A DNA stretch of 64,000 bases from Nibricoccus sp. Lineage in GTDB: Bacteria; Verrucomicrobiota; Verrucomicrobiia; Opitutales; Opitutaceae. The notes beneath the pieces were generated by a model, which was given only the letters and a program-made list of their open reading frames with translations, made no database searches and was not told where the DNA came from. Both the position numbers and the translations under genes were made by a program. This document shows positions 1 through 64,000 of the stretch, in pieces; the first letter of the stretch is position 1; each line of letters starts with the position of its first letter. Location of the stretch: positions 2,592,001-2,656,000 of the forward strand of contig JASGHG010000001.1 of assembly GCA_047602425.1 (NCBI GenBank), read 5' to 3'.

Positions 1-1
1 C

Positions 2-346
2 AACGTCGGCAGCATCCAGAACCCGCTTCTCACGCAGCTCAACGCCCCTGCGCGCACCGATTCGCCCACCGGTCCGGTCAAGCTGCCCGGCATTGCTCTT
101 CCCGCTGAAACGACCCAGGCCCAACCCGGCGGTTTCGGCAAAGTCTTCGAGCAACTCGTTTCCACTGTCGATACGAAGGACCGCGAAGCCAAGGCCCTGA
201 CCCGCGACGTGCTGCTCGGCAAAAATGACCAGGTGCACCAATCCATGATCGCGATGCAGGAAGCCGGCGTGGCCTTCCAGCTGATGATCGAAGTGCGCAA
301 CAAGGTCGTCGAGTCCTATCAGGAACTCATGCGCATGCCGGTCTGA
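2..346 (+). CDS. fliE: Flagellar hook-basal body protein FliE (5' end outside window)
   Basis: Frame 2 reads ...VHQSMIAMQEAGVAFQLMIEVRNKVVESYQELMRMPV*, the typical FliE C-terminus; lies directly upstream of fliF. Confidence 0.92.
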   Translation, partial: NVGSIQNPLLTQLNAPARTDSPTGPVKLPGIALPAETTQAQPGGFGKVFEQLVSTVDTKDREAKALTRDVLLGKNDQVHQSMIAMQEAGVAFQLMIEVRNKVVESYQELMRMPV

Positions 347-392
347 TTTTTTATCGCCCAATTTTTTTCGCTAACCCCGAACCACCGCTTTC

Positions 393-1979
393 ATGAAAAA
401 TTTCCTCCGTTCCCTCGGCGCTCTGTGGAAGGAACTCGGCCTCAACCAACGCGTATCGCTCGTCATGGCCGCCCTGGCCGTCGTTGCCGGACTCGTTGTC
501 CTCACGGTTTGGTCGCGCCGGCCGGACTTGCAGCTCCTCTACGGCCGCCTCTCGGAGAAAGATGCCGCTGCCATCGTGAGCACGCTGCAGGCCCAGAATA
601 TTCCCCATAAAGTCAGCGCCGGCGGCGGCAGCGTCTACGTCGCGGCCGATCAGGTCTATCGCCTCCGCATGGAACTCGCCTCGAAAGGCATTCCAAGTGG
701 CGACGGCGTGGGTTTCGAAATTTTCGACAAAGGTCAGTTCGGTCTCAGCGATTTTGTCCAGCGCACCAATTACATTCGCGCGCTTCAAGGTGAGCTTGCC
801 CGAACCATTTCCCAGCTGGAAGGCGTGCGGAGCGCCCGTGTCATGATCGTGCAGCCGGAAAACCGCCTGCTCCTCACCGACCAGAACATCAAGCCCACCG
901 CTTCCGTCTTTGTTGAGCTCGCCTCGAACCGGCTCGATGCCGATGCCGTCAATTCCATTCGTAACCTCGTGGCCAACGCCGTGCAGGGTCTTCAGCCCGA
1001 CCAGGTCGCCGTCGTCGACAATCGCGGTCGTGTATTGTCCGAGGAACTACGCCAGGATCCCACGCTCGGCACCGCTTCCAGCCAGATGCGCTACCGCCAG
1101 CAGGTGGAAGACTATTTTGCCAAGAAGATCGAAAGCATGCTCACGCCGGTCGTCGGCAACAACAACGCCATCGTGCGCGTTTCCGCCGAGATCGAAACCG
1201 AAGCCACCACCCTCATGCAGGAAAAGTACGATCCCGAGGGTCAGGTCGTGCGCAGCCAGACGATCAGCGAGGATATTTCCAATTCCAAGGAAGACAAGGC
1301 CGGTGGCGCCGTCGGCATCACCGCGAACACGCCTGCCGCGACCGATAAAGGCGCAGCCGATGCCCTGGCCGCGGGCCAGCAGCAGAAACCTTCCTCGACA
1401 ACCGAGTCCAATCGCAAAAACCGAACCACTTCCTATGAAATCGGCCGTGTCGTGACCAACGTCACCCGCCAGCCCGGTTCGATCAAGAGCCTGAGCGCCT
1501 CCGTCTTCATTGCCGACGGCGGCATCGGCGCCGATGGCAAGCCCAAGAAGCGCAGCGCCGAGGAACTGCAAGCGCTCAAGCAGATCGTGATCAATGCCCT
1601 CGGCCTTCGTGCCGACAACGGCCGCAGCGTCGACTCGCTCGTCTCTCTTCAGGAAACCGCCTTCCAGACCGAACCGATCACCGCCCAGATTCAGAAAATC
1701 CAGAGCGAAACCCGCGTGCAGGGCTGGATCGAAACCGCCAGCCGTTACATCGCGATCGGCGTTGCGGCGATCGTGCTCTTCGTCTTCTGGCGCATGTTGA
1801 AGAAGCAGAAAATCGAGCCGGTTCCGATGGAGCTGCTCGCTGAGGCGCCCGATCCAACCAAACGCGCGCTCCAGACCAACGGCGGACTTTCCCCCGAACT
1901 TCTCAATGAACTCATCCGCCAGAAGCCGGCCAACATTGGCACCGCGCTCCGCGACTGGGTCTCCGTGAAGAAAAACTAG
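393..1979 (+). CDS. fliF: Flagellar MS-ring protein FliF
   Basis: Two TM segments; GFEIFDK...FGLSDFVQRTNYIRALQGELARTI and ASVFV motifs; operon position. Confidence 0.97.
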   Translation: MKNFLRSLGALWKELGLNQRVSLVMAALAVVAGLVVLTVWSRRPDLQLLYGRLSEKDAAAIVSTLQAQNIPHKVSAGGGSVYVAADQVYRLRMELASKGIPSGDGVGFEIFDKGQFGLSDFVQRTNYIRALQGELARTISQLEGVRSARVMIVQPENRLLLTDQNIKPTASVFVELASNRLDADAVNSIRNLVANAVQGLQPDQVAVVDNRGRVLSEELRQDPTLGTASSQMRYRQQVEDYFAKKIESMLTPVVGNNNAIVRVSAEIETEATTLMQEKYDPEGQVVRSQTISEDISNSKEDKAGGAVGITANTPAATDKGAADALAAGQQQKPSSTTESNRKNRTTSYEIGRVVTNVTRQPGSIKSLSASVFIADGGIGADGKPKKRSAEELQALKQIVINALGLRADNGRSVDSLVSLQETAFQTEPITAQIQKIQSETRVQGWIETASRYIAIGVAAIVLFVFWRMLKKQKIEPVPMELLAEAPDPTKRALQTNGGLSPELLNELIRQKPANIGTALRDWVSVKKN

Positions 1980-2006
1980 TCTCAAGCACCAAACTTTTCT
2001 CCCACG

Positions 2007-3026
2007 ATGATCGACCCTGATTTTAGCAAGCTCAGCCGCCAGCAGAAGCTCGCCATTTTTCTCATCGTCATCGGTCCGGAATCCGCTGCCGAGGTGATGA
2101 GGCACTTCGACGATGCCGAGATCGAGCTCATTTGCCGCGAAATGTCGCAGTACTCCATGATTTCCGACACCACGCGCAACCGGGTCATGGAAGAGTTCAC
2201 GCCGCTGATTGGCGAGGGCATCACTTCCACGTTGGGTGGTCTGGACTACGCCCGCCGCACGCTCGAAATTGCCCGTGGCGATTACAAGGCCGGCACCATC
2301 ATCGGCCGTCTCGGACCGGCTGGTTCGGCGGTCGAAGTGATCAAAGACATTTCCGAGATGGAAGGTCGCCAGATCTACAATCTCATCAAAAACGAACAGC
2401 CGCAGACGATTTCGTTCGTACTCTCGTACCTCGAAGGCGCGAAGGCAGCGGAAATTTTTGCCCTTTTGAGTCCCGACCTCCGCGAGGAAGTGGTCGAGCG
2501 CCTCGGCACGATTGATTCTACCTCTCTCGACTTGGTCGGCAAAATCGTCCGCAACCTCGGCAAGCATTTCGACAACAAGGTTCGCCCGACCTACCACCGC
2601 TCCGGCGGCGTGCGCGCCGTGGCTGATTTGCTCAACGGTATCGACAAGGAAATGTCGAAGAGCCTTCTTGCCCGTCTCGAAGAGCGCAACGCCCAGCTCG
2701 GTGCTGCGATTCGCAAGAAGATGTTCTCCTTCGAAGATCTCAACCGCCTCCAGTCGCAGGATCTGCAACGCGTGTTGCGCGAAGTCGACTCGGCGAACCT
2801 TGCCGTCTCGATGAAGTCCGCCAGCGAGCCGCTCAAGGAAAAGATCTACGGTTCCATCTCGAAGCGCGCCGCCGAAAGTCTCCGCGACGAAATCAGCATG
2901 CTCGGTCCGGTACGCTTGAAAGACGTCGAAGTTGCACAGGATGCCATCATCCAGGTTGTTCGCCGCCTCGAGGAAGAAGGCTCCATCTCGCTCGATTCCG
3001 GCAGCGATTCAACCGTGGTCGCGTAA
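2007..3026 (+). CDS. fliG: Flagellar motor switch protein FliG
   Basis: KLAIFLI, GGLDYAR, EQPQTI (EHPQ-like), GGVRAVA, MFSFEDL motifs. Confidence 0.97.
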   Translation: MIDPDFSKLSRQQKLAIFLIVIGPESAAEVMRHFDDAEIELICREMSQYSMISDTTRNRVMEEFTPLIGEGITSTLGGLDYARRTLEIARGDYKAGTIIGRLGPAGSAVEVIKDISEMEGRQIYNLIKNEQPQTISFVLSYLEGAKAAEIFALLSPDLREEVVERLGTIDSTSLDLVGKIVRNLGKHFDNKVRPTYHRSGGVRAVADLLNGIDKEMSKSLLARLEERNAQLGAAIRKKMFSFEDLNRLQSQDLQRVLREVDSANLAVSMKSASEPLKEKIYGSISKRAAESLRDEISMLGPVRLKDVEVAQDAIIQVVRRLEEEGSISLDSGSDSTVVA

Positions 3027-3029
3027 GCC

Positions 3030-3156
3030 AAAAATCCCAAACGCCAAACGTCCAAATCCCAAATTTTAAATCTGAAATCTAAAATCTGAAATTCCGATGA
3101 TGCCGGAAATTCCTCCCGCTGTTCTTTGGATTTTGGGATTTGGCCTTTGAAAATTT
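3030..3156. repeat. Heptamer tandem-repeat palindromic element, family 1
   Basis: Left arm CCAAACG CCAAACG TCCAAAT CCCAAAT TTTAAAT CTGAAAT CTAAAAT CTGAAAT; right arm TTTGGAT TTTGGGA TTTGGCC TTTGAAA. Confidence 0.8.
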
Positions 3157-3164
3157 CTCCCTCC

Positions 3165-3746
3165 ATGCCTCACCACAAACTCGTCGCCTTTGACCGCCCG
3201 CTCATCGCGGTTGCCATCCAGGGGCAGGGTGCTCGCCTTTACAGCGAGGCCGAACTGGCTGTTATCCGCCAAAAGGCCTGGCAGGAGGGCAGTGATGCCG
3301 CCCGGGAATTTGCGAATCATCAACTCGTGGAATTCCGTGCCGAAGTACAGGCCTTGCAGGAAGGACTTTTCCAGCGTCTCGCCGCAACCGATTCCGAGAT
3401 GCAAACGCAGTTGCGGGAGTCGTTGCCTTCGCTTGCGGTCGAACTCGCCCGTCGCCTTCTCGCCGGTTTCGAGCCGACCGCCGAGCAGGTCATCAAGCTC
3501 TGCGAGGAAACGCTCGCGCAACTTTATCCCGAGCGCGACGATCTCGAACTCTTCCTCTCCCCGCGCGATGCCGCGATGCTTGAGCAGGTCAACCCCGAGT
3601 GGAAAGCGCGCCACCCCGGCTTGAAGATCACAGTCGATGCCGCCCTCGGTTCCGGAGATTGCCAGGTCCGTAGCCGCTTTGGCCTAACCGATGCCCGCCG
3701 CCAAGCCAAACTCGAAGCTCTCACGAGGGAACTGCTCAGTGCATAA
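3165..3746 (+). CDS. fliH: Flagellar assembly protein FliH
   Basis: Between fliG and fliI; AWQEG repeat-like segment; C-terminal LSPRD...D..LGSGDCQV...G..DA; start set at the ATG after the repeat element. Confidence 0.9.
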   Translation: MPHHKLVAFDRPLIAVAIQGQGARLYSEAELAVIRQKAWQEGSDAAREFANHQLVEFRAEVQALQEGLFQRLAATDSEMQTQLRESLPSLAVELARRLLAGFEPTAEQVIKLCEETLAQLYPERDDLELFLSPRDAAMLEQVNPEWKARHPGLKITVDAALGSGDCQVRSRFGLTDARRQAKLEALTRELLSA

Positions 3747-3750
3747 CACG

Positions 3751-3851
3751 CTGAAAATTCCAAACGCCAAAATTCCAAATCTCAAACCATGAAGCCAAAC
3801 TCAAAATTATCCGCTGTTTTGTGGAATTTGGGTTTTGGACTTTGAAATTTT
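3751..3851. repeat. Heptamer tandem-repeat palindromic element, family 1
   Basis: AAATTC CAAACGC CAAAATT CCAAATC TCAAA...GGAATTT GGGTTTT GGACTTT GAAATTT. Confidence 0.8.
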
Positions 3852-3861
3852 TCCGCCGCTT

Positions 3862-5181
3862 ATGTCCAACGTCGTCCCCATGATCGAAGCCCTTCGCTCG
3901 CAGGTCCGCAGCCTGCCGGCGGTGCGCCGTCTCGGTCACGTCACGGGCATCACCGGCCTGATCATTGAGTCGGAAGGTCCCAATGTCGGACTGGGCGAAC
4001 TCTGCAAACTCAGTTCGGAACGCGATAATTTTTCCGTGACAGCCGAAGTCGTCGGTTTCCGCGGCGAGCATGTTTTGCTGATGCCGCTCGGCGAAACAAC
4101 GGGCCTCCACGCCGGCTGCGAAGTGGCCGCTGCCGACCGTCCGCCGTTGCCGCAGATTGGCCCGCGCCTGCTCGGTCGCGTGCTCGACGCCATGGGCAAG
4201 CCTTACGATGGACTCGGGCTGCTGCCCACCGCGCGCCTTGAACATGGTTCGGCCAAGCCCCCGCATCCGTTGCGGCGCCAGCGCATCCGCGATGCTTTTG
4301 CCACGGGCGTGCGTTCAATTGACTCATTCATTCCATTCGGTCGTGGACAACGTTTGGGCCTTTTCGCCGGTTCAGGCGTTGGTAAGTCCACGCTTATGGG
4401 CATGATCGCCCGAGGCGCTGAAGCTGACGTCGTCGTGATCGCACTCGTGGGCGAACGTGGCCGAGAAGTCCGCGAGTTCATCGAAAAGGATTTGGGCCCC
4501 GAGGGTCTTTCCCGCTCGATCGTGGTTGTGGCGACCAGCGATACGCCCGCTCCGCTTCGCCTGCGCGCCGCCTTTACCGCGACCTCCATTGCCGAGGCTT
4601 ATCGCGACGAAGGTAAAAATGTTCTGCTCCTCATGGACTCGGTCACGCGTTTTGCCATGGCGCAACGCGAGATCGGCCTCGCCGTTGGCGAACCGCCGGC
4701 CACGCGCGGTTACACGCCTTCGGTTTTTGCGCTCCTCCCTCGTTTGCTCGAACGTTCGGGCGCGGGCGAGACCGGTTCCATCACCGCGCTCTACACAGTG
4801 CTTGTCGAAGGCGATGACATGAACGAACCCGTGGCGGACGCCGTCCGCGGTATTCTCGACGGACACATTGTGCTCTCTCGCGCCTTGGCCCACGCTAACC
4901 ATTATCCAGCGGTCGACGTGCTTGAGAGCATCAGCCGTCTCAATCGCGATGTCTGCTCCCCGGAGGAACTCGATCTCGTTGCCCGTGCCCGCGAGCACCT
5001 CGCGGTTTACCGCAAGAACGAGGATCTCGTTACCATTGGCGCCTACCAGAAAGGCACCAACGCCCAGCTTGATCGCGCCGTGGCGCTTTACGAACCATTG
5101 AAAAATTTCCTGCGCCAGAGCGTCCAGGACCGCGTGCCGCGCGCCGATTGCTTCAACCATTTGAAAAAGATCTTGTCATGA
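3862..5181 (+). CDS. fliI: Flagellar export ATPase FliI
   Basis: Walker A AGSGVGKS, GERGRE, LLLMDSVTRFAMAQREIG, GEPP..RGY. Confidence 0.97.
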   Translation: MSNVVPMIEALRSQVRSLPAVRRLGHVTGITGLIIESEGPNVGLGELCKLSSERDNFSVTAEVVGFRGEHVLLMPLGETTGLHAGCEVAAADRPPLPQIGPRLLGRVLDAMGKPYDGLGLLPTARLEHGSAKPPHPLRRQRIRDAFATGVRSIDSFIPFGRGQRLGLFAGSGVGKSTLMGMIARGAEADVVVIALVGERGREVREFIEKDLGPEGLSRSIVVVATSDTPAPLRLRAAFTATSIAEAYRDEGKNVLLLMDSVTRFAMAQREIGLAVGEPPATRGYTPSVFALLPRLLERSGAGETGSITALYTVLVEGDDMNEPVADAVRGILDGHIVLSRALAHANHYPAVDVLESISRLNRDVCSPEELDLVARAREHLAVYRKNEDLVTIGAYQKGTNAQLDRAVALYEPLKNFLRQSVQDRVPRADCFNHLKKILS

Positions 5182-5633
5182 AAAAGTTCCGTTTTCCTCT
5201 TCGCTCTGTCGCCACCGTTCGCTCGCTGCGTGAACTGCGCGCCCGCGAACATTTTTCCGTGGCCGTGCATGCCTACGTCACCGCCGGGGAGCACCTGCAG
5301 GTTCTGCGTGCACGGCTGGCGGCTTTGGAAGAGGTGTTGCGCAACGGACGCATCCAGACTTTCCGGGCGGGCGACGAGGCCTCGTTCCTTGAAGCCTACA
5401 AAACCGAAACAATCGCCGCCACCAAGGCCGCGGTCGAGGTCGAAAAAACCCGGGCCCAGATGGAAGCCGCGCGCCAGGCCTGGCTCGGTTCGCGTCGTGA
5501 TTTGAAGGTGGTTGAAAGTCTTGAACAAAAAGCCCGCGCCACCCACCGGCGCGAGGTCGAGCGCGAGGACCAGGCGGCCCTCGATGACCGTACCAGCGCC
5601 CTCGCCGCGCGCGCCGCCGCCCAAGGCCTATGA
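5178..5633 (+). CDS. fliJ: Flagellar export protein FliJ
   Basis: MKKFRFPL..V...R start, coiled coil, EQ/DQ..LDD end; ATGA overlap with fliI. Confidence 0.88.
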   Translation: MKKFRFPLRSVATVRSLRELRAREHFSVAVHAYVTAGEHLQVLRARLAALEEVLRNGRIQTFRAGDEASFLEAYKTETIAATKAAVEVEKTRAQMEAARQAWLGSRRDLKVVESLEQKARATHRREVEREDQAALDDRTSALAARAAAQGL

Positions 5634-6241
5634 TCAAACTTCTCACCAACCCCATTGTCACACTGGTTGTCGCGCTCGTGCTCGGCGTGGGCACGGGATT
5701 GAGCATGTTCATGCAGGCCGCGAAACCTTTAATCGCCGCGACCAAACTCGCCCGCGTGAAAGCTGCCGCCGCCAAGGAACCCGAAGCTCCCTGGGGATTC
5801 TGGACGCTTGAGATCGAAAATCTTGCCAGCGAACTCAAGGACCAGAAAGCCGTCGTTAAAAAATACGAGGAGTCGCTCAAGTTGCGCGAGGAACGGCTCA
5901 ATGCCGAACGACAGGAACTCGCCAAACAACGCGACCAGCTCGAGGCCATGCGCGCCGATATCGCCGGCCGCATTACTTCCATCCAGGCCGACGAAATCAA
6001 AAACCTGAAATCGCTCGTGGCCACCTACAGCAATCTCACGCCGAAAGCCACGCTCACCATTTTCAAGGAGATGGACGACACCATGGTCGTCAAAATCCTC
6101 TCGCTCATGAAAACCGACGTCACCACGCCGCTTTTCGAAGAAATGAGCAAGCAGGCCGCCACCGATCCCGTCGTTGCCCGCCGCGTGGCCACCCTCACCG
6201 AAAGACTTCGCCTCCTCAAAACCAGCCCCACGACACCCTGA
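5630..6241 (+). CDS. MotE/FlbB/YlxF-like flagellar protein (N-terminal TM, coiled coil, MgtE-N-like domain)
   Basis: LVATYSNLTPKATLTIFKEMDD..VVKILSLMK pattern; position after fliJ as in Firmicutes/spirochaetes. Confidence 0.75.
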   Translation: MIKLLTNPIVTLVVALVLGVGTGLSMFMQAAKPLIAATKLARVKAAAAKEPEAPWGFWTLEIENLASELKDQKAVVKKYEESLKLREERLNAERQELAKQRDQLEAMRADIAGRITSIQADEIKNLKSLVATYSNLTPKATLTIFKEMDDTMVVKILSLMKTDVTTPLFEEMSKQAATDPVVARRVATLTERLRLLKTSPTTP

Positions 6242-6277
6242 TTTTCGCACCGGCGTTGACGCGCCGAAACCTTTAGA

Positions 6278-6322
6278 CCCGCACCAAGGAAGGTGTGGGA
6301 AACTCCGACCCAAGGAAGGGTC
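6278..6322 (+). promoter_or_regulatory. Two hairpins with AAGGAA loops (CsrA-like sites) in the fliK leader
   Basis: CCCGCACC-AAGGAA-GGTGTGGG (6278-6299) and GACCC-AAGGAA-GGGTC (6307-6322), 8 nt before ATG 6331. Confidence 0.7.
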
Positions 6323-6330
6323 CTTTAAAA

Positions 6331-7896
6331 ATGACTCTTCCTCCCAATTGCCTTCCTCCCGAAAATGCCGCTCTGTCCGGCGACCTTCTCGCCGGCCTCG
6401 GCCAGCCAGCGGGCGCGACTGAAGCCGCCGACGGCACTCCCTTTGCCACGCTCCTCGCGGATGCCGCGCCCGGCGAAAACGCCAACCAACCAGCGGGCGA
6501 GCCTGCACGCGCGGCCGGAGGTCCCGCGGTGGCCCTGTATTCGGGAATTTGCTACAGCAATGTCCTTCAGACGGCGACGGGCGAGGCGACCGAGGCTGCC
6601 ATTGACTCAGTGCCGGAGGATGAAGAACCGGTTTTGCCTCCCGACGTTGATCCCGCGCCATCGGAAGAAAGTGCTTTGCTGCTCGCTTACCAACTCATCG
6701 CAGGCCAATGGGTGCCGCAGCCGGTCTCGCTTCAAGCCGAACCAGCTCTTACGACTGCCGCAGCCGCCCGTGCGGGCGACGAAGCCGTTTCGGTGAACCA
6801 GGGTGACGGATTTGCCGCACAGCCGGGTGAAGCGCCCGTGGCCGAGCCGACCTCGGGGATTGCCCCGGCGAAGGTTGACCCCGCTGCATCGGCCAACGCG
6901 CTTGTTTTCAAAGAGGCAAAGTCGGCGACGACGACTGACAAAATCATGGCTGCTTCCAATACCCCCACGCGGACCCAAGCAACCGAACAAAAATCCGAGT
7001 CAACTCCTTCACGCTCCGAGCCTGCAGCGACGCCTTCTGACAATGTAATTTCCCCATGTTCCGTCCCTGAGGCGGCATCTTCAAATGGCATGACCAACGT
7101 CGTCTCGGAACTGCCGCGCCCGATAAATAATCTACCGGCAAAATTTACCGCTCCCGGTTCTGACCCCCGTGCAGAAGATGCCTCTGGGGTGAATTCCTTA
7201 AGTAGCTCAGCAGAAAAAAAGACGTTAGTCGCTGATGCAAAAGGTGTAAAGTCAGCTGGTCGTCAGATTGGCACGAACGTTGCAAACCGGGGGTACTCCA
7301 TGCCCTATTCTGCCGCCAACAAGTCCAGCGCACCGTCCACCACGGCGCTTTCGCAGGCACTTCCAGCTGGCGGCGTGCAAAGCGGCAGCAGCTCCGCGGC
7401 GATCGAGATCGAAGCGCCGTCTTCGGTTCACGCTCCGCGTCTCGTTCAGGAAATTCGTGCGATCGCCGACCGGATTTCGACCATCGATCGCAACACCGTC
7501 GAGGTCCGTTTCGATTTTAACGAGTCCGACCGCCTTTCCGTCCGCGTCGAATATCGAGACGGCGCGGTGCACACAACTTTCCGCACCGACTCTGAGTCGT
7601 TGCGCGAAGTGATCGCCCGCGAATGGCAGGCGCAGGCCGTTTCCGCCGAGCCGCGCGCCTACCGCGTTGCCGAACCTGTATTTAGCAACAACGTCGCGAC
7701 TTCCGGCGACCTTTCGCAGTCCGGCCAGGGCTCCAGCCAGTCGCAAGGCCGCGCTTTCGAGCAGCAGGCCGCCCCGACTTTTAACGGGCTCGCCCAACAA
7801 GGGCGTTCCTCCTCCGGCGCTTCCTTCGGTGCTCCCAGCTCCGCGGCGGCGACGGTTCGTCCCGAAACCTCCCTCCACCTCCACACGTTCGCCTGA
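6331..7896 (+). CDS. fliK: Flagellar hook-length control protein FliK-like
   Basis: Long low-complexity Ala/Pro/Ser/Thr region, C-terminal FliK_C-like domain (LSVRVEYRDGAVHTTFRTDSESLRE), Gln/Ser-rich tail; directly upstream of flgD. Confidence 0.82.
   Translation: MTLPPNCLPPENAALSGDLLAGLGQPAGATEAADGTPFATLLADAAPGENANQPAGEPARAAGGPAVALYSGICYSNVLQTATGEATEAAIDSVPEDEEPVLPPDVDPAPSEESALLLAYQLIAGQWVPQPVSLQAEPALTTAAAARAGDEAVSVNQGDGFAAQPGEAPVAEPTSGIAPAKVDPAASANALVFKEAKSATTTDKIMAASNTPTRTQATEQKSESTPSRSEPAATPSDNVISPCSVPEAASSNGMTNVVSELPRPINNLPAKFTAPGSDPRAEDASGVNSLSSSAEKKTLVADAKGVKSAGRQIGTNVANRGYSMPYSAANKSSAPSTTALSQALPAGGVQSGSSSAAIEIEAPSSVHAPRLVQEIRAIADRISTIDRNTVEVRFDFNESDRLSVRVEYRDGAVHTTFRTDSESLREVIAREWQAQAVSAEPRAYRVAEPVFSNNVATSGDLSQSGQGSSQSQGRAFEQQAAPTFNGLAQQGRSSSGASFGAPSSAAATVRPETSLHLHTFA
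7268..7284 (+). promoter_or_regulatory. Sigma54 (-24/-12) promoter inside fliK
   Basis: TTGGCACGAACGTTGCA matches TGGCACG-N4-TTGC(W) exactly; predicted +1 near 7295; in-frame ATG at 7300. Confidence 0.75.
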
Positions 7897-7907
7897 GGAT
7901 CTCCACC

Positions 7908-8339
7908 ATGTCTTCCGTCACTGCCACTTCCTCCTCTTCTTCGGCTTATACCGACAATCTTTCGGCCCGCGTCGCCCAGAAAAGTCTCGGGCAAAGCGAT
8001 TTTCTCAAACTGCTGACCACGCAGATGAGCAATCAGGACCCGATGAATCCCATCTCGGACACCGACCAGATCGCGCAGCTCGCCCAGTTTTCCGCCTTGC
8101 AATCGATGAATTCCGTCGCCTCGGAACTCGCCTATCTGCGCGCCGACACCCAGCTCCAGGGCGCCAGCGGCCTGATCGGACGGCAGGTCACCGTGACCAC
8201 GAGCAAGGGTAATGTCGTCGGCACGGTCGACTCGGTTCAGGCCGACTCCAGCCACGTCTACGTCAATGTCGGCGGGCAGCAGTACGATTATTCCAAGATC
8301 ATCAAAGTCGAACCAAAGCCAACCGCCACGACTCCCTAA
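7908..8339 (+). CDS. flgD: Flagellar hook capping protein FlgD (short form)
   Basis: LGQSDFLKLLTTQMSNQDPMNP...IAQLAQFSAL. Confidence 0.96.
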   Translation: MSSVTATSSSSSAYTDNLSARVAQKSLGQSDFLKLLTTQMSNQDPMNPISDTDQIAQLAQFSALQSMNSVASELAYLRADTQLQGASGLIGRQVTVTTSKGNVVGTVDSVQADSSHVYVNVGGQQYDYSKIIKVEPKPTATTP

Positions 8340-8397
8340 ACTTTCAAGGACGAAACCAACCCCAAACGTAAACCGGCTCATTTAATCATCTCCAACC

Positions 8398-9267
8398 ATG
8401 TCACTCATCGGAACACTCACTTCAGGCGTCAGCGCGATGCGCGCCTTCACCAAGGGACTCGAAGTCATCGGCAACAACATCGCCAACGTCAACACGGTCG
8501 CCTACAAAGGTTCCACCGTCAGTTTTGCCGACAGCTTCAGTAACACCTTGCGCTCCTCGGCTCCTTCGTCCGCCACCTCTTCCAATCAATCCGCCACCCA
8601 AGTCGGCACGGGCGTGCGCCTTTCTGAGATCAGCACCAAATTCACGCAGGGCGCGCTGACCACCACCGGTCTCAATACCGATCTCGGCGTTTCCGGCAAC
8701 GGCTTTTTCCTCGTGTCGAATCCGGCCGATGGCCAGCTCTTCGCCACTCGTGCCGGCAACTTCCGCATCGACGACAGCGGCTACCTCGTCACTTACCAAG
8801 GCTATCGCGTGCAAGGCGCCACGGGCGGCACCGCGGCCACGCCTCCTTCCGCTTTTGGCAGCATCCGCCTCGGCACTCCGCCGGCCGGCACCGAACTCAC
8901 TTCTTTCAGTATCAGCACCGCCGGCAACCTCACCGAGTTCTACTCCGATGGTACGTCCATCACCACGAATCAGGTGCTCCTCCAGAATTACTCCGATCTC
9001 AGCGCTCTCGTGAAACAAGGTGACAATCTTTACACCGGCTTCAGCGCCGCCGGTATCATCGGGCCTGCCACACCAACTCCTGCCGGCAACGCTCCCGCGG
9101 GCAGCGGCCTCGGCTCCATTCAGGCCGGCACGCTCGAACTCGCCAACGTCGATCTCACCGATCAGTTCGCGAACATGATCACCACCCAGCGTAGCTTCCA
9201 GGCCAGCTCCCGTTTGATCACCGTCTCCGACTCCGTGCTCGAGGACATCGTCAACTTGAAGCGCTAA
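8398..9267 (+). CDS. flgE: Flagellar hook protein FlgE (short, 289 aa)
   Basis: VIGNNIANVNT.AYK, GNGFF, TRAGNF, LELANVDL...MITTQRSFQASSR; follows flgD. Confidence 0.88.
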   Translation: MSLIGTLTSGVSAMRAFTKGLEVIGNNIANVNTVAYKGSTVSFADSFSNTLRSSAPSSATSSNQSATQVGTGVRLSEISTKFTQGALTTTGLNTDLGVSGNGFFLVSNPADGQLFATRAGNFRIDDSGYLVTYQGYRVQGATGGTAATPPSAFGSIRLGTPPAGTELTSFSISTAGNLTEFYSDGTSITTNQVLLQNYSDLSALVKQGDNLYTGFSAAGIIGPATPTPAGNAPAGSGLGSIQAGTLELANVDLTDQFANMITTQRSFQASSRLITVSDSVLEDIVNLKR

Positions 9268-9298
9268 CCCGCCTCGCGGCTGAACCCCACGCCCTTCC

Positions 9299-9952
9299 AT
9301 GGCTGCAAAACCAAACGAACCCGCCAAAGGCGCCGACGCCGCCCATCCGCCTGCCGCAGCCGCGGCGGCCGACAAGGACAAGGGCGCGGCCCCCGAGGCC
9401 GCCGCCAAGCCCGCTGGCGGTGGTGGCTTTGCTGCATTTATTCCGCTCATTGCCGCGATCGTCATCGCTCCAGTTCTTTCCTGGGCCGTCGGCCAGTTTG
9501 TGCTCATGCCCAAGCTCAAGAAAGAGCTCGCCGTTCCGGTCGATCCGCACGCAATCGCTCCGGCCGAACATGTGGCTGAAGAAGCTTCTGCTGGCGAAGG
9601 CGGCAAAGAGGAAAAAGGCGGACACGGCAAAAAGGGCGAGGCTGGCGCTAACGGCGCTACCTACGAATTTGAAAATGTGGTCGTGAATCTCGCCGGCACC
9701 ATGGGTACGCGTTACCTCAAGACCGCGTTCCTTGTCACCGGGACGGAAAAATCCCTTCGCGCCACCTTCGAGAACAACAAGCCGAAGATGGTCGATGTTA
9801 CCATCAACGTTCTCTCTTCGCTCTCGCTCGCCGATCTCGAGGAGGCCGGCGCCAAGAACCTTATTCGGGAAAAACTGATCGGCGCCTATAATCAGGCCCT
9901 CGGCAAGAAACTCGTCGAGCAGGTCTATTTTTCCGACTTCGTCGTGCAGTGA
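9299..9952 (+). CDS. fliL: Flagellar basal body protein FliL
   Basis: Single TM, VVNLA, C-terminal VYFSDFVVQ. Confidence 0.93.
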   Translation: MAAKPNEPAKGADAAHPPAAAAAADKDKGAAPEAAAKPAGGGGFAAFIPLIAAIVIAPVLSWAVGQFVLMPKLKKELAVPVDPHAIAPAEHVAEEASAGEGGKEEKGGHGKKGEAGANGATYEFENVVVNLAGTMGTRYLKTAFLVTGTEKSLRATFENNKPKMVDVTINVLSSLSLADLEEAGAKNLIREKLIGAYNQALGKKLVEQVYFSDFVVQ

Positions 9953-9973
9953 CCTGAACCATCTAAAACCGCC

Positions 9974-11020
9974 ATGGCAGACGACCAAAATCTGAGCGAT
10001 GTTCTCGACCAAAGCGAGATCGACAAACTGCTCTCCGAGGCCACAGCGCCGGCGAAGCAGCAGATCTTTCGCGCGGACGGAAAACGGGTTGAAGGCGGCG
10101 ACATGCCGAAAATCGAGACCTACGATTTTCGCAATCCCGTCTTTCTCACCGAGGTCGAGCTGCGTCGCCTTCGTCTGCTGCACGAGGATTTCATTCGTTA
10201 TCTCACCGCCCGGCTCTCGCTCTTTCTCCGCATGGAGTTTGCCCTCAAGATGGCGAAACTCACCACGCTGACCTACGCGAAGTTCGCCGACAGCCTGCCC
10301 AATCCGACGCACCTTTGTCTTTTCAAAGCCGAACCTCTCCTGGGTGTCGGCATTCTCGACGTCAACCCGCGCCTCGCGCTGACCCTGGTTGATCGCATGC
10401 TCGGCGGCCGCGGACATTCGGTGAAGCTCGAACGTTATCTCACCGAGATCGAAATGGCCCTTCTGGAGGACATCATCATGATCATCCTCGAGGAGTGGTG
10501 CCACCAGTGGAAACACGAGAAGGAACTTCATCCCCAAGTGATCGGCCATGAGAACAACGGCCGTTTCCTCCAGACTTCGCCGAAGGATGCCATTGTACTC
10601 GGCCTGACGCTGGAGGTGAATTTCGGCGATTGCTCCGAGCAAATCCAGATCGGCGTGCCATACTACACGATAGAACCAATGGTCCGCGCCATGCAGGCCC
10701 GCCGGCAGAAGGATGCCACGCCCGGCGGCGTCAGCCTCAAGGCCGAATGGAAACCCATTTACGAGCACATCACCATCCCGGCCCGCGCCGAATGGGATGC
10801 TTTTGAACTTTCGCTTCGCGAAATCAGCAACCTGCGTGTCGGCGACGTTATCGAGATGCCCGCCAACATCCTCGAGGAAACCCGCGTCACCCTGAACGGC
10901 TCGCCGAAGTTTGTCGGCACCGTCGGCCTCGACGGCGACAAGGTTGCCGTGAACCTCACGAAGAAAATCGCTGCCGAACCATCGTTTATCCCTCGTCCCA
11001 CTCCCGCCAATGGAAGATAA
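9974..11020 (+). CDS. fliM: Flagellar motor switch protein FliM
   Basis: VLDQSEIDKLL CheY-binding peptide, YDFRNP, LTEIE, C-terminal SpoA domain. Confidence 0.96.
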   Translation: MADDQNLSDVLDQSEIDKLLSEATAPAKQQIFRADGKRVEGGDMPKIETYDFRNPVFLTEVELRRLRLLHEDFIRYLTARLSLFLRMEFALKMAKLTTLTYAKFADSLPNPTHLCLFKAEPLLGVGILDVNPRLALTLVDRMLGGRGHSVKLERYLTEIEMALLEDIIMIILEEWCHQWKHEKELHPQVIGHENNGRFLQTSPKDAIVLGLTLEVNFGDCSEQIQIGVPYYTIEPMVRAMQARRQKDATPGGVSLKAEWKPIYEHITIPARAEWDAFELSLREISNLRVGDVIEMPANILEETRVTLNGSPKFVGTVGLDGDKVAVNLTKKIAAEPSFIPRPTPANGR

Positions 11021-11264
11021 AACCCTAGATCTTGTCCTCGACGTTAAAGTCAAGGTAACCGTCCAACTCGGCTCCTGCCAGCTTCCCATGCGCGAAGTGC
11101 TTGAGCTTGCCCCGGGCGCCGTGATTCAGCTCAACCAGCATGCGAGCGATCCCGTGGGTCTTTATGTCAACGACAAGCTTATCGCCTACGGTGAGGTTGT
11201 GGTCGTTGACGACAGTTTCGGCATTAAAATCACAGAACTTGTCGGCTCCAAGCCGGCCTCCTGA
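11010..11264 (+). CDS. fliN: Flagellar motor switch protein FliN
   Basis: LVLDVKVKVTVQLG...IAYGEVVVVDDSFGIKITE. Confidence 0.96.
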   Translation: MEDKTLDLVLDVKVKVTVQLGSCQLPMREVLELAPGAVIQLNQHASDPVGLYVNDKLIAYGEVVVVDDSFGIKITELVGSKPAS

Positions 11265-11335
11265 AGACCGCTTCATGCAGGCTTAAACCTCAACTTTGTT
11301 CTTCAACCGGCCCGGTCGCAGGCCCGCATCGCTTC

Positions 11336-11818
11336 ATGACTTTCCCCAAAGCCTTTACCAGCGTCACCCGCTGGCTGCTAGTGGTAATCGGCTGCGCCGT
11401 TTTGGCGACGGCGCAGCCGATGAGTAGCAGCCCCGCTCCCGCTGCGCCTGAGGCCGCCGAACCCGCGAAACGCCCCGGCGATACCGTCATTTATCCGAAG
11501 AACTCGGCCGAACCGAATAAAACCGCTACAAATCCCGAGCGCGACACCGGTCGCTCACTTATTGTGGTTGTGGCGCTTCTCCTCGCCGCAGGCGGCGGCT
11601 GGCTCATCCTTCAACGCCGCAAGGCCGGACCCGCCGGCGGCCGTGGACGGAAACTCCAAATCGACGAAACCAAACCCTTGGGCAACCGGCAGTACCTCGT
11701 GGTCGCCGACTACGACGGCAAAAAATTCCTTCTCGGCGTCACCCCCGGCCAGATTCAAATGCTCACGCCGCTGGATCAAAACCGTACGGCTAACAGCCAA
11801 TCGGAGGCCAAGCCATGA
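11336..11818 (+). CDS. fliO: Flagellar biogenesis protein FliO
   Basis: TM followed by LQIDETKPLGNRQYLVVADYDGKKFLLGVTPGQIQML. Confidence 0.9.
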   Translation: MTFPKAFTSVTRWLLVVIGCAVLATAQPMSSSPAPAAPEAAEPAKRPGDTVIYPKNSAEPNKTATNPERDTGRSLIVVVALLLAAGGGWLILQRRKAGPAGGRGRKLQIDETKPLGNRQYLVVADYDGKKFLLGVTPGQIQMLTPLDQNRTANSQSEAKP

Positions 11819-12717
11819 ACGCCTTAGCGGTAGAGCGCGTTGGTTCTGTCTGGGGTGGAGCGCGTTGTCGCCAACGCGCTTGGTTTGCTCTCGGAAAGCG
11901 TCTTGAGGTCAAGCCGCTCCACCTGCTGTTCCTGGTGGTTTCGCTTCTTTTCTTCTTCGTTCCAGCCGCCTCCGCCCAGACCGCGCCAGCTCCCGCTCCG
12001 GCACCGGCGTCTCCCGCCGCCACCACAACCACGGCGCAGAACCAACCGATGCGTCTGAACATCGGCCTCGAAGGCACCAGCAAGCCGGGCGATGTCAGCG
12101 TCGCGATCCAGATCGTGATCGTGATGACCCTGCTCACGCTCGCGCCGTCGATGGTGATTTTGATGTCGAGCTTCACGCGCATCGTGATCGTGCTCGGCTT
12201 TGTGCGCACGGCGCTGGGTGTGCCCAGCGCTCCCTCCAACCAGATCATTGTCGGTCTTTCGCTTTTCCTCACGTTTTTCATCATGGGCCCTGTCTTCGAC
12301 AAGGTGAACACCGAGTCGCTCCAGCCCTATCTCAACGGCCAGATGACCTCCGCCCAAGCCTTCGACAAAGCGTCGGTGCCGATTCGCGATTTCATGCTGC
12401 ACCAAACCCGCACGCGTGACCTTGAATTTTTTCTCGAACTCGGCCGCTTCGGCCCGACGCCCGTCGCCGAACTTCCCATGCGTGTGGTGATTCCCGCGTT
12501 TGTCATCAGCGAACTGCAAACCGCCTTCCAAATGGGTTTCCTGCTTTTCCTGCCCTTTCTCGTTATCGATTTCCTGGTCTCGTCCGTGCTGATGTCCCTC
12601 GGTATGATGATGATGCCGCCAACCGTCGTCGCCTTGCCTTTTAAACTGTTGCTCTTCGTCCTCGTCGACGGTTGGCATCTCGTCGTGAAAAGCCTCGTGG
12701 AGAGCTTCAGGCTGTGA
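11815..12717 (+). CDS. fliP: Flagellar export gate protein FliP
   Basis: SSFTRIVIVL, PAFVISELQTAFQMGF, GMMMMPP...LPFKLLLFVLVDGW. Confidence 0.97.
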   Translation: MNALAVERVGSVWGGARCRQRAWFALGKRLEVKPLHLLFLVVSLLFFFVPAASAQTAPAPAPAPASPAATTTTAQNQPMRLNIGLEGTSKPGDVSVAIQIVIVMTLLTLAPSMVILMSSFTRIVIVLGFVRTALGVPSAPSNQIIVGLSLFLTFFIMGPVFDKVNTESLQPYLNGQMTSAQAFDKASVPIRDFMLHQTRTRDLEFFLELGRFGPTPVAELPMRVVIPAFVISELQTAFQMGFLLFLPFLVIDFLVSSVLMSLGMMMMPPTVVALPFKLLLFVLVDGWHLVVKSLVESFRL

Positions 12718-12736
12718 CCGTAAAAAGGATCACAGA

Positions 12737-12797
12737 TCATGGGTGATAGGTCATTGGCCTTGAAAACAACCCATCACCCAGAACCAATAACCCATCG
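12737..12797. repeat. Heptamer palindromic element, family 2
   Basis: TCATGGG TGATAGG TCATTGG ... ACCCATC ACCCAGA ACCAATA ACCCATC. Confidence 0.7.
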
Positions 12798-12809
12798 CCG
12801 TCTCCTCCC

Positions 12810-13079
12810 ATGACACCCGAAATGGCCATCGATATTTTCAAGAACGTGGTCACGTTCTCGCTCTACATCGTCGCCCCGTTTTTGGGTGTGATGCTAATAG
12901 TAGGTCTTGTCACCAGCTTGCTGCAATCGGTAACCAGTATTCAGGAACAAACGCTGACCTTCGCGCCGAAGCTGATCGCGCTCGCCCTGCTTTGTTTCGC
13001 CCTGGGACCCTGGCTCGTGCGGTCGCTGACCGACTTTGCCGTGCGCGTCATCAGCCAGATGGGCACGTTGGGACACTGA
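12810..13079 (+). CDS. fliQ: Flagellar export gate protein FliQ
   Basis: GLVTSLLQSVTSIQEQTLTFAPKL. Confidence 0.97.
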   Translation: MTPEMAIDIFKNVVTFSLYIVAPFLGVMLIVGLVTSLLQSVTSIQEQTLTFAPKLIALALLCFALGPWLVRSLTDFAVRVISQMGTLGH

Positions 13080-13082
13080 ATT

Positions 13083-13153
13083 TGGGTCATGGGTCATAGG
13101 CGATAGGTCATAGACCCCGCATGCCTCTTCTCACCGCCATAACCCATCACCCA
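13083..13153. repeat. Heptamer palindromic element, family 2
   Basis: GGGTCAT GGGTCAT AGGCGAT AGGTCAT ... CCATAAC CCATCAC CCA. Confidence 0.7.
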
Positions 13154-13166
13154 CCGCCTTCTTCCC

Positions 13167-13920
13167 ATGCCTGTTGAGCAACTCTTCACCTGGATGATGG
13201 TTTTCCTGCGGGGGCTGGGTGTGATTTTGTTGCTCCCGACACTCGGCAGCCGTCCGTTGCCCCCGGTTTTGCGCGCGGCGATTTCGGCCTTGGTGGCGAC
13301 TTTGCTCTACGGATTGGTTCCGCACGCAGCGAGTCTGCCGTCGGGTAATGCCGGTCTGATCACGGCCGCATTGGGTGAGGTGATGCTCGGGCTGGTTTTT
13401 GGTTTCATGGGGAGGCTGATTTTTTCCGCGGTCGACATGGCGGGCCGCATGATCACGCAGGAAATCGGCCTTTCGGCGGCGCCCGGCATCGATGCGCCGA
13501 CACCGGCGACCGAACCGCTGGCGGCGTTTCTCTCCACTTTTGCCGGAGTGCTGTTTTTCCTCTTGGGCGGCCATCTTGGCGCCTTGAGCGGTTTTGCGCG
13601 AAGCTTCGATATCGCGGCGGCGGGTGCGCCGGCGTTCAACGTGCTTTCCATCGAGCATCTGGTTCGGGGCACGGCACGCGTGATCGAGCTGGGCTTTCGC
13701 ATGTCGGCGCCATTTATCGCGATGAATTTCCTGATCACGATGGCTTTTTCCGTCTTGGGCCGCGCGGTGCCGAAGATGAGCGTATTTATCCTGAGCTATC
13801 CGTTGCGTGTGCTGGTAGGCATGATCCTGCTGGCCGGCGCCGGCGATTCTGCTCGCACGCTACCTCTCCCCCGAATTCGAGGCCTTGCCCTACAAAATGC
13901 TCGATATGGTCGGCCACTGA
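13167..13920 (+). CDS. fliR: Flagellar export gate protein FliR, with an apparent +1 frameshift near 13845
   Basis: Hydrophobic FliR with GEVMLG, AG..I.QEIGL, LGRAVPKMSVF; the +1 frame gives ILLARYLSPEFEALPYKMLDMVGH* ending at 13920 just before the hairpin, whereas the unshifted frame runs through it to 13958. Confidence 0.9.
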
Positions 13921-13925
13921 ACCGC

Positions 13926-13956
13926 AAAAAAGAGCCTCCGGAAACCGGAGGCTCTT
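13926..13956 (-). terminator. Intrinsic terminator between convergent fliR and TonB receptor (U-tract on minus strand)
   Basis: AAGAGCCTCCGG-AAA-CCGGAGGCTCTT with an A-run on its left. Confidence 0.85.
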
Positions 13957-13978
13957 GAAGATAGCGGATTCTTGGAGG

Positions 13979-16900
13979 TTAGAACTTGCCACTAATGCCT
14001 GCCGTCCAGAGGGCGCCGAATTTAGCCCGGCGAGTGATAACATTTGAGCTGATCGAATAGGTCGTCAAAGGTTCATTGAAGATATTGCGACCGTTCGCGA
14101 ACAGCGTCAGTTTTTTAGTCAGGGCATAGCCCACGCTGATATCTATCATGGTGCGCTGACGTGAGAAGTTAACTATTCCAGCATTCGCTGCACCATTGTT
14201 GATGATGAGGCCTTTATCATCAAGGAGGGCAGAGTCTCTATGATACCCTGTGCGGTTGACTGCAAAACGAGCGCTGAATTTCTTGTATGCGTAGTTCAGA
14301 CCTCCGTTGCTTATATCTTTTGCAGAACCCAGATAATTATCCCAGCTGTCGTAGATCAGATGTGTATGGTTAGCGAACAGGCTCAAACCCGACAGCGCGC
14401 CGGGAAGGAATGAGAGCGATTGGTTGTAATTTAGTTCAAAACCCGAGTTATGGGCTTTGGCGACGTTGTCCCAGACGTTAAAAAGAGAACCCGGGGGCGC
14501 TCCTGTTTGGTAATTCGTGTTACCTACAAGTAGAAACCCATTTGGATCAACATAGTGAGGCTTGCGTCTCTGCAGGTCCTTGATGTCTGTGCGGAAGACA
14601 CTGAAGGCGACGCTGCTATTTTGATTTTTACCGAAGTAGTATTCGATGTCCCAGTTAACGCTTCGAGCATACTCTGGACGAAGGTCTGGATTATTGACGT
14701 TGCCAGTTGCAGTGGGCGGAACGGCAGTTTCGTTTGATATCGTATAGCCCGGGAACATATTAGCAAAATCGGGTCGGGTGATCGAATCGTGGTAGGAGGC
14801 ACGGGTAAGCAGATTGGGCGTTATCTGGTAATTTAGGTGTAGGTATTTGAACAGGTCGCTGTAAGTGGTACCTGCCGCGCTGCGATTGCCGCCGTAACGG
14901 GCCAGAACATAGGGGTAGAATGCAGGAGTTGTTGCACCTGGTGCAGCTGTGGTCGGAGCATTGCCGAGATTGATCTGAGCCTGTCGATTGCCGATGTCCA
15001 ACGGACCTTTGCCGCGGGTGCGTGTCGCTTCAAAGCGAACGCCCGGGGCGACCGAGAATCTCCCGATCTTCCAGATGGTTTGGAGATACGCCGCGTTGAC
15101 CTGCTCGCTCACGTTTGTCGTGTTTTGGAGCAAGGTTTGCATCAACTGCACGTCATTGCGCCCTGTGAACCAATCAGGATGGTCACGCATGGTTTGAGCG
15201 AGGCCCCAACGGTCCAAGTTTGTTAGACCATTTGCATTGGTTCCCATGTCGAAATTCATCCGGTAGTAAGGCTCACCGAAGGGCGCAGCATTGTCGTCGG
15301 CAGTATTGGCGACATGGTCTGGTCCAACAAAAGTGTAGGACTCGTTGTTCTTCCGGAGATAGACATTGTGAGCCAACTCGTTCACGGAGAAACCCCACTT
15401 CACTGTGACTGGGTACTTTAAGACGAAGGGATAACGGAAATTCAATTGGGCACTGTATCTCTCATCATCAGACGCCCTGTCGTTCGAAAGCACAGTGTTA
15501 ACCCGATAGTTACTGAGATTTTGCCAGTTGTTACCTGCTAGTTGGGTGAATTGCACACCTGTATCATCGGGCCCAGCGCGATTGAACCGGAATTGGCTGC
15601 CAGTCAAATTAGTAGTTCCTGCAGCCCAGAGGAAACCGTCGGGGAGATCTGAATACCAGTTTGTCGCTCGCGAGAATTGGGCTTGGGCATCTATTTTCAG
15701 AGCACCTACAGTGTATTCACCATATGTCGTCCAAGTGAATGTCGCGCCGTGTTTGTTGGTCGCCCCGCCGCCTTGATTGAAGCTTGTATTGACGTAGGTT
15801 CCAGTTCCTTGGGTGGCCACGGTCTGCGAGGTTTGCGAATTCCATGAGTACTCGACCGATGGATCGACCGCACCTGTCGGGGAATTGATAGTTCCTTGGC
15901 CAGCTCCTGTGCCTGCCATATTTATGCTGATATCGCGGCTATAAAAGCGGGCCTCGTATGTATTGTAATCAACGCGGGTGTAGATCCAAGCATTTGGACT
16001 GAATTTGTAGTCGATACGGGCATTGTAGTTGATGCGTGTACTGACTTTCGGCGAATCACGGAAGCCGAAGCTTGTGACGATCGGAACCTCAGTGTCATTG
16101 TTAAAAGCATTCGAGTCCCATCGGTAACCGACTGTTTCCGCTTTTTGTTCAGCAAAAGTTTTGGAATAAGTTACGCCAGCTTGAATACCCAGTTTTCCTG
16201 CGATCAAGACGTCCGCATAGGAAAGGCTGAAGTTGGGCATGACTTTACGGTTGCGGCCGTTGTCTGGTCCGGGGGAATTCTGGAACCAGTCATAGCTATT
16301 GAGGGCCATGCTGGCCCCAAAATTGATGCGGCGGCCTTTGCTGTCGAAGGCGCCTTTGCTACGCAGATTGACCACGCCAGCTACTGCGCTGGCCTGCTGA
16401 TCAGGGGTGGGGGTTTTGGAGAGCTCCACGGTTTCGATACTGGCGATAGAGAGCTGTTCGAATTCAAACGCGCGGCCCGTACCTACGTTTGAAGAACCTG
16501 CGCTTGCAACGGGAGCACCATCCATAAGGACAACTGTGTATTTCGGGTTCATACCGCGAATGCGGATCTGGCGTGCGTCCGCTTCGGTGTAATCGATCGC
16601 GACGCCTGACATGCGTTTCAAAAACTCACCGGCGTTACCTTCAGAGACATCGCCAAAGGCGTCGGCTGCGATGACTTGCTTCATATTGACCGCATTGCGT
16701 TGTTCCTGGAGAGCCTTGGCATTACCTTCCCTTTCGCCAGACACCACGAACTGATCGAGGAGGATAGCATCTTTATTGTAGTCGGAATTGGTAAGGTTGA
16801 AATCTTTGGTGGTAGTTCCGCCAGCTGTGACTGTGACGGTCTGTTCCAAGGTATCGAGTCCGGCGAACTCGGCCTTGATTTTGACTTCACCTGCCGGGAC

Positions 16901-17149
16901 GTTGAGCAGGCGGAAGTTACCGCCGGCTTCTGCAACGGCGGTGATGTTCGTGCCTTCGACGGAAACGACGGCGTTGCGGAGGTAGTCGCCGGTGCCGGCG
17001 TTCATGACGCGGCCGGTGACAGTTCCAGTGCCGGCGGATTGGGCTTGGACTGCGATGGGGAGCAGGCCGATAACGATGGCGAGCCAGGCAAACAGCGGGC
17101 TCAACCAGCGAAACCGGTGCGATTGCGATAGTGACTTGTTGGAGGTCAT
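13979..17149 (-). CDS. TonB-dependent receptor with N-terminal carboxypeptidase-like regulatory domain
   Basis: Signal peptide from MTSNK; G.VTGRV..; plug (IRIRGM...IETVELSKTPTPD...AGVVNL); NPDLRPE; NIFNE; C-terminal Phe. Confidence 0.93.
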   Translation of the reverse strand: MTSNKSLSQSHRFRWLSPLFAWLAIVIGLLPIAVQAQSAGTGTVTGRVMNAGTGDYLRNAVVSVEGTNITAVAEAGGNFRLLNVPAGEVKIKAEFAGLDTLEQTVTVTAGGTTTKDFNLTNSDYNKDAILLDQFVVSGEREGNAKALQEQRNAVNMKQVIAADAFGDVSEGNAGEFLKRMSGVAIDYTEADARQIRIRGMNPKYTVVLMDGAPVASAGSSNVGTGRAFEFEQLSIASIETVELSKTPTPDQQASAVAGVVNLRSKGAFDSKGRRINFGASMALNSYDWFQNSPGPDNGRNRKVMPNFSLSYADVLIAGKLGIQAGVTYSKTFAEQKAETVGYRWDSNAFNNDTEVPIVTSFGFRDSPKVSTRINYNARIDYKFSPNAWIYTRVDYNTYEARFYSRDISINMAGTGAGQGTINSPTGAVDPSVEYSWNSQTSQTVATQGTGTYVNTSFNQGGGATNKHGATFTWTTYGEYTVGALKIDAQAQFSRATNWYSDLPDGFLWAAGTTNLTGSQFRFNRAGPDDTGVQFTQLAGNNWQNLSNYRVNTVLSNDRASDDERYSAQLNFRYPFVLKYPVTVKWGFSVNELAHNVYLRKNNESYTFVGPDHVANTADDNAAPFGEPYYRMNFDMGTNANGLTNLDRWGLAQTMRDHPDWFTGRNDVQLMQTLLQNTTNVSEQVNAAYLQTIWKIGRFSVAPGVRFEATRTRGKGPLDIGNRQAQINLGNAPTTAAPGATTPAFYPYVLARYGGNRSAAGTTYSDLFKYLHLNYQITPNLLTRASYHDSITRPDFANMFPGYTISNETAVPPTATGNVNNPDLRPEYARSVNWDIEYYFGKNQNSSVAFSVFRTDIKDLQRRKPHYVDPNGFLLVGNTNYQTGAPPGSLFNVWDNVAKAHNSGFELNYNQSLSFLPGALSGLSLFANHTHLIYDSWDNYLGSAKDISNGGLNYAYKKFSARFAVNRTGYHRDSALLDDKGLIINNGAANAGIVNFSRQRTMIDISVGYALTKKLTLFANGRNIFNEPLTTYSISSNVITRRAKFGALWTAGISGKF

Positions 17150-17552
17150 ATGGCTTTCAGGGTTCGTTGTTGGGTTGGTGGAGGGAAAAGGTCGCGGCGG
17201 AGGTCCGCGCGAAATCACGGCTCGGCTGTCAGGCATCTCGCGCCTGATACAACGAGTTTTTGAGGGCAATTTTGTCCTGCAAGGGGTAGTTAGGGAAAGG
17301 CGCACAAAGGTCTTCGTGGGGGAAAGACAGTTGCGGCGAGCTGGTTTGTTGGGGAACGGAGCGTAACCAAGAGGTCTTTGGGGAAGGGTCTTGGCGATGT
17401 TCAAATTACTCTTACAGTAAGAAATGTCAGCGGATGTCTGTCTCCATTTCCGGTTTTCTATCCGAAAATTGAATACGCGGACTGCTCTTCGGGCGGCAGG
17501 TGCAGTTGATTTCGGAAAGTTATTTCCGGGACTACCCTGAAAGACGGCCGGC

Positions 17553-18446
17553 TCAGGTCGTCAGTGGAAGCAGCTCGTCGAGGGGGCGCGCCTGGGCGGC
17601 GAGTTCGGACTGCATCTGCTTGATGTGTGAATCGTAGGTTGGCGGTGGATTCGGGTTGCGGTAGAAGACGCCGGTATAGAGTTCGGTGCTGTAGGCGGAG
17701 GCGAGGTCCATGGCGCGCAAGCGGTCGCTCGGATCGTGGCCGAGGTCGGCGAGTTTCTTCATGCGCGCTTTTTGCGCCTTCATCTGATTCTCGACGTCGC
17801 CGTAGGTCACGCAGGGCGATTGGATGTTCACAAAAGAGAAACCCGGATAACGGATGGCTTCTTCGATCAACTTAGTGAGTTGATCCATTTCCGAAGGAAT
17901 TCCCTGGGCGACGAACCCGGCGCCGTAGGCAAGGACGTAGAGGAGCGGGTTGACCGGCTCTTCGATGCTACCGTAGACGGAGGAGGAGGTTTTGGCGCCG
18001 CGTGGCGAGGTGGGCGAGAGCTGGCCTTTGGTAAGGCCGTAAATCTGGTTGTCCATCACGATGTACGTGAGATCGAGATTGCGACGAATGGCATGCGGGA
18101 CATGGCCGCCGCCGATGGAGAAACCATCGCCGTCGCCACCGGCGCAGAGGACGAGGAGCTCGGGGTTGGCCATCTTGATGCCTTGGGCAATCGGGAGGGC
18201 GCGGCCGTGAACGGTGTTGAAACCGTAGGCGGTCGTGTAGCCGGGGATGCGACTGGAACAGCCGATGCCGGAGATGAACGCGATTTCGTGCGGCGGGCGA
18301 CCGATGTTGGCCAAGGCGCGATAGAGGGCGGTGACGACGCCGTAGTCGCCGCACCCGGGGCACCAGATGGGTTTGAGCGAACTTTTGAAATCCTTGGCAG
18401 TGTAAACTTCGGGTTCGGGCGGCGGCGTGCAGGAGCAGTTGCTCAT
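17553..18446 (-). CDS. korB: 2-oxoacid:ferredoxin oxidoreductase beta subunit
   Basis: WCPGCGD, SGIGCSS, HGR, TPP motif GDGD...DNQIYGLTKGQ, SPCVT. Confidence 0.93.
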   Translation of the reverse strand: MSNCSCTPPPEPEVYTAKDFKSSLKPIWCPGCGDYGVVTALYRALANIGRPPHEIAFISGIGCSSRIPGYTTAYGFNTVHGRALPIAQGIKMANPELLVLCAGGDGDGFSIGGGHVPHAIRRNLDLTYIVMDNQIYGLTKGQLSPTSPRGAKTSSSVYGSIEEPVNPLLYVLAYGAGFVAQGIPSEMDQLTKLIEEAIRYPGFSFVNIQSPCVTYGDVENQMKAQKARMKKLADLGHDPSDRLRAMDLASAYSTELYTGVFYRNPNPPPTYDSHIKQMQSELAAQARPLDELLPLTT

Positions 18447-18502
18447 TTTTCGAAAAGTTAAGGTGGAAGTTTAAGTTGAAGCCTGTTGGCGGTGGTGGGG
18501 CG

Positions 18503-20254
18503 TTAGGCTTTCGCGAGGGCCTGGATTTTTTCGACCAGGTCTTCGGGGGCGATCGGGTTGGCGCCGCTTTTGGCGTGAGCGGTGAAATTTTTCGGCACGT
18601 TGATCCACATGCGGATGATTTTGTGGAGCTGGCCCTGGTGCGATTGCTCGACGACGAGGCAATGGTTGAGCGAGGCGAAAAAGTCCTGGTAGATTTCCTC
18701 GACGACGGGGTAGAGCAGCTTGGGGACGAGGACCTTGACCTTGAGGCCGGAAGCGCGGGCTTTGCGTACGGCTTCCAAGGCGATGCCGGCGACGCTGCCC
18801 CAGGCGATGAGACCGATTTTTGCATCGGCGTCGCCTTCAAGGAGGAAGAGGTCGCGGCGCTTCTTGAGCGGATCGAGCTTGTTGAGCCGCTTGTCGTTCA
18901 TCTTCGCATGCATTTCGCCATTGGAGGTGGGCGAGCCCTTTTCGTTGTGTTCGATGCCGGCGGCGAGATAGGCGCCGCCCTTCATGCCGGGGTGGCTGAG
19001 TGGGCTGATGCCGGTGTCGGTGAGCTTGAACCGGGTGTAGTTTTCCAGTTCGGCCTCGGTGGGGCGAAGGCGGTCGATGAGCTTGAATTTAGTGGTGTCG
19101 ACCGGATCGACAATCTCCTTGCGCTGGGCGATTTCCTGGTCGGAGAGCACGATGACGGGCGTCTGGTATTGCTCGGCGATGTTGAAAGCCTCGACGGTGA
19201 CGTCGAAACAGTCGCTCACGCCAACCGGCGCGAGGATCGGGCGGACGTTGTCGCCATGGGCGGAGAAGGCGGCGGCGAACAAGTCGGCCTGCTCGCGTTT
19301 CGTCGGCATGCCGGTGGAAGGGCCGCCGCGCTGGACGTTGACGCACACGAGCGGAAGTTCGGCAACGCTGGCGAGGCCGAGGGCTTCGGTCTTGAGCGAC
19401 AGGCCGGGGCCGGAAGTGGCGGTCATGGATTTCACGCCGGCGAACGAGGCGCCGATGGCGGACGCCACGCCGGCGATTTCGTCCTCGGCCTGAAGGACGG
19501 AGCCGCCGTACTTGAGCAGTTCTTTTTGGAGATACTGCATGATTTCGGTGGCGGGCGTGATCGGATAGCCGCCGAAAAACTTGCAACCGGCAAAAATCGC
19601 GGCGGCGCCGCACATTTCGTTGCCGTCGGTAAGGACTTTGCCCGCGACCTTGCCGCCGGCGGGCGGTGAAAGGCGTTTGTCCTGGGCGAGGGGATTTTTC
19701 TGGGCGTACTCGATGCCGGCGGCGAAAGCGCGATCGTTGGCGGCGAGGACTTCCTCGCCTTTTTTGGCGAACTTTTTGTGGATGCCGTCGAGGATGGCTT
19801 TTTGCGCGAGATTGAACCAGCCCGCGAGCAGGCCGAGCACAACGTTGTTTTTGGCGAGCATCACGCCGGCGGACTTCATGGCCATTTCCTCCATCGGCAC
19901 GGCGAGGGCGATGGCGGGCTTCACCTTCAGCGGCACGGCGTCGGGCGCGACCTTGGTCTTGGCTTCGTAGATAACAATTGTTTCGGGTCCGGTGGGAAGC
20001 TCGCCGCCGAAGCGCAGGAAATCCTCCCAGTTGAGCACGACGGCCACGTCGAGCGTGCCGCCGGGGTTGAGCACGGGTTGCGTGGAGACGCGAAGCCGGC
20101 ACGACGATTCGCCACCGCGGATTTGCGAGCCAAAGCTTTTGGTGAGAATGGCAAAATAACCTTCTTTGGCGGAGGCGTTGATGAGCGATTCGCCGGCGGA
20201 GACGATGCCGTCGCCACCGGAGCCGGCCATACCAATGATCAAGTCGTGCAACAT
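18503..20254 (-). CDS. korA: 2-oxoacid:ferredoxin oxidoreductase alpha subunit (fused gamma domain)
   Basis: AGSGGDG, IRGG, YPITPAT, QAEDEI, TSGPG, QRGGPSTGMPT. Confidence 0.93.
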   Translation of the reverse strand: MLHDLIIGMAGSGGDGIVSAGESLINASAKEGYFAILTKSFGSQIRGGESSCRLRVSTQPVLNPGGTLDVAVVLNWEDFLRFGGELPTGPETIVIYEAKTKVAPDAVPLKVKPAIALAVPMEEMAMKSAGVMLAKNNVVLGLLAGWFNLAQKAILDGIHKKFAKKGEEVLAANDRAFAAGIEYAQKNPLAQDKRLSPPAGGKVAGKVLTDGNEMCGAAAIFAGCKFFGGYPITPATEIMQYLQKELLKYGGSVLQAEDEIAGVASAIGASFAGVKSMTATSGPGLSLKTEALGLASVAELPLVCVNVQRGGPSTGMPTKREQADLFAAAFSAHGDNVRPILAPVGVSDCFDVTVEAFNIAEQYQTPVIVLSDQEIAQRKEIVDPVDTTKFKLIDRLRPTEAELENYTRFKLTDTGISPLSHPGMKGGAYLAAGIEHNEKGSPTSNGEMHAKMNDKRLNKLDPLKKRRDLFLLEGDADAKIGLIAWGSVAGIALEAVRKARASGLKVKVLVPKLLYPVVEEIYQDFFASLNHCLVVEQSHQGQLHKIIRMWINVPKNFTAHAKSGANPIAPEDLVEKIQALAKA

Positions 20255-20332
20255 AAAATTATAGGTTTTGCCCGGGGGGAGCGGGGTGCTTCAAGCAAAA
20301 GCGGCGCTGGGCTGAAGAAAGCTGGGGTTTTT

Positions 20333-20346
20333 TTGAGGGGAATCAA
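20333..20346. promoter_or_regulatory. FNR/Crp-family box upstream of korA
   Basis: TTGAG-GGGA-ATCAA, one mismatch to TTGAT-N4-ATCAA. Confidence 0.55.
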
Positions 20347-20438
20347 GCTGAGTGCTGCCTCACCGGAAGTTTTTACGAAGCTTGAGAAGGTTTTTGACGT
20401 GGCGCGGCTGGCCGCACAGGGTTTCCGGCGTGAGCGAA

Positions 20439-20693
20439 ATGCACCAAACTCTGTTGTTAAATATTCTGCGCTGGCTGGCCCGTCATGCGGGCTTCCCGCA
20501 ATCCCGTTTGCCCGCGCAGGCGGAGCGGCTGCTTTTGCTGACGGTGGCGGCGCAGATCGACGAAGCCATTGAGAAAGCCCGGCCGAGTTACCTGATCCAG
20601 AGCAGCGACCGCGCCATGGAGTCCGCGCAACGCCAGCATGCCGAACGCCGCCGGCGGGTTCACTATAAGTGCGACAACAGCGCGAAGGTTTAA
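20439..20693 (+). CDS. Small hypothetical protein (84 aa)
   Basis: ATG-started ORF with host-like codon usage filling the gap between korA and the DUF4097 gene. Confidence 0.5.
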   Translation: MHQTLLLNILRWLARHAGFPQSRLPAQAERLLLLTVAAQIDEAIEKARPSYLIQSSDRAMESAQRQHAERRRRVHYKCDNSAKV

Positions 20694-20755
20694 GTCCGGG
20701 GTTCCCGACGTTTGTGCGCTTGCCAATTGCGAGTTTCTTTCGGCCTTATAGCCGG

Positions 20756-21703
20756 GTGAATGTCCGTGCAGTTTGCCTCTGTTTGATGGTTTTAACCGGT
20801 CTTGCGATCCCGCTGCCCGCCGCCGTCGAACGCACGGTTGAAAAGAGCTTTTCCGTGGCAACGGGTGCGCTGTTGAAAATAGACACCGTTCAAGGCGCCA
20901 TCCGCATCGAGTTGTCGCCGGACAATCAAATCCACGTGCTGGTACGCGAGGGGATGGAGGTCGACGACGAGGCTGCGGCCGACAAACGCCTGAAAGATCT
21001 GGATCTGCGCCTTGAGCAAGTCGACGGAACGGTTTCGGTAAAGGCGCGTTATCTGCGCGCCGTACGCTGGACGTGGCAAAGCTGGCCACCGGTGACCTTG
21101 TCCTTCGTGGTGAAAGTGCCGCGCGCGTGCAACCTGGACCTCGTGACAACCGAGGGAGACATCACGATTGGCAATCTCGATGGCTCAATTCATGCCCGCA
21201 CCGAGGCCGGCGCGATTTTCACCGGCGAGGTCAAAGGCGCGGTTCAGGCCACCAGCCTGCGGGGCGACATTTCCGTGACGGCGTGCTCTGGCGAACTGAC
21301 GATTACCGCCAAATCAGGCAATGTCACGGTCGGTCGACCGGGCGGCCTGACCAAAATTTCCGGCTCAGGCGGCCTCATCGAAGTGCAAAACGCCCGCGGC
21401 AACCTCCGCGTCGACGCGGATGGCGCGGACATCAAAGTCGGTTTTGCGCATCCCTGCACCGAAAGTGCCGAACTGCGCGCGGCGGGCGGCGATATTGAAG
21501 TGATTTTGGATACACGCAGCATCTGCACGATCCGGGCCAATTCCTCGCGTTTCGGGCAGGTGAAATTGAAGAATTTCCCAGGCGCGATTGAATCAGGCGA
21601 GGCCGGTTCGTCCCATGTCGTTGCCACGCTCAATGGCGGCGGTCCGCTCGTGAAAATCGATGCCAGTGGCGGCAATGTCCGCCTGACGGGCCGCGCACCG
21701 TAA
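20756..21703 (+). CDS. DUF4097-like beta-strand repeat (adhesin-like) exported protein
   Basis: Signal peptide; repeated T..G.I.V units; ends LNGGGPLVKIDASGGNVRL; GTG start inferred. Confidence 0.8.
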   Translation: MNVRAVCLCLMVLTGLAIPLPAAVERTVEKSFSVATGALLKIDTVQGAIRIELSPDNQIHVLVREGMEVDDEAAADKRLKDLDLRLEQVDGTVSVKARYLRAVRWTWQSWPPVTLSFVVKVPRACNLDLVTTEGDITIGNLDGSIHARTEAGAIFTGEVKGAVQATSLRGDISVTACSGELTITAKSGNVTVGRPGGLTKISGSGGLIEVQNARGNLRVDADGADIKVGFAHPCTESAELRAAGGDIEVILDTRSICTIRANSSRFGQVKLKNFPGAIESGEAGSSHVVATLNGGGPLVKIDASGGNVRLTGRAP

Positions 21704-21794
21704 ACGCTGCCGGCTGCGTTGTGGCTCCGGAGAAAGATCGCGATCACGAAGAAAAAATTTGGATAGAGCGTACGTTGCGTCTTTGTTGTTCACG

Positions 21795-23294
21795 ATGACT
21801 ATTGCCGACGCCTTTGCCGAACTCGATGCCAAGCTGAAGCAGATCCACCTGCTAGACACAGTCGCCAGTCTCCTTGGCTGGGACGAACAAGTCAACCTGC
21901 CCCAAGACAGCGCCGATCAGCGCGCCGCGCAACGCGCGGTCATGGCCGACGTGCAACATGTCGCCGCCACGGCGCCGCGCATCGGGGAATTGCTGGCCCT
22001 GTTGGAAAACGCCCGCGATACGCTGACCGATGACCAACGCGTGGTGCTGCATTGGGCGCGTCGCGATTACGACAAGGCGACCAAGTTGCCTGCCGAGTTT
22101 GTCCGGGAAAAAGCGGAGCAGGGCAGCCGCGGTTATCAGGCGTGGAGAAATGCCCGCGAGAAAAACGATTTCGCCAGCTATGCGCCGGTGCTCGCGAAAA
22201 ATATCGAACTGGCGAAACGCGAGGCCGCATACCTTGGCCAGGGTGACGCGCCCTACGACTATATGATCGATTGTTTCGATCCCGGCATGACAGCGGCGGC
22301 GATCGAGAAGCTTTTCGACGAATTGAAGGCTGGTCTTGTGCCATTGGTTCGGGAAATCACGTCGTCAAAAATCAAAGCCAACGAAGAAGCGCTGCGGGGT
22401 TTCCCGGTTGAACGGCAGCAGACATTTCTGCGCGAAGTCACGGAGCGCATCGGCTTCGATTACGCGCGCGGCCGCATCGACGTTTCGCCGCATCCGTTTT
22501 GTTCGGGCAGCGGCGCGGACATCCGCATGACGACCCGTTATCACACCGACAATCCGCTCGGGTCACTTTTCGGTTCCATTCACGAAACCGGCCACGGTTT
22601 GTACGAGCAGGGTTTGCCGATCGAACAGCACCACACCGCACTCGGTCGTGCCGTTGGCATGGGCGTGCATGAATCGCAAAGCCGTCTTTGGGAAAACCAA
22701 GTCGCGCGCAGCCGCGGTTTTTGGAAGTTTTTCGAACCGAAGTATCGCGCGGCATTTCCCGAACAGTTGAAACCGGTTTCCTCGGATGAGTTGTACCTTG
22801 CCATCAACGCGGTCGCGCCGACGCTGATCCGCACCGAATCCGACGAAGTCACCTACAATCTGCACATCGTGCTGCGCTTCGAATTGGAGAAAAAACTTTT
22901 CGCCGGAACGCTGGCGGTGGCGGATCTTCCGCGAGCATGGAATGCGCTCAGTCGCGAATTGCTTGGACTGGAGCCGTCGAATGACAGCGAAGGCGTGCTG
23001 CAGGACGTGCATTGGAGCGACGGCGGTTTTGGGTACTTCCCGAGTTATTGCATCGGCAACATGATGGCGGCGCAGCTTTGGTATCACCTCTTGAAACTGC
23101 GCCCGCAGCTGGAGGCGGACTTCGCGCGTGGAGATTTCATCTGGTTGTTGAAATGGCTCCGCGAGAACATTCACGCGCAAGGGCGCCGCTTTGACACGCT
23201 GGCGCTGGTGAAGCGCGCCACCGGCGAACCGCTTTCGCCGCAGTATCTCCTCAGATATCTGAAGGAGCGCTACGGGCCGCTGTATCTGGGGTGA
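21795..23294 (+). CDS. Carboxypeptidase, family M32 (Taq type)
   Basis: HPF, DIRMTTRY, HETGH, HESQ, IRTESDEVTYNLH, QDVHW, GYFPSY. Confidence 0.95.
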   Translation: MTIADAFAELDAKLKQIHLLDTVASLLGWDEQVNLPQDSADQRAAQRAVMADVQHVAATAPRIGELLALLENARDTLTDDQRVVLHWARRDYDKATKLPAEFVREKAEQGSRGYQAWRNAREKNDFASYAPVLAKNIELAKREAAYLGQGDAPYDYMIDCFDPGMTAAAIEKLFDELKAGLVPLVREITSSKIKANEEALRGFPVERQQTFLREVTERIGFDYARGRIDVSPHPFCSGSGADIRMTTRYHTDNPLGSLFGSIHETGHGLYEQGLPIEQHHTALGRAVGMGVHESQSRLWENQVARSRGFWKFFEPKYRAAFPEQLKPVSSDELYLAINAVAPTLIRTESDEVTYNLHIVLRFELEKKLFAGTLAVADLPRAWNALSRELLGLEPSNDSEGVLQDVHWSDGGFGYFPSYCIGNMMAAQLWYHLLKLRPQLEADFARGDFIWLLKWLRENIHAQGRRFDTLALVKRATGEPLSPQYLLRYLKERYGPLYLG

Positions 23295-23372
23295 AATCCC
23301 AAAAACCAAACGGACAAATTCCAAATAATTGCTGATATTTTTGTTATTTGGAGTTTTGGTATTTGGGATTTT
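23294..23372. repeat. Heptamer tandem-repeat palindromic element, family 1
   Basis: AAATCCC AAAAACC AAACGGA CAAATTC CAAATAA ... TTATTTG GAGTTTT GGTATTT GGGATTT. Confidence 0.8.
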
Positions 23373-23374
23373 CC

Positions 23375-24178
23375 ATGACTCTGATCGACACTCACACCCA
23401 CCTCGAACCGTTCATGCGCAAGGGCCAGTTGGACGGCGTGCTGGAACGCGCGCGCAATGCAGGGCTGGAAGCAATGATCGCGGTGGGCACGTCGCCGGAA
23501 GACTGGACGATTTACCGCGATCTCGCGAAGAAGCATTCGGGTTTCGTCCATTACAGCGTGGGTCTGCATCCCTGTTATGTGGATGAACGCTGGTCGAAGG
23601 CGGTGGCGCAGATCGAGAGTTTTTGGAGCGAAGGGGCGGCGGTTTTACCGGTGGCGCTTGGTGAGGTGGGGCTGGATCGTTTTCATTTGCCGAAAAAGGA
23701 CCTCGCAGCGGCAGATCGGATCTTTCGCTGGCAGCGCAGCGCCTTCGCGGCGCAATTGGAAATTTTCAAGCACCTTAAATGTCCGATGATCATTCATGCC
23801 CGCGATGCCTTCAAGGAGTGCGTCGAGATGATCGACGCCAGCGGTGTGGATTGGAGTCGCGTGGTTTTTCACTGCTTCGGCGACGACGCCCCGCAGGTGG
23901 AGGAATTGAAACGCCGGGGCGGATATGCGTCTTTCACGGGAATCCTAACCTATCCCAAGGCGGAAAACGTCCGCGCTGCGGCGAAGGCCCAGGGCTTGGA
24001 GCGGTTGATGGTGGAAACGGACGCGCCTTATCTCACGCCTGATCCGCACCGCGGAAAACAGAACGAGCCGGCCTTTGTGAAACACACGGCTGAATGTGCC
24101 GCGAAAATGTTTGGTGTGCCCTTCGAGGAAGTGGCTCGGGTGACGACGGCCAATGCGAAACGGTTCTTTTCGCTTTGA
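23375..24178 (+). CDS. tatD: TatD-family hydrolase/DNase
   Basis: DTHTH, GLHP, GEVGLD, IIHAR, HCF, ETDAPYL, NEPA. Confidence 0.94.
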   Translation: MTLIDTHTHLEPFMRKGQLDGVLERARNAGLEAMIAVGTSPEDWTIYRDLAKKHSGFVHYSVGLHPCYVDERWSKAVAQIESFWSEGAAVLPVALGEVGLDRFHLPKKDLAAADRIFRWQRSAFAAQLEIFKHLKCPMIIHARDAFKECVEMIDASGVDWSRVVFHCFGDDAPQVEELKRRGGYASFTGILTYPKAENVRAAAKAQGLERLMVETDAPYLTPDPHRGKQNEPAFVKHTAECAAKMFGVPFEEVARVTTANAKRFFSL

Positions 24179-24180
24179 GG

Positions 24181-25992
24181 TTATTTCTTACCGCGCGATT
24201 TTAACGGTCGGCCGATCAACCAAGCGATCGTGACTGAAGCAAGCATCCACGGTGCAGTCGCGCCGCCACCGCCTTTGGTTGGCGCGGGCGGCAGTGAGCC
24301 TGACGAACTGGAAGATGACGAGGAGCTGCTGCTCGAACTGGAGGACGACGAAGAGCTCGAACTGCTGGAGCTGGAGGACGAGGACGAACTCGACGAAGAA
24401 GAGCTGGAGGAACTGGCGAGCGTGGAGACGTTGATGGGCGCAGTCTTGGCGGAGACGTTGTTGGCGGCGTCATAGGCGTTGACGGAATACGTGTAGGAGG
24501 TGCCGGCGGTGAGATTGGTGTCGGAGTAAGTCGTTCCAGGAATGGTAGCGATCGCGGCGGTGCTATTGTTGCGATAGATGCCATAGCCCGTGACGCCGAC
24601 GTTGTCGGTCGAGGCCGTCCAACTGAGATTGATGCGGGAACTGGAGGCGGCTGTACCTGTGAGGTTGGTCGGCACGGTAGGCGGCGTGGTGTCGGTGGTG
24701 ACGTTGCCACGCAGCGGATGCGGATAGGTGTACGGCGTATAGTTGAGCATCCAGGCGCTGCCGTTCCATACGTAGAGCACGCCGTCGGAGCCGAGTGTAT
24801 TCAGATTCCAATTCCCCTGGTCGGTGACCCAGAAGGCGACGTTGGTCTTGGTTGGAGCGGTCGCGTTCATTTGCGCCGTCGTGCCAATGCCGACTCCGGC
24901 GGAACCATTGAACGAGGAAACTTCGTTGTAATAGTCGCGGTTGGCGTTGAGCACGCCGGTCATGTCGGTGCCATAGGAAAGCGAGGGAATCCAGTTGGAC
25001 GAGCCTTGCCGATTGCCCCAGAGGTACATCGGTTCGGAGGCGCCAATCTTCGGGTCTTTGCCTACGCCGATTTGATCGTCAATCGGGTAGTTGGCCGCGG
25101 TGAGCCCGCCGTTGACCACGTAATATTCGTTGAGGATCAGCCAGACGGCCGAGGTGTTGGAGGCGAAGTTGTTGAAGACGCGTCCGGTGCCGCCGCGCAG
25201 TTCCATCGCCGCCCAGTAACCGTCGCCGGTCCACGTGTTGTTGTAGATCTCCATGTGGCGGACGCCGCGGGGCGGAGTGTTCGAATATTTGCCGTGGCCA
25301 TCGACTTTCATCGCGCCGGTGATCGTGCAAAATCGGACAACACAACGGCTGTTGCTGTTGCAGTCGGTCACGTAGCCTGAGCCGCCGAAAGTGCAGTCTT
25401 CGATAAAAAAGTTACTGGCGCCGCCCATGGTGCTGTCGGTCTGCCAGGAATCGGAGGGGCCGCGGAGGAAAATGAGTTCGTTTTCGCCCGAACCACCTGT
25501 TATCGAGCAGTTGTCGACGAGCCCGTACGAGCCTGCATAAATGAAGTAGCCATTGATACTGGTTGTGCGGCCCTGGTACTTGATGTCGGTGATGCGAAAG
25601 CCGTTGGCTGAGGCGGAAAATGCCGTGCCGCTTCCAACGGACGTGGGCGTGCGAATGGTGAAACTTTTGAGCGTAGCCGCGGCGGAAATGGAAACAACGC
25701 CCGTGGTCCAGGAACCGGCGGTGGAAGAAATGTCGATGATGGTTTGATCCTGACCGGCACCGGCAAGAGTGATGGCTTTGTTGACGGAGAGGGAACTACC
25801 GTTTGCACCCCAAGTGGCAGTGCCGGCGGGGATGTTGACCGTTTCACCGACGACGGCGGTATTGATCGCGGCCTGAACATCGGCTTGCGAGGCTGAGGCG
25901 GCGGTGACGGCCGCATGGGCCGACGAGGAGGCGGAAATAACAAGTGCGCCAAGGACGCTGCGTCCTCCAAAAATCAGGGGTGCGATTTTCAT
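24181..25992 (-). CDS. Secreted protein: putative beta-helix domain, FN3 domain, 38-Ser linker, GlyGly-CTERM-like tail
   Basis: Signal peptide; Asn/Cys-ladder-like repeats (IEDCTF, VRFCTI, IYNNTW); [11 protein letters not shown]...[15 protein letters not shown]3; poly-Ser; GGGGATAPW + TM + basic end. Confidence 0.85.
24301..24414 (-). repeat. Poly-serine tract (38 codons, mixed synonymous codons)
   Basis: 114 nt of TCN/AGY codons on the minus strand. Confidence 0.9.
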
Positions 25993-26154
25993 TGTGCCAA
26001 TGAGATTGATAGGGCCAGCGTCGGGATTGCGCTGTGCGTATCAAATCATTTTGGACGGAAGACGATGTTTCACAGCTTTTTAGGAGTATCTGACTTAGCT
26101 CAATCAACGCCTCGCAATCGAACTGCGATTCGTCCAATACATTGGGCCACTTAT

Positions 26155-27345
26155 ATGTTCACTCCCGGAATCATCGGAACTCCTAACACAGCCAATGCGA
26201 CGCGCGTTCTCATGCTCGGCTCGGGCGAACTTGGCAAGGAGGTCGTGATCGAGCTTCAGCGTCTTGGCTGTGAAGTGATCGCGTGCGATCGTTATCAAGG
26301 GGCGCCAGCAATGCAGGTGGCGCACCGCAGTCATGTTTTCCCGATGTTGGATGGTATCGCTTTGCGGCGGGTGATCGCGCGCGAGAAACCGGATCTGGTG
26401 GTGCCGGAAATCGAGGCGATCGCGACCGACGTGTTGGTGGAACTCGAGCAGGCCGGGCAACGTGTGGTGCCGACGGCGCGCGCGGCCAAGCTCACGATGA
26501 ATCGCGAGGGCATCCGCCGGCTCGCGGCGGAGGAATTGAAGCTGCCGACTTCGCCATATCGCTTCGTAGCGACCGAGGATGAGGCGCTGGCTGCTGGTTC
26601 GGCGTTGGGTTTTCCTTGCGTGTTGAAACCGCTCATGTCGTCGAGCGGACACGGCCAGAGTGTGGTAAAAACGCCTGCCGACATGGCGAAGGCCTGGAAG
26701 TACGCACAGGAAGGCGCGCGCGCCGGAGCCGGACGCTGCATCGTCGAGGGCTTTATCAAATTCGACTACGAGATCACGGTGCTGACGGTGTCGGCCTCGA
26801 ACGGCATCCAATGTTGCCCACCCGTCGGACATATCCAAATCGACGGCGATTATCGCGAGAGCTGGCAGCCTTGCCCGATGGCGGAAAAGGCCTGGGCGGA
26901 GGCGCAGCGCATTGCAAAAACCGTGGTGGGCGCGCTCGGCGGTTGGGGGATTTTTGGCGTCGAGTGTTTTGTGCGAGGCGAGGAAGTGATTTTTAGCGAA
27001 GTGAGTCCGCGGCCGCACGACACGGGGCTTGTGACAATCGGGAGCCAGCAGTGGTCGGAATTCGCGCTGCATGCGCGGGCGATCCTCGGGCTACCGGTGC
27101 CGCCGATCAAACTGCTGCGGCCAGCGTTCAGCGTGGCGCTGCTCGGACACGGCGACGGGACGCCAACGTTTTCAGGAGTGAGCGAGGCGCTCGCCGTGCC
27201 GGAAACGCATGTGCGTTTGTTCGGCAAACCGGAATGCCGCGGTCATCGCCGTCTGGCGGTCGTGGTGGCCTGTGGCGATTCGATCGAAGAGGCGCGCGAG
27301 CGGGCTCGCCAATCCGCCGCGGCGATCAAGATCACGCTGACGTGA
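26155..27345 (+). CDS. purT: Formate-dependent phosphoribosylglycinamide formyltransferase
   Basis: [54 protein letters not shown]. Confidence 0.97.
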
Positions 27346-27348
27346 TTT

Positions 27349-30300
27349 CTATTCCGGCCATTTGGTACTGGTGGTTTTGATGGCGAAATAGCGCGAAAGC
27401 GTCCGGGTGAGCTCCTGTCGTTTGAGCGGTTTGGTCAGGTAGTCATCCATTCCCGCGGCAAGACAGAGTTCCGCGTCTCCCTGCATGGCGTGGGCGGTGA
27501 GAGCAATGATCGGTGTATGTTTGCCGCTGCCGGCTTCAAGCTGGCGAATCCGGATCGAGGCCTCGCGTCCGTCAAGTTCGGGCATTTGCACGTCCATGAG
27601 GATGAGGTCGTAATTAGTTCTTTTAAAGTGTTCGATGGCGGCAGTCCCGGTGGAGACGACATCGACGGCGTGGCCGCCAATTTCGAGCATTTTGCGCACA
27701 ACGAGCTGATTGACCGGCGTATCCTCGGCAAGCAGGACGCGGAGCGCGCGGATTTTGCCCGATTCCGGAACTGGCGGAGTGGAATGCTTTTTGCGGTTGT
27801 GGCTGACGGTCCGGAGAATGTCGAGGAGCTGACGACGGAAGACCGGTTTGCGCAGCTTGTGCTCGATGTTGAGCGCGGCACAGCGTTCGTGGTCGGCCGG
27901 ACGATCGGAAGCCAGCAGGAGGATGGCGGGGATTTTTGCGCAACCGGGGATCTTGCGGATCAGATCGATGGCATCGTAACCACTGGAGGTGCCGAGTTGT
28001 TCGTCAACGATCAGAAGAGCGAGTTCTGTTTTTGCAGCGACGATGCTGTTTCGTGCCTCGTCGGCGGTCGATGCCGTGAACGTGGAAACGTGTTGTTCAA
28101 GCAACAGTTTTTCCGTGGCCTTCCGGGCCAGGGGGTGGTCATCGAGAACGAGCACGGGGCCATTTAGGCGCAGGCTGATTGGTTCGGCTGGCGTCGCGGC
28201 TGAACCGACGGGGAGGGTGAGTTCAATATGAAACTGGCTGCCTTCTCCGGGCTGGCTTTCGGCGTAAATTTTGCCGCCCATGAGCGTGACCAGCTGGCGG
28301 CTGATTGTGAGACCGAGTCCGGTGCCGCCGTAACGGCGCGTCATCGAGGAATCGGCCTGGACAAAGGGTTGGAAGATCGCCTCGACGCGGTCCTTGGGTA
28401 TGCCAATGCCGGTATCGCTGACGCAGATATGGAGGGGGCAGCTGGTTGAGGTGATGACCCCGGCAGGCTTGATGGAAAGCGAAACCGAGCCTTTTTCAGT
28501 GAACTTGATGGCGTTCCCCAGCGTGTTAAAGAGCACCTGGCGCAGCCGGTCATTGTCGCCGACGAGCATCGCGGGAATCGAGGCATCGAAGTCGCAGAGA
28601 AGTTCAAGTTGCTTCTGGGCGGCGCGCAGGGCCAGGGGCTCGATGACGTGCTGGACGCAATCGGCGAGGGAGAACTCGACGAGATCGAGCGTGAGTTTTC
28701 CGGACTCAATTTTTGAAAAATCGAGGATGTCGTTGATGACGGTCATGAGGGCGTCGCCGGAAGCGAGGACTGTCTTGAGATAGGAGGATTGCTCCTTGTT
28801 GTTGGATAGGCTCAGCGCGAGTTCGGTCAGGCCGATCACACCATTCATCGGCGTGCGAATTTCGTGGCTCATGTTGGCGACGAATTCGCTCTTTGCCTTG
28901 CTGGCGGCGAGGGCGGCATCGCGTGCAGCCTTGAGATCCTTGGTGCGTTCATCGACCTCCAGCATGAGGAGACGCTGTTGTTTGCGGAGCAGGCGGGTGC
29001 GCCACCAGAAAAACAGGCCAAACGAACTCAGGATGGCCACGCCGGCCAGAAACCAAAACCACCATGTCTCATAAGCATGCGGGGCAATGACAATTTTACA
29101 GGTGGCACCTTGTTCGTTCCAGAGATTGTCTTCATTGCAGGCGATGACGCGAAACGTGTACGTCCCCGGCGGAAGGCCGCCATAATAGGCTTCGCGCTGG
29201 CGCTTGGCGTCGATCCAGTCGCGATCCATCCCATCGAGGCGGTATTTGAAAAAGACGCGGTTGGGATCGCCGAGGCTGAGCGCTGTGTAGCGGAAGACGA
29301 TTTCGCCGCGACCGGCGGGCACCTGAACGGTGGGCGCGGCGAGCATTTTGTGACGATCGGCCATGACGCTTTCGATGACGACATTGGGAACGACGTTGTT
29401 GATACGAATGCGTTCGGGTTTAATGACAGCGATGCCCTTCGTGGTGGAAACCCAGATGCCCTGGGCGCCAAGGTCGGCGAGAGCGGAAGGGCTGACGTTA
29501 TTGGGCGCCGGGCTCCGCATGCCGTCGGATTCGTTGTAGAAAATATAGTCAAAGGTCGAAGCCCTGCCTTCCCAGACGGCGATGAGATCCGAGACCTTGG
29601 CCCGCAAAATGCCATTGCGCATGCTCAACCAAGCTTCTCCATCGCGCACGATCAGGCCATAACCGAGCCGTCCAAGGGCTTCGGGAAGTTTCAGGCGTTG
29701 GATGCCGTTGCTGGTAAAACGCTGCAATTCGAAATCGTCGCGCAAAAGCCACATCGTGCCGTCAGTGTGCTCGTGGAAAACCACCGGATTTCGAGGGCCT
29801 CTGTCGGCTGGTTCGTCAAACCGCGTCCATTTCTCGTTTTCCAAAACGGCCGTGCCCCGATCCCAGGCGACCCAGAGCCTACCTTTGGAATCTCCCGCCA
29901 AGGCGCGGGGCATGGCCTCCTTTAGCGGGGCGTCGGCTTTTTGAGTGACGCCATTTTTTGTATGAAAAAGGCCGCCACGATTGAGAATGGAAACCCAGAG
30001 ATCGCCGGGACTGAGTTCGACGATGCCGCTGACGATGTTGTTGTAGGTCCGGTGCTGGTCGACCTTTCCGTCCTTATTGAGATGGTCGAGACCGTTGGCG
30101 TAATAACCGATCCAAAGACCACCGTCGCTGGCCTCGGAGAGGACCATGGGAGTATTATCAGCCAAGCCATCCTGCGTGGTGTAGACCTGCATGCCGGAAG
30201 GTTTGGCGTGGACGAGGCCGCCGCCGCCATTGGTGCCGACCCAAATCTCGCCGGAGCGCGTTTTGCAGATTGTGTTTATTGAGTTGATCGGCAAACCGTC

Positions 30301-31311
30301 GCGGGTGGTAAGGTTGGTGATCTTGGTATCGTGCAGGCGCATCACGCCGCTGTCCGTGCCGCACCAAAGGTTGCCCTCGATGTCCTCCTGGATGCAAAGA
30401 ATGTGGCTGAGAGCTTCGTTGCCGTTGATCGTGACGGCCTCGATTTTCCCATTGGTGTAGCGGAGGAGTCCGTTGGGCGTGCCGATCCAGAGATTTTCGT
30501 CGCGATCGACGAAGAGGCTGCGGACGACTTCGATCTTGAAACCATTGGCGCCGGGGAATCTTTGAAGCTGGTTGTCTTTTAGGTGATAGAGACCAGTTTT
30601 GCTCGCGAGCCACAAGCCGCCCTCGCGATCCTCCGCGATCGATCTGATTTCAGGGTTGTTCGGGATGCGCGTGGTGTTGTCGAAAATCTCGCGAGTGCCG
30701 TCCTTTTTGATGCGGACCAGGATGCTGCCCATGACGAGGAGGTCGCCATTGCGGGCGCGGTGGAGCGCTTGAAAATACCAGCCGAGATCGTTTTTTGCAC
30801 CGAGTTCGATTTTGGAAATACGACCGTCCTCCCACCGCAGCACGCTGCTTGTATTGGCGATGTACATACCGTTGCCGTCGACAAGCAGACCGGTGATTTC
30901 CGCGTTATCGATTTCGGCGCCGAGGGAAGGTTTGCTCCAGATTCCGTCGTGATACCACAGCACGCCCTTGCGCGTTCCGACCCAAAGCCGGTGGTGCATG
31001 TCTTCCGCAAGAAAGGAAACTTCGTCAAGGGGAAGCCCGCCAGTGTCCTTCGTGGAGAAATTCGTGAAGGTGACGCTGTCGAAACGACTGAGGCCAGCGC
31101 GTGTGCCGAACCACAGGTAGCCATCGCTCGATTGAAAAACACTGCGAACCGCGGAGTAGGGGAGACCATCCGTCATGTTCCAATCTGCGTAGTGATACTG
31201 AGTGGGCGCGCAGGCTGGATCCAACGCGCGCAGCGGCGCGGTCAGCGCGCAAACGAGCATCACCGCCAAGCCAAGGGCATGGCGTGCCTTGAAATTGCAG
31301 GTGTAAGACAC
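27349..31311 (-). CDS. Hybrid sensor histidine kinase (beta-propeller repeats, Y_Y_Y, HisKA, HATPase, two receiver domains)
   Basis: Repeated D..G.LW.GT..GL; YRLDG...[40 protein letters not shown] start at 31311 inferred from the promoter and signal peptide. Confidence 0.93.
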
Positions 31312-31318
31312 GGTTAAA

Positions 31319-31345
31319 CTATCGGCACGATGTTCTTGAGCTTGA
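31319..31345 (-). promoter_or_regulatory. Sigma28 (FliA)-type promoter of the hybrid kinase
   Basis: Minus strand TCAAGCTC-N11-GCCGATAG (TCAA-N15-GCCGATAG). Confidence 0.68.
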
Positions 31346-31484
31346 TCGTGTCCGGCAAGGACTAGCACGAACGCTAAATTGCGTGGAGACTGTCAGAATA
31401 CGAGCGACGTTGACGATTTTCGGGACGCGCAGAAAGTTGTGCGGCATCGTGTCCGCCGCGCCGCAACCCCGTTCTCCGCTTCTT

Positions 31485-34055
31485 ATGCGAAAAATCCGTT
31501 CCTATCTTATTGTTCTATTGCTGATTGCCGCGCTTTCGCCATCGCAAGCTGCATACACACCAGTTTCACGTCCGACGGTGGTGCCGATTCCGCCAATTAC
31601 GACAGGCCAGCCGGAGCGACCCGGAGTGAATGCGCTTCCGCTTCGCAAGGAAATGCCCGACCCGCTGGCGTCGACCGACGGACGCCGCATCACGACCGCG
31701 GCGGACTGGGAAAAACATCGGGCTGAGATCAAGGCGCTGCTGATGTACTATTCCACCGGGTTCATTCCGCCTGCGCCGGGCAATGTGGCCGGCCGCGTCC
31801 TCGCCGACGAAAAATTGCTCGATGGCAGCGTGCGTTACCGGCTCGTGCGACTGACGTTTGGACCGAATCAATCGCTAGGTCTAGACTTTGCGCTCTTCAC
31901 GCCGACGGACAAGCCCGGGCCCTTTCCGACCGTGATTTTCCCGACTTTTACGCCGACTCCGGGCGGCGAACCGCTGCCGCTGCTGCCGCGTCATCCGCTG
32001 CAAGGCAAGGGGCTCGATGCCCTCGCGATGCCATTAGGCATTCCCGAGGAATTTGTGGCCGCCAAACCGCCTGCGCCGGTCACGCCGGAAAAGTTCGTGG
32101 TCGAGCATCGCGACGTGTTTGTTCGCGGCTACGCCATTGCCACCTTCAATTATCAGGATGCCGGGGAAGATTCCATCGTGCGCAACACCGACGGCAGCTG
32201 GGCCTTTCGCAACAGCCGCTTTTTCCCCGCCTATCCCCAATATGACTGGGGGTTGCTCGGCTCCTGGGCGTGGGGTATTTCGCGTTGTATCGATTTTCTG
32301 GAGACGCAGCCCGAAATCGACCGGACGCGTTTTATCGCTGCCGGGCATTCGCGCATCGGCAAAGCCGTCCTTGTGGCGGGAGCCTTCGACGAGCGCATCG
32401 CGGTTTCAGCGCCGGTGGGATCGGCGGGCGGCGGCGTGGGCGCGTACCGTCACAGTGGCTTTGGCCGCAACGGAGGCGAAGGCATCGACGACATGATGCG
32501 CAAATATCCCAACTGGTTTTCCCCGCATCTCCGCGAATTCGGCCCTGCGGCGGACAAATTGCCCTTCGATCAACACTGGTTTGTCGCACTGACCGCACCA
32601 CGTGCGTTCATCGCCATTGACGGCAATGCGGACCGCATCTGTTCGCCCACCGCGGTGCGCGCTTCGCTTCGCGCAGCCGAACCAGTTTATGCGCTCTATG
32701 GAGCCGCGGAGAAAATTGGCCTGCACTACGGCGAGCACGGGCACGCCTTCAATGCCGCGGACTGGGCCGCTTTGCTCGACTTCGCCGACTGGCATTTGCG
32801 CGGGCAAAAGCCCACGCGGAGCTTTGGTGTCGGTTCCCCCGACGCGAAGCCGCTTGTGCTCGATGTGCGCAAGCTCGGCGCCGCGGGGGACGGCCGCACC
32901 AAGGACACTGAGGTTTTTCAACGCGCTTTTGACCGCTGTTTTGCGGCGGGTGGGGGCGAAGTCATGGTACCGGCCGGCGAATACCTGATCGGCGCGGTTC
33001 AGCTTCGCGCACGCACCACGTTACGCCTGGAAGAAGGTTCGGTTCTGCGCGGCAGCCCGGATCTGGCCGATTACCCGATCGAACGCATCCGCTGGGAAGG
33101 GCAGTGGGAGGATGGGCATCGTGCTCTCATCAACGCCGCCGACGCCGACCAGATTGCCATTGTCGGTCTCGGCCACATCGCCGGGGCCGAGACGCTTGGC
33201 CGCCAGCGCAATCCACGGGCTCCAGCGCTTATTGAGACGATTCATTGCGATGGTGTGCGCTTCGAAGGTTTTTCCACGACCTACGCCAACATGTGGTGCA
33301 TCCACCCGACGCGCTGTCGCAATATCGTTGCCCGCAACCTCCGCGTCCGCAGCGGAGGCGGCAATGGCGACGGTCTCGACATCGACTCCTGCAAAAATGT
33401 GCTGATCGAACACTGCGACATCATGACCGGAGACGATCCGATCGCGCTGAAATCGGGGCGCGGGCTGGAAGGTTATCTGGCTGGCGAAGCCACCGAGGAC
33501 GTAACTATCCGGCATTGCACCCTTGGCGATTCCAACTGGGCCTGCATTGGAATCGGCAGCGAGATGTCCGGCGGCATCCGCAACGTCCGTATCGAACACT
33601 GCACCTTTGTCCATAGCCGAACCAGTGGCATCTACATAAAAGGCCGGCCAGGCCGCGGCGGTGTCATTGAGAACATCGTCGTCGATGACGTGAACGTCCT
33701 CAGCGCGGATGGCGCCGTGCTCCGCATCAATTTGCTCAACAGCGGCAAAGAAGGCTCCGACCCCGTTCCCGGCGACGAGGGCGTCCCGCTGGGACGAAAT
33801 TTCCGTTTTTCCAACATCCGTTTTGTCGGCGCCGGCCGCGTCACCGAAATGACGGTTCCTGCCACAAAGCCGGTTGAAGGTCTCGTCCTGGAGAATTGGG
33901 CTGGTTCGGCCAAGAACGGCCTCCAGTTGGAAAACGTCAAAGGCATCGAATTGCGCAATATCAGCGTCAAGGTGGCCGAAGGGCCGGTTTTAAAAGCGGA
34001 AGGTGTGACCGGCGCCGGGCTTGAAGACGAACTGGGTACAAGCGCCAAGCCATAG
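31485..34055 (+). CDS. Secreted fusion of a CE15-like (glucuronoyl esterase) domain and a GH28 domain
   Basis: Signal peptide; WAWGISR..D.L, GHSRIGK, PFDQH (CE15); GAAGDG..KDT, NGDGLD, GDD.IALKSG, IGSE, IKG (GH28). Confidence 0.88.
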   Translation: MRKIRSYLIVLLLIAALSPSQAAYTPVSRPTVVPIPPITTGQPERPGVNALPLRKEMPDPLASTDGRRITTAADWEKHRAEIKALLMYYSTGFIPPAPGNVAGRVLADEKLLDGSVRYRLVRLTFGPNQSLGLDFALFTPTDKPGPFPTVIFPTFTPTPGGEPLPLLPRHPLQGKGLDALAMPLGIPEEFVAAKPPAPVTPEKFVVEHRDVFVRGYAIATFNYQDAGEDSIVRNTDGSWAFRNSRFFPAYPQYDWGLLGSWAWGISRCIDFLETQPEIDRTRFIAAGHSRIGKAVLVAGAFDERIAVSAPVGSAGGGVGAYRHSGFGRNGGEGIDDMMRKYPNWFSPHLREFGPAADKLPFDQHWFVALTAPRAFIAIDGNADRICSPTAVRASLRAAEPVYALYGAAEKIGLHYGEHGHAFNAADWAALLDFADWHLRGQKPTRSFGVGSPDAKPLVLDVRKLGAAGDGRTKDTEVFQRAFDRCFAAGGGEVMVPAGEYLIGAVQLRARTTLRLEEGSVLRGSPDLADYPIERIRWEGQWEDGHRALINAADADQIAIVGLGHIAGAETLGRQRNPRAPALIETIHCDGVRFEGFSTTYANMWCIHPTRCRNIVARNLRVRSGGGNGDGLDIDSCKNVLIEHCDIMTGDDPIALKSGRGLEGYLAGEATEDVTIRHCTLGDSNWACIGIGSEMSGGIRNVRIEHCTFVHSRTSGIYIKGRPGRGGVIENIVVDDVNVLSADGAVLRINLLNSGKEGSDPVPGDEGVPLGRNFRFSNIRFVGAGRVTEMTVPATKPVEGLVLENWAGSAKNGLQLENVKGIELRNISVKVAEGPVLKAEGVTGAGLEDELGTSAKP

Positions 34056-34088
34056 GACGGCGTGCAGTTGCCCATCCGTTGAGTTCGC

Positions 34089-34122
34089 AAAAAAAAGCCG
34101 GCCGTCTGGAATGACGGCCGGC
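34089..34122 (-). terminator. Intrinsic terminator for cheW
   Basis: A8 then GCCGGCCGTC-TGGAAT-GACGGCCGGC. Confidence 0.85.
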
Positions 34123-34152
34123 GAAGCTGAAAGGGAAGGACCTGGCGGCAGC

Positions 34153-34662
34153 TCAAACGTTTCGTGCGATGTGTTCCACCGTTTCGGGTGAAACAACGCG
34201 GTCGATGTCGAGCAAGGTTTTTACGGCGCCTTTGATCTTGGCCATGCCAAGGATATAGGTGGTGTCGATGCGCGTGCCGAAATCCGGCGTGGGTTCGATT
34301 TCGTTGGCGGCGAGGTTCACGACCTCTTCAACGCTATCGACGATGAGACCCATTTGCACGGTCTGGCCTGAGGGAAGTTTGACTTGCACCACCACGATAC
34401 AGGTGCGCTCGGCGAATTCGGCCTTGAGGCCGAATTTCACGCGGAGATCGATAATCGGGATGACGCGTCCGCGGAGATTGATCACGCCTTTGACGAATTC
34501 CGGCATTTGCGGAACCGGGGTGATCTTTTGCATGCGGATGATTTCTCGTACCTTGAGAACGGCGACGCCATACGACTCATTGTCGAGGGCTACGGTGAGG
34601 TATTTGCCGGCATTTTGGGCGTCGATTGTCGAAGCTATGGAGGGTACGGCGGGAGAACTCAT
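34153..34662 (-). CDS. cheW: Chemotaxis coupling protein CheW
   Basis: VREII...ITPVPQMPEFVKGVINLRGRVIPIIDLR, GLIVDSVEEV. Confidence 0.97.
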   Translation of the reverse strand: MSSPAVPSIASTIDAQNAGKYLTVALDNESYGVAVLKVREIIRMQKITPVPQMPEFVKGVINLRGRVIPIIDLRVKFGLKAEFAERTCIVVVQVKLPSGQTVQMGLIVDSVEEVVNLAANEIEPTPDFGTRIDTTYILGMAKIKGAVKTLLDIDRVVSPETVEHIARNV

Positions 34663-34708
34663 AAATACTTGGTCGCCTGCGCAGGAGTGCGCGGTGAGAC
34701 ACCTCACT

Positions 34709-34736
34709 ATTACGGCTCAACCCTTCCTTCGCTTTA
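34709..34736 (-). promoter_or_regulatory. Sigma28-type promoter of cheW
   Basis: Minus strand TAAAG-N15-GCCGTAAT. Confidence 0.7.
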
Positions 34737-34792
34737 GCGGAAAATATGGCCCGTGATGAGCGCGGGAAGTGCCTTTTGATTTACGAGATAGT

Positions 34793-34819
34793 TCAAGTTT
34801 CCGCGGGTTGAGCCGTACT
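34793..34819 (+). promoter_or_regulatory. Sigma28-type promoter of cheA-HDOD
   Basis: TCAAGTTT-N11-GCCGTACT. Confidence 0.7.
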
Positions 34820-34848
34820 ATTGGAAGTTAATCAACACCCCCAGCGGT

Positions 34849-37053
34849 ATGCCACTTTCTCCGGATTCCTTCGCCGCCCTCGACGACGTCATCAACCGTC
34901 TCGCGGGCGAATCAATACTTGCCCAATCGGGACGAGACGAGGGTCTCATACCCGCGTACAGCCTGTTGGGCGAACTCTGCGAGCTCAGCGCCGCCGAGCC
35001 CGCTCTGCAAGGCCCGGCCACCGGCATGCGTGCCGAGTTGGAAAAGCTCCTCGACAACGCCAAGCCCTTTGACGACGCAAATCTTTCCGCGCTCCGTTCG
35101 CTCGTCGAATGGCTGCCGAAGGCCCTTGCCGCAGCCAAGGCCGGACAGTCCATTGCCACACCATCTACTCCCGCTAAAGCCGCCCCAGGCGCTTCCTCCA
35201 GCGCCGAGATCACGCCAGCCGTCGACGACGGCCTCGCCGCCAGCGACGTGGTGCTCGATCTGAACCTTGAGGAAAATCGCGAACTGCTCACCGAATTTCA
35301 CGCCGAGGCACTCGATCACCTTCAGCAGATCGAGGCCGCCCTGCTGGCTCTCGACGAGCAACCCGATGACCCTGAGGCGCTCAACTCCATTTTCCGCTCG
35401 TTCCACACGATCAAGGGCGTCTCGGGCTTCCTGCATCTCACGCCGATGCACACGCTCACGCACGAGGTGGAATCGCTGCTCGATCTCGCGCGCAACCGGA
35501 AGCTCCGGCTCAACTCCACCATCATCACGGAAGTTCTCCGCAGCCGCGACGCCGTGCAGGCCATGGTTCAACAAATTACCGCGGCTCTCGAAAACGGCAC
35601 GCTGCCTTCGCAGGTCATCCCTGTGAGTCATCTGATGCGCGCGGTCAAACGTCTGGCGGTTCCGGATAGTTCGTCTACCGCTCCGGTGATTGTGCCGACG
35701 GTGGATTCCGTTCCGCCGGCTCCCGTCGCAATTGCCGACGACGAGGACGAAGACGATACGACCCCGCCCGTCGCGCCTGTCCTTCACTTTAACGAGACGT
35801 CCCCGGCCATTCCCGCTGCGCCGCATGCCGAAACGGCCCCCACGCCTAAATCCGCAGAGGCCAAACCCGCCGCGGCCACCCAGGGCAAATCCGGCAGCTC
35901 CAGCACGGTTCGCGTCAACACCGAGAAACTCGATTCGCTCATGGATGTCGTCGGCGAACTCGTCATCGTGCAAAGCCAGTTGAACGAATCGGCTCGTTGT
36001 CTCGACGGCGAAAATACCGCGCTCGCCCGCAACATCGCCCAATTTGGCCGTCTCACCAAAGAGCTTCAGCACACTTCGATGTCGCTGCGCATGATCCCGA
36101 TCAAGCCGACCTTCCAGAAAATGGAACGCCTGGCTCGCGATCTGGCGCGCGATTTTGGGAAAAAAGTGACTTTCAACGTCTCCGGCGAAGACACCGAACT
36201 CGACCGCACCGTGGTCGAGGACATCGGCGATCCACTTGTGCACATGGTGCGCAATTCCCTCGACCATGGCTTGGAAACCCGTGCCGAACGTGCCACCACC
36301 GGTAAACCCGAGGCGGGCATCGTTTCGCTCAAGGCCTACCATGAGGGTGGCAACATCGTCATCGAACTGGGCGACGACGGCCGTGGCATCAATCCCGACA
36401 AGGTGCTGGCCAAGGCCCGCAAGCAGGGCCTCGTCTCCGAGACAGCCCAGCTTTCGAAGGAGGAAATCCTTAACCTTATTTTCCTGCCTGGATTTTCCAC
36501 CGCCGAAAAGGTCACCGCTGTTTCCGGCCGTGGCGTCGGCATGGATGTCGTGCGCCGCAACATCGAAAAATTGCGCGGCAAGATCGAGATCGAGTCCGAA
36601 GTGGGCAAGGGTTCGACTTTCCGCATTCGTTTGCCCCTCACCATGGCCATCATCGACGGCTTGGTGGTGCGCGTGGGCGACGACCGCTTCATCCTTCCCA
36701 GCACTTCCGTGCAGATGGCATTGCGTCCGGCCAAGGAAGCGCTTTCCACCGTCCAAGGTCGCGGCGAAATCCTCGACCATCGCGGCAAGGTTTTGCCTCT
36801 TCATCGTCTGCATCGCCGATTCGGTATCGCCGGCGCCGTCGAAAATCCTTGGGAGGCGATCGTCGTCATCGTCGAGAGCAACGGGAAAGCGAACGCCCTC
36901 CTCGTCGACGACATGGTCAGCAAGCAGGAAGTCGTCATCAAGCCGCTTGGCGGTTTTCTCCAGAACCTCGCGGGCATCTCGGGCGGCGCCATCCTTGGCG
37001 ATGGCAATATCGCTTTGATTCTTGATCCTGGTTCGCTCTTCGCCGCCGCCTGA
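34849..37053 (+). CDS. cheA: Chemotaxis histidine kinase CheA
   Basis: Hpt FRSFHTIKG, VRVNTEKLDSLMDVVGELV, HMVRNSLDHG, DDGRG, SGRGVGMDVV, C-terminal CheW domain. Confidence 0.97.
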   Translation: MPLSPDSFAALDDVINRLAGESILAQSGRDEGLIPAYSLLGELCELSAAEPALQGPATGMRAELEKLLDNAKPFDDANLSALRSLVEWLPKALAAAKAGQSIATPSTPAKAAPGASSSAEITPAVDDGLAASDVVLDLNLEENRELLTEFHAEALDHLQQIEAALLALDEQPDDPEALNSIFRSFHTIKGVSGFLHLTPMHTLTHEVESLLDLARNRKLRLNSTIITEVLRSRDAVQAMVQQITAALENGTLPSQVIPVSHLMRAVKRLAVPDSSSTAPVIVPTVDSVPPAPVAIADDEDEDDTTPPVAPVLHFNETSPAIPAAPHAETAPTPKSAEAKPAAATQGKSGSSSTVRVNTEKLDSLMDVVGELVIVQSQLNESARCLDGENTALARNIAQFGRLTKELQHTSMSLRMIPIKPTFQKMERLARDLARDFGKKVTFNVSGEDTELDRTVVEDIGDPLVHMVRNSLDHGLETRAERATTGKPEAGIVSLKAYHEGGNIVIELGDDGRGINPDKVLAKARKQGLVSETAQLSKEEILNLIFLPGFSTAEKVTAVSGRGVGMDVVRRNIEKLRGKIEIESEVGKGSTFRIRLPLTMAIIDGLVVRVGDDRFILPSTSVQMALRPAKEALSTVQGRGEILDHRGKVLPLHRLHRRFGIAGAVENPWEAIVVIVESNGKANALLVDDMVSKQEVVIKPLGGFLQNLAGISGGAILGDGNIALILDPGSLFAAA

Positions 37054-37074
37054 TAAAAAAAATTCCGACACCCC

Positions 37075-37953
37075 ATGTCCACTGTTCCCACGTTTGCCGA
37101 AGTCTGCGAAAAAGCCACGAAACTTCCCTGTTCGCCGGCGCTGCTCCCGCGCCTCATTTCCGTGCTGGAGAAGGAGGATTCCTCCATCGATGAGCTCGAG
37201 TCGGTGATTCGCGTCGACACGGTTCTGGCTGCTTCCACGCTGCGTCTTGCCAACTCCGCCTATTTTGCCGCCGGCACGAGTCAGGTGGAAAATTTGAGCG
37301 AGGCGATCATGCGTCTCGGTCAGCGGGAAGTTTACCGGCTTGCCGCGCTTTCGCTAACCAGTCGTTGGATGAATCAAAAAGTTGACGGTTACCGTTGGGA
37401 GCCGGGCGATTTCTGCCGTCTCTCGCTTATGACCGCGGTGGCTGGCGAATACCTCGCGGAAAAATCCGAGCGCGCCGATCCCAAGACGGCCTACACCGCC
37501 GGCCTCGTCCACGAAGTGGGCAAGCTTGCAGTCGCGTATTCATGCGGCGAATACTTCCCCGCCATCCGTGCGCTCCAGACCAGCACCAGTTGCACCTGGC
37601 TCAACGCGGAAAAGCAGATTCTCGGTTACAATAATTCCGAAGTGGGTGCCGAACTCCTCAAACGCTGGAAATTCCCGCCTTCTTTCGTGGCGCTTGGCGC
37701 CCATAATCCACCCACGGCCAGCGCTCCGGCCGAGGTTTTGCCCCTCCTGGTGCATGTTCACGCCGCCAAATACGTCGCGGTTACCATTGGTGTCGGCGTG
37801 GCCGAAGATGGCTTTTTGTACGAGCTCAATGCCCCATTACTCATGGAATGGGGTTTTTCCCCCAATGTGTTGGAGGCGGCCATACCCGAGGTTATCACAC
37901 GGGCTGGCAAGCTCTTGCAGGAAAAACTTTCGCACGGCTCGCTGAGCTTTTGA
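37075..37953 (+). CDS. HDOD-domain protein
   Basis: LP.SP, D.VLAA..LRLANSAYF, AIMRLG, AYTAGLVHEVGKL, EKQILG....VGAELLKRWKFP. Confidence 0.93.
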   Translation: MSTVPTFAEVCEKATKLPCSPALLPRLISVLEKEDSSIDELESVIRVDTVLAASTLRLANSAYFAAGTSQVENLSEAIMRLGQREVYRLAALSLTSRWMNQKVDGYRWEPGDFCRLSLMTAVAGEYLAEKSERADPKTAYTAGLVHEVGKLAVAYSCGEYFPAIRALQTSTSCTWLNAEKQILGYNNSEVGAELLKRWKFPPSFVALGAHNPPTASAPAEVLPLLVHVHAAKYVAVTIGVGVAEDGFLYELNAPLLMEWGFSPNVLEAAIPEVITRAGKLLQEKLSHGSLSF

Positions 37954-38071
37954 AGCGATGAGCTGAGTGCCGTTGTGCGATTCCGGGGGTGGTGGTTCGG
38001 TCGGCTAACCCGGACCCCGCCCCCACCTGAAATGTTTTTTGGACATCCACAAAAATATTTTGAGAAGCCGC

Positions 38072-38098
38072 TAAAGTTTAAAAAAAGCGGACCGATAT
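38072..38098 (+). promoter_or_regulatory. Sigma28-type promoter with no adjacent start codon
   Basis: TAAAGTTT-N11-ACCGATAT versus consensus TAAAGTTT-N11-GCCGATAA. Confidence 0.78.
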
Positions 38099-38105
38099 CA
38101 TACCC

Positions 38106-38188
38106 ATCGCCAAGTGATGCTGGCGAGTATTTGCAGGTGTTGTGGTCAGCCCGGCCTGGTGCTTCAAGCGCAGGCCGGGCGCTTTTTT
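38106..38188 (+). ncRNA. Candidate sigma28-dependent sRNA (~83 nt)
   Basis: Promoter, 5' hairpin TCGCCA/TGGCGA, G/U-rich linker, terminator GCCCGGCCTG/CAGGCCGGGC + T6. Confidence 0.62.
38149..38188 (+). terminator. Intrinsic terminator
   Basis: 10-bp GC-rich stem followed by GCTTTTTT. Confidence 0.85.
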
Positions 38189-38291
38189 GTCCCAATCCGG
38201 AACGGCTGAAACATTTTGCCCGGTGCCTTCGTCTAGCCTTGATATTGGAACAGCGTCTTTCGCCCATTTCCGCCGCCGCAAAACCCACCCC

Positions 38292-39857
38292 ATGAAACTG
38301 CTGCCCTTTGTCTGCCTCCTTGTAATGGGTTGGTGTCAGGCGCTTATCGCCGCGACCCCTTACGAAAGTCCGGGCGCACTCCAGCCGCGTGGCCGCATCG
38401 ATGAACTTGTTTTTGCGAAATTGAACCAGCTCAACATCGAGCCGGCGCAAAATTGTTCCGACGCGGTTTTCGTGCGGCGCGTTTACCTCGATGTAATTGG
38501 CACGCTGCCCACGGCGGCTGAAGCTCGCGCGTTTCTCGAAAACAAAGCCATCGACAAACGCCGCACACTTATCGACGAACTTCTGACGCGGGATGAATTT
38601 GCCGAGTATTGGGCGATGAAATGGAGCGATTTGCTCCGCGTGAAAGCCGAGTACCCGATCAATCTTTGGCCGAATGCCGCGCAAGCGTACCATCGCTGGC
38701 TGGTCGAAGCGCTTCATACCAACAAGCCTTTCGATCAATTCGCTCGCGAACTCCTCACCGCGAATGGCAGCAATTTCCGCGTCGGCCCGGTTAACTTCTA
38801 TCGCGCTCTGCAGAGCCGCGATCCGCGAACGATTGCCCGCACGGTCGCACTGACTTTCCTCGGCGCTCGTGCGGAAAAATGGCCCGTCGCCCGGCTTGAC
38901 GGTTTTGCCTCCTTCTTCACCCGTATCGGCTACAAAGCCACCGGCGAATGGAAAGAGGAAATCGTTTTCTTCGATCCGTCAAAAACTCCTCCCGCCGGCT
39001 TTTTCGCCGCCCCGACTTTTCCTGACGGCACGCCCGCCCGATTTACCGACGATCGCGATCCGCGTGAAGTGTTCGCCGACTGGCTGGTAGCCCCGGAAAA
39101 TCCGTATTTCGCCCGCGCCATTGCCAACCGCGTTTGGTTCTGGCTATTGGGTCGTGGCATCGTTCACGAGCCCGACGACTTTCGCGCCGACAATCCGCCT
39201 TCCAATCCCGCGCTCCTCGATCACCTCGCGCAACAACTTGTCGCCGCACGCTACGACTTGAAGGAGCTGTTTCGCTCCATCCTGAATTCCCAGACCTACC
39301 AGCTTTCCTGCGTGCCCCGCTCCGAAAATCCCGAAGCCGCCGCAAACTTCGCCAGTTATCCTCTGAGGCGCCTCGACGCGGAAGTCCTCATCGATGCGAT
39401 CAACCAGATCACGGGTTCTTCCGAGAAATACACCAGCGCCATTCCCGAACCGTTCACCTACGTGCCCGAGGATGTGCGTTCGATTTCGCTGCCCGACGGC
39501 AGCATCACCAGCGGTTTTCTTGAGATGTTCGGTCGTCCACCCCGTGACACCGGCCAGGAGCTCGAACGCAACAATCGTCCAACAGCTAACCAGCGACTGT
39601 ATCTACTTAATTCGACGCAGATCCGCCGCAAACTGGAGCAGGGACCCAAGCTCCAGGAGCTCTGGCGTTCCCATGCGAAACGTCCCGCCGCGTTGGTCGA
39701 TACCCTTTACCTAACCTTCCTCTCCCGCCATCCCACCGACGACGAGCGCAAGACCATTGCGGGTTATGCCAAGACTCCGGGGCTATCTTCGCAGCAGGCC
39801 GCGGTCGACGTCGCCTGGGCCCTGGCCAACAGCGCCGAGTTCCTCCACCGCCATTAA
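38292..39857 (+). CDS. DUF1549/DUF1553 (PSD1-type) exported protein
   Basis: Signal peptide; IDELV, FVRRVYLDVIGTLPT, NPYFARAIANRVW...GRGIV, NPPSNPALLD.LA, RRLDAEVLIDAI, WALANSAEF. Confidence 0.9.
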   Translation: MKLLPFVCLLVMGWCQALIAATPYESPGALQPRGRIDELVFAKLNQLNIEPAQNCSDAVFVRRVYLDVIGTLPTAAEARAFLENKAIDKRRTLIDELLTRDEFAEYWAMKWSDLLRVKAEYPINLWPNAAQAYHRWLVEALHTNKPFDQFARELLTANGSNFRVGPVNFYRALQSRDPRTIARTVALTFLGARAEKWPVARLDGFASFFTRIGYKATGEWKEEIVFFDPSKTPPAGFFAAPTFPDGTPARFTDDRDPREVFADWLVAPENPYFARAIANRVWFWLLGRGIVHEPDDFRADNPPSNPALLDHLAQQLVAARYDLKELFRSILNSQTYQLSCVPRSENPEAAANFASYPLRRLDAEVLIDAINQITGSSEKYTSAIPEPFTYVPEDVRSISLPDGSITSGFLEMFGRPPRDTGQELERNNRPTANQRLYLLNSTQIRRKLEQGPKLQELWRSHAKRPAALVDTLYLTFLSRHPTDDERKTIAGYAKTPGLSSQQAAVDVAWALANSAEFLHRH

Positions 39858-39869
39858 AATCTCCCCGCC

Positions 39870-41288
39870 ATGCATCCCCCTTACGAATCCGACAACGTCT
39901 GGCAGGCCTGTGCGCACGATAATCCTCCCGCTGAGCCCCGCGTCGAATTGCCCGAGTTCACCCGTCGCCAGATGATTCGCTGCGGTTTTCTCTGCGCGGC
40001 CGGGGCGCTGTTGTCCAACAACCTGAGTTTGCGCGCCCTCGCTGCGATGCCGTCGGCCAAACCACTGAAAAACTCCAAAGCGCCGGCTAAATCCGTCATT
40101 CAGATCTGGCTCTGGGGCGGCGCCTGCCACCTCGACACCTTCGATCCCAAGCCCGACGCGGGCGACGCGTTTTCCGGCCCGCTGAAATCGCCCATAGAGA
40201 CCAATGTCTCTGGCATGCAGATCGGCGAACTGCTGCCGCTTCTTGGGAAGCAAGGTGACAAATACTCGCTCATCCGCTCGCTCACGCACGGCAGCAACGG
40301 TCATGAAACCGCCGCTTACATGGTGCAGACCGGTCGGCCGTCCGGCGACCGCTACGTTTTTCCCTCCGTCGGCGCCGTTGTGTCTCTGTTTAAAGGTTAT
40401 GATACCGGTTACTCGGGTCTCATTCCCCCATACATTGTGATGACGGAGCTTCAGGGCCGTTTTTCCGAGGCGGGTTTCCTCGGTCAGCGTTACCGTCCGT
40501 TTGCGACCGGTGGAGACCCGGCCAAAAATCCTTTTGCCGTCGAAGGCGTCGTCGCGCCAGGGCTGAGCGATGCCCGGCAACAGGGCCGTCGCGATTTTCT
40601 CGGTCAGCTCAACACGCTCGGTCGCACGCTGCCCAACGATCCTTTGCTCACTGCATCGGCCCAGGCCGAAACCCAGGCTTACGATTTGATTCTTGGCGAT
40701 GCCGGAAAGGTTTTTGATGCGTCAAAGGAGCCGGACGCGCTCAAAGACCGCTATGGTCGCAATAGTTTCGGTCAGTCCTGCCTGATTGCTCGCCGCCTTG
40801 TCGAACGCGGCGTGCCGTATGTAACAATCAACTACAAGGGCTGGGATACGCACAAGCGCCACTTCGAGATCATGCGCAATAAGTTACCCGAACTCGACAA
40901 AGGCTTGTCGTCGCTCCTGCAGGATCTTGGTGATCGCGGTTTGTTAGAGAGCACAATCGTTTGGTGTGGCGGCGAGTTTGGCCGCACGCCTCGCGTGCAG
41001 TGGGAAGCGCCATGGAACGGTGGACGCGGCCATCACGGCAAAGTTTTCTCCGCGCTTCTCGCCGGCGGCGGTTTCAAAGGCGGTCAAGTCGTTGGTTCAT
41101 CCGACGCGCAGGGCGAAGAGGTGCGGGACCGCCCCGTTTACCCAAGCGACTTGATCGGCAGCATGTACGAAAAGCTCGGCATCGATCCCAACGCTAAGCT
41201 TCCGCACCCGGAGGGTATCGACACCGCTGCATACCCGCCGCCGCTTGAAGGCACCAAGAGCGCCGGCTTCCTCCGAGAAATCATGTAA
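39870..41288 (+). CDS. DUF1501-family protein with Tat-like signal
   Basis: TRRQMI; AKSVIQIWLWGG..HLDTFDPKP; FGQSCLIARRLVERGV; GWDTH; GEFGRTP; GRGHH. Confidence 0.92.
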   Translation: MHPPYESDNVWQACAHDNPPAEPRVELPEFTRRQMIRCGFLCAAGALLSNNLSLRALAAMPSAKPLKNSKAPAKSVIQIWLWGGACHLDTFDPKPDAGDAFSGPLKSPIETNVSGMQIGELLPLLGKQGDKYSLIRSLTHGSNGHETAAYMVQTGRPSGDRYVFPSVGAVVSLFKGYDTGYSGLIPPYIVMTELQGRFSEAGFLGQRYRPFATGGDPAKNPFAVEGVVAPGLSDARQQGRRDFLGQLNTLGRTLPNDPLLTASAQAETQAYDLILGDAGKVFDASKEPDALKDRYGRNSFGQSCLIARRLVERGVPYVTINYKGWDTHKRHFEIMRNKLPELDKGLSSLLQDLGDRGLLESTIVWCGGEFGRTPRVQWEAPWNGGRGHHGKVFSALLAGGGFKGGQVVGSSDAQGEEVRDRPVYPSDLIGSMYEKLGIDPNAKLPHPEGIDTAAYPPPLEGTKSAGFLREIM

Positions 41289-41309
41289 GGAAAGATCCCT
41301 CGATCAAAA

Positions 41310-41335
41310 GTAGGGACGGACCGCCGGGCCGTCCG
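41310..41335 (+). repeat. GTAG-family REP-like palindrome
   Basis: GTAG-GGACGG-ACCGCCGGG-CCGTCC. Confidence 0.6.
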
Positions 41336-41359
41336 CGCCGAAAAAAATTCAAGCCTGCC

Positions 41360-43672
41360 ATGCGCCTCTGCCTCATTTACCTCTTGTCCGTAGTTTTAGT
41401 TTCTAGCGGGCTTCTCCATGCCCAGGCACCCGCTGCGCGTTCCGGCCCGCGTGTTGGCTACGTTTACCCGGCCGGAGGCAGGCAGGGTACGACCTTCACC
41501 GTCTACGTTGGCGGACAATTCCTTGAGGGCGTGTCCGAGGCGCAGTTTTTCGGCGACGGTATTTTCGCCAAGGTCGTCGACTATCTTCGCCCAACCAATC
41601 AAAAGGAGGACGAAGAGTACAAAGCCGAGGCGGAAAAACTCCGCGAGAAACGCCGTCTTTCGCGTCCCAATACTCCGCAACCGAGTCCTGAAACGCCACG
41701 CCCTGTCTGGACGACTGAAGACGATAAACGCGTCGAGCAATTGCGGAGTCTTCTCGCATATCGCATGAACCGCCAGACTGCCCCGGCCATCTGCGAGGCG
41801 GTGGTTTTGGAGGTCACGGTCGCCGCTGAGGCCGCCCCCGGCGATCGCGAGCTCCGCCTGCGCAACATCAACGGCCTTTCGAACCCTCTGCTCTTCGTCG
41901 TGGGTCAATTGCCCGAATCGACCGAACCACCTGCTCATCCTAATACCCAGGCGCCCGAGGGCCGCAACCCCGACAATCCTCGGCCACCGCCGCCCAATCC
42001 CGAGCGCATGGTCACATTGCCCGCCATCGTCAACGGCCAGGTTTTGCCGGGCGAGGTCGATCATATCCGTTTCAAGGCCACCCAGGGCCAAAAGCTCGTA
42101 GTCGCCGTTCGTGCGCGCGGTCTCATTCCTTATCTTGCCGACGCTGTGCCGGGCTGGTTTCAGGCTACACTCGCCTTGCAGGATTCAAAGGGCCGCGAAC
42201 TCGCCTACGACGACGACTTTCGGTTCAACCCCGACCCAGTTCTCTATTACGAGATCAAGACTGATGGTGAGTACGTCGTTGAAATCAAGGACTCCATTTT
42301 CCGCGGCCGCCAGGATTTCATCTATCGCGTCTCGATTGGCGAACTTCCTTTTATCACCAATCTTTTCCCGCTCGGAGGTCCTGTTGGCGCAAAAACCGCA
42401 GTCGAGGTTCACGGCTGGAATCTCTCCGCATCCAAGGCTCTGATGGACGCCACTGGTCGCGAACCGGGCGAACTCATGCTGGCCGTGCCGCGCGACGGCG
42501 TGCTGTCCAATCAGGTCGCCTTTGCCCTCGATGCCGATCCCGAATGCACCGAGGCCGAACCCAACAATGATCTCGCCCACGCACAAAAAATCACCCGTCC
42601 GATCATTGTGAATGGCCGCATCGAAAAGCCCGGTGACCGCGATGTATTTGGTTTTGATGGCCGCGCGGGTGAGGAAGTTGTGGTCGAAGTTTTTGCTCGT
42701 CGTCTCAATTCGCCACTCGACTCCATTTTGCAGCTCCTTGGTCCCGACGGTAAGCAACTTGCGGCCAACGACGACTCGGTGGACAAGGGTGACGGACTCA
42801 ATACGCACCACGCCGACTCGCGGATCAGCTTGAAATTGCCGGTGGACGGCGCGTACACGATCCATTTGGCAGATACACAACATCAGGGCGGGCCCGAATG
42901 TGCCTACCGACTGCACGTTCGCCCGCCTCATCCGGATTTCGAATTACGCGTCGCCCCTTCGAGCATCAATGTCCGCGGTGGCGCGCATGTGCCCGTGACC
43001 GTTTTCGCGCTGCGGAAGGATGGTTTTGCCGGCGGGATCGAGCTTGGCTTGCGTGACACCTTGCGCGGCTTCGGTCTGAGCGGCGCGCACATTCCGGCCG
43101 GGCAGGACAAGGTTCGCCTTACCCTAACCACACCAGCCACTCCACGGGATGAAGCTTATCCGGTGAATTTTGTCGGCCGCGCGACGATCGACAGCAAACA
43201 AGTCGTGCGCGAAGCCATTCCAGCCGAGGACATGATGCAGGCCTTCGCCTACCGCCACCTCGTGCCTGCGAAGGAAATGAAAGTACAAGTCGTCGGCCGC
43301 GGTGGCGTTCCAAAGTCTGCACTCCGCCTCGAAGACAAAACACCCTTGAGACTTCCCGTAGGCGGCACGGCAAAGTTCCGCGTTGCGGTGCAACTCGGGA
43401 AACAATTCGAAAATATCAAAGTCGAGCTGAGTGAACCACCCGAAGGCATTTCGATTCAAAAAGCCGATGAAGGGCCTGGCGTGATGGAAGTCGTTTTTGC
43501 CGCCGACGCCGCCAAAACAAAAATCGGCCAGCAGGGAAACCTTATCCTCATCGCCACTGGCGAACGCGTAAACGCTAACGAGAGGAAAGAGGAAAAAGGA
43601 AAAACGAAAAAAGCCCCCCGCGCGACCCTCAGCGCCTTGCCCGCAATCGCCTACGAAATCGTTGGTCCGTAG
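41360..43672 (+). CDS. Exported PPC-domain protein (PVC-type partner of DUF1501/DUF1553)
   Basis: YPAGGRQGT, two PPC-like repeats (VNG....G..D..F...GQ; E.EPNN; SPLDS.L...G..LA.NDD). Confidence 0.82.
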   Translation: MRLCLIYLLSVVLVSSGLLHAQAPAARSGPRVGYVYPAGGRQGTTFTVYVGGQFLEGVSEAQFFGDGIFAKVVDYLRPTNQKEDEEYKAEAEKLREKRRLSRPNTPQPSPETPRPVWTTEDDKRVEQLRSLLAYRMNRQTAPAICEAVVLEVTVAAEAAPGDRELRLRNINGLSNPLLFVVGQLPESTEPPAHPNTQAPEGRNPDNPRPPPPNPERMVTLPAIVNGQVLPGEVDHIRFKATQGQKLVVAVRARGLIPYLADAVPGWFQATLALQDSKGRELAYDDDFRFNPDPVLYYEIKTDGEYVVEIKDSIFRGRQDFIYRVSIGELPFITNLFPLGGPVGAKTAVEVHGWNLSASKALMDATGREPGELMLAVPRDGVLSNQVAFALDADPECTEAEPNNDLAHAQKITRPIIVNGRIEKPGDRDVFGFDGRAGEEVVVEVFARRLNSPLDSILQLLGPDGKQLAANDDSVDKGDGLNTHHADSRISLKLPVDGAYTIHLADTQHQGGPECAYRLHVRPPHPDFELRVAPSSINVRGGAHVPVTVFALRKDGFAGGIELGLRDTLRGFGLSGAHIPAGQDKVRLTLTTPATPRDEAYPVNFVGRATIDSKQVVREAIPAEDMMQAFAYRHLVPAKEMKVQVVGRGGVPKSALRLEDKTPLRLPVGGTAKFRVAVQLGKQFENIKVELSEPPEGISIQKADEGPGVMEVVFAADAAKTKIGQQGNLILIATGERVNANERKEEKGKTKKAPRATLSALPAIAYEIVGP

Positions 43673-43687
43673 GTGACTGGTTTTGTG

Positions 43688-45019
43688 TCAACCCGCCGCT
43701 GTCCGCTTGCGCACTGCCGAGGCGCCGCTGCGGGCATGGAGCAGTTCTCTCCGCAACCAGTCCAAAGCGGCATTCACGGCGCGGACCTGCACGGCCGCGC
43801 GCGGGCCGGGATAACAAAGCCGTTTCGACCAGACGCCCTGCGGCGAGTAGAGCGCGACAAAAACGGTGCCGAGCGGGTTTTCCGCCGTGCCGCCACAACA
43901 CCCCGTGAACCCTGTTACCGCCAGTGCGTAGTCCGAACCCATGCGTTCAGCGGCGCCGGTGGCCATCGCGACGGTATTTTCGGCGCTGACCGCGCCGTGT
44001 TGTTCGAGAATACACTCGGGAACGTCGAGCAGCAGAACCTTCGATTCGTTGCTGTAGCAGACGCAGCCGCCCGCGAAAAATTTGCTGGAGCCCGCAATGT
44101 CGGTGAACGCGTGAGCGAGCAGTCCGCCCGTCGCGGTCTCGGCTACGGAGAGCATTTTTTCTTCCGCGCGCAACAGGTCGCCGACGACTTTTGCCATCGA
44201 ATCGTGCCCGTAACAGATCAAGTCTTCGCCGAGCGCACGACCGCATTCGCGTGCGATGGCCTCAAGCTGTGTGTAGGAAAGTTTACCATCTGGCGAACTG
44301 AGCCGGCAGTCGACCTGCCCTTGGTGCGCGCAGAACGCGATGCTCAATGCATCGCCGTGGCGATTGAAGATCGGAAGCAGTTTGGTCTCCAGCGCCGATT
44401 CGCCGACGCCGGCGGTGCGAAATTGCACGTAGGCCTCGCGATCGAGCATCAGCCCGAGCTTGGCCAGTCGGGGCACCACTTGATCGAGAAACATCGGTTG
44501 CATTTCAGTGGGCGGACCGGGAAGCATGACCAGAACCTTACCATCTTGCTGTATCCAAAGTCCCGGCGCGGTGCCGTTGGCATTGGGCAACACCTCGGCC
44601 CGTTCCGGACGATAAGCTTGTTTTAAATTGTTCGGCGTCATTTTTCGGCCGAGGCGCGCAAACAGTTCCTCGATGGATTTTTCCACCGCGACGTCGTGCA
44701 CGAGTTTCTGGCCCAGGATTTCGGCGATGACTTCGCGCGTGCGGTCGTCGCAGGTTGGGCCAAGGCCGCCCGTGGTGATGACCACATCCGCGTTTCGCCA
44801 GCTTTCGGCAAACTGCTTGGCAATGGCATCGGCCTCGTCGGTCACCGTCACATTTCTTCGAAGCAGAACTCCCCGACGCCCGAGTTGCGTGCCGAGGAAA
44901 CTGAGATGAGTGTTGGTTGTCAGCCCAAGCAGCAACTCGTCGCCAAATGTTAGCAACTCGTAGCGTTTGTTAATGACAGGTGCGCGCCCATCGTTGGTAG
45001 TCGGTGTGGGTGAAACCAT
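43688..45019 (-). CDS. cinA: Competence/damage-inducible protein CinA (MoCF-like + PncC domains)
   Basis: GDELLLG...TH, TTGGLGPTCDDRT, GTAPG, LPGPP.EM, AETATGG, HGAVS. Confidence 0.92.
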   Translation of the reverse strand: MVSPTPTTNDGRAPVINKRYELLTFGDELLLGLTTNTHLSFLGTQLGRRGVLLRRNVTVTDEADAIAKQFAESWRNADVVITTGGLGPTCDDRTREVIAEILGQKLVHDVAVEKSIEELFARLGRKMTPNNLKQAYRPERAEVLPNANGTAPGLWIQQDGKVLVMLPGPPTEMQPMFLDQVVPRLAKLGLMLDREAYVQFRTAGVGESALETKLLPIFNRHGDALSIAFCAHQGQVDCRLSSPDGKLSYTQLEAIARECGRALGEDLICYGHDSMAKVVGDLLRAEEKMLSVAETATGGLLAHAFTDIAGSSKFFAGGCVCYSNESKVLLLDVPECILEQHGAVSAENTVAMATGAAERMGSDYALAVTGFTGCCGGTAENPLGTVFVALYSPQGVWSKRLCYPGPRAAVQVRAVNAALDWLRRELLHARSGASAVRKRTAAG

Positions 45020-45056
45020 ACTTTGCCGGACAGAAAAATAGTTTAATATAGCGAAA

Positions 45057-46541
45057 ATGCCAGTCACCGAGCCAAATCGTGAGGAGCCATTGAGTCTCAA
45101 GGAGAAAGTCCGCCGTCTTCCGGACAAACCCGGCGTTTATTTAATGAAAGACCGGCTTGGCGGCATCATTTATGTCGGCAAGGCCAAGAGTCTTAAGAAA
45201 CGGGTTTCCAATTACTTCCAGCCAGCGCGCAGCTTGGCGCTGCACCCCAAGATACGCGCGCTTATCGAGATGATTGCGGATTTTGATACCATTGAAGTGA
45301 AGTCCGAACCCGAGGCTTTGCTCCTCGAAGGCCGCCTGATCAAGCAGTGGAAACCGAAATATAATACGGATTTTACCGATGACAAACGGTTCCTGCTCGT
45401 GCGCATCGATCTGCACGAGGAAATGCCGCGCTTTCGGCTGACCCGCGTCAAAAAAGACGACCGTTCCCGCTATTTCGGGCCGTTCCCGCACAGCAGCCTG
45501 CTGCGCAAGACCCTCGCGCAGATGCGCCGGCAATTTGGCATCATGCTGGCCGACGCCGCGCCGCAAAAACTTCCGGACGGACGCTGGAAGCTCTACGACG
45601 ATGTTCGCCAGGAAATTTACGACGCGCCCAACGAAGTCGCAACCGACGATTATCGCCAACGCGTGGAGCGCGCCTGCGATTTCCTCGACGGTCGGTCGCG
45701 CGAATGGCTGGAATTGTTGCGCGTCGAGATGCGCACGGCCGCCGAAAAGCAGGAATACGAAAAAGCCGCGGAATTGCGCGACGTCGTTTTCGCCCTCGAA
45801 AAAACGCTGGCGAAGACACGCCGCTTCGAGCGCGAGCGCCCGCTGCCCTCGATTGACGCCGCCGCCTTGAACGCGTTGCAGGAGGTGCTTGGCCTCAAGT
45901 CTCCGCCGGCCCACATGGAATGCTTCGATATTTCGCATATCTCGGGTACGTTTGTTGTGGCTTCGATGGTTCATTTTTCCGACGGCCGGCCCGACAAGGA
46001 CAACTACCGTCGTTTCCGGATCAAAAGCTTCATCGGCAACGACGATTTTCGCGCGATGGAGGAAGTGGTTGGGCGCCGCTACCGCCGCCTGCACGAGGAG
46101 CAACAACCGTTTCCCGATCTCGTCGTGATCGACGGCGGACGCGGGCAGATTGCCGCAGCCTTGAAGGCCTTTATCGCGCTGGGGGTCGAGCCACCTGCCA
46201 TGATCGGCCTCGCGAAGAAGATGGAAACAATCATTTTTCCGGACGAGCGCCCTCCGCTCAATCTCTCGCTGGCACACGGCGGCCTGCAATTGCTTCAACG
46301 CCTCCGTGACGAAGCCCACCGTTTTGCCAATACCTACAATGCCGATCTGCGCTCGAAAAAAATCCGCGAATCCGTTCTCGACGATTTTCCTGGAATGGGC
46401 GACGTGCGCCGCGCTGCGCTAATGAATCATTTTGGCGATATCGATAAGTTGCGCGCTGCGACGGAGGAGCAGATTGGCGAAGTCGAAGGATTCGGCCCGA
46501 AGCTGGCCGCGGAGCTTTTCGCATTTTTGCACCCGAAGTAG
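45057..46541 (+). CDS. uvrC: Excinuclease ABC subunit C (short variant)
   Basis: GIY-YIG (PGVYLM...IYVGKAK), EALLLE, YEKAAELRD, ECFDISH, DDFRAM, IDGGRGQ, RDEAHRFA, HhH. Confidence 0.93.
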   Translation: MPVTEPNREEPLSLKEKVRRLPDKPGVYLMKDRLGGIIYVGKAKSLKKRVSNYFQPARSLALHPKIRALIEMIADFDTIEVKSEPEALLLEGRLIKQWKPKYNTDFTDDKRFLLVRIDLHEEMPRFRLTRVKKDDRSRYFGPFPHSSLLRKTLAQMRRQFGIMLADAAPQKLPDGRWKLYDDVRQEIYDAPNEVATDDYRQRVERACDFLDGRSREWLELLRVEMRTAAEKQEYEKAAELRDVVFALEKTLAKTRRFERERPLPSIDAAALNALQEVLGLKSPPAHMECFDISHISGTFVVASMVHFSDGRPDKDNYRRFRIKSFIGNDDFRAMEEVVGRRYRRLHEEQQPFPDLVVIDGGRGQIAAALKAFIALGVEPPAMIGLAKKMETIIFPDERPPLNLSLAHGGLQLLQRLRDEAHRFANTYNADLRSKKIRESVLDDFPGMGDVRRAALMNHFGDIDKLRAATEEQIGEVEGFGPKLAAELFAFLHPK

Positions 46542-46556
46542 GACCTGAAATAAAAC

Positions 46557-46626
46557 CGGCGACGACGGCGCGTCGCCCTCCATCCCAGCGATGGCATTTT
46601 TGGAGGGCGGATCGCCGTGTCCGCCG
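46557..46626. repeat. REPIN-like inverted pair of GGAG-type REP palindromes
   Basis: Minus strand TGGAGGGCGACGCGCCGTCGTCGCCG and plus strand TGGAGGGCGGATCGCCGTGTCCGCCG, 18 nt apart. Confidence 0.7.
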
Positions 46627-46636
46627 TTTCGGGCTT

Positions 46637-47479
46637 CTACCTTTTCAATCGCACGATCCAGTCGAAGACACGCATGGGCAGCAGCCACTTCAAAGCGAGA
46701 AAAACTTTTGCGTGGTTCGGCGCGGCATAGTGGGTCTTCGGACGTCGGGCTGTCAGCGCGCATTCCACGACTCTGGCGATGTCATCTGGTTTACCGGCGA
46801 TGCTTTTTAGTTTTCTGGCTCCGCCTTGAAAACTTTGTGCGAAAGGTGCGTAAGGCCCGGGGTTCTTCACGACATCAGCCGAAACTCGGTCGGCCGCATC
46901 GATGAACTCGGTCAAAATAAAACCGGGCCGCACGAGCACGACGTCGATGCCGAAAGGTTTCAGCTCTCCACGTAGTCCGTCGCTAAACGCTTCGAGGGCG
47001 TGTTTGGTCGAATCGTAAACCGAGGTGAGGGGCCGGGCGATCTTGCCGGCGACCGAACCGATGTTAATGATTCTTCCACCGCCTTGCGCGCGCATCACGG
47101 GAGCGACGAGTTGGATTAATCCGAGAACTCCGAAGACATTGGTTTCAAAATTTCGCCGGATCGCGTCGAGGGGCACTTGCTCGACCGGACCGCGTTGACC
47201 GAAACCAGCGTTGTTCACCAAAGCATCGATGCGGCCGAAACGGGTGAGCGTGGCTTCGACCCAGCGTTTGCGGTCGGTTTCGCTCGTCACATCGCCAGCG
47301 AGCGCGAGGGTCTGTTTTCCTGCGGGATCGATTTCGGCGCAGAGGGCCTTGAGCCTTTCCTCCCGTCGCGCGGTGAGCGCCACGCACGCGCCTGCCCGCA
47401 CAAGTCGGCGAACCATCGCTTCGCCCATGCCGGAGGAAGCGCCTGTGACGAGAACAATTTGTTGGCTGAGCGGTCGCAC
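46637..47479 (-). CDS. Short-chain dehydrogenase/reductase
   Basis: TGASSGMG, NNAG, YDSTK. Confidence 0.93.
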   Translation of the reverse strand: MRPLSQQIVLVTGASSGMGEAMVRRLVRAGACVALTARREERLKALCAEIDPAGKQTLALAGDVTSETDRKRWVEATLTRFGRIDALVNNAGFGQRGPVEQVPLDAIRRNFETNVFGVLGLIQLVAPVMRAQGGGRIINIGSVAGKIARPLTSVYDSTKHALEAFSDGLRGELKPFGIDVVLVRPGFILTEFIDAADRVSADVVKNPGPYAPFAQSFQGGARKLKSIAGKPDDIARVVECALTARRPKTHYAAPNHAKVFLALKWLLPMRVFDWIVRLKR

Positions 47480-47635
47480 TCAACCACCAGATAGACACTT
47501 CCACCAAACGCAACGCCACAACGTCTTCCGCAATCCGCGCTCGATTCCGCCAACGCGCCGGTTAGTGTTTATGAGCAGTTTCCCTTTTCCGGCTAAGAAT
47601 TTATTCCTTTGTTCGTTAACCCTGCAGAATTCCCA

Positions 47636-49352
47636 ATGAAAAATCCGCTGCTCGCCTTGCTGGCTTTCGTTCCGGTCGTGCTCTTCGCCGAGCCCACGCC
47701 CGTTTCCTCGCAAATCAACTCCGCCACCGTTTACCGCGACCGTGCGGTCGTCACGCGTACCGCCAAAATCGAACTGGCTGCGGGGGAAACCCAGCTCTCA
47801 TTCGAAAAGTTGCCTGCCACGCTCGTGGAGCAATCGCTGCAAGTTTCCGGCCGCGGCACCGCAAGTGCCACGATTCTCGACGTGAGCACGCGCACCACTT
47901 TTGTCGAAGCCACGCCCGACGCGCGGATCAAGGCGCTCGAGGATGAAATCCAAGGTTTGGAGAAAAAAGAACGCGCGCTGACCGATCGAGCCGCCGTATT
48001 GCAGCAACAGCGCGCGCTGGTGGAACGCATTGAAACTTCCGTGACGACACCGCCGGGCAAGGAAAGCACGGGGACGACGCGCCCCGGTTTTGACGAATGG
48101 CAAAAACTGCTCTCTTTCGCCGACGAAAACCGCAGCAAGCTCGCTGCCGAGCAGCAAACACTCGACGCACAAAAGGAAGAGCTCGAAAACAAAAAAGTCG
48201 CCCTCATGGAGCAGCTTAACCAGCTCCGTGGTCAGACCGGCAGCGGCCGGAGTTTCAAAAATGTGATCGTACGGGTTGCCGCGGCGAAGGTCCGGCTCGC
48301 TCGATGTTGCGCTCTCCTACACGGTGCCCGGCGCATCTTGGATTCCGTCGTACGATGCGCGCCTGCGCGCCGACGAACGTGCGGTGGAACTGACGTATTT
48401 CGGTATCGTTCGTCAAAACACCGGTGAAGATTGGAAGAATATCGCGCTGACGTTGTCGACTGCGCGGCCAAGCCTTGGAGGCGGCGCGGCCGAATTGAAT
48501 GCTTGGTTTGTTGATGTTTTAAGGCCGCACCGTCCAACACCTGATCAGACTTCCTTTGCTGGTTACCTAAGTAAAGACGAACGTGCTAAACAAATGTTCA
48601 ACATGGCTGCGCCCGCGCCTGCTGGGGCTGGTTCCATGGAAGGAGCTAACTTGACCGATCCCGTACCTGTTGACGCCTCCCTTGCCACGGCCGAAGTCGA
48701 CAACTCCGCCACCAGTGCGTCTTTTAAAATCGCTGCGGCGGCCACGATTCTCAGCGACAACTCGCCGCAGAAAGTTGGCATCACGACGGCGAAATTTGCG
48801 GCGAAGCTTCAATATCAATCCACGCCGCGCGCGCAGGAAACGGCCTTCCTCTCAGCCTACGTGATCAACTCATCCGAATTTCCGCTGCTCGCCGGCGGCA
48901 TGAACACGTTTCTCGACGACACGTTCATCGCGGCGAGTGCGCTTAAGACCGTGATGCCGGGCGAAAAATTCGAGCTCGCGCTTGGCGCCGATGAAGGCGT
49001 GGCGATCAAACGCAAGCTCGTGAACCGTTTTGCCGAAGACACCGGCCTGACCAGCAAGGGCCGTCGCGTGACCTACGAATTTCTCACGACCGTCACGAAC
49101 AACAAAAAGACCGCCGAGCGCGTCGTCTTCAAAGACCTGCTGCCGATTTCGCGCAACGAGAAGATCGTGGTGAAGCTCATCGGACCGGATCCAAAGGACG
49201 TCGGCACGAAGGATAAACCCAAGGAGGTCACGCTCGAAGAGGACGGCAAAATGGTCTGGCGCCTTGACTTGAAGCCGGGCGAGAAGCGCGAAATTCAATT
49301 CAAGTTCAGCGTTGAGCATCCATCCGACGTGACGGTCACCGGGCTGGAATAA
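47636..49352 (+). pseudogene. DUF4140/DUF4139 (MuiA-like) exported protein split by a +1 frameshift near 48290 (may be a sequencing error)
   Basis: N-part has signal peptide, ATVYRDRAVVTR and a coiled coil; the other frame continues SGSLDVALSYTVPGASWIPSYD...QNTGEDW..LSTARP...WRLDLKPGE. Confidence 0.8.
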
Positions 49353-49364
49353 ATAGGTAATTTG

Positions 49365-49423
49365 ACAGGAGGAAACGGAGAGAACGGAGAGGATACTTCT
49401 CTGTTTCCTCTGTTCCCTCCTGT
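49365..49423. repeat. Nonamer tandem-repeat palindromic element, family 3
   Basis: ACAGGAGGA AACGGAGAG AACGGAGA ... TCTCTGTTT CCTCTGTTC CCTCCTGT. Confidence 0.75.
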
Positions 49424-49480
49424 AAAAACTGAATTTTGGGATTGCTTGCGAAAATCGCGAAGCGGGCTAAAAGTGCGGAC

Positions 49481-49996
49481 ATGTCCGCCCAACGCATCAC
49501 CCCACTGTTAGTTCTTTTCCTCGCCATGTTCCCCTTCGCCAAAGCCGAACCACTTGCCGTAGGCTCTGCGGCTCCAAGCATCACCGCAACGACCGAAACC
49601 GGCGCCAGCCTCACATTGGGCGATGTTTACAAAAAAGGTTTTACCCTCGTTTATTTTTACCCGAAGGCCGACACGCCGGGCTGCACCGCGCAAGGCTGCT
49701 CACTGCGCGACGCCTACGAGGAGCTGACGAAACTCGGCGTGACCGTGATCGGCGTGAGCACCGACAGCGTGGAGGCGCAAAAAGCATTTAAAGAGAAATA
49801 TCATTTCCCGTTCACGCTTATTGCCGACACCGACAAAAAGGTCATGCATGCTTTCGGTCAGGACGGCCTCATGTTCGCGAGCCGGCAGGCATTCCTGATC
49901 GACAAGAACGGCAAGGTGGTCTGGCGCGACTTAAAGGCTTCGACCAAACAACAGGCGGCCGACGCGATTGATGCGCTGAAAAAGCTGGGTGGTTAA
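49481..49996 (+). CDS. bcp: Exported peroxiredoxin, BCP/PrxQ type
   Basis: Signal peptide; YFYPKADTPGCTAQGC. Confidence 0.9.
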   Translation: MSAQRITPLLVLFLAMFPFAKAEPLAVGSAAPSITATTETGASLTLGDVYKKGFTLVYFYPKADTPGCTAQGCSLRDAYEELTKLGVTVIGVSTDSVEAQKAFKEKYHFPFTLIADTDKKVMHAFGQDGLMFASRQAFLIDKNGKVVWRDLKASTKQQAADAIDALKKLGG

Positions 49997-50035
49997 AAAC
50001 CGGACGCTCACGGCGTACGCCGAAGGATCGTCGCT

Positions 50036-52138
50036 TCATTCCGCCTCGAAATCGCTTCGCAGCAAAATTTGGTTGGAGGCTGATCCGACCAAAATTTGAA
50101 AAGTGCCGGGCTCGGTTCTCCAACCGTGCTGTTGCACGTCCCAAAAACCGAGCGCCTGGCTGGTGAGGGCGATTTTGATCGTGCGGGACTCGCCCGACCT
50201 CAACGAAACCCGAGCAAAGCCCTTGAGCTCTTTCTCGGGCCGCGGGACGGACGCCTGAACGTCGCGAACGTACAATTGCGCGATTTCCGCGCCTTCGACC
50301 GGGCTGGTATTGGTGATGACAAATTCCACGGTGAGAGTGCCGCCGGCCTTGAGCGATTTCGCGGACAGCTTCAGGTCGCTGTATTTAAAAGTAGAATACG
50401 AAAGACCGTGTCCAAAAGCGTAGAGCGGCTGGATTTTCTTTGCTTCATACCAACGGTAGCCGACAAAGACGCCCTCCTTGTAATCGATTTTATAGACCGG
50501 GTGGGTCATATCGTTGTCGGGATCCCATCCGGTATAAAGTTTTTCGCCCTTCGGCAGATAGTCCGCGCCCGGTGAGTCTTCGAAATTTTTTTCGATCGTG
50601 ATGGGAAGCTTGCCGGAAGGATTTACTTTTCCACAAAGAATTTCGGCGAGGGCTCGGTTGCCAATTTGGCCGGGATACCAGCCGTAGACGATGGCAGCGG
50701 CGCAATCGTTCCAGCCAGTCATTTTAAGGCCACCGCCGGCGTTGACGATCACGACCGTGCGCGGGTTGAGCGAGGTCACGCGTTGCACGAAGGTCTCGTC
50801 TGGTTCGGGCAAAGCGAAGGGGCGATCCCAACCTTCGTTGTCGAGCATCCCTGTGCTGAGCAGAACGACGTCCGCCTGTGAAATCTGCTCGTCGGTGGGC
50901 GAGGGCACGATTTGCAGCGCATCGCCGTAAACATCCTTCAAGGCCTGGCCAAGTAGGATGGTGTTGTACCCTTCGACATGCGAGGAGCCTCCGCCGCTCG
51001 GAAGTTTTTCAACGAAAGTACCGGTGAGCAGAATCTTTTTGGCGGTATCAGTTTTCAGCGGAAGAATCGCCTCGGAATTTTTCAAAAGGACGATGCCTTC
51101 GCGGGCGGTCTGCAGGGCGATTTTTTCGTGCTCGGGATAATTTTTCAGGAACGATTCGTCTTTGATCGGACGATCGCAGAGGCCCATGGCAATCTCCGTG
51201 CGGAGAATGCTGCGGGCCATGCGGTCGATCTGCGCTTCAGTGACTTTGCCTTGTTGCACGAGTTTAAGGCCGTCGGCCTTGATGAACTTGTCTCCGGGCA
51301 TTTCAAGGTCCTGTCCGGACTTGATGATTTTTTCCGCGTCCCAAACCGACCACCAATCGGTCATGACCAGCCAGCGAAAGCCGAGTTGTTTTTTAAGCAG
51401 TTCGCTGATCACGAATTCGCTCTGGCCAGCCCACTCGCCATTCACCTGGTTGTAAGACGTCATCACGGCCATGGCGCCGGCGGCGATGCCCGCCTTGAAG
51501 GCCGGTAAATAGATCTCGTGCATGGTTCGTTCGTCGAGCACGGAGTTCGAGGTGCGCCGATGGTAGTCGGTGTTGTTGGCCAGGAAATGTTTTAGTGTCG
51601 GGATCGTGCCAGTATCGAGAACGCCGCGAACGTAACGCTCGATCATGCGCGAAATCAGAAACGGATCCTCGCCGAAGTACTCGAAGTTTCGCCCGCATTG
51701 GGCGTGGCGATAGATGTTCATTCCGGGGCCCAGCAGAACGGCGATACCTCCGGCGCGACACTCTTCGCCGATGCTGTGAGCGTACGTGTAGGCGAGGTCG
51801 GGATTCCAAGTCGACGCGAGGCAGAGCGGAGCGGGAAATGCCACCGACTTTTCCAATTGCTGGCTTAACTTTCGGCGAATGTTAACCCCGCCAGTCGCGT
51901 CGGACAGATAGAGTTCAGGCAGCCCGAGCTCCGGATATCCTTTCACAAAAAACATGTTGTGGCCGCGGATCAGTTCGAGTTTTTGCTCGAGCGAGAGTTT
52001 GGCCAGAAGCGCGCCGGCTCGCAGATCGGCGGCTTCGTAGCTGACGGGTGTTTGAAAGGGAATTTCGGAGCTTGTGGTGGCGGCCATGGCAGCGATGAAG
52101 GGAAGAAGAAAAGCGAGCAGCGCAAATCGGGTTTTCAT
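50036..52138 (-). CDS. Glycoside hydrolase family 3 (beta-glucosidase-like)
   Basis: Signal peptide; GRNFEYFGEDP, LKHF, VMTDW, IVLLKN, FGHGLSYSTF, FN3-like C-terminus. Confidence 0.95.
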   Translation of the reverse strand: MKTRFALLAFLLPFIAAMAATTSSEIPFQTPVSYEAADLRAGALLAKLSLEQKLELIRGHNMFFVKGYPELGLPELYLSDATGGVNIRRKLSQQLEKSVAFPAPLCLASTWNPDLAYTYAHSIGEECRAGGIAVLLGPGMNIYRHAQCGRNFEYFGEDPFLISRMIERYVRGVLDTGTIPTLKHFLANNTDYHRRTSNSVLDERTMHEIYLPAFKAGIAAGAMAVMTSYNQVNGEWAGQSEFVISELLKKQLGFRWLVMTDWWSVWDAEKIIKSGQDLEMPGDKFIKADGLKLVQQGKVTEAQIDRMARSILRTEIAMGLCDRPIKDESFLKNYPEHEKIALQTAREGIVLLKNSEAILPLKTDTAKKILLTGTFVEKLPSGGGSSHVEGYNTILLGQALKDVYGDALQIVPSPTDEQISQADVVLLSTGMLDNEGWDRPFALPEPDETFVQRVTSLNPRTVVIVNAGGGLKMTGWNDCAAAIVYGWYPGQIGNRALAEILCGKVNPSGKLPITIEKNFEDSPGADYLPKGEKLYTGWDPDNDMTHPVYKIDYKEGVFVGYRWYEAKKIQPLYAFGHGLSYSTFKYSDLKLSAKSLKAGGTLTVEFVITNTSPVEGAEIAQLYVRDVQASVPRPEKELKGFARVSLRSGESRTIKIALTSQALGFWDVQQHGWRTEPGTFQILVGSASNQILLRSDFEAE

Positions 52139-52265
52139 GGGATGCTCTTTGGGGGTTTACGACGTGCAAAGGTTTCCGGCGACTTCTGACGCGATGCGAG
52201 TCAAAATCCAGTCGCACAGTTTAATTGAAACTGTGGCCATTGCAGCGGGTTTTGCCTGCGAGCAT

Positions 52266-52296
52266 AAAAAAACGCCGCAGTCTGGGCTGCGGCGTT
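52266..52296 (-). terminator. Intrinsic terminator for uxaC
   Basis: A-run then AACGCCGCAG-TCTGGG-CTGCGGCGTT. Confidence 0.82.
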
Positions 52297-52320
52297 GAAA
52301 GCGAGAAAAATGCAGGCGAG

Positions 52321-53751
52321 TTATAATTTGCCCACTTCGAGGCCGAAGTGTTGGACGGCGTTTTTATAGCAGATATTTTCGATCATGCCGCCGACGAGTT
52401 CGCGGTCGGCCGGGATGAGGCCGTTTTCGACGTCGCTGCCAATCATCGAACAGAGCAGACGACGGAAGTATTCGTGGCGCACATACGAGAGGAAGCTGCG
52501 CGAGTCGGTGAGCATGCCGACGAAACGGCTGAGCAGGCCGAGTTGCGAGAGGGCGTTGATCTGCCACTCCATGCCTTCCTTCTGATCGAGGAACCACCAG
52601 CCTGAGCCAAACTGAATCTTGCCGGGCATCATCGTGCCGTCCTGCACGTTGCCGATCATGGTCGCGAAGACGTAATTGTCGGCGGGGTTCAGGTTGTAGA
52701 TGACGGTCTTCGGAAGCTTGCCCTCGGAATCGAGGCGGTCGAGGTAGCGAGCAAGGCCGCGAGCTTGCGGGAAGTCGCCGATCGAATCGACGCCGGCGTC
52801 GGCACCGAGGCGTTTTAGGAGTCGCGAGTTGTTGTTGCGAATCGCGCCGAGGTGGAGCTGCTTCGTCCAGCCGGCATTCGCGTCGAGGTGGCCGAAGAAA
52901 AGCATCATGAACCAGGTGAACTTGTTCAACTGCTCGGGCGTGGCGTTGGTGCCGGAGCGTGCGGCGGCGAAGATCGCCTTGGCCTCGGCCTCGGTGCAGT
53001 CGGCGTCGGGAATGTTTTCCATGCCGTGGTCGGAGACGCGGGCGCCGAGCGAGTGGAAGAAGTCGTGGCGATTCTTGAGCGCGGAGAGGAAAGACGATAG
53101 GTCGCGGATGTCGGTGTTGGCTCTGGCGGCCAGTTGGTCAACCCAGGCGTTGAAGCCAGTGGCGTTGTTGACGCCGAGGGCTTTGTCGGGACGGAAGGTC
53201 GGGTAGACTTTGGTTTCGAGCTTGGTCTTCTTGATCGCGATGTGGTGCGCGAGATCGTCGACGGGGTCGTCGGTCGTGCAGACGACGTTGACGCGGAAAT
53301 TGGTGAGAATGCCGTGCGTGGTGAGCGCGGGGGTCTTCAGCTTTTCGTTGGCGGCATCCCAGATTTTTTGCGCGGACTTTTCGTTAATGATTTCGTTGAT
53401 GCCGAAGTAGCGGCGCAGTTCGAGGTGCGACCAGTGGTAAAGCGGGTTGCGCAGCGTGTAGGGCACGGTTTTGGCCCACGCCATGAACTTGTCGAAGTCG
53501 CTCGTTTTGTTGCCGGTGACGAGATCTTCGGGAACGCCATTGGAACGCATCGCGCGCCATTTGTAGTGATCGCCGGCGAGCCAGATCTGGAAGAGATTTT
53601 CGAACTGGCGGTTGTTGGCGATTTGATCGGGCGGCAGGTGGCAGTGGTAGTCGAAAATCGGCTGTTTGACCGCGTGCTCGAAATAGAGCGTGCGGGCCCA
53701 TTCGGTGTTGAGGAGGAAATCTTCAGGAAGGAAGGCTTTGGCGGTAGACAT
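52321..53751 (-). CDS. uxaC: Uronate isomerase
   Basis: DYHCHL, GDHYKWRAMR, NPLYHW, CTTDDP, WWFLDQ, TDSRSFLSY.RHEYFRR. Confidence 0.97.
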   Translation of the reverse strand: MSTAKAFLPEDFLLNTEWARTLYFEHAVKQPIFDYHCHLPPDQIANNRQFENLFQIWLAGDHYKWRAMRSNGVPEDLVTGNKTSDFDKFMAWAKTVPYTLRNPLYHWSHLELRRYFGINEIINEKSAQKIWDAANEKLKTPALTTHGILTNFRVNVVCTTDDPVDDLAHHIAIKKTKLETKVYPTFRPDKALGVNNATGFNAWVDQLAARANTDIRDLSSFLSALKNRHDFFHSLGARVSDHGMENIPDADCTEAEAKAIFAAARSGTNATPEQLNKFTWFMMLFFGHLDANAGWTKQLHLGAIRNNNSRLLKRLGADAGVDSIGDFPQARGLARYLDRLDSEGKLPKTVIYNLNPADNYVFATMIGNVQDGTMMPGKIQFGSGWWFLDQKEGMEWQINALSQLGLLSRFVGMLTDSRSFLSYVRHEYFRRLLCSMIGSDVENGLIPADRELVGGMIENICYKNAVQHFGLEVGKL

Positions 53752-53851
53752 GGCGCGCCCAAGTTGAATCACACCGCGCCGGGACACGAGTGCGTTTTTG
53801 GGCGCAGACAAAGATTTTCGGAGAGCTTCGGCTTGAGATGATCTGAGACGC

Positions 53852-55024
53852 ATGCAGGCTGTGCACGTGGGCTTACCCCTTGTTTGTAAAACATTTTGGT
53901 TTCGATGGTTTGTTGCTGCGGCGCTCTGTTTCGGTTGCACGGCCGTCCTTCCGCGTTGGTGGTGTGGCGCCGATGGAGAGCGTTGGTTTGTTGGTCAACG
54001 GGAGCAGGTGGCCACGCTTGCTCGCGAAGTCGCCGCGATGGTTGATCGAGGCGTTTCAGCCAAGGAGTTCACGAGCGACGTTTCACTTTTCCAACATGAG
54101 TGGATGTTTGGAAGTTATCAGATGGCAGCCCTCGCACTGCTCCAGATTTGCGATGAATATCCGGAGCTGAGGGATGAATTTTTACCAGTGGCTGAGCGCG
54201 CGATTGATCGTTTGCTTTCTGAGGAAGTGCGCGGCTTTGACCGAAAAAGTTGGGGTGAAGATCCGCTTGCCTCGCTTGATGGTCCGAACGGCCACGCTGC
54301 ATACCTTGGCTATACTAATCTGGTTCTGGCCTTTCACCGTCGCCTTGTTCCCCAATCGCGATTTGCTGGTCTTAACGACAAAATTTCCAGCGCTCTGGCT
54401 CGTAGGTTGCGTGCAAGTCCGGCCGGCATATTACAAACATATCCACACGAAAACTACCCAATCGACAACGCCAGTGTGCTTGCATCTCTGCTGATGCACC
54501 AAAAGGAATTCGGAGGCGGTCATGGCGACGTCACGGCACCGATGCTGCAACGATTTCAAAAAGAATGGCGCGATAAAAAAAGCGGCCTGCTTTTTCAGGC
54601 CTTCGATGGCCGCAGCGGTAGTGCTATTGATGCTCCGCGTGCCAGTGGTACTGCGTTAGCGGCCTACTTTATTTCTTTCGGCGAGCGCGAGTGTGCGGCG
54701 GAGTTGTTCCAGTCGCTAAAACAAAACTGTGCGGGCTCGCTCGCCGGTTTTGGATTTATCCGCGAATATCCGGAAGGCTTGCGTGGGCAGGGTGATATCG
54801 ATTCCGGTCCAATTATATGCGGAATCAGTCCATCGGGCACGGGTTTTGCGATCGCGGGTTGTCGAATATTTAGAGATCGCAACTTATTCGTTCAACTTTA
54901 TCGGACAGCGCATCTCACTGGCGCGCCGCTGTCCTCCGGCGGCCGGTTGCAGTTTGTGACCGGCGGTCCGCTCGGTAACGCCATTATGCTCGCGATGCTC
55001 ACTGCACATTCTGTGGAACCGTGA
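53852..55024 (+). CDS. Linalool dehydratase/isomerase-like helical-barrel protein of unknown function
   Basis: N-terminal anchor; YLGYTNL.L, TYPHENYPIDN, RASGT, REYP.G..G.GDIDSGP, LGNAIMLAM; family recognised by eye. Confidence 0.6.
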   Translation: MQAVHVGLPLVCKTFWFRWFVAAALCFGCTAVLPRWWCGADGERWFVGQREQVATLAREVAAMVDRGVSAKEFTSDVSLFQHEWMFGSYQMAALALLQICDEYPELRDEFLPVAERAIDRLLSEEVRGFDRKSWGEDPLASLDGPNGHAAYLGYTNLVLAFHRRLVPQSRFAGLNDKISSALARRLRASPAGILQTYPHENYPIDNASVLASLLMHQKEFGGGHGDVTAPMLQRFQKEWRDKKSGLLFQAFDGRSGSAIDAPRASGTALAAYFISFGERECAAELFQSLKQNCAGSLAGFGFIREYPEGLRGQGDIDSGPIICGISPSGTGFAIAGCRIFRDRNLFVQLYRTAHLTGAPLSSGGRLQFVTGGPLGNAIMLAMLTAHSVEP

Positions 55025-55290
55025 AGAAATACTCCAGTTTGCGCCGCATTGTCTTCGAAGCGGCAGGATTGATCCTGCTGCACTATGTGCTCCTGCAAGT
55101 GCTGGCCAAAGCGCGGTGGCTCGAGCATCTGCTCGCGCCGGGTGGCGATTCCTTTTGGCCGATGGTTTTTACTGCGACATTTCTCTGCTTGCGCGTATTT
55201 TTGTATATATTTGTTCCCGGCTTTTTAGCGGCTAGGATTTGGTTGGGGCTTACTCGAGCGGAAATCGACAGCGGCAAATCACGACTTTGA
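55021..55290 (+). CDS. Small membrane protein coupled to the upstream gene
   Basis: GTGA start/stop overlap; two to three hydrophobic segments. Confidence 0.65.
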   Translation: MKKYSSLRRIVFEAAGLILLHYVLLQVLAKARWLEHLLAPGGDSFWPMVFTATFLCLRVFLYIFVPGFLAARIWLGLTRAEIDSGKSRL

Positions 55291-56388
55291 TTTTTTGGCT
55301 GCCTCGGCGATTTTTTGGCGGAGGGCGCGGGCGTAGGTTTTGCCGTTGAGCGGGAGACCGATGGGTTTGCCGATCCAGGCCGAGAGGACGATGGCGTTGG
55401 CGAGTTCGACGGAGTGGAGACCTTCGGCGGCGGGCGCGATGAGCGGTTTACCATCGAGGATCGCGTCGGCGAAGTTTTGCAGAATTTCGACATGTTGGCC
55501 GCCGTGGCCAGGGAGGGGAATGGCGATGTCCCAAGTAGTTGGTTTGGCAAAGCCTTCTTTCGACGTGCGGCTGAATTCGGTCACGGGAATTTCGTTTCGC
55601 GTGAGCGTCAGATTGTCGTTTTCGTAGACGAGACGGCCACGTTCGCTGGCGACTTCGAGGCGGTTGGTGCCCGGAGCTTCGCCGGTCGAAGTGATGAGCG
55701 TGGCATGTTTGCCGTCGGCGTATTCGAAGTGCGCCGTGACGTCGTCCTCGGCTTCGATCGGGTGGTAACGGCCGAAATTGCAGAACCCGGTCACGCGTTT
55801 GGGCATCCCGAAGAGCCACTGGAAAAGATCGAGGTTGTGCAGGCACTGGTTGAGGAGCACGCCGCCGCCTTCGCCGGCCCAGGTGGCGCGCCACGCGCTC
55901 GACGCGTAGTAGGCGTGGGTGCGGAACCAGTCGGTGATGGTCCATTGCACGCGGCGGACGGCGCCGAGTTCGCCATTTTGGACGAGTTGGCGAATCTTCT
56001 GGAAATATGGATCTGTGCGCTGGTTTAGGAAAACGGCGAAAACCTTCTTTTTGTTTTTGTGTGCGGCGACGAGTTTCTCGGCATCGGTTTTGTGCACGGA
56101 GATGGGTTTTTCAACGAGGACGTGGAGACCGGCTTTGAGCGCCTGAATGCCGATGGTGGTGTGCGCGTAGTGTGGCGTGGCAATGAGCACGGCGTCGATC
56201 AGGCCGGAGGCGAACATTTCTTCGGGCGTGACGAAGCCGCGAGCGTTGGGCCAGCGGGCGCGTTTTGCCGGATTTGAGGAAACGACGGCGGTGAGTTCGA
56301 GGCCTTTGATTTTGCCGGAGGCAATATTGTTGGCGTGGCCGACGCCCATCAGGCCAAGGCCAATAACGCCGATGCGTACGGTGCTCAT
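55279..56388 (-). CDS. Gfo/Idh/MocA-family oxidoreductase
   Basis: GVIGLGLMG, ATPHYAH, VEKP, WRATWAGEGGGVLLNQCLHNLD. Confidence 0.94.
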   Translation of the reverse strand: MSTVRIGVIGLGLMGVGHANNIASGKIKGLELTAVVSSNPAKRARWPNARGFVTPEEMFASGLIDAVLIATPHYAHTTIGIQALKAGLHVLVEKPISVHKTDAEKLVAAHKNKKKVFAVFLNQRTDPYFQKIRQLVQNGELGAVRRVQWTITDWFRTHAYYASSAWRATWAGEGGGVLLNQCLHNLDLFQWLFGMPKRVTGFCNFGRYHPIEAEDDVTAHFEYADGKHATLITSTGEAPGTNRLEVASERGRLVYENDNLTLTRNEIPVTEFSRTSKEGFAKPTTWDIAIPLPGHGGQHVEILQNFADAILDGKPLIAPAAEGLHSVELANAIVLSAWIGKPIGLPLNGKTYARALRQKIAEAAKKSKS

Positions 56389-56442
56389 GGTGTCGTCAGT
56401 GTTGGCTGATCGGGGAAGGCTGACAATCTCTCGGGATGTAAA

Positions 56443-56469
56443 AAAGTGTCACGTAATTCGTGACACTTT
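56443..56469. repeat. Perfect 11-bp inverted repeat
   Basis: AAAGTGTCACG-TAATT-CGTGACACTTT. Confidence 0.7.
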
Positions 56470-56509
56470 GACTGTTTCTAAAGCGAAGATGAATGGTTGG
56501 GCCCACCGA

Positions 56510-57928
56510 TCAGGATTTTCGGTCGGGCACGTCGAGTACGACTATATCCAGGCTTTTGCCATCGGTAAGAAATCCCGATTGAATGGCGATGCGGCGGCTG
56601 TCGGGACGGAAGATCGGATGCGTGTGGTCGGGCCGCATTTTGTGGCCGGTGGTGAGGAGGAGGCGCTCGCCGTTGGTTCGGTCGATGAGATAAACATTGC
56701 CGAGAAAGGTATCGCCCACCGACCAGCGTCCATCGGGCGAACCGTTGCAGTGCCAAAAGCCGCCGGTGCCCCGGCCAGGCATGGATTCCTCGACCTGGCC
56801 TAGGAGCTTCATTTGGTTAGTGCGCAGATTGATCACGGCAATTCCGGTCGGATGTTCGCGCAGGTAAGGCAGGTGACCCATGATGTTGAACATCACTTCG
56901 TCCTTGGTCGCGACGGTTTCGTGGGTGATCCACTCGTCGGGCGTTTCGGCGTAGAGCGGGCGATTGCCGGAGCCATCGCTGCGGACGACCCACATGCGTT
57001 GCGGTCCGTCGCCGGTGGTTTCGTGGCAATAAATAATTTCTCCGGGCTCCCAGGGATTGGTTTGCACGTGGCCCATGCGAAAATCGACGTCGATCACGGT
57101 TTTGATTTCGCCAGTGGCGAGGTCGATGCTGCGGATGCCGCCGGGGCCTTTGCCTTGTTCGGCGAAACGCTTGCGGGATGCCTCACGAGACTGGTTTGGG
57201 TCCATGTTTTGATCGTCGATCTGCCGGCGGGCGGGCGGTTCGCCGGAGACACGACTGGCATCGGTTTCGGCGTTTTCGGCAGCCTGGCGTGGAGGTCTGG
57301 GTGGACGGGGTGGTTGCGGTCCCCAAGAAACGCCCCAGTAGGCTTTGGTTTCGTCGGCATCGAGGGCGAAACCGCCGGCGTCACGCAAATCGGCGGGAAG
57401 GGTGCAGATGACGCGTTCGTAGGCCGAGGCGTCTTTCGGGGTGCCGGCGAGGGCATCGGCGATGAGCGGATCGAGATTTATCTCTACGAGCTGTTTCGGG
57501 GTCGTAGCAGGCTCAAGCTCCTGTTTTTCGGGATTCCACCACGGACCGCCGCGCATCAGGTAAAGTTTATTGGTCTTGCGCGAAAGATTGAGACTGCCCG
57601 TGCCGGAAGCGGAGCCGTCGGTCAGTTGAACGATGTCGCCGGTTTGTTCGCTGACGACGTAGGCCTGCGAAGTTCCGCTGCGGGTTGAGCGGAAAATGAT
57701 CCATTTGCCATCGGCGGTCCATGTGGTGTGCGTTTGATAGGGCTTGGAATCGTTGGCCGGATCGGTGGTGAGGAAAGTCAGGGTGAGACCGGTGACTTTG
57801 TCGATGACGACGCGTTTTTCGGAGGGAAGGCGGCGACCAACGTCGGAGGCTCGAAGTGGCAGCCAGAACAGAGCCGGCAGCGCGAAGAGAATGAGGAGAC
57901 GGGGAAAGGCAACGTGACGACAAACCAT
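56510..57928 (-). CDS. Oligogalacturonate lyase-like (PL22-like) beta-propeller, exported
   Basis: Signal peptide; D.VTG...LT, GHVQTNP, YCHET, QRMW, THE, WHCNGSPDG, HTHPIF. Confidence 0.8.
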   Translation of the reverse strand: MVCRHVAFPRLLILFALPALFWLPLRASDVGRRLPSEKRVVIDKVTGLTLTFLTTDPANDSKPYQTHTTWTADGKWIIFRSTRSGTSQAYVVSEQTGDIVQLTDGSASGTGSLNLSRKTNKLYLMRGGPWWNPEKQELEPATTPKQLVEINLDPLIADALAGTPKDASAYERVICTLPADLRDAGGFALDADETKAYWGVSWGPQPPRPPRPPRQAAENAETDASRVSGEPPARRQIDDQNMDPNQSREASRKRFAEQGKGPGGIRSIDLATGEIKTVIDVDFRMGHVQTNPWEPGEIIYCHETTGDGPQRMWVVRSDGSGNRPLYAETPDEWITHETVATKDEVMFNIMGHLPYLREHPTGIAVINLRTNQMKLLGQVEESMPGRGTGGFWHCNGSPDGRWSVGDTFLGNVYLIDRTNGERLLLTTGHKMRPDHTHPIFRPDSRRIAIQSGFLTDGKSLDIVVLDVPDRKS

Positions 57929-58036
57929 GAGGGAAATATATTTCAGGTGAGGAAAGACGCCAAGCCTCGGCATGGGTTTCGCGTGGAACAGTCAGAGTGA
58001 CCCGCCCGACTGGCGTGCGCGCATCGATCGGTTTGT

Positions 58037-58078
58037 TTGATGCGAGTCAAAGACCTCCCGCTGAGGATCTGCTAACCT
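58037..58078 (+). promoter_or_regulatory. FNR/Crp box plus extended -10 (class II, leaderless promoter of yecH)
   Basis: TTGAT-GCGA-GTCAA centred 41.5 nt upstream of ATG 58085; TGCTAACCT ends at 58078. Confidence 0.68.
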
Positions 58079-58084
58079 GTCTCC

Positions 58085-58345
58085 ATGATGAACACCTCAA
58101 TCCACGGTCACGAAGTTATCCAGATGATGGTCGAAGCCGGCCATCCCTTCACCTTTGCCTCGCTGCGTGAGGCGATCGTGGCGCGCTTCGGAGCCGAGGC
58201 GCGGTTTCATACCTGCTCGGCGGATGGGTTAACGCCCGAAGGTTTGATCGAATTTCTCGGAGCGCGGGGCAAACTGGCTCCGGTCGAAGGCGGATTCGTT
58301 TTTGGTGCCGGTACGCCCTGTGGGCACGACGATCATTCGCACTGA
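58085..58345 (+). CDS. yecH: YecH-family (DUF2492) putative metal-binding protein
   Basis: SIHGHEVIQMM...FG.EARFHTCSA.G...LIEFL..RGK...CGH. Confidence 0.9.
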   Translation: MMNTSIHGHEVIQMMVEAGHPFTFASLREAIVARFGAEARFHTCSADGLTPEGLIEFLGARGKLAPVEGGFVFGAGTPCGHDDHSH

Positions 58346-58715
58346 GCGAGATGCGGGAGTTTTTGAGGAGATTTTGTGCGTGCGATGGATTTGCACGTAC
58401 GAAAGTGTGCGTTTTCTAGATCCCATGTAGCGCGGAAAATGCGCGCTGCATGGCAACTGGTTATATAAATTTTTAACGCGGCGGGGGAAATCCCCTAGCG
58501 GACTATTTGCGGCAATTTTAGCACTGCGGAGCGTGAAATATCCGGTGTAGACCGTACTTTTATGTAGGGGAATCCCTGAAGATGGCCCTCTTGGGTGCAA
58601 TGGAATTGCGTGGCGGGACGCTTCGGATAACTTTTCTGAAACGTTCACCAATTTATTACGTAATTAGTATTGGTGTGAGCCTCATTGAGGTCAGCCCGAC
58701 TAAAACTACAACCGG

Positions 58716-60464
58716 ATGCCATCTACCCGCCATCTCCGCTTTCCCACTCAAGCCGCTTTTGCGGTATGTGCGGTTGCTGCGATGATTTGGGCCAACCGGA
58801 ACGAGGTTACCCCGACAACAAGTAGTGCACGCCATGCGGTGGCGCGCCCCGTCACATTGGCAGGGAAGCGCGGAAATGTGGCAGCCGCGGCGGCGGCCCA
58901 ACCGGCGCTTCATTCGCAAGCCTTCGCGCCCACGCAGGTCGCGCCGACAAAGGTTACAGCCTCGGTCAGCCAAATTTTGCCGGAGCTTGCGCAGGAAATT
59001 TCCGATTGGCGTGCTTACCGGCCGCAGAAACTCACCATCGCGCCGCACGCCGATTTGGCGATGGATTTTGAAATGACCGCGGTACGCCAGGAAAACGGTC
59101 GCACGATCTGGCAGGGCCGCAACGCATTGACGGGCGCCTTCCTCGTTACCGTTGCGACGGAAAATGACTGGCACGCGATCCTGGAGATTCCCGCGGCTAG
59201 CAGTTTTGAATTTCACATTACCGGTCAGACCGCGTCGGTGACGGAAAAATACGAAATTGGCGCTTGCGGCGCGCACCGACATTTGGGCAGTGCCGATCTT
59301 GCTCAACACACGGTGGTGCTCTCGCCAGATCCGAATTCCGTTTCCGCGGGCACTGATGGCCCTCCAAACGGTGCGGTGGCGAACGTCGACGTCCTCTTCT
59401 TTTTCGACGAGGCCACTTTTGCGGCAAATGGACGCAACTACGCAGCGATCGAAACAGCGATTGAGGCCCGTGTGGAATCAGCCAACTTGGTTTTGGAAAA
59501 CAGCCGCGTGAAGAATTTTCGCTGGCACTATGTTGCGGCGTATCAGGTGCCCGAATACACCGCGACCGGAAAGCTCAAGGACGATTTGAACGCCGTCACC
59601 TTCACGGATAACCCCGCGGGCCAGTTCGTGAACGACAAATGCGCCCTGCACGGAGTTGACCAAGCGGTGGTATTTGTGTCGGGCGCCCGCGATTACGCGG
59701 GTATTGCCTGGGTGCCAAGCGGTGACGATTCGCTTGCGCACAACGCAGCGGTGATTTGGGACAGCAACTACACAGTGCTCGCGCATGAACTCGCGCACAA
59801 TTTTGGCTGTCATCACGACCGCTCCACGGAAAATGCACCCTCGGACGACGGGAAACCTTCTTATGGCTTCCGTTTCGATCTGAACGGCGCCGACACGGGC
59901 ACCGTCATGTCTTATGCGCCGAACCGCGTGCCATATTTTAGCAATCCCGACGTGAGTTATCATGACATCAAGCTGGGTGTGGCCGAAGGCCAGCCTGGCG
60001 CGGCGGACAACGCCCACATTCTCGCTGAAAAAGCCGATATGATGACGGCGCACCGTGAGCTGAGCTCATTGCCCATCATCATCATGCAACCTCAGTCCAC
60101 GACGGTGGTGCGCGGCGCAAGCCTCAATCTCTCCGTTTCCGCTGCGGGCGAAGGCCTCGCTTATCAGTGGCGCAAGAACGGCCAGGCCATCGGTGGTGCG
60201 ACCAATGCCGTGTACTCGAAATCCAGCACGGGCGACGAGGATATTGGTTCTTACGATGTGATCGTTGCCAACGATGCCGGCAGCGCCGCCAGCCGGACTG
60301 CAGCCGTGGCAGTGACAACTCCTTCGACGCAAGTCTCAGTTTCGGCCCAAACCAACAGTCAGGGGCAATCTGGCGATGGTGGCGGCGGTGCCCCAAGCGA
60401 TTGGTTCCTCGCCGCGTTGGCGATACTGGGTGTTGTGCGCGTCCTTCGCCGCCTGACGGCGTAA
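58716..60464 (+). CDS. Reprolysin/M12B-like zinc metalloprotease with Ig domain and GlyGly-CTERM-like tail
   Basis: CG cysteine-switch-like motif, HELAHNFGCHH, Met-turn TVMSY, QP.S....G....LSV.A.G..L.YQWRKNG Ig domain, GGGGAPSDWFL + TM + RR. Confidence 0.88.
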   Translation: MPSTRHLRFPTQAAFAVCAVAAMIWANRNEVTPTTSSARHAVARPVTLAGKRGNVAAAAAAQPALHSQAFAPTQVAPTKVTASVSQILPELAQEISDWRAYRPQKLTIAPHADLAMDFEMTAVRQENGRTIWQGRNALTGAFLVTVATENDWHAILEIPAASSFEFHITGQTASVTEKYEIGACGAHRHLGSADLAQHTVVLSPDPNSVSAGTDGPPNGAVANVDVLFFFDEATFAANGRNYAAIETAIEARVESANLVLENSRVKNFRWHYVAAYQVPEYTATGKLKDDLNAVTFTDNPAGQFVNDKCALHGVDQAVVFVSGARDYAGIAWVPSGDDSLAHNAAVIWDSNYTVLAHELAHNFGCHHDRSTENAPSDDGKPSYGFRFDLNGADTGTVMSYAPNRVPYFSNPDVSYHDIKLGVAEGQPGAADNAHILAEKADMMTAHRELSSLPIIIMQPQSTTVVRGASLNLSVSAAGEGLAYQWRKNGQAIGGATNAVYSKSSTGDEDIGSYDVIVANDAGSAASRTAAVAVTTPSTQVSVSAQTNSQGQSGDGGGGAPSDWFLAALAILGVVRVLRRLTA

Positions 60465-60489
60465 TTTGGAGCAACCTCGCGGTTGGCTT

Positions 60490-61182
60490 TTATTCACGTT
60501 GGCCAAATAAGGCCGTGCCCACGCGAACCTGCGTGCTGCCGGCAGCCACAGCAGCTGCTAGGTCGCCCGTCATGCCCATCGAAAGCTCGCGCAAAGGCGT
60601 GCCGAAGCGAGAGGCTAGTTGATCACGCAATTCGCGGAGCGTGGCGAAGGTGCGTTGCGCCACCGTTGGATCGCTCGAAAGTGGTGCAATGGTCATAAGT
60701 CCGTCTACGCGCAGGTTTTTACAGGCCAGAGCCGCCTCGAGAAGTGCCGGTGCATCCTCGATCTCCGCGCCGAATTTCGCTGGATCGCGGCCGGCGTTGA
60801 TCTGGAGCAGCACCGCCAAGGTCTTGCCGCATTCTTCGGCGGCACGATTTAATAAATTCACTAGCTTCTGGCTATCTACGCTTTGCACGCGATCAAAGTG
60901 TTCGGCGGCGAGCTTGGCCTTATTGGATTGCAGGTGGCCAATAAGTTCCCACCGGAGGTCAGCCGGGCTTAATGGTTTCTTATCAACGGCTTCCTGAACC
61001 CGATTTTCGCCCACCGCCTTTAGCCCAAAACGCGCGGCATATTCGGCGGCCTCCGCCGGATGTGTCTTAGTGACAGCAAGTAGCTCAACATCCGCCGCAG
61101 AACGGCCGGAACTTACGCAAGCTTCGGCGATCTGTTCGAGAACGCGTTCGGTGTTGGCTTTGAATTCATTAAATGAAATCAT
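60490..61182 (-). CDS. yggS: PLP homeostasis protein YggS
   Basis: LLAVTKT, GENRVQE, IGHLQSNK, GLMTI, LSMGMT.D, VRVGTALFG. Confidence 0.96.
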   Translation of the reverse strand: MISFNEFKANTERVLEQIAEACVSSGRSAADVELLAVTKTHPAEAAEYAARFGLKAVGENRVQEAVDKKPLSPADLRWELIGHLQSNKAKLAAEHFDRVQSVDSQKLVNLLNRAAEECGKTLAVLLQINAGRDPAKFGAEIEDAPALLEAALACKNLRVDGLMTIAPLSSDPTVAQRTFATLRELRDQLASRFGTPLRELSMGMTGDLAAAVAAGSTQVRVGTALFGQRE

Positions 61183-61183
61183 G

Positions 61184-61202
61184 ATTAAACAGTCTGTTTA
61201 AT
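61184..61202. promoter_or_regulatory. Perfect palindromic operator candidate
   Basis: ATTAAACAG-T-CTGTTTAAT, 1 nt from the yggS start codon. Confidence 0.6.
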
Positions 61203-61215
61203 AGATTGCACACGG

Positions 61216-61230
61216 ATAAGTGATGTTTAT
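61216..61230. promoter_or_regulatory. LysR T-N11-A box
   Basis: ATAA-GTGATGT-TTAT between TTGCAC (-35-like) and TATACA (-10-like) upstream of the LysR gene. Confidence 0.55.
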
Positions 61231-61254
61231 ACAGGGCTGCGAATTTACTGAATC

Positions 61255-62157
61255 ATGCAAATCGAAAACTTCAAAATCTTCGCAGATCTTGTCGAGACGA
61301 AGAGCTTCTCGAAGTCGGCAAAAATCAATGGCATCACGCAGTCGGCTGTAAGTCAGCAGGCCCGCGCGATGGAACGTCATTTCAAGACGCTCCTGATCGA
61401 CCGCAGCCAGAAGCAATTTCAGCTCACGCGCGAAGGGCAGCGCGTGTACGACGCTTCCAAGGAGATGCTGCATCAGTATGAAAAACTCCTGAGCGAATTG
61501 CAGGAGATGAAGAAGGTGATCAGTGGCACGATTCGCATTTCGACGATTTACTCGATCGGCCTTCACGAATTGCCGCCTTACATCAAACGCTTCCTCCAGG
61601 ATTTCCCCTCCGTCAACGTGCGGGTTGAGTACCGCCGGTCGAATCTTGTGTACGAGGACATTCTTCACAACTCCGTCGACTTCGGCTTGGTCGCTTTTCC
61701 GGTCAAAGTGCGCCAGATTGAGGCCGTGCCATTCCGCAACGACCGCCTCGTTCTCATCACGCATCCTTCGCATCCGCTCGGACAGAAAAAAGAAGCCGAC
61801 CTCAAGGATCTCACCGGCCAGCGTTTCATCGGCTTCGACCCCGACATCCCAACGCGCAAAGCCGTCGACCAGATTTTCCGCGACCATAAGATCGAAATCG
61901 AACCTGTGATGGAGTTCGACAACATCGAGACCGTCAAACGCGCCGTCGAAATCGATCATGGCGTCGCCATCGTGCCGCACGCAACCGTTCAACAGGAGGA
62001 AAAAGTAGGCTCCCTCGCGGTGATTCCTTTCCACGGCAAGGAATTCTCCCGCCCGCTCGCCATCCTTCACCGGAAGGGGCGCGTGCTGACGCCGGCGATG
62101 AAAAAGTTTATCGACGTGCTGAGCATGGATCTGGCGGCCAAGCCGCAAACAACCTAA
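61255..62157 (+). CDS. LysR-family transcriptional regulator
   Basis: SFSKSA....TQSAVSQQ HTH, LTREG, GTIRI, substrate-binding domain; 300 aa. Confidence 0.95.
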   Translation: MQIENFKIFADLVETKSFSKSAKINGITQSAVSQQARAMERHFKTLLIDRSQKQFQLTREGQRVYDASKEMLHQYEKLLSELQEMKKVISGTIRISTIYSIGLHELPPYIKRFLQDFPSVNVRVEYRRSNLVYEDILHNSVDFGLVAFPVKVRQIEAVPFRNDRLVLITHPSHPLGQKKEADLKDLTGQRFIGFDPDIPTRKAVDQIFRDHKIEIEPVMEFDNIETVKRAVEIDHGVAIVPHATVQQEEKVGSLAVIPFHGKEFSRPLAILHRKGRVLTPAMKKFIDVLSMDLAAKPQTT

Positions 62158-62247
62158 AGCATTGCGCACGCCCTCGCCGATCAAGGTACTACCCCTAAAC
62201 GGGGTGTTGCCATGACGGCCGGTTCCTCTTTGAAGTAGATTTCGTTC

Positions 62248-63738
62248 ATGGTTCACAATCTGGTACTTGTCCTTTATAGCATAACGCTGGTCGGTCTGGC
62301 CTGCTTCGCATTGCATCGTGTGAAAATGCTGGGCATGTACCTGTGGGCCGCGCGCAAAAGGCCGCCGCAGGCCACGCTGCCACCGGGGCCGGTTCCGCTG
62401 GTTTGTGTGCAATGCCCGCTTTTTAACGAGCCGCTGGTGGTCGAGGCTTTGCTTGAAAAAGTCACCGCGCTGCGCTGGCCCGCCGGACGTCTGGAAATCC
62501 AGATTCTCGACGACTCAAACGACGAGACGCCGGAGATCATCGAGCGCTGGCTGCAAACGCATGCGGATCGCGCAGCGAACGTGAAACACATTAGGCGAAC
62601 CAATCGCAAGGGCTACAAGGCCGGCGCGCTGGCCTACGGCAACACGCAGACGGCAGCGGAGTTTTTCGCGATCTTCGACGCCGATTTCCGTCCCGAGCCC
62701 GATTTCCTCGAAAAATTGCTGCCGCATTTCTCGAATCCCAAGGTCGGCGTCGTGCAGGCGCGCTGGGAGTTTGTGAACCGTCGTTCCAGTCTGCTGACGC
62801 GCTTTCAAGGCATCTTTCTCGACGCCCATTTCGTCGTCGAACAGGCCGCGCGTTATGGCAACAACCTGTTTTTGAATTTTAACGGTACCGCGGGCGTCTG
62901 GCGTCGTTCGGCCATGGAAGATGCTGGTGGTTGGTCGGCTGACACCGTGACCGAAGATCTCGATTTGAGTTACCGTGCCCAACGCCGTGGTTGGAAATTC
63001 GTTTACCTCGAACATTACACCGTTCCCTCCGAACTTCCGGAAAACCTCACGGCCTTTAAATCGCAGCAACACCGTTGGACGAAGGGTGGCGTGCAAGTCG
63101 CCCGGAAGCAGTTGCGCGATATTCTCCGCAGCGATCTGCCGGGTCCGGTAAAGCGCGAGTCGGTTGCTCATCTCGGCATCGGTTTTGTGCATCCGTTGCT
63201 CGTGACCTTCTCGATTCTTTTTGTGCCGTACCTCTACATCATCGGTGCACATCCGAGCGGCGTCTGGCATTTTCTCAATCCGCTCTCCGTGCTGCTCGCG
63301 GGCGGCACGACCGTGATGTTTTATATCGTCGGCCAATACTTTTTAAACCGCCAATGGCGCGAAGGATTGATCATGTTTGTGAGCAGTCCCTTGTTGCTGG
63401 CGTTTGGTTTGGCCATGAGCGTGACTTGTTGTGTGGCGACAATCGAAGGAATGGTTTCGCTGGGCGGCGAGTTCGTGCGCACCCCGAAAGGCGGACGCGC
63501 GGTCACGGTTGGCGGTTTGGTGGCGCGCTTGCGAAGCCGCACGATGTTCACTGCGATCATGGTGATCGAAGCCGCTATTGGCACGCTGATGCTGGTGGGC
63601 GCGCTTTATTTTCATCGCATCGAAATGACGCAAGTCACCACGGTGCTGGCGGTGAAAGCGGCGGGATTTCTCGGCATGGCGGCGCTGTCCGCTCCCGACC
63701 TTTTGCCGAAGTTTGGTGCCCGTACAGGGGCGGCCTGA
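62248..63738 (+). CDS. Processive GT2 glycosyltransferase (cellulose-synthase-like)
   Basis: DDS, KAGAL, FDADF, TEDLD, QQHRW; N- and C-terminal TMs. Confidence 0.92.
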   Translation: MVHNLVLVLYSITLVGLACFALHRVKMLGMYLWAARKRPPQATLPPGPVPLVCVQCPLFNEPLVVEALLEKVTALRWPAGRLEIQILDDSNDETPEIIERWLQTHADRAANVKHIRRTNRKGYKAGALAYGNTQTAAEFFAIFDADFRPEPDFLEKLLPHFSNPKVGVVQARWEFVNRRSSLLTRFQGIFLDAHFVVEQAARYGNNLFLNFNGTAGVWRRSAMEDAGGWSADTVTEDLDLSYRAQRRGWKFVYLEHYTVPSELPENLTAFKSQQHRWTKGGVQVARKQLRDILRSDLPGPVKRESVAHLGIGFVHPLLVTFSILFVPYLYIIGAHPSGVWHFLNPLSVLLAGGTTVMFYIVGQYFLNRQWREGLIMFVSSPLLLAFGLAMSVTCCVATIEGMVSLGGEFVRTPKGGRAVTVGGLVARLRSRTMFTAIMVIEAAIGTLMLVGALYFHRIEMTQVTTVLAVKAAGFLGMAALSAPDLLPKFGARTGAA

Positions 63739-63824
63739 GTTTTTCGGCGCTTTTGGCGGGAAATATCAGAAGGGCGATTCCCCCGAGCGGGCGCGCCAAG
63801 ATGTCAGATAGCGGGATAAAATTT

Positions 63825-63875
63825 AGAAAACAGAAGGGCCCGCCGATAACCCCTTAACGGCGGGCCCATTATTTT
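63825..63875. terminator. Bidirectional intrinsic terminator
   Basis: GGGCCCGCCG (63836-63845) / CGGCGGGCCC (63858-63867), with T-rich tails on both strands. Confidence 0.78.
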
Positions 63876-63934
63876 CTAGTTGTCCGTTAAACGGACTTCC
63901 ATGTTACCCCAAGTCCCCTGATTGATCAGAGGAT
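63825..63934 (-). ncRNA. Candidate sigma54-dependent sRNA (~110 nt)
   Basis: Predicted +1 at 63934; hairpins TCCTCTGA/TCAGGGGA and GTCCGT/ACGGAC; A-rich spacer; terminator. Confidence 0.5.
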
Positions 63935-63945
63935 GGTTTAACTTA

Positions 63946-63961
63946 GCATTGCCCGTGCCAA
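63946..63961 (-). promoter_or_regulatory. Sigma54 (-24/-12) promoter
   Basis: Minus strand TTGGCACGGGCAATGC(T): GG/GC spacing correct, one mismatch to TTGC. Confidence 0.62.
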
Positions 63962-64000
63962 CGGAGCAGGGTGGTCAAGAATGGCCAAGTTTGGCCAGGG

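Follow-up and report, generated by a model that had tools for sequence, protein, structure and literature searches.

A probable sigma54 promoter inside the ruler-coding part of fliK in Opitutales and the switch-only FliK form that it is predicted to yield

The window analyzed here, a stretch of 64,000 nucleotides from a Nibricoccus genome, carries a flagellar operon in which the ruler-coding part of fliK reads at the same time as a complete sigma54 promoter, with enhancer, A/T block and -24/-12 box at fixed spacing inside the coding frame. The box is followed by an in-frame ATG, and it is likely that the promoter works and that a short form of FliK, with the switch domain and no ruler, is made from it. 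The locus has the following features.

5178-5630, fliJ (Pfam FliJ).
5630..6241, + strand, FlbB/YlxF-like gene after fliJ, with an MgtE_N-like C-terminal part (NCBIfam collar_FlbB E 8e-11, under the cut-off; Pfam MgtE_N weak).
6278..6322, + strand, a pair of CsrA-type sites in the long-fliK leader, each a hairpin with an AAGGAA loop (CCANGGANGG).
6331..7896, + strand, long form of fliK, 521 aa: export signal, low-complexity ruler, T3S4 domain, tail.
6442..6456, + strand, FATLL, residues 38-42, an export-motif-like sequence of the long form only, resembling a gate-recognition motif.
7136..7150, + strand, palindromic enhancer CGGCAAAATTTACCG (consensus SGGMAAAWWTTGCCG), a likely activator site, inside the coding frame.
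7213..7249, + strand, A/T block within the coding frame, phased at ~10 nt and likely a site of DNA bending (IHF/HU-type).
7268..7284, + strand, sigma54 -24/-12 promoter box, with a predicted transcription start near 7295.
7300..7896, + strand, predicted short FliK form, 198 aa, with a nearly leaderless ATG that is Met324 of the long form.
7432..7686, + strand, T3S4 (FliK-C) switch domain, short-form residues 45-129, from the predicted structure.
7908..8339, + strand, flgD, hook cap (Pfam FlgD E 7e-20); 11 nt separate the fliK stop and the flgD start.
8398..9267, + strand, flgE, short hook protein, 289 aa (NCBIfam FlgE/FlgG models).

After flgE the operon continues with fliL, fliM, fliN, fliO, fliP, fliQ and fliR, named by our reading of the translations, and neither a sigma70-type promoter nor a terminator-like site on the + strand was found in 5600-9400. 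The FlgE protein (8398-9267) has 289 aa only, and its top NCBIfam score is to a FlgG-named model of 263 positions. Beyond fliR lies a large ORF on the - strand (13979-17404), which by its translation resembles a TonB-dependent receptor, and flhB and the remaining flagellar genes are found ~59 kb beyond that ORF. The host genome contains rpoN, on which the first-pass annotation had made its claim of a sigma54 promoter depend, together with twelve strong sigma54-activator domains, one HU/IHF-family gene, and the csrA, fliW and Rho genes.

The box that the first-pass annotation had placed inside fliK, TTGGCACGAACGTTGCA at 7268-7284, indeed encodes I-G-T-N-V-A in the fliK frame, and the spacing of its -24 GG and -12 GC fits a sigma54-dependent promoter. 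The A/T-richer stretch noted upstream of it is also present, its A+T being 0.52 (7120-7260), as compared with 0.37 in the part of the gene before it and 0.36 in the part after it. Counting from the GC at -13/-12 puts the ATG at 7300 at +6, which corresponds to a 5-nt leader, as had been estimated. Within the host genome alone, motif counts show no excess over chance. With at most one mismatch, the window holds 6 matches to the sigma54 motif for 5.26 expected, and TGGCAC-N5-TTGC occurs 18 times genome-wide as compared with 4-16 times for seven wrong spacers; the box at 7268-7284 is the sole perfect TGGCACG-N4-TTGCW in 5.16 Mb. Such single-genome counts are not taken as support; the case for the promoter rests on conservation in relatives. 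Two other sites in the window bear some likeness to the box: a good sigma54-like box at 63946-63960 on the - strand, which is without the flagellar enhancer, and a TGGCAC-N4-TTGC match at 59523-59536 on the + strand, in which the spacing is wrong.

FlgD was detected in 188 of 301 family genomes searched, and 100 flgD loci were hand-picked for genus spread and distance from contig ends, 93 from the same family, the Opitutaceae (a count that includes the host genome), and 7 from elsewhere in the order. The box lies in frame in fliK with an ATG 12, 15 or 18 nt behind it in 94 of the 100 loci. A script found the box and in-frame ATG in 89 loci (85 at 15 nt, 4 at 12 nt), and inspection of the 11 that it missed added five (four at 15 nt, one at 18 nt). 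Of the remaining six, one is cut by a contig end; in G025 and G014, which belong to the same family, box, enhancer and A/T block all follow the fliK stop and the short form is not made; and in three from other families the promoter is absent, one of them having a box before fliK. Among 19 further loci from other families, the box with an in-frame ATG is present in 10 (weak in 3); 3 carry the box only, with no ATG within 24 nt and in one case without any Met before the domain, and 6 have no box. The fliK-internal promoter is order-wide. All of these loci share one ancestry, and therefore the 94 are not 94 independent cases; the counts show persistence rather than independent origins. A strict box inside the ORF upstream of flgD was found in none of 28 loci from other phyla (L043 excluded, its match being at a contig end), a weak test because many of these taxa may lack sigma54 use for flagella.

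Conservation at the DNA level, which had been suggested as a check on the motif, is confirmed by synonymous-site bias. In a DNA-blind test, flgD defined the frame and nothing but the peptide G-x3-A-x4/5-M the site; this anchor is found in 92 of 96 long ORFs and gives 109 matches, chance ones among them. Across these 109 matches, the third position before Gly is T in 95 (23.7 expected) and that before Ala is T in 80 (23.6 expected), the Gly codon is GGC in 99 against a background of 47%, and the Ala codon is GCA or GCT in 89 against a background of 25%. The retention of rare synonymous codons indicates that selection acts on the DNA. A protein motif of the form G-T/I-x-x-A-x5-M, whose sigma54 likeness is a side effect or chance, would agree with the chance-level motif count in one genome, but it accounts neither for the strong synonymous-site bias nor for an enhancer held in common with intergenic flagellar promoters, nor for G025 and G014, in which the same three elements stand outside the coding frame. 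We consider it very improbable.

The palindrome, which we take to resemble the Caulobacter ftr element, is found 112-136 nt before the box in 89/89 loci and in 0-5/89 in five control windows, as counted with a matrix that was trained on the same fliK-internal sites. The A/T block occupies a fixed position at -56 to -20 from the box and shows an excess at third codon positions; A is present at -42 in 83/89 loci (12 expected), T at -36 in 71 of 89 (16.5 expected), and A or T at -21 in 86 of 89 (26.8 expected). The same enhancer element precedes flgB in relatives. When the enhancer and box matrices, trained solely on the fliK-internal sites, are applied together to the 155 candidate boxes of the genome, the five highest ranks go to flgB, the fliK-internal site, fliA, flgF and flhB, where flhB is an NCBIfam match and the names flgB, fliA and flgF are our own reading. 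The flgB promoter of the host lies 932 nt ahead of the window (G000:C1:2591068) and again combines this enhancer with the box. In 30/30 relatives (L169-L198) the predicted leader of flgB is ~1-7 nt, as in a nearly leaderless sigma54 regulon. A candidate master activator lies elsewhere in the genome.

G000:C1:2195089-2196621, + strand, response-regulator type sigma54 activator (L235).

This gene is present in 42 of 44 FlgB-positive and 2 of 17 FlgB-negative genomes, and we infer that its product binds the palindrome. An activator-like gene beside csrA (G000:2686392-2687927) was set aside, its best match being RtcR. The first-pass annotation had further proposed an internal sigma54 tier for flgD, flgE, fliL and the genes beyond. 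As to the promoter this is strongly supported, with enhancer and A/T block added to the box; the word tier needs one qualification. The operon itself starts at flgB from the same kind of promoter, and the fliK-internal site is therefore a second entry point of the same tier. With these elements in place, we have little doubt that transcription starts from the fliK-internal promoter.

The region in which these elements lie is coding. A reading in which the upstream 970 nt are non-coding and the short ORF is the sole FliK was rejected, as 96 of 100 loci have an ORF of at least 250 codons ending at flgD. In 87 of 89 loci the long frame runs without a stop from close to the upstream gene as far as the box, the exceptions being G029 and G224 with one frameshift each, and in the 60 nt before the box the other two frames contain stops in 77/89 and 83/89 loci. 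The part upstream of the short form varies from 169 to 714 codons among relatives. An F-x-x-hydrophobic-hydrophobic motif occurs in 72/89 long N-termini (110 aa) and in 2/89 short ones (about 45 aa); the gate-recognition motif of Salmonella FlgD is described as 36-FLTLL-40 (PMC8983047).

The CsrA-like leader that had been noted for full-length fliK is real and is conserved in 64 of 89 loci. In the host, CANGGANG motifs, of a kind described for CsrA (PMC4894983), stand in hairpin loops beside the long fliK start; at least one CsrA-type hairpin site is found in the 64 loci and two or more in 47, as compared with at least one in 6 of 89 control windows. The 25 loci without such hairpins keep the promoter, and most of them start right behind the upstream stop. 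The tandem CCANGGANGG pair is found in 2 places in the whole genome, the other one (G000:C1:663549, - strand) being within a chemoreceptor-like ORF and probably due to chance. GGA motifs in a flagellin leader belong to the described CsrA-FliW system (PMC4894983), and four flagellin leaders in the host genome also bear GGA motifs. In this genome fliW-csrA is followed by a divergent flagellin-like gene whose leader is without GGA, and the four further flagellin genes, with GGA-rich leaders, are located away from fliW-csrA (regions G000:C1:2682775-2684388 and 2789585-2793463). Judged by its hairpins, the long fliK start is probably under CsrA control.

An in-frame ATG at 7300 begins a 198-aa ORF that contains the whole switch domain, as the first-pass annotation had it. 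The distance of this codon from the box matches that seen at flgB, whose start is beyond doubt: there the first codon follows the box by 11-17 nt in 30/30 loci and in any phase, whereas inside fliK the gap is a multiple of three in every case. A start-context model was built from 629 gene starts and 5047 internal ATGs of the host genome. The promoter-linked ATGs score a median of 2.6 (90% above zero) and gene starts 2.7, whereas the 514 other in-frame fliK ATGs have a median of -2.6 with 22% above zero. A Shine-Dalgarno core (AGGAG/GGAGG) is present at just 2% of the 629 gene starts, so the lack of a ribosome site at 7300 is normal here; gene starts in the host are G-poor, with C at -1. It is conceivable that the promoter is real and the ATG unused as a start, Met324 being kept for the long protein, which would suit the 3/19 distant loci that have a box without an ATG at that spacing. 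The Met is invariant amid variable neighboring residues, however, its context scores as a gene start, and the spacing matches that of true starts, and we regard an unused ATG as quite unlikely. Met accounts for 1.3% of FliK residues. Given the promoter, translation from 7300 is very likely, and the short isoform that was predicted earlier is supported by position, start context and frame. In the databases, one of four short forms looked up is identical to RefSeq WP_157772385.1 ('hypothetical protein', 210 aa), a gene-caller output, and the FliK on record for the host genome, also a gene-caller output, is the long form only.

In the predicted structure of the short form, residues 45-129 make up a confidently modeled domain of alpha-beta-beta-beta-alpha-beta order, and the ends are disordered. 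Its top fold match is FliK-C (2RRL; Z 8.4, rmsd 6.3, 97 aligned), followed by PscP (5CUK; Z 8.1, rmsd 3.5, 89 aligned), and the next row has Z 6.3. Foldseek with this model returned none at E 0.001 or better, the best being 1.6e-3, and 2RRL and 5CUK were again on top. By sequence, a search of solved structures with alignment A1 returned a designed protein alone (E 0.59), Pfam PF02120 matches weakly, scoring 13.6 and 16.1 bits where the cut-off is 29.8, and NCBIfam gave no match for FliK. Across the loci, short forms range from 160 to 550 aa (median 202), and a median of 68 aa precede the first strand. In the host, the 44 aa before the domain contain no export motif and are not a ruler; they are 18-43% identical to those of close relatives, that is, not conserved. 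L142 and L159 (G017, G094) and L131 and L143 (G230, G084) have short forms of 425-550 aa, with 290-414 aa before the domain, a part that could be a spacer of ruler length. In the clade of L115, L119, L133, L135, L160 and L161, a WKGWTN-like motif is conserved and the N-terminal part is longer (about 117 aa). A separate T3S4-only gene was absent in 5/5 genomes searched, and G025 and G014 hold no second T3S4 gene. Since G025 and G014 do not make the short form and some distant box loci have no ATG, the short protein is dispensable in some lineages.

We propose that the ruler-coding part of fliK would serve also as a sigma54 promoter, and that the flagellar enhancer-binding activator, which would act at flgB, flhB, fliA and flgF as well, would start a second transcript near 7295 carrying flgD, flgE and fliL-fliR. 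The long operon from flgB would supply little secreted ruler and the internal promoter much FlgD and FlgE, and hook cap and hook subunits would be abundant without raising the long ruler, whose start CsrA probably damps. From an ATG ~5 nt from the 5' end of the transcript, as is usual for the regulon, a 198-aa FliK without export signal or ruler would be translated. This translation would shield the first 600 nt with ribosomes and hand them to flgD 11 nt past the stop. The short form is most likely cytoplasmic, and may flip the FlhB switch as a second trigger, with low affinity and in a concentration-dependent way, its production keeping pace with that of FlgE. In Salmonella, the FlgE:FliK ratio is reported to affect hook length (10.1101/2020.03.25.007062), and the export-deficient FliK(delta2-99) is described as still switching if over-expressed and as not cross-linking to FlhB-C (PMC6972891). 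A non-secreted 212-aa HpaC is described as switching an injectisome (PMC2427183). It has also been argued that, in Salmonella, FliK must pause in the course of secretion for the switch to occur (PMC13344023). By analogy with export-deficient FliK and HpaC, a switch role for the short protein is plausible, if short of probable. More tentatively still, we suggest a two-form FliK in Opitutales, in which a scarce, CsrA-damped ruler would be joined by an abundant cytoplasmic form that would increase together with FlgE and flip or prime FlhB, a length-independent timer beside it.

It is only in this last step that another explanation departs, according to which promoter and start are real and the short protein is a by-product of translation from 7300 that just averts Rho polarity and feeds ribosomes to flgD. 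Rho is present, Shine-Dalgarno use is almost nil, and in most loci the fliK stop is within about 50 nt of flgD. The lineages with the promoter behind fliK, in which neither a short form nor a gene replacing it is present, also favor a by-product, as do the 44 N-terminal aa that are not conserved. It is harder to reconcile with the low-complexity tail (median 73 aa), which could hold the ~165-nt element, yet 0/94 loci place the element there, and with the short form keeping the whole domain at a 10-90% length of 184-243 aa, against 271-580 for the upstream part. Shared ancestry could also explain both the position of the element and the narrow length of the short form, and the by-product explanation comes out as nearly evenly balanced. 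The short protein might also be a guard that occupies the export gate, is itself not exported, and keeps the long ruler from switching too early, while hooks are still short. A guard would be made with FlgE during hook growth, and the early mode of Salmonella is described as needing inhibitory locks (PMC13344023); however, engineered export-deficient FliK and HpaC are both reported to promote the switch, the short form bears no inhibitory sequence feature, and the domain is identical in both forms. A guard therefore appears unlikely.

The arrangement proposed here, a promoter within the ruler codons and a switch-only form, combines parts that are known: enhancer-IHF-sigma54 hook promoters, internal flagellar promoters, T3S4-only proteins and two-product type III genes. 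In Caulobacter crescentus, the sigma54 promoter at fliK and the hook operon, served by FlbD, ftr enhancers and IHF, is described as an enhancer, a bending site and a -24/-12 box that drive hook genes (PMC3096577, PMC3930126), and the enhancer, A/T block and box found here are of similar layout. There it is reported as the fliK promoter, whereas in the present genome these elements all fall within the fliK frame, at ~800-970 nt, and would split the gene into two forms. The flagellar cluster of Pseudomonas putida is described as having internal sigma54 promoters too, some within coding sequences, and a second FliK-C-domain protein, fliK2 (10.1101/2021.08.29.457346). In the accessible part of that preprint those promoters serve the next gene and a truncated product is not described, and FliK2 is a separate FliA-dependent gene, whereas one T3S4 gene is present here. 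HpaC of Xanthomonas and HpaP of Ralstonia are, like the short form, ~200 aa with a T3S4 domain and no ruler, and are described as non-secreted; for HpaC, binding to the FlhB homologue and a switch of substrates are described (PMC2427183), and the short form resembles it in size and predicted domain. As described, both have their own genes in injectisome clusters and no long ruler form, whereas the short form is nested in a flagellar fliK. Salmonella FliK(delta2-99) is reported to be export-deficient, to switch when abundant and to give filaments on long, variable hooks (PMC6972891); it is an engineered protein of 306 aa tested without full-length FliK, whereas the natural form here is predicted beside the full-length one. 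A further likeness is to SpaO, a different component from FliK. Translation of the short SpaO form starts at an internal ribosome site within the one mRNA, whereas the short FliK would come from its own regulated promoter. The long and short SpaO isoforms, from the injectisome sorting platform, are described as two in-frame products of one type III secretion gene (PMC13059759). Sigma54 control of Opitutia motility has been noted in a paper whose main text, as far as accessible, is without fliK or flgD (PMC12316311), and the literature searched, chiefly open-access and main texts, held no paper on a promoter inside fliK or on a natural short FliK. A promoter written into the FliK ruler that would yield a switch-only form was thus not found in this literature.

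It is still debated by what means FliK links the measurement of length to the secretion switch, and if it has to be in transit to switch. A switch-only FliK kept beside the ruler across many genera would provide a natural test, in which one codon change separates the two forms. The 165 nt of regulatory DNA, comprising enhancer, likely bending site, promoter and start, are a clear case of such elements within coding sequence, and they outline a flagellar sigma54 regulon of the Opitutales with its enhancer motif, a candidate activator and leaders of 1-10 nt. The two predicted starts would also explain the differing lengths of such proteins in databases. If true, the two-form FliK would represent a natural ruler plus timer for hook-length control in one gene.

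What the first reader, a model, noticed from the sequence alone, without database searches (positions are those of the whole stretch)
38072..38188. Orphan sigma28 promoter plus terminator define a candidate FliA-dependent sRNA downstream of cheA-HDOD
Seen: the closest sigma28 match in the window (TAAAGTTT-N11-ACCGATAT) has no plausible gene right after it. Instead come a 5' hairpin, a 22-nt unpaired G/U-rich linker (GTATTTGCAGGTGTTGTGGTCA) and a strong terminator. Established: this layout is typical of base-pairing sRNAs, and sigma28-dependent sRNAs are known in enterobacteria and Campylobacter. Inference: an unannotated flagellar sRNA whose G/U seed suits the C/A-rich leaders in this window. 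For example, GGUGUUG is complementary to CAACACC at 34833-34839 in the cheA leader (only 7 nt, weak). Alternative: an attenuator leader for the DUF1549 operon.
Basis: partly seen in the sequence, partly recalled or inferred. Interest (0 to 1): 0.85.

Follow-up and report, generated by a model that had tools for sequence, protein, structure and literature searches.

The report
Conserved flagellar small RNA in Opitutaceae
A short non-coding RNA gene with its own late-flagellar promoter and terminator is conserved in one group of Verrucomicrobiota bacteria and probably tunes motility genes by pairing with their mRNAs, possibly including the mRNA of the sigma factor that switches it on.

Summary
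The element is real and conserved. Promoter, 5' hairpin, linker and terminator recur together in 15 Opitutaceae species genomes of 5 genera, one copy each, and in 25 of 25 metagenome matches. No Rfam family matches. The spacer and leader drift, the 8-nt loop never varies, the hairpin stems covary, and a middle hairpin is optional. The downstream gene varies and is head-on in 12 of 34 loci, so the attenuator reading fails. No peptide is conserved. The same promoter motif precedes flagellin, motA and chemoreceptor genes. No Hfq or FlgM was found in 5 genomes each. Targets are not established. The cheA site, smpB, rpoN and a two-genome screen gave nothing above controls, and the G/U linker pairs no better than shuffles. 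One lead remains. The most enriched 5-mer (1st of 2,560) in carriers' fliA leaders is the complement of the invariant loop, present in 13 of 13 carriers against 7 of 31 non-carriers. It is strong in one genus and weak in this genome's own. Transcription was not shown. Verdict: a new sigma28-type stand-alone sRNA family, possibly feeding back on fliA.

The parts
38072..38098 (+). sigma28 (FliA)-type promoter: -35 box 38072-38079, 11-nt spacer, -10 box 38091-38098
   Evidence: Both boxes conserved while the spacer drifts; 32 of 34 distinct homologous loci match the bipartite motif; the motif precedes 6 of 27 flagellin, motor and chemotaxis genes against 15 of 3,979 other genes in this genome
38104..38188 (+). 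Predicted small RNA of about 83-85 nt; the 5' end is inferred from promoter spacing and was not mapped
   Evidence: Model R1 from 33 sequences; one strong hit per genome in 13 of 150 family genomes; no Rfam family
38107..38126 (+). 5' hairpin with invariant 8-nt loop AGUGAUGC (38113-38120); candidate seed
   Evidence: Loop invariant in 33 of 33 aligned sequences although the collection scans did not specify it; 4 of 6 stem pairs change on both sides
38127..38148 (+). G/U-rich linker with invariant 14-nt core 38134-38147; in the other four genera an extra hairpin sits before it
   Evidence: Core identical in all 15 species genomes; the searches selected for it, so variants are under-sampled; middle hairpin -7 to -16.5 kcal/mol in 10 of 15
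38149..38188 (+). Intrinsic terminator: GC-rich stem-loop 38149-38180 and U-run 38183-38188
   Evidence: 3 of 10 pairs change on both sides
37985..38024 (+). GC-rich hairpin after the HDOD stop; probable end of the cheA-HDOD mRNA, separating it from the sRNA promoter
   Evidence: Fold; similar hairpin seen in loci of the same genus and in G006; function inferred
34849..37953 (+). Context: cheA (34849-37053) and an HDOD-domain gene (37075-37953)
   Evidence: Pfam; the HDOD gene is the upstream neighbour in 26 of 34 loci
38292..39857 (+). Context only: DUF1549/DUF1553 gene, not part of the element
   Evidence: Pfam; follows the element in only 8 of 34 loci

Best explanation
An independent small RNA gene of the late (FliA/sigma28) flagellar regulon of one Opitutaceae clade. 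FliA transcribes about 85 nt (102-121 nt in other genera) that ends at its own terminator. Two segments are held invariant, the 8-nt hairpin loop and the 14-nt G/U linker. Most likely both are seeds that pair with the translation-start regions of mRNAs without Hfq and lower their translation. The best target lead is fliA itself: the loop would pair with one to six AUC(A/G)C sites in the sigma54-driven fliA leader, a negative feedback in genomes where no FlgM was found. Shown: conservation, structure, independence from neighbours, promoter class by motif. Inferred: transcription, FliA dependence, base-pairing mode, repression, and every target. My odds: functional non-coding RNA 0.9; acts by base pairing 0.6; fliA is a direct target 0.3.
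For: Conservation runs from the -35 box to the U-run. 15 species genomes in 5 genera carry it. 25 of 25 metagenome matches to a linker-plus-terminator pattern also carry the loop hairpin, which the pattern did not ask for. Covariation: 98.9% of cells paired, 7 of 16 pairs change on both sides, 0 of 500 shuffles reach this, and slid controls pair 25-41%. Promoter motif in 32 of 34 loci and enriched before late flagellar and chemotaxis genes (Fisher p = 3e-9). FliA over the family cut-off in 13 of 15 carriers. The element is found beside different neighbours and in both orientations to the HDOD gene. fliA lead: ATC[AG]C ranks 1st of 2,560 degenerate 5-mers in carriers' fliA leaders, with its degenerate position where G-U wobble is allowed; present in 13 of 13 carriers, 7 of 31 non-carriers and 27% of this genome's leaders. 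The sites extend into further loop complementarity in 86% of 37 cases against 47% of 1,250 background sites. No Hfq in 5 of 5 carriers; no FlgM in 5 of 5 genomes. Precedent: Hfq-independent sigma28 sRNAs of Campylobacter (PMC4626219, PMC11187230).
Against: No transcript evidence: contigs from 4 RNA-library runs continue through the promoter or past the terminator. No linker target beats controls: a genome-wide scan is like shuffled linkers, near-perfect complements are no commoner than the reversed control in 15 genomes, and a 494-ortholog two-genome screen is like 12 shuffles. The fliA signal comes mostly from one genus (4-6 copies, 0 of 500 shuffles in 5 of 5 genomes). In this genome's genus each leader has one copy, not beyond shuffles (p 0.12-0.47), and g56 is borderline (p 0.06-0.16). 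This genome's fliA ranks only 639 of 4,005 for loop pairing. Carriers may be one clade (1 change, support 44/1), so the carrier versus non-carrier contrast is about one event. It is also confounded, because carriers' fliA has its own long leader (13 of 13 against 2 of 31). fliA was picked after the fact from about 40 ortholog groups on a linker score that then failed the non-carrier control (p = 0.21). 248 of 401 family genomes have fliA, and most lack this RNA. One carrier assembly (G024, 98% complete) lacks fliA and flhA.
Confidence: 0.6

Rival explanations
1. A FliA-driven RNA that binds or titrates a protein: loop and linker are protein-recognition sites rather than seeds.
For: An invariant loop on a covarying stem is typical of protein sites (established knowledge). 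No linker target was found. CsrA and FliW are encoded in this genome.
Against: No GGA in 10 of 15 species copies, including this one, and the others lie in the optional hairpin, so it is not a CsrA sponge. The loop's complement, not the loop itself, is enriched in fliA leaders.
Confidence: 0.2
2. An RNA sponge: it pairs with another small RNA rather than with mRNAs.
For: No start-region target for the 14-nt invariant linker. Several other sigma28-like sites in the genome have no called gene after them.
Against: No 14-nt near-perfect complement recurs across the 15 carriers above control. Intergenic partners were not otherwise tested.
Confidence: 0.08
3. No functional RNA: a shared terminator between converging chemotaxis genes plus a conserved DNA site or an idle promoter.
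For: A head-on chemotaxis gene follows in 12 of 34 loci. No transcript was shown.
Against: It does not explain the covarying 5' stem, the invariant loop, the optional middle hairpin, or the fixed 13-18 nt distance from the -10 box to the loop.
Confidence: 0.07
4. Attenuator or riboswitch-like leader of the downstream DUF1549 operon.
For: In this genome the operon starts 104 nt after the U-run on the same strand, and the 5' part can refold with the linker.
Against: DUF1549 follows in 8 of 34 loci, two unrelated same-strand genes in 2, and a head-on gene within 600 nt in 12. The predicted alternative fold leaves the terminator intact.
Confidence: 0.03
5. A small protein read from the AUG in the loop.
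For: An AUG is present in the loop of all 26 copies translated.
Against: The linker is read in three different frames across copies, and 7 of 26 copies stop before the linker ends or within the terminator.
Confidence: 0.02

Closest known systems
CjNC1/CjNC4 (CJnc10, CJnc170 = FlmR) of Campylobacter jejuni (PMC4626219: abstract and section 18; PMC11187230: abstract and first part of Discussion)
   Same: Stand-alone sigma28 promoter, short RNA with a conserved pairing region and terminator, Hfq-independent; host has a sigma54-then-sigma28 flagellar cascade, which is inferred here from motifs before flgB, flhB, flgF and fliA
   Different: No Rfam match at gathering score or at E up to 10; longer, with a covarying 5' hairpin and a second invariant segment; single copy; no conserved site in hook or basal-body gene leaders; no FlgM found in the host
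UhpU, MotR, FliX and FlgO of E. coli (PMC10578931: abstract and section 16)
   Same: sigma28-controlled sRNAs that tune flagellar synthesis
   Different: Those are UTR-derived and Hfq-bound; this one has its own promoter and terminator and its hosts show no Hfq; no Rfam match
GcvB (PMC3879156: abstract)
   Same: A G/U-rich single-stranded segment able to pair with C/A-rich translation enhancers; this genome's leaders are C/A-rich and lack a Shine-Dalgarno signal
   Different: Not homologous (no Rfam match); different promoter class; no target set with such pairing could be shown

Membership tests
sigma28-dependent stand-alone trans-acting sRNA (CjNC1/FlmR kind) | sigma28-type promoter at a fixed distance | tested here: met
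   32 of 34 loci; 13-18 nt from the -10 box to the loop; motif enriched before flagellin, motA and chemoreceptor genes
sigma28-dependent stand-alone trans-acting sRNA (CjNC1/FlmR kind) | Own intrinsic terminator, independent of flanking genes | tested here: met
sigma28-dependent stand-alone trans-acting sRNA (CjNC1/FlmR kind) | Non-coding | tested here: met
   No conserved frame in 26 copies
sigma28-dependent stand-alone trans-acting sRNA (CjNC1/FlmR kind) | Discrete transcript | tested here: inconclusive
   Only contigs were available, and they run through the promoter or the terminator
sigma28-dependent stand-alone trans-acting sRNA (CjNC1/FlmR kind) | Expression lost without FliA | not testable with these tools
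   Needs a mutant; FliA is present in 13 of 15 carriers
sigma28-dependent stand-alone trans-acting sRNA (CjNC1/FlmR kind) | Conserved complementarity to target mRNAs | tested here: inconclusive
   Loop to fliA leader is enriched but uneven across genera; no linker target
CjNC1/CjNC4, UhpU, MotR, FliX, FlgO, GcvB or any Rfam family (homology) | Match to a covariance model | tested here: not met
   0 matches at gathering score in the window; at E up to 10 only a C4 hit at 37979-38030, E 0.57, outside the element. Which of the named sRNAs have an Rfam model was not checked.
Hfq-dependent sRNA | Host encodes Hfq | tested here: not met
   PF17209 found in 0 of 5 carriers; control rings in 5 of 14
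CsrB/RsmZ-type CsrA sponge | Several GGA motifs in loops | tested here: not met
   No GGA in 10 of 15 copies, 1-2 in the others
Attenuator or riboswitch leader | Conserved co-oriented downstream gene | tested here: not met

The most novel reading that the evidence does not exclude
The RNA is a brake on sigma28 that stands in for the missing anti-sigma factor FlgM. In this clade fliA has its own sigma54 promoter and a long leader carrying AUC(A/G)C sites, and the FliA-made RNA pairs with them through its hairpin loop, without Hfq, while the G/U linker covers the C/A-rich start region. That would be direct sRNA autorepression of a flagellar sigma factor, arising together with a rewired fliA promoter.
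Probability: 0.2. Interest if true: 0.8.

Novelty: new member of a known kind. Interest (0 to 1): 0.62.

Why it matters
It is an undescribed, structurally supported sRNA family in a phylum for which my five literature searches (open-licence library only) listed no regulatory sRNA. It would extend sigma28-driven RNA control of motility from enterobacteria and Campylobacter to Verrucomicrobiota, in hosts with no Hfq, no Shine-Dalgarno signal and no detectable FlgM. If the fliA lead holds, it offers a testable answer to how sigma28 activity is limited without FlgM.

Tried and rejected
Targets. cheA leader: rank 3,411 of 4,005 and not conserved. smpB: 11-nt match beside the start codon in this genome, only 5-8 nt in 3 genus mates and absent in other genera. 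A 154-aa FlgN-like gene with an 11-nt match at +31: lost in 12 of 12 other carriers. rpoN: linker pairing equal in 15 carriers and 15 non-carriers (p = 0.48), strong only in 3 genomes of g4. Hook, basal-body, motor and flagellin genes: no shared site of 8 nt or more in 7 other carriers' clusters. An alginate-export-family outer-membrane gene (PF13372), near the top for both seeds in the two-genome screen: linker pairing is stronger in 8 non-carriers than in 10 other carriers (p = 0.97); loop pairing p = 0.02, driven by g4. Two-genome screen: 494 ortholog pairs from 1.26 Mb of G024's 3.6 Mb, like 12 shuffled controls. Double-motif search in 5 carriers: mostly coding matches, not followed beyond fliA. 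Not tested for conservation: the chemoreceptor at G000:C1:2190342 (9 nt at -8) and the hybrid kinase at window 31311 (10 nt at +7), both behind sigma28 motifs. Distribution. Viral contigs: 17 matches, none with loop or terminator. Order-wide model search: no real hit outside the family in 150 genomes, two weak hits lacking loop and linker. Promoter-plus-loop pattern in 401 genomes: non-carrier matches at control level; 0 of 28 inspected chance loci had a stem over 3 pairs, and 30 of about 100 matches were inspected. Expression. Four of 12 listed runs were laid; all are contigs and inconclusive. A held-out test with fliA leaders from metagenome contigs could not be run. Three look-ups of earlier findings returned nothing. 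Rows dropped: G138 (no fliA hit in the fetched stretch) and G024 (no true fliA) from the leader counts; G001 has no fliA in its assembly. Gene starts come from my own dicodon caller (4,006 genes) and pairing energies from my own duplex-plus-accessibility script, not IntaRNA or CopraRNA.

Full report
Observation. The sequence shows a sigma28-type promoter at 38072-38098, a hairpin at 38107-38126, a 22-nt linker at 38127-38148, and a terminator stem at 38149-38180 with six U to 38188. It lies between an HDOD gene that follows cheA and a DUF1549/DUF1553 gene. The window also holds fliF to fliR, and fliA lies 40 kb downstream at G000:C1:2670272. The promoter ties for the best consensus score in the window and in the genome. 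Rfam gives no match. The element is single-copy.

Conservation. BLAST in 41 relatives found it in 4 of 4 genus mates and 3 other genera; within the genus the match starts at the -35 box and ends at the U-run. A 2-mismatch linker pattern matched 25 of 401 family genomes, of which 14 were true copies and 11 chance. The covariance model R1 (33 sequences) found 13 of 150 family genomes in 5 of 63 genera and added G084, giving 15 species. An order-wide search of 150 genomes found no real copy outside the family. A scan of named genomes gave 13 matches: 11 true, titled Opitutaceae, Nibricoccus or Verrucomicrobia, and 2 chance. In metagenomes 25 of 25 matches to a linker-plus-terminator pattern also carried the loop hairpin, which the pattern did not specify; 4 were duplicates and one was cut within its promoter. 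Linker invariance is partly built into these searches; loop and promoter conservation are not.

Structure. In 33 sequences the loop AGUGAUGC never varies, while 4 of 6 pairs of its stem and 3 of 10 terminator pairs change on both sides. 98.9% of cells pair, 0 of 500 shuffles reach this, and slid controls pair 25-41%; relatedness inflates the shuffle test. Ten of 15 species carry an extra stable hairpin before the linker, absent from this genus. Single-sequence folding favours a loop-linker fold in the short form (hairpin probability 0.03-0.47) but the hairpin in long forms (0.89-1.0). No reading frame is conserved.

Promoter class. Both boxes are conserved and the spacer is not; 32 of 34 loci match the bipartite motif. 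In this genome the motif lies before 21 of 4,006 genes: 6 of 27 flagellin, motor and chemotaxis genes against 15 of 3,979 others (p = 3e-9). I had seen several of these promoters before writing the pattern, so the test is not blind. FliA passes the family cut-off in 13 of 15 carriers. G001 is 72% complete and its flhA contig ends where fliA would follow; G024 has four flagellins but no fliA or flhA in its assembly. fliA is in 248 of 401 family genomes, so the RNA is an addition in one lineage; an RpoN tree needs one change for the carriers, with weak support.

Independence. Of 34 loci, the HDOD gene is upstream in 26. Downstream lie DUF1549 in 8, other same-strand genes in 2, a head-on chemotaxis gene within 600 nt in 12, a distant head-on gene in 2, and nothing identified in 10 (the CheD-like name for 9 of the head-on genes is recalled from a motif, not scanned). 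This excludes an attenuator. A hairpin at 37985-38024 separates the element from the cheA-HDOD mRNA.

Expression. Eight public runs hold a small share of the stretch. The four laid are contigs that continue through the promoter or beyond the terminator, so they show only that relatives occur in those samples.

Mechanism. Carriers show no Hfq (0 of 5). No FlgM was found with the Pfam model in 3 carriers and 2 non-carriers, and flgJ abuts flgN with no room for flgM; a divergent FlgM elsewhere is not excluded. Leaders are C/A-rich without a Shine-Dalgarno signal. The linker has no demonstrable target. Its genome-wide pairing equals that of shuffles, near-perfect complements are at control level in 15 genomes, cheA, smpB, rpoN, an FlgN-like gene and flagellar structural genes fail on conservation, and a 494-ortholog screen against G024 is like controls.

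The loop gives one lead. fliA ranked first on linker score among the ortholog groups seen in at least two other carriers, but that score did not separate 13 carriers from 31 non-carriers (p = 0.21). Loop pairing did (-6.9 against -4.2 kcal/mol). In a de novo ranking ATC[AG]C, the loop's complement with wobble at the permitted position, was 1st of 2,560 degenerate 5-mers: 13 of 13 carriers, 7 of 31 non-carriers, 1,070 of 4,005 leaders of this genome. A 6-nt complement occurs in 13 of 13 against 5 of 31, a 7-nt one in 7 of 13 against 1 of 31, and sites extend further than background. All 13 carriers have a sigma54-type promoter before fliA, against 2 of 31 (motif recalled), and fliA is the only one of 22 such genes in this genome with the motif in its leader. 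Against this: the excess is significant only in genus g4 (4-6 copies) and, by pairing energy, in g3. This genus has one copy per leader, not beyond shuffles, and this genome's fliA ranks 639 of 4,005. Carriers are kin, and the lead was found after the fact.

Comparison. It works most like the sigma28-dependent, Hfq-independent CjNC1/CjNC4 (FlmR) of Campylobacter (PMC4626219, abstract and section 18; PMC11187230, abstract and first part of Discussion). It is less like the UTR-derived, Hfq-bound E. coli set (PMC10578931, abstract and section 16). The linker recalls GcvB's pairing with C/A-rich enhancers (PMC3879156, abstract). No homology was detected by Rfam. Searches (listings only) showed no description of this RNA and no sigma28 sRNA pairing with fliA mRNA; subscription papers and supplements of motif surveys were not seen.

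Verdict. A real, previously unlisted sRNA family of the late flagellar regulon in five Opitutaceae genera: a new member of a known kind. Its targets are unproven, and feedback on fliA through the loop is the lead to test. Interest 0.62.

Noticed in passing
G000:C1:2670139-2670272 (L118) and fliA leaders L219-L258: fliA has its own sigma54-type promoter and a 50-125 nt leader in 13 of 13 carriers but in only 2 of 31 other Opitutaceae, where it mostly follows the upstream gene closely: a rewired flagellar hierarchy in this clade.
   Followed up: partly
L119:3424-4332 and five genomes: No FlgM detected in 5 of 5 Opitutaceae although FliA is widespread in the family; flgJ abuts flgN.
   Followed up: partly
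L122:9513-13463; L119:6775-7497: Four tandem flagellins share a leader with an AAGGA motif just before the start, and fliW-csrA lie after flgL: CsrA-FliW control of flagellin is likely (inference).
   Followed up: no
window 31345-31311, - strand: A sigma28-type promoter lies about 7 nt before an in-frame GTG of a hybrid histidine kinase, suggesting a nearly leaderless mRNA; it has a 10-nt match to the linker at codons 3-6.
   Followed up: partly
G000:C1:4443841(+), 535594(+), 534833(-), 3649427(+), 1929498(+), 4491205(+): Good sigma28-type sites with no called gene within 400 nt downstream; possible further sRNAs or missed small genes.
   Followed up: no
G024 (C3:570000-610000): Four flagellins, fliD, cheA and the sRNA are present, but no flhA or true fliA in a 98% complete assembly: an assembly gap or real loss.
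   Followed up: partly
L138 (G007:C1:1673728-1673812, -): Weak model hit (E 0.006) with a similar terminator but neither loop nor linker; may be another small RNA.
   Followed up: no
rpoN leaders L281-L283: Three g4 genomes have strong linker complementarity just before the rpoN start (-15.8 to -18.7 kcal/mol), not shared by other carriers.
   Followed up: partly
window 37979-38030: The hairpin after the HDOD gene gives a weak Rfam C4 match (E 0.57), probably chance.
   Followed up: no
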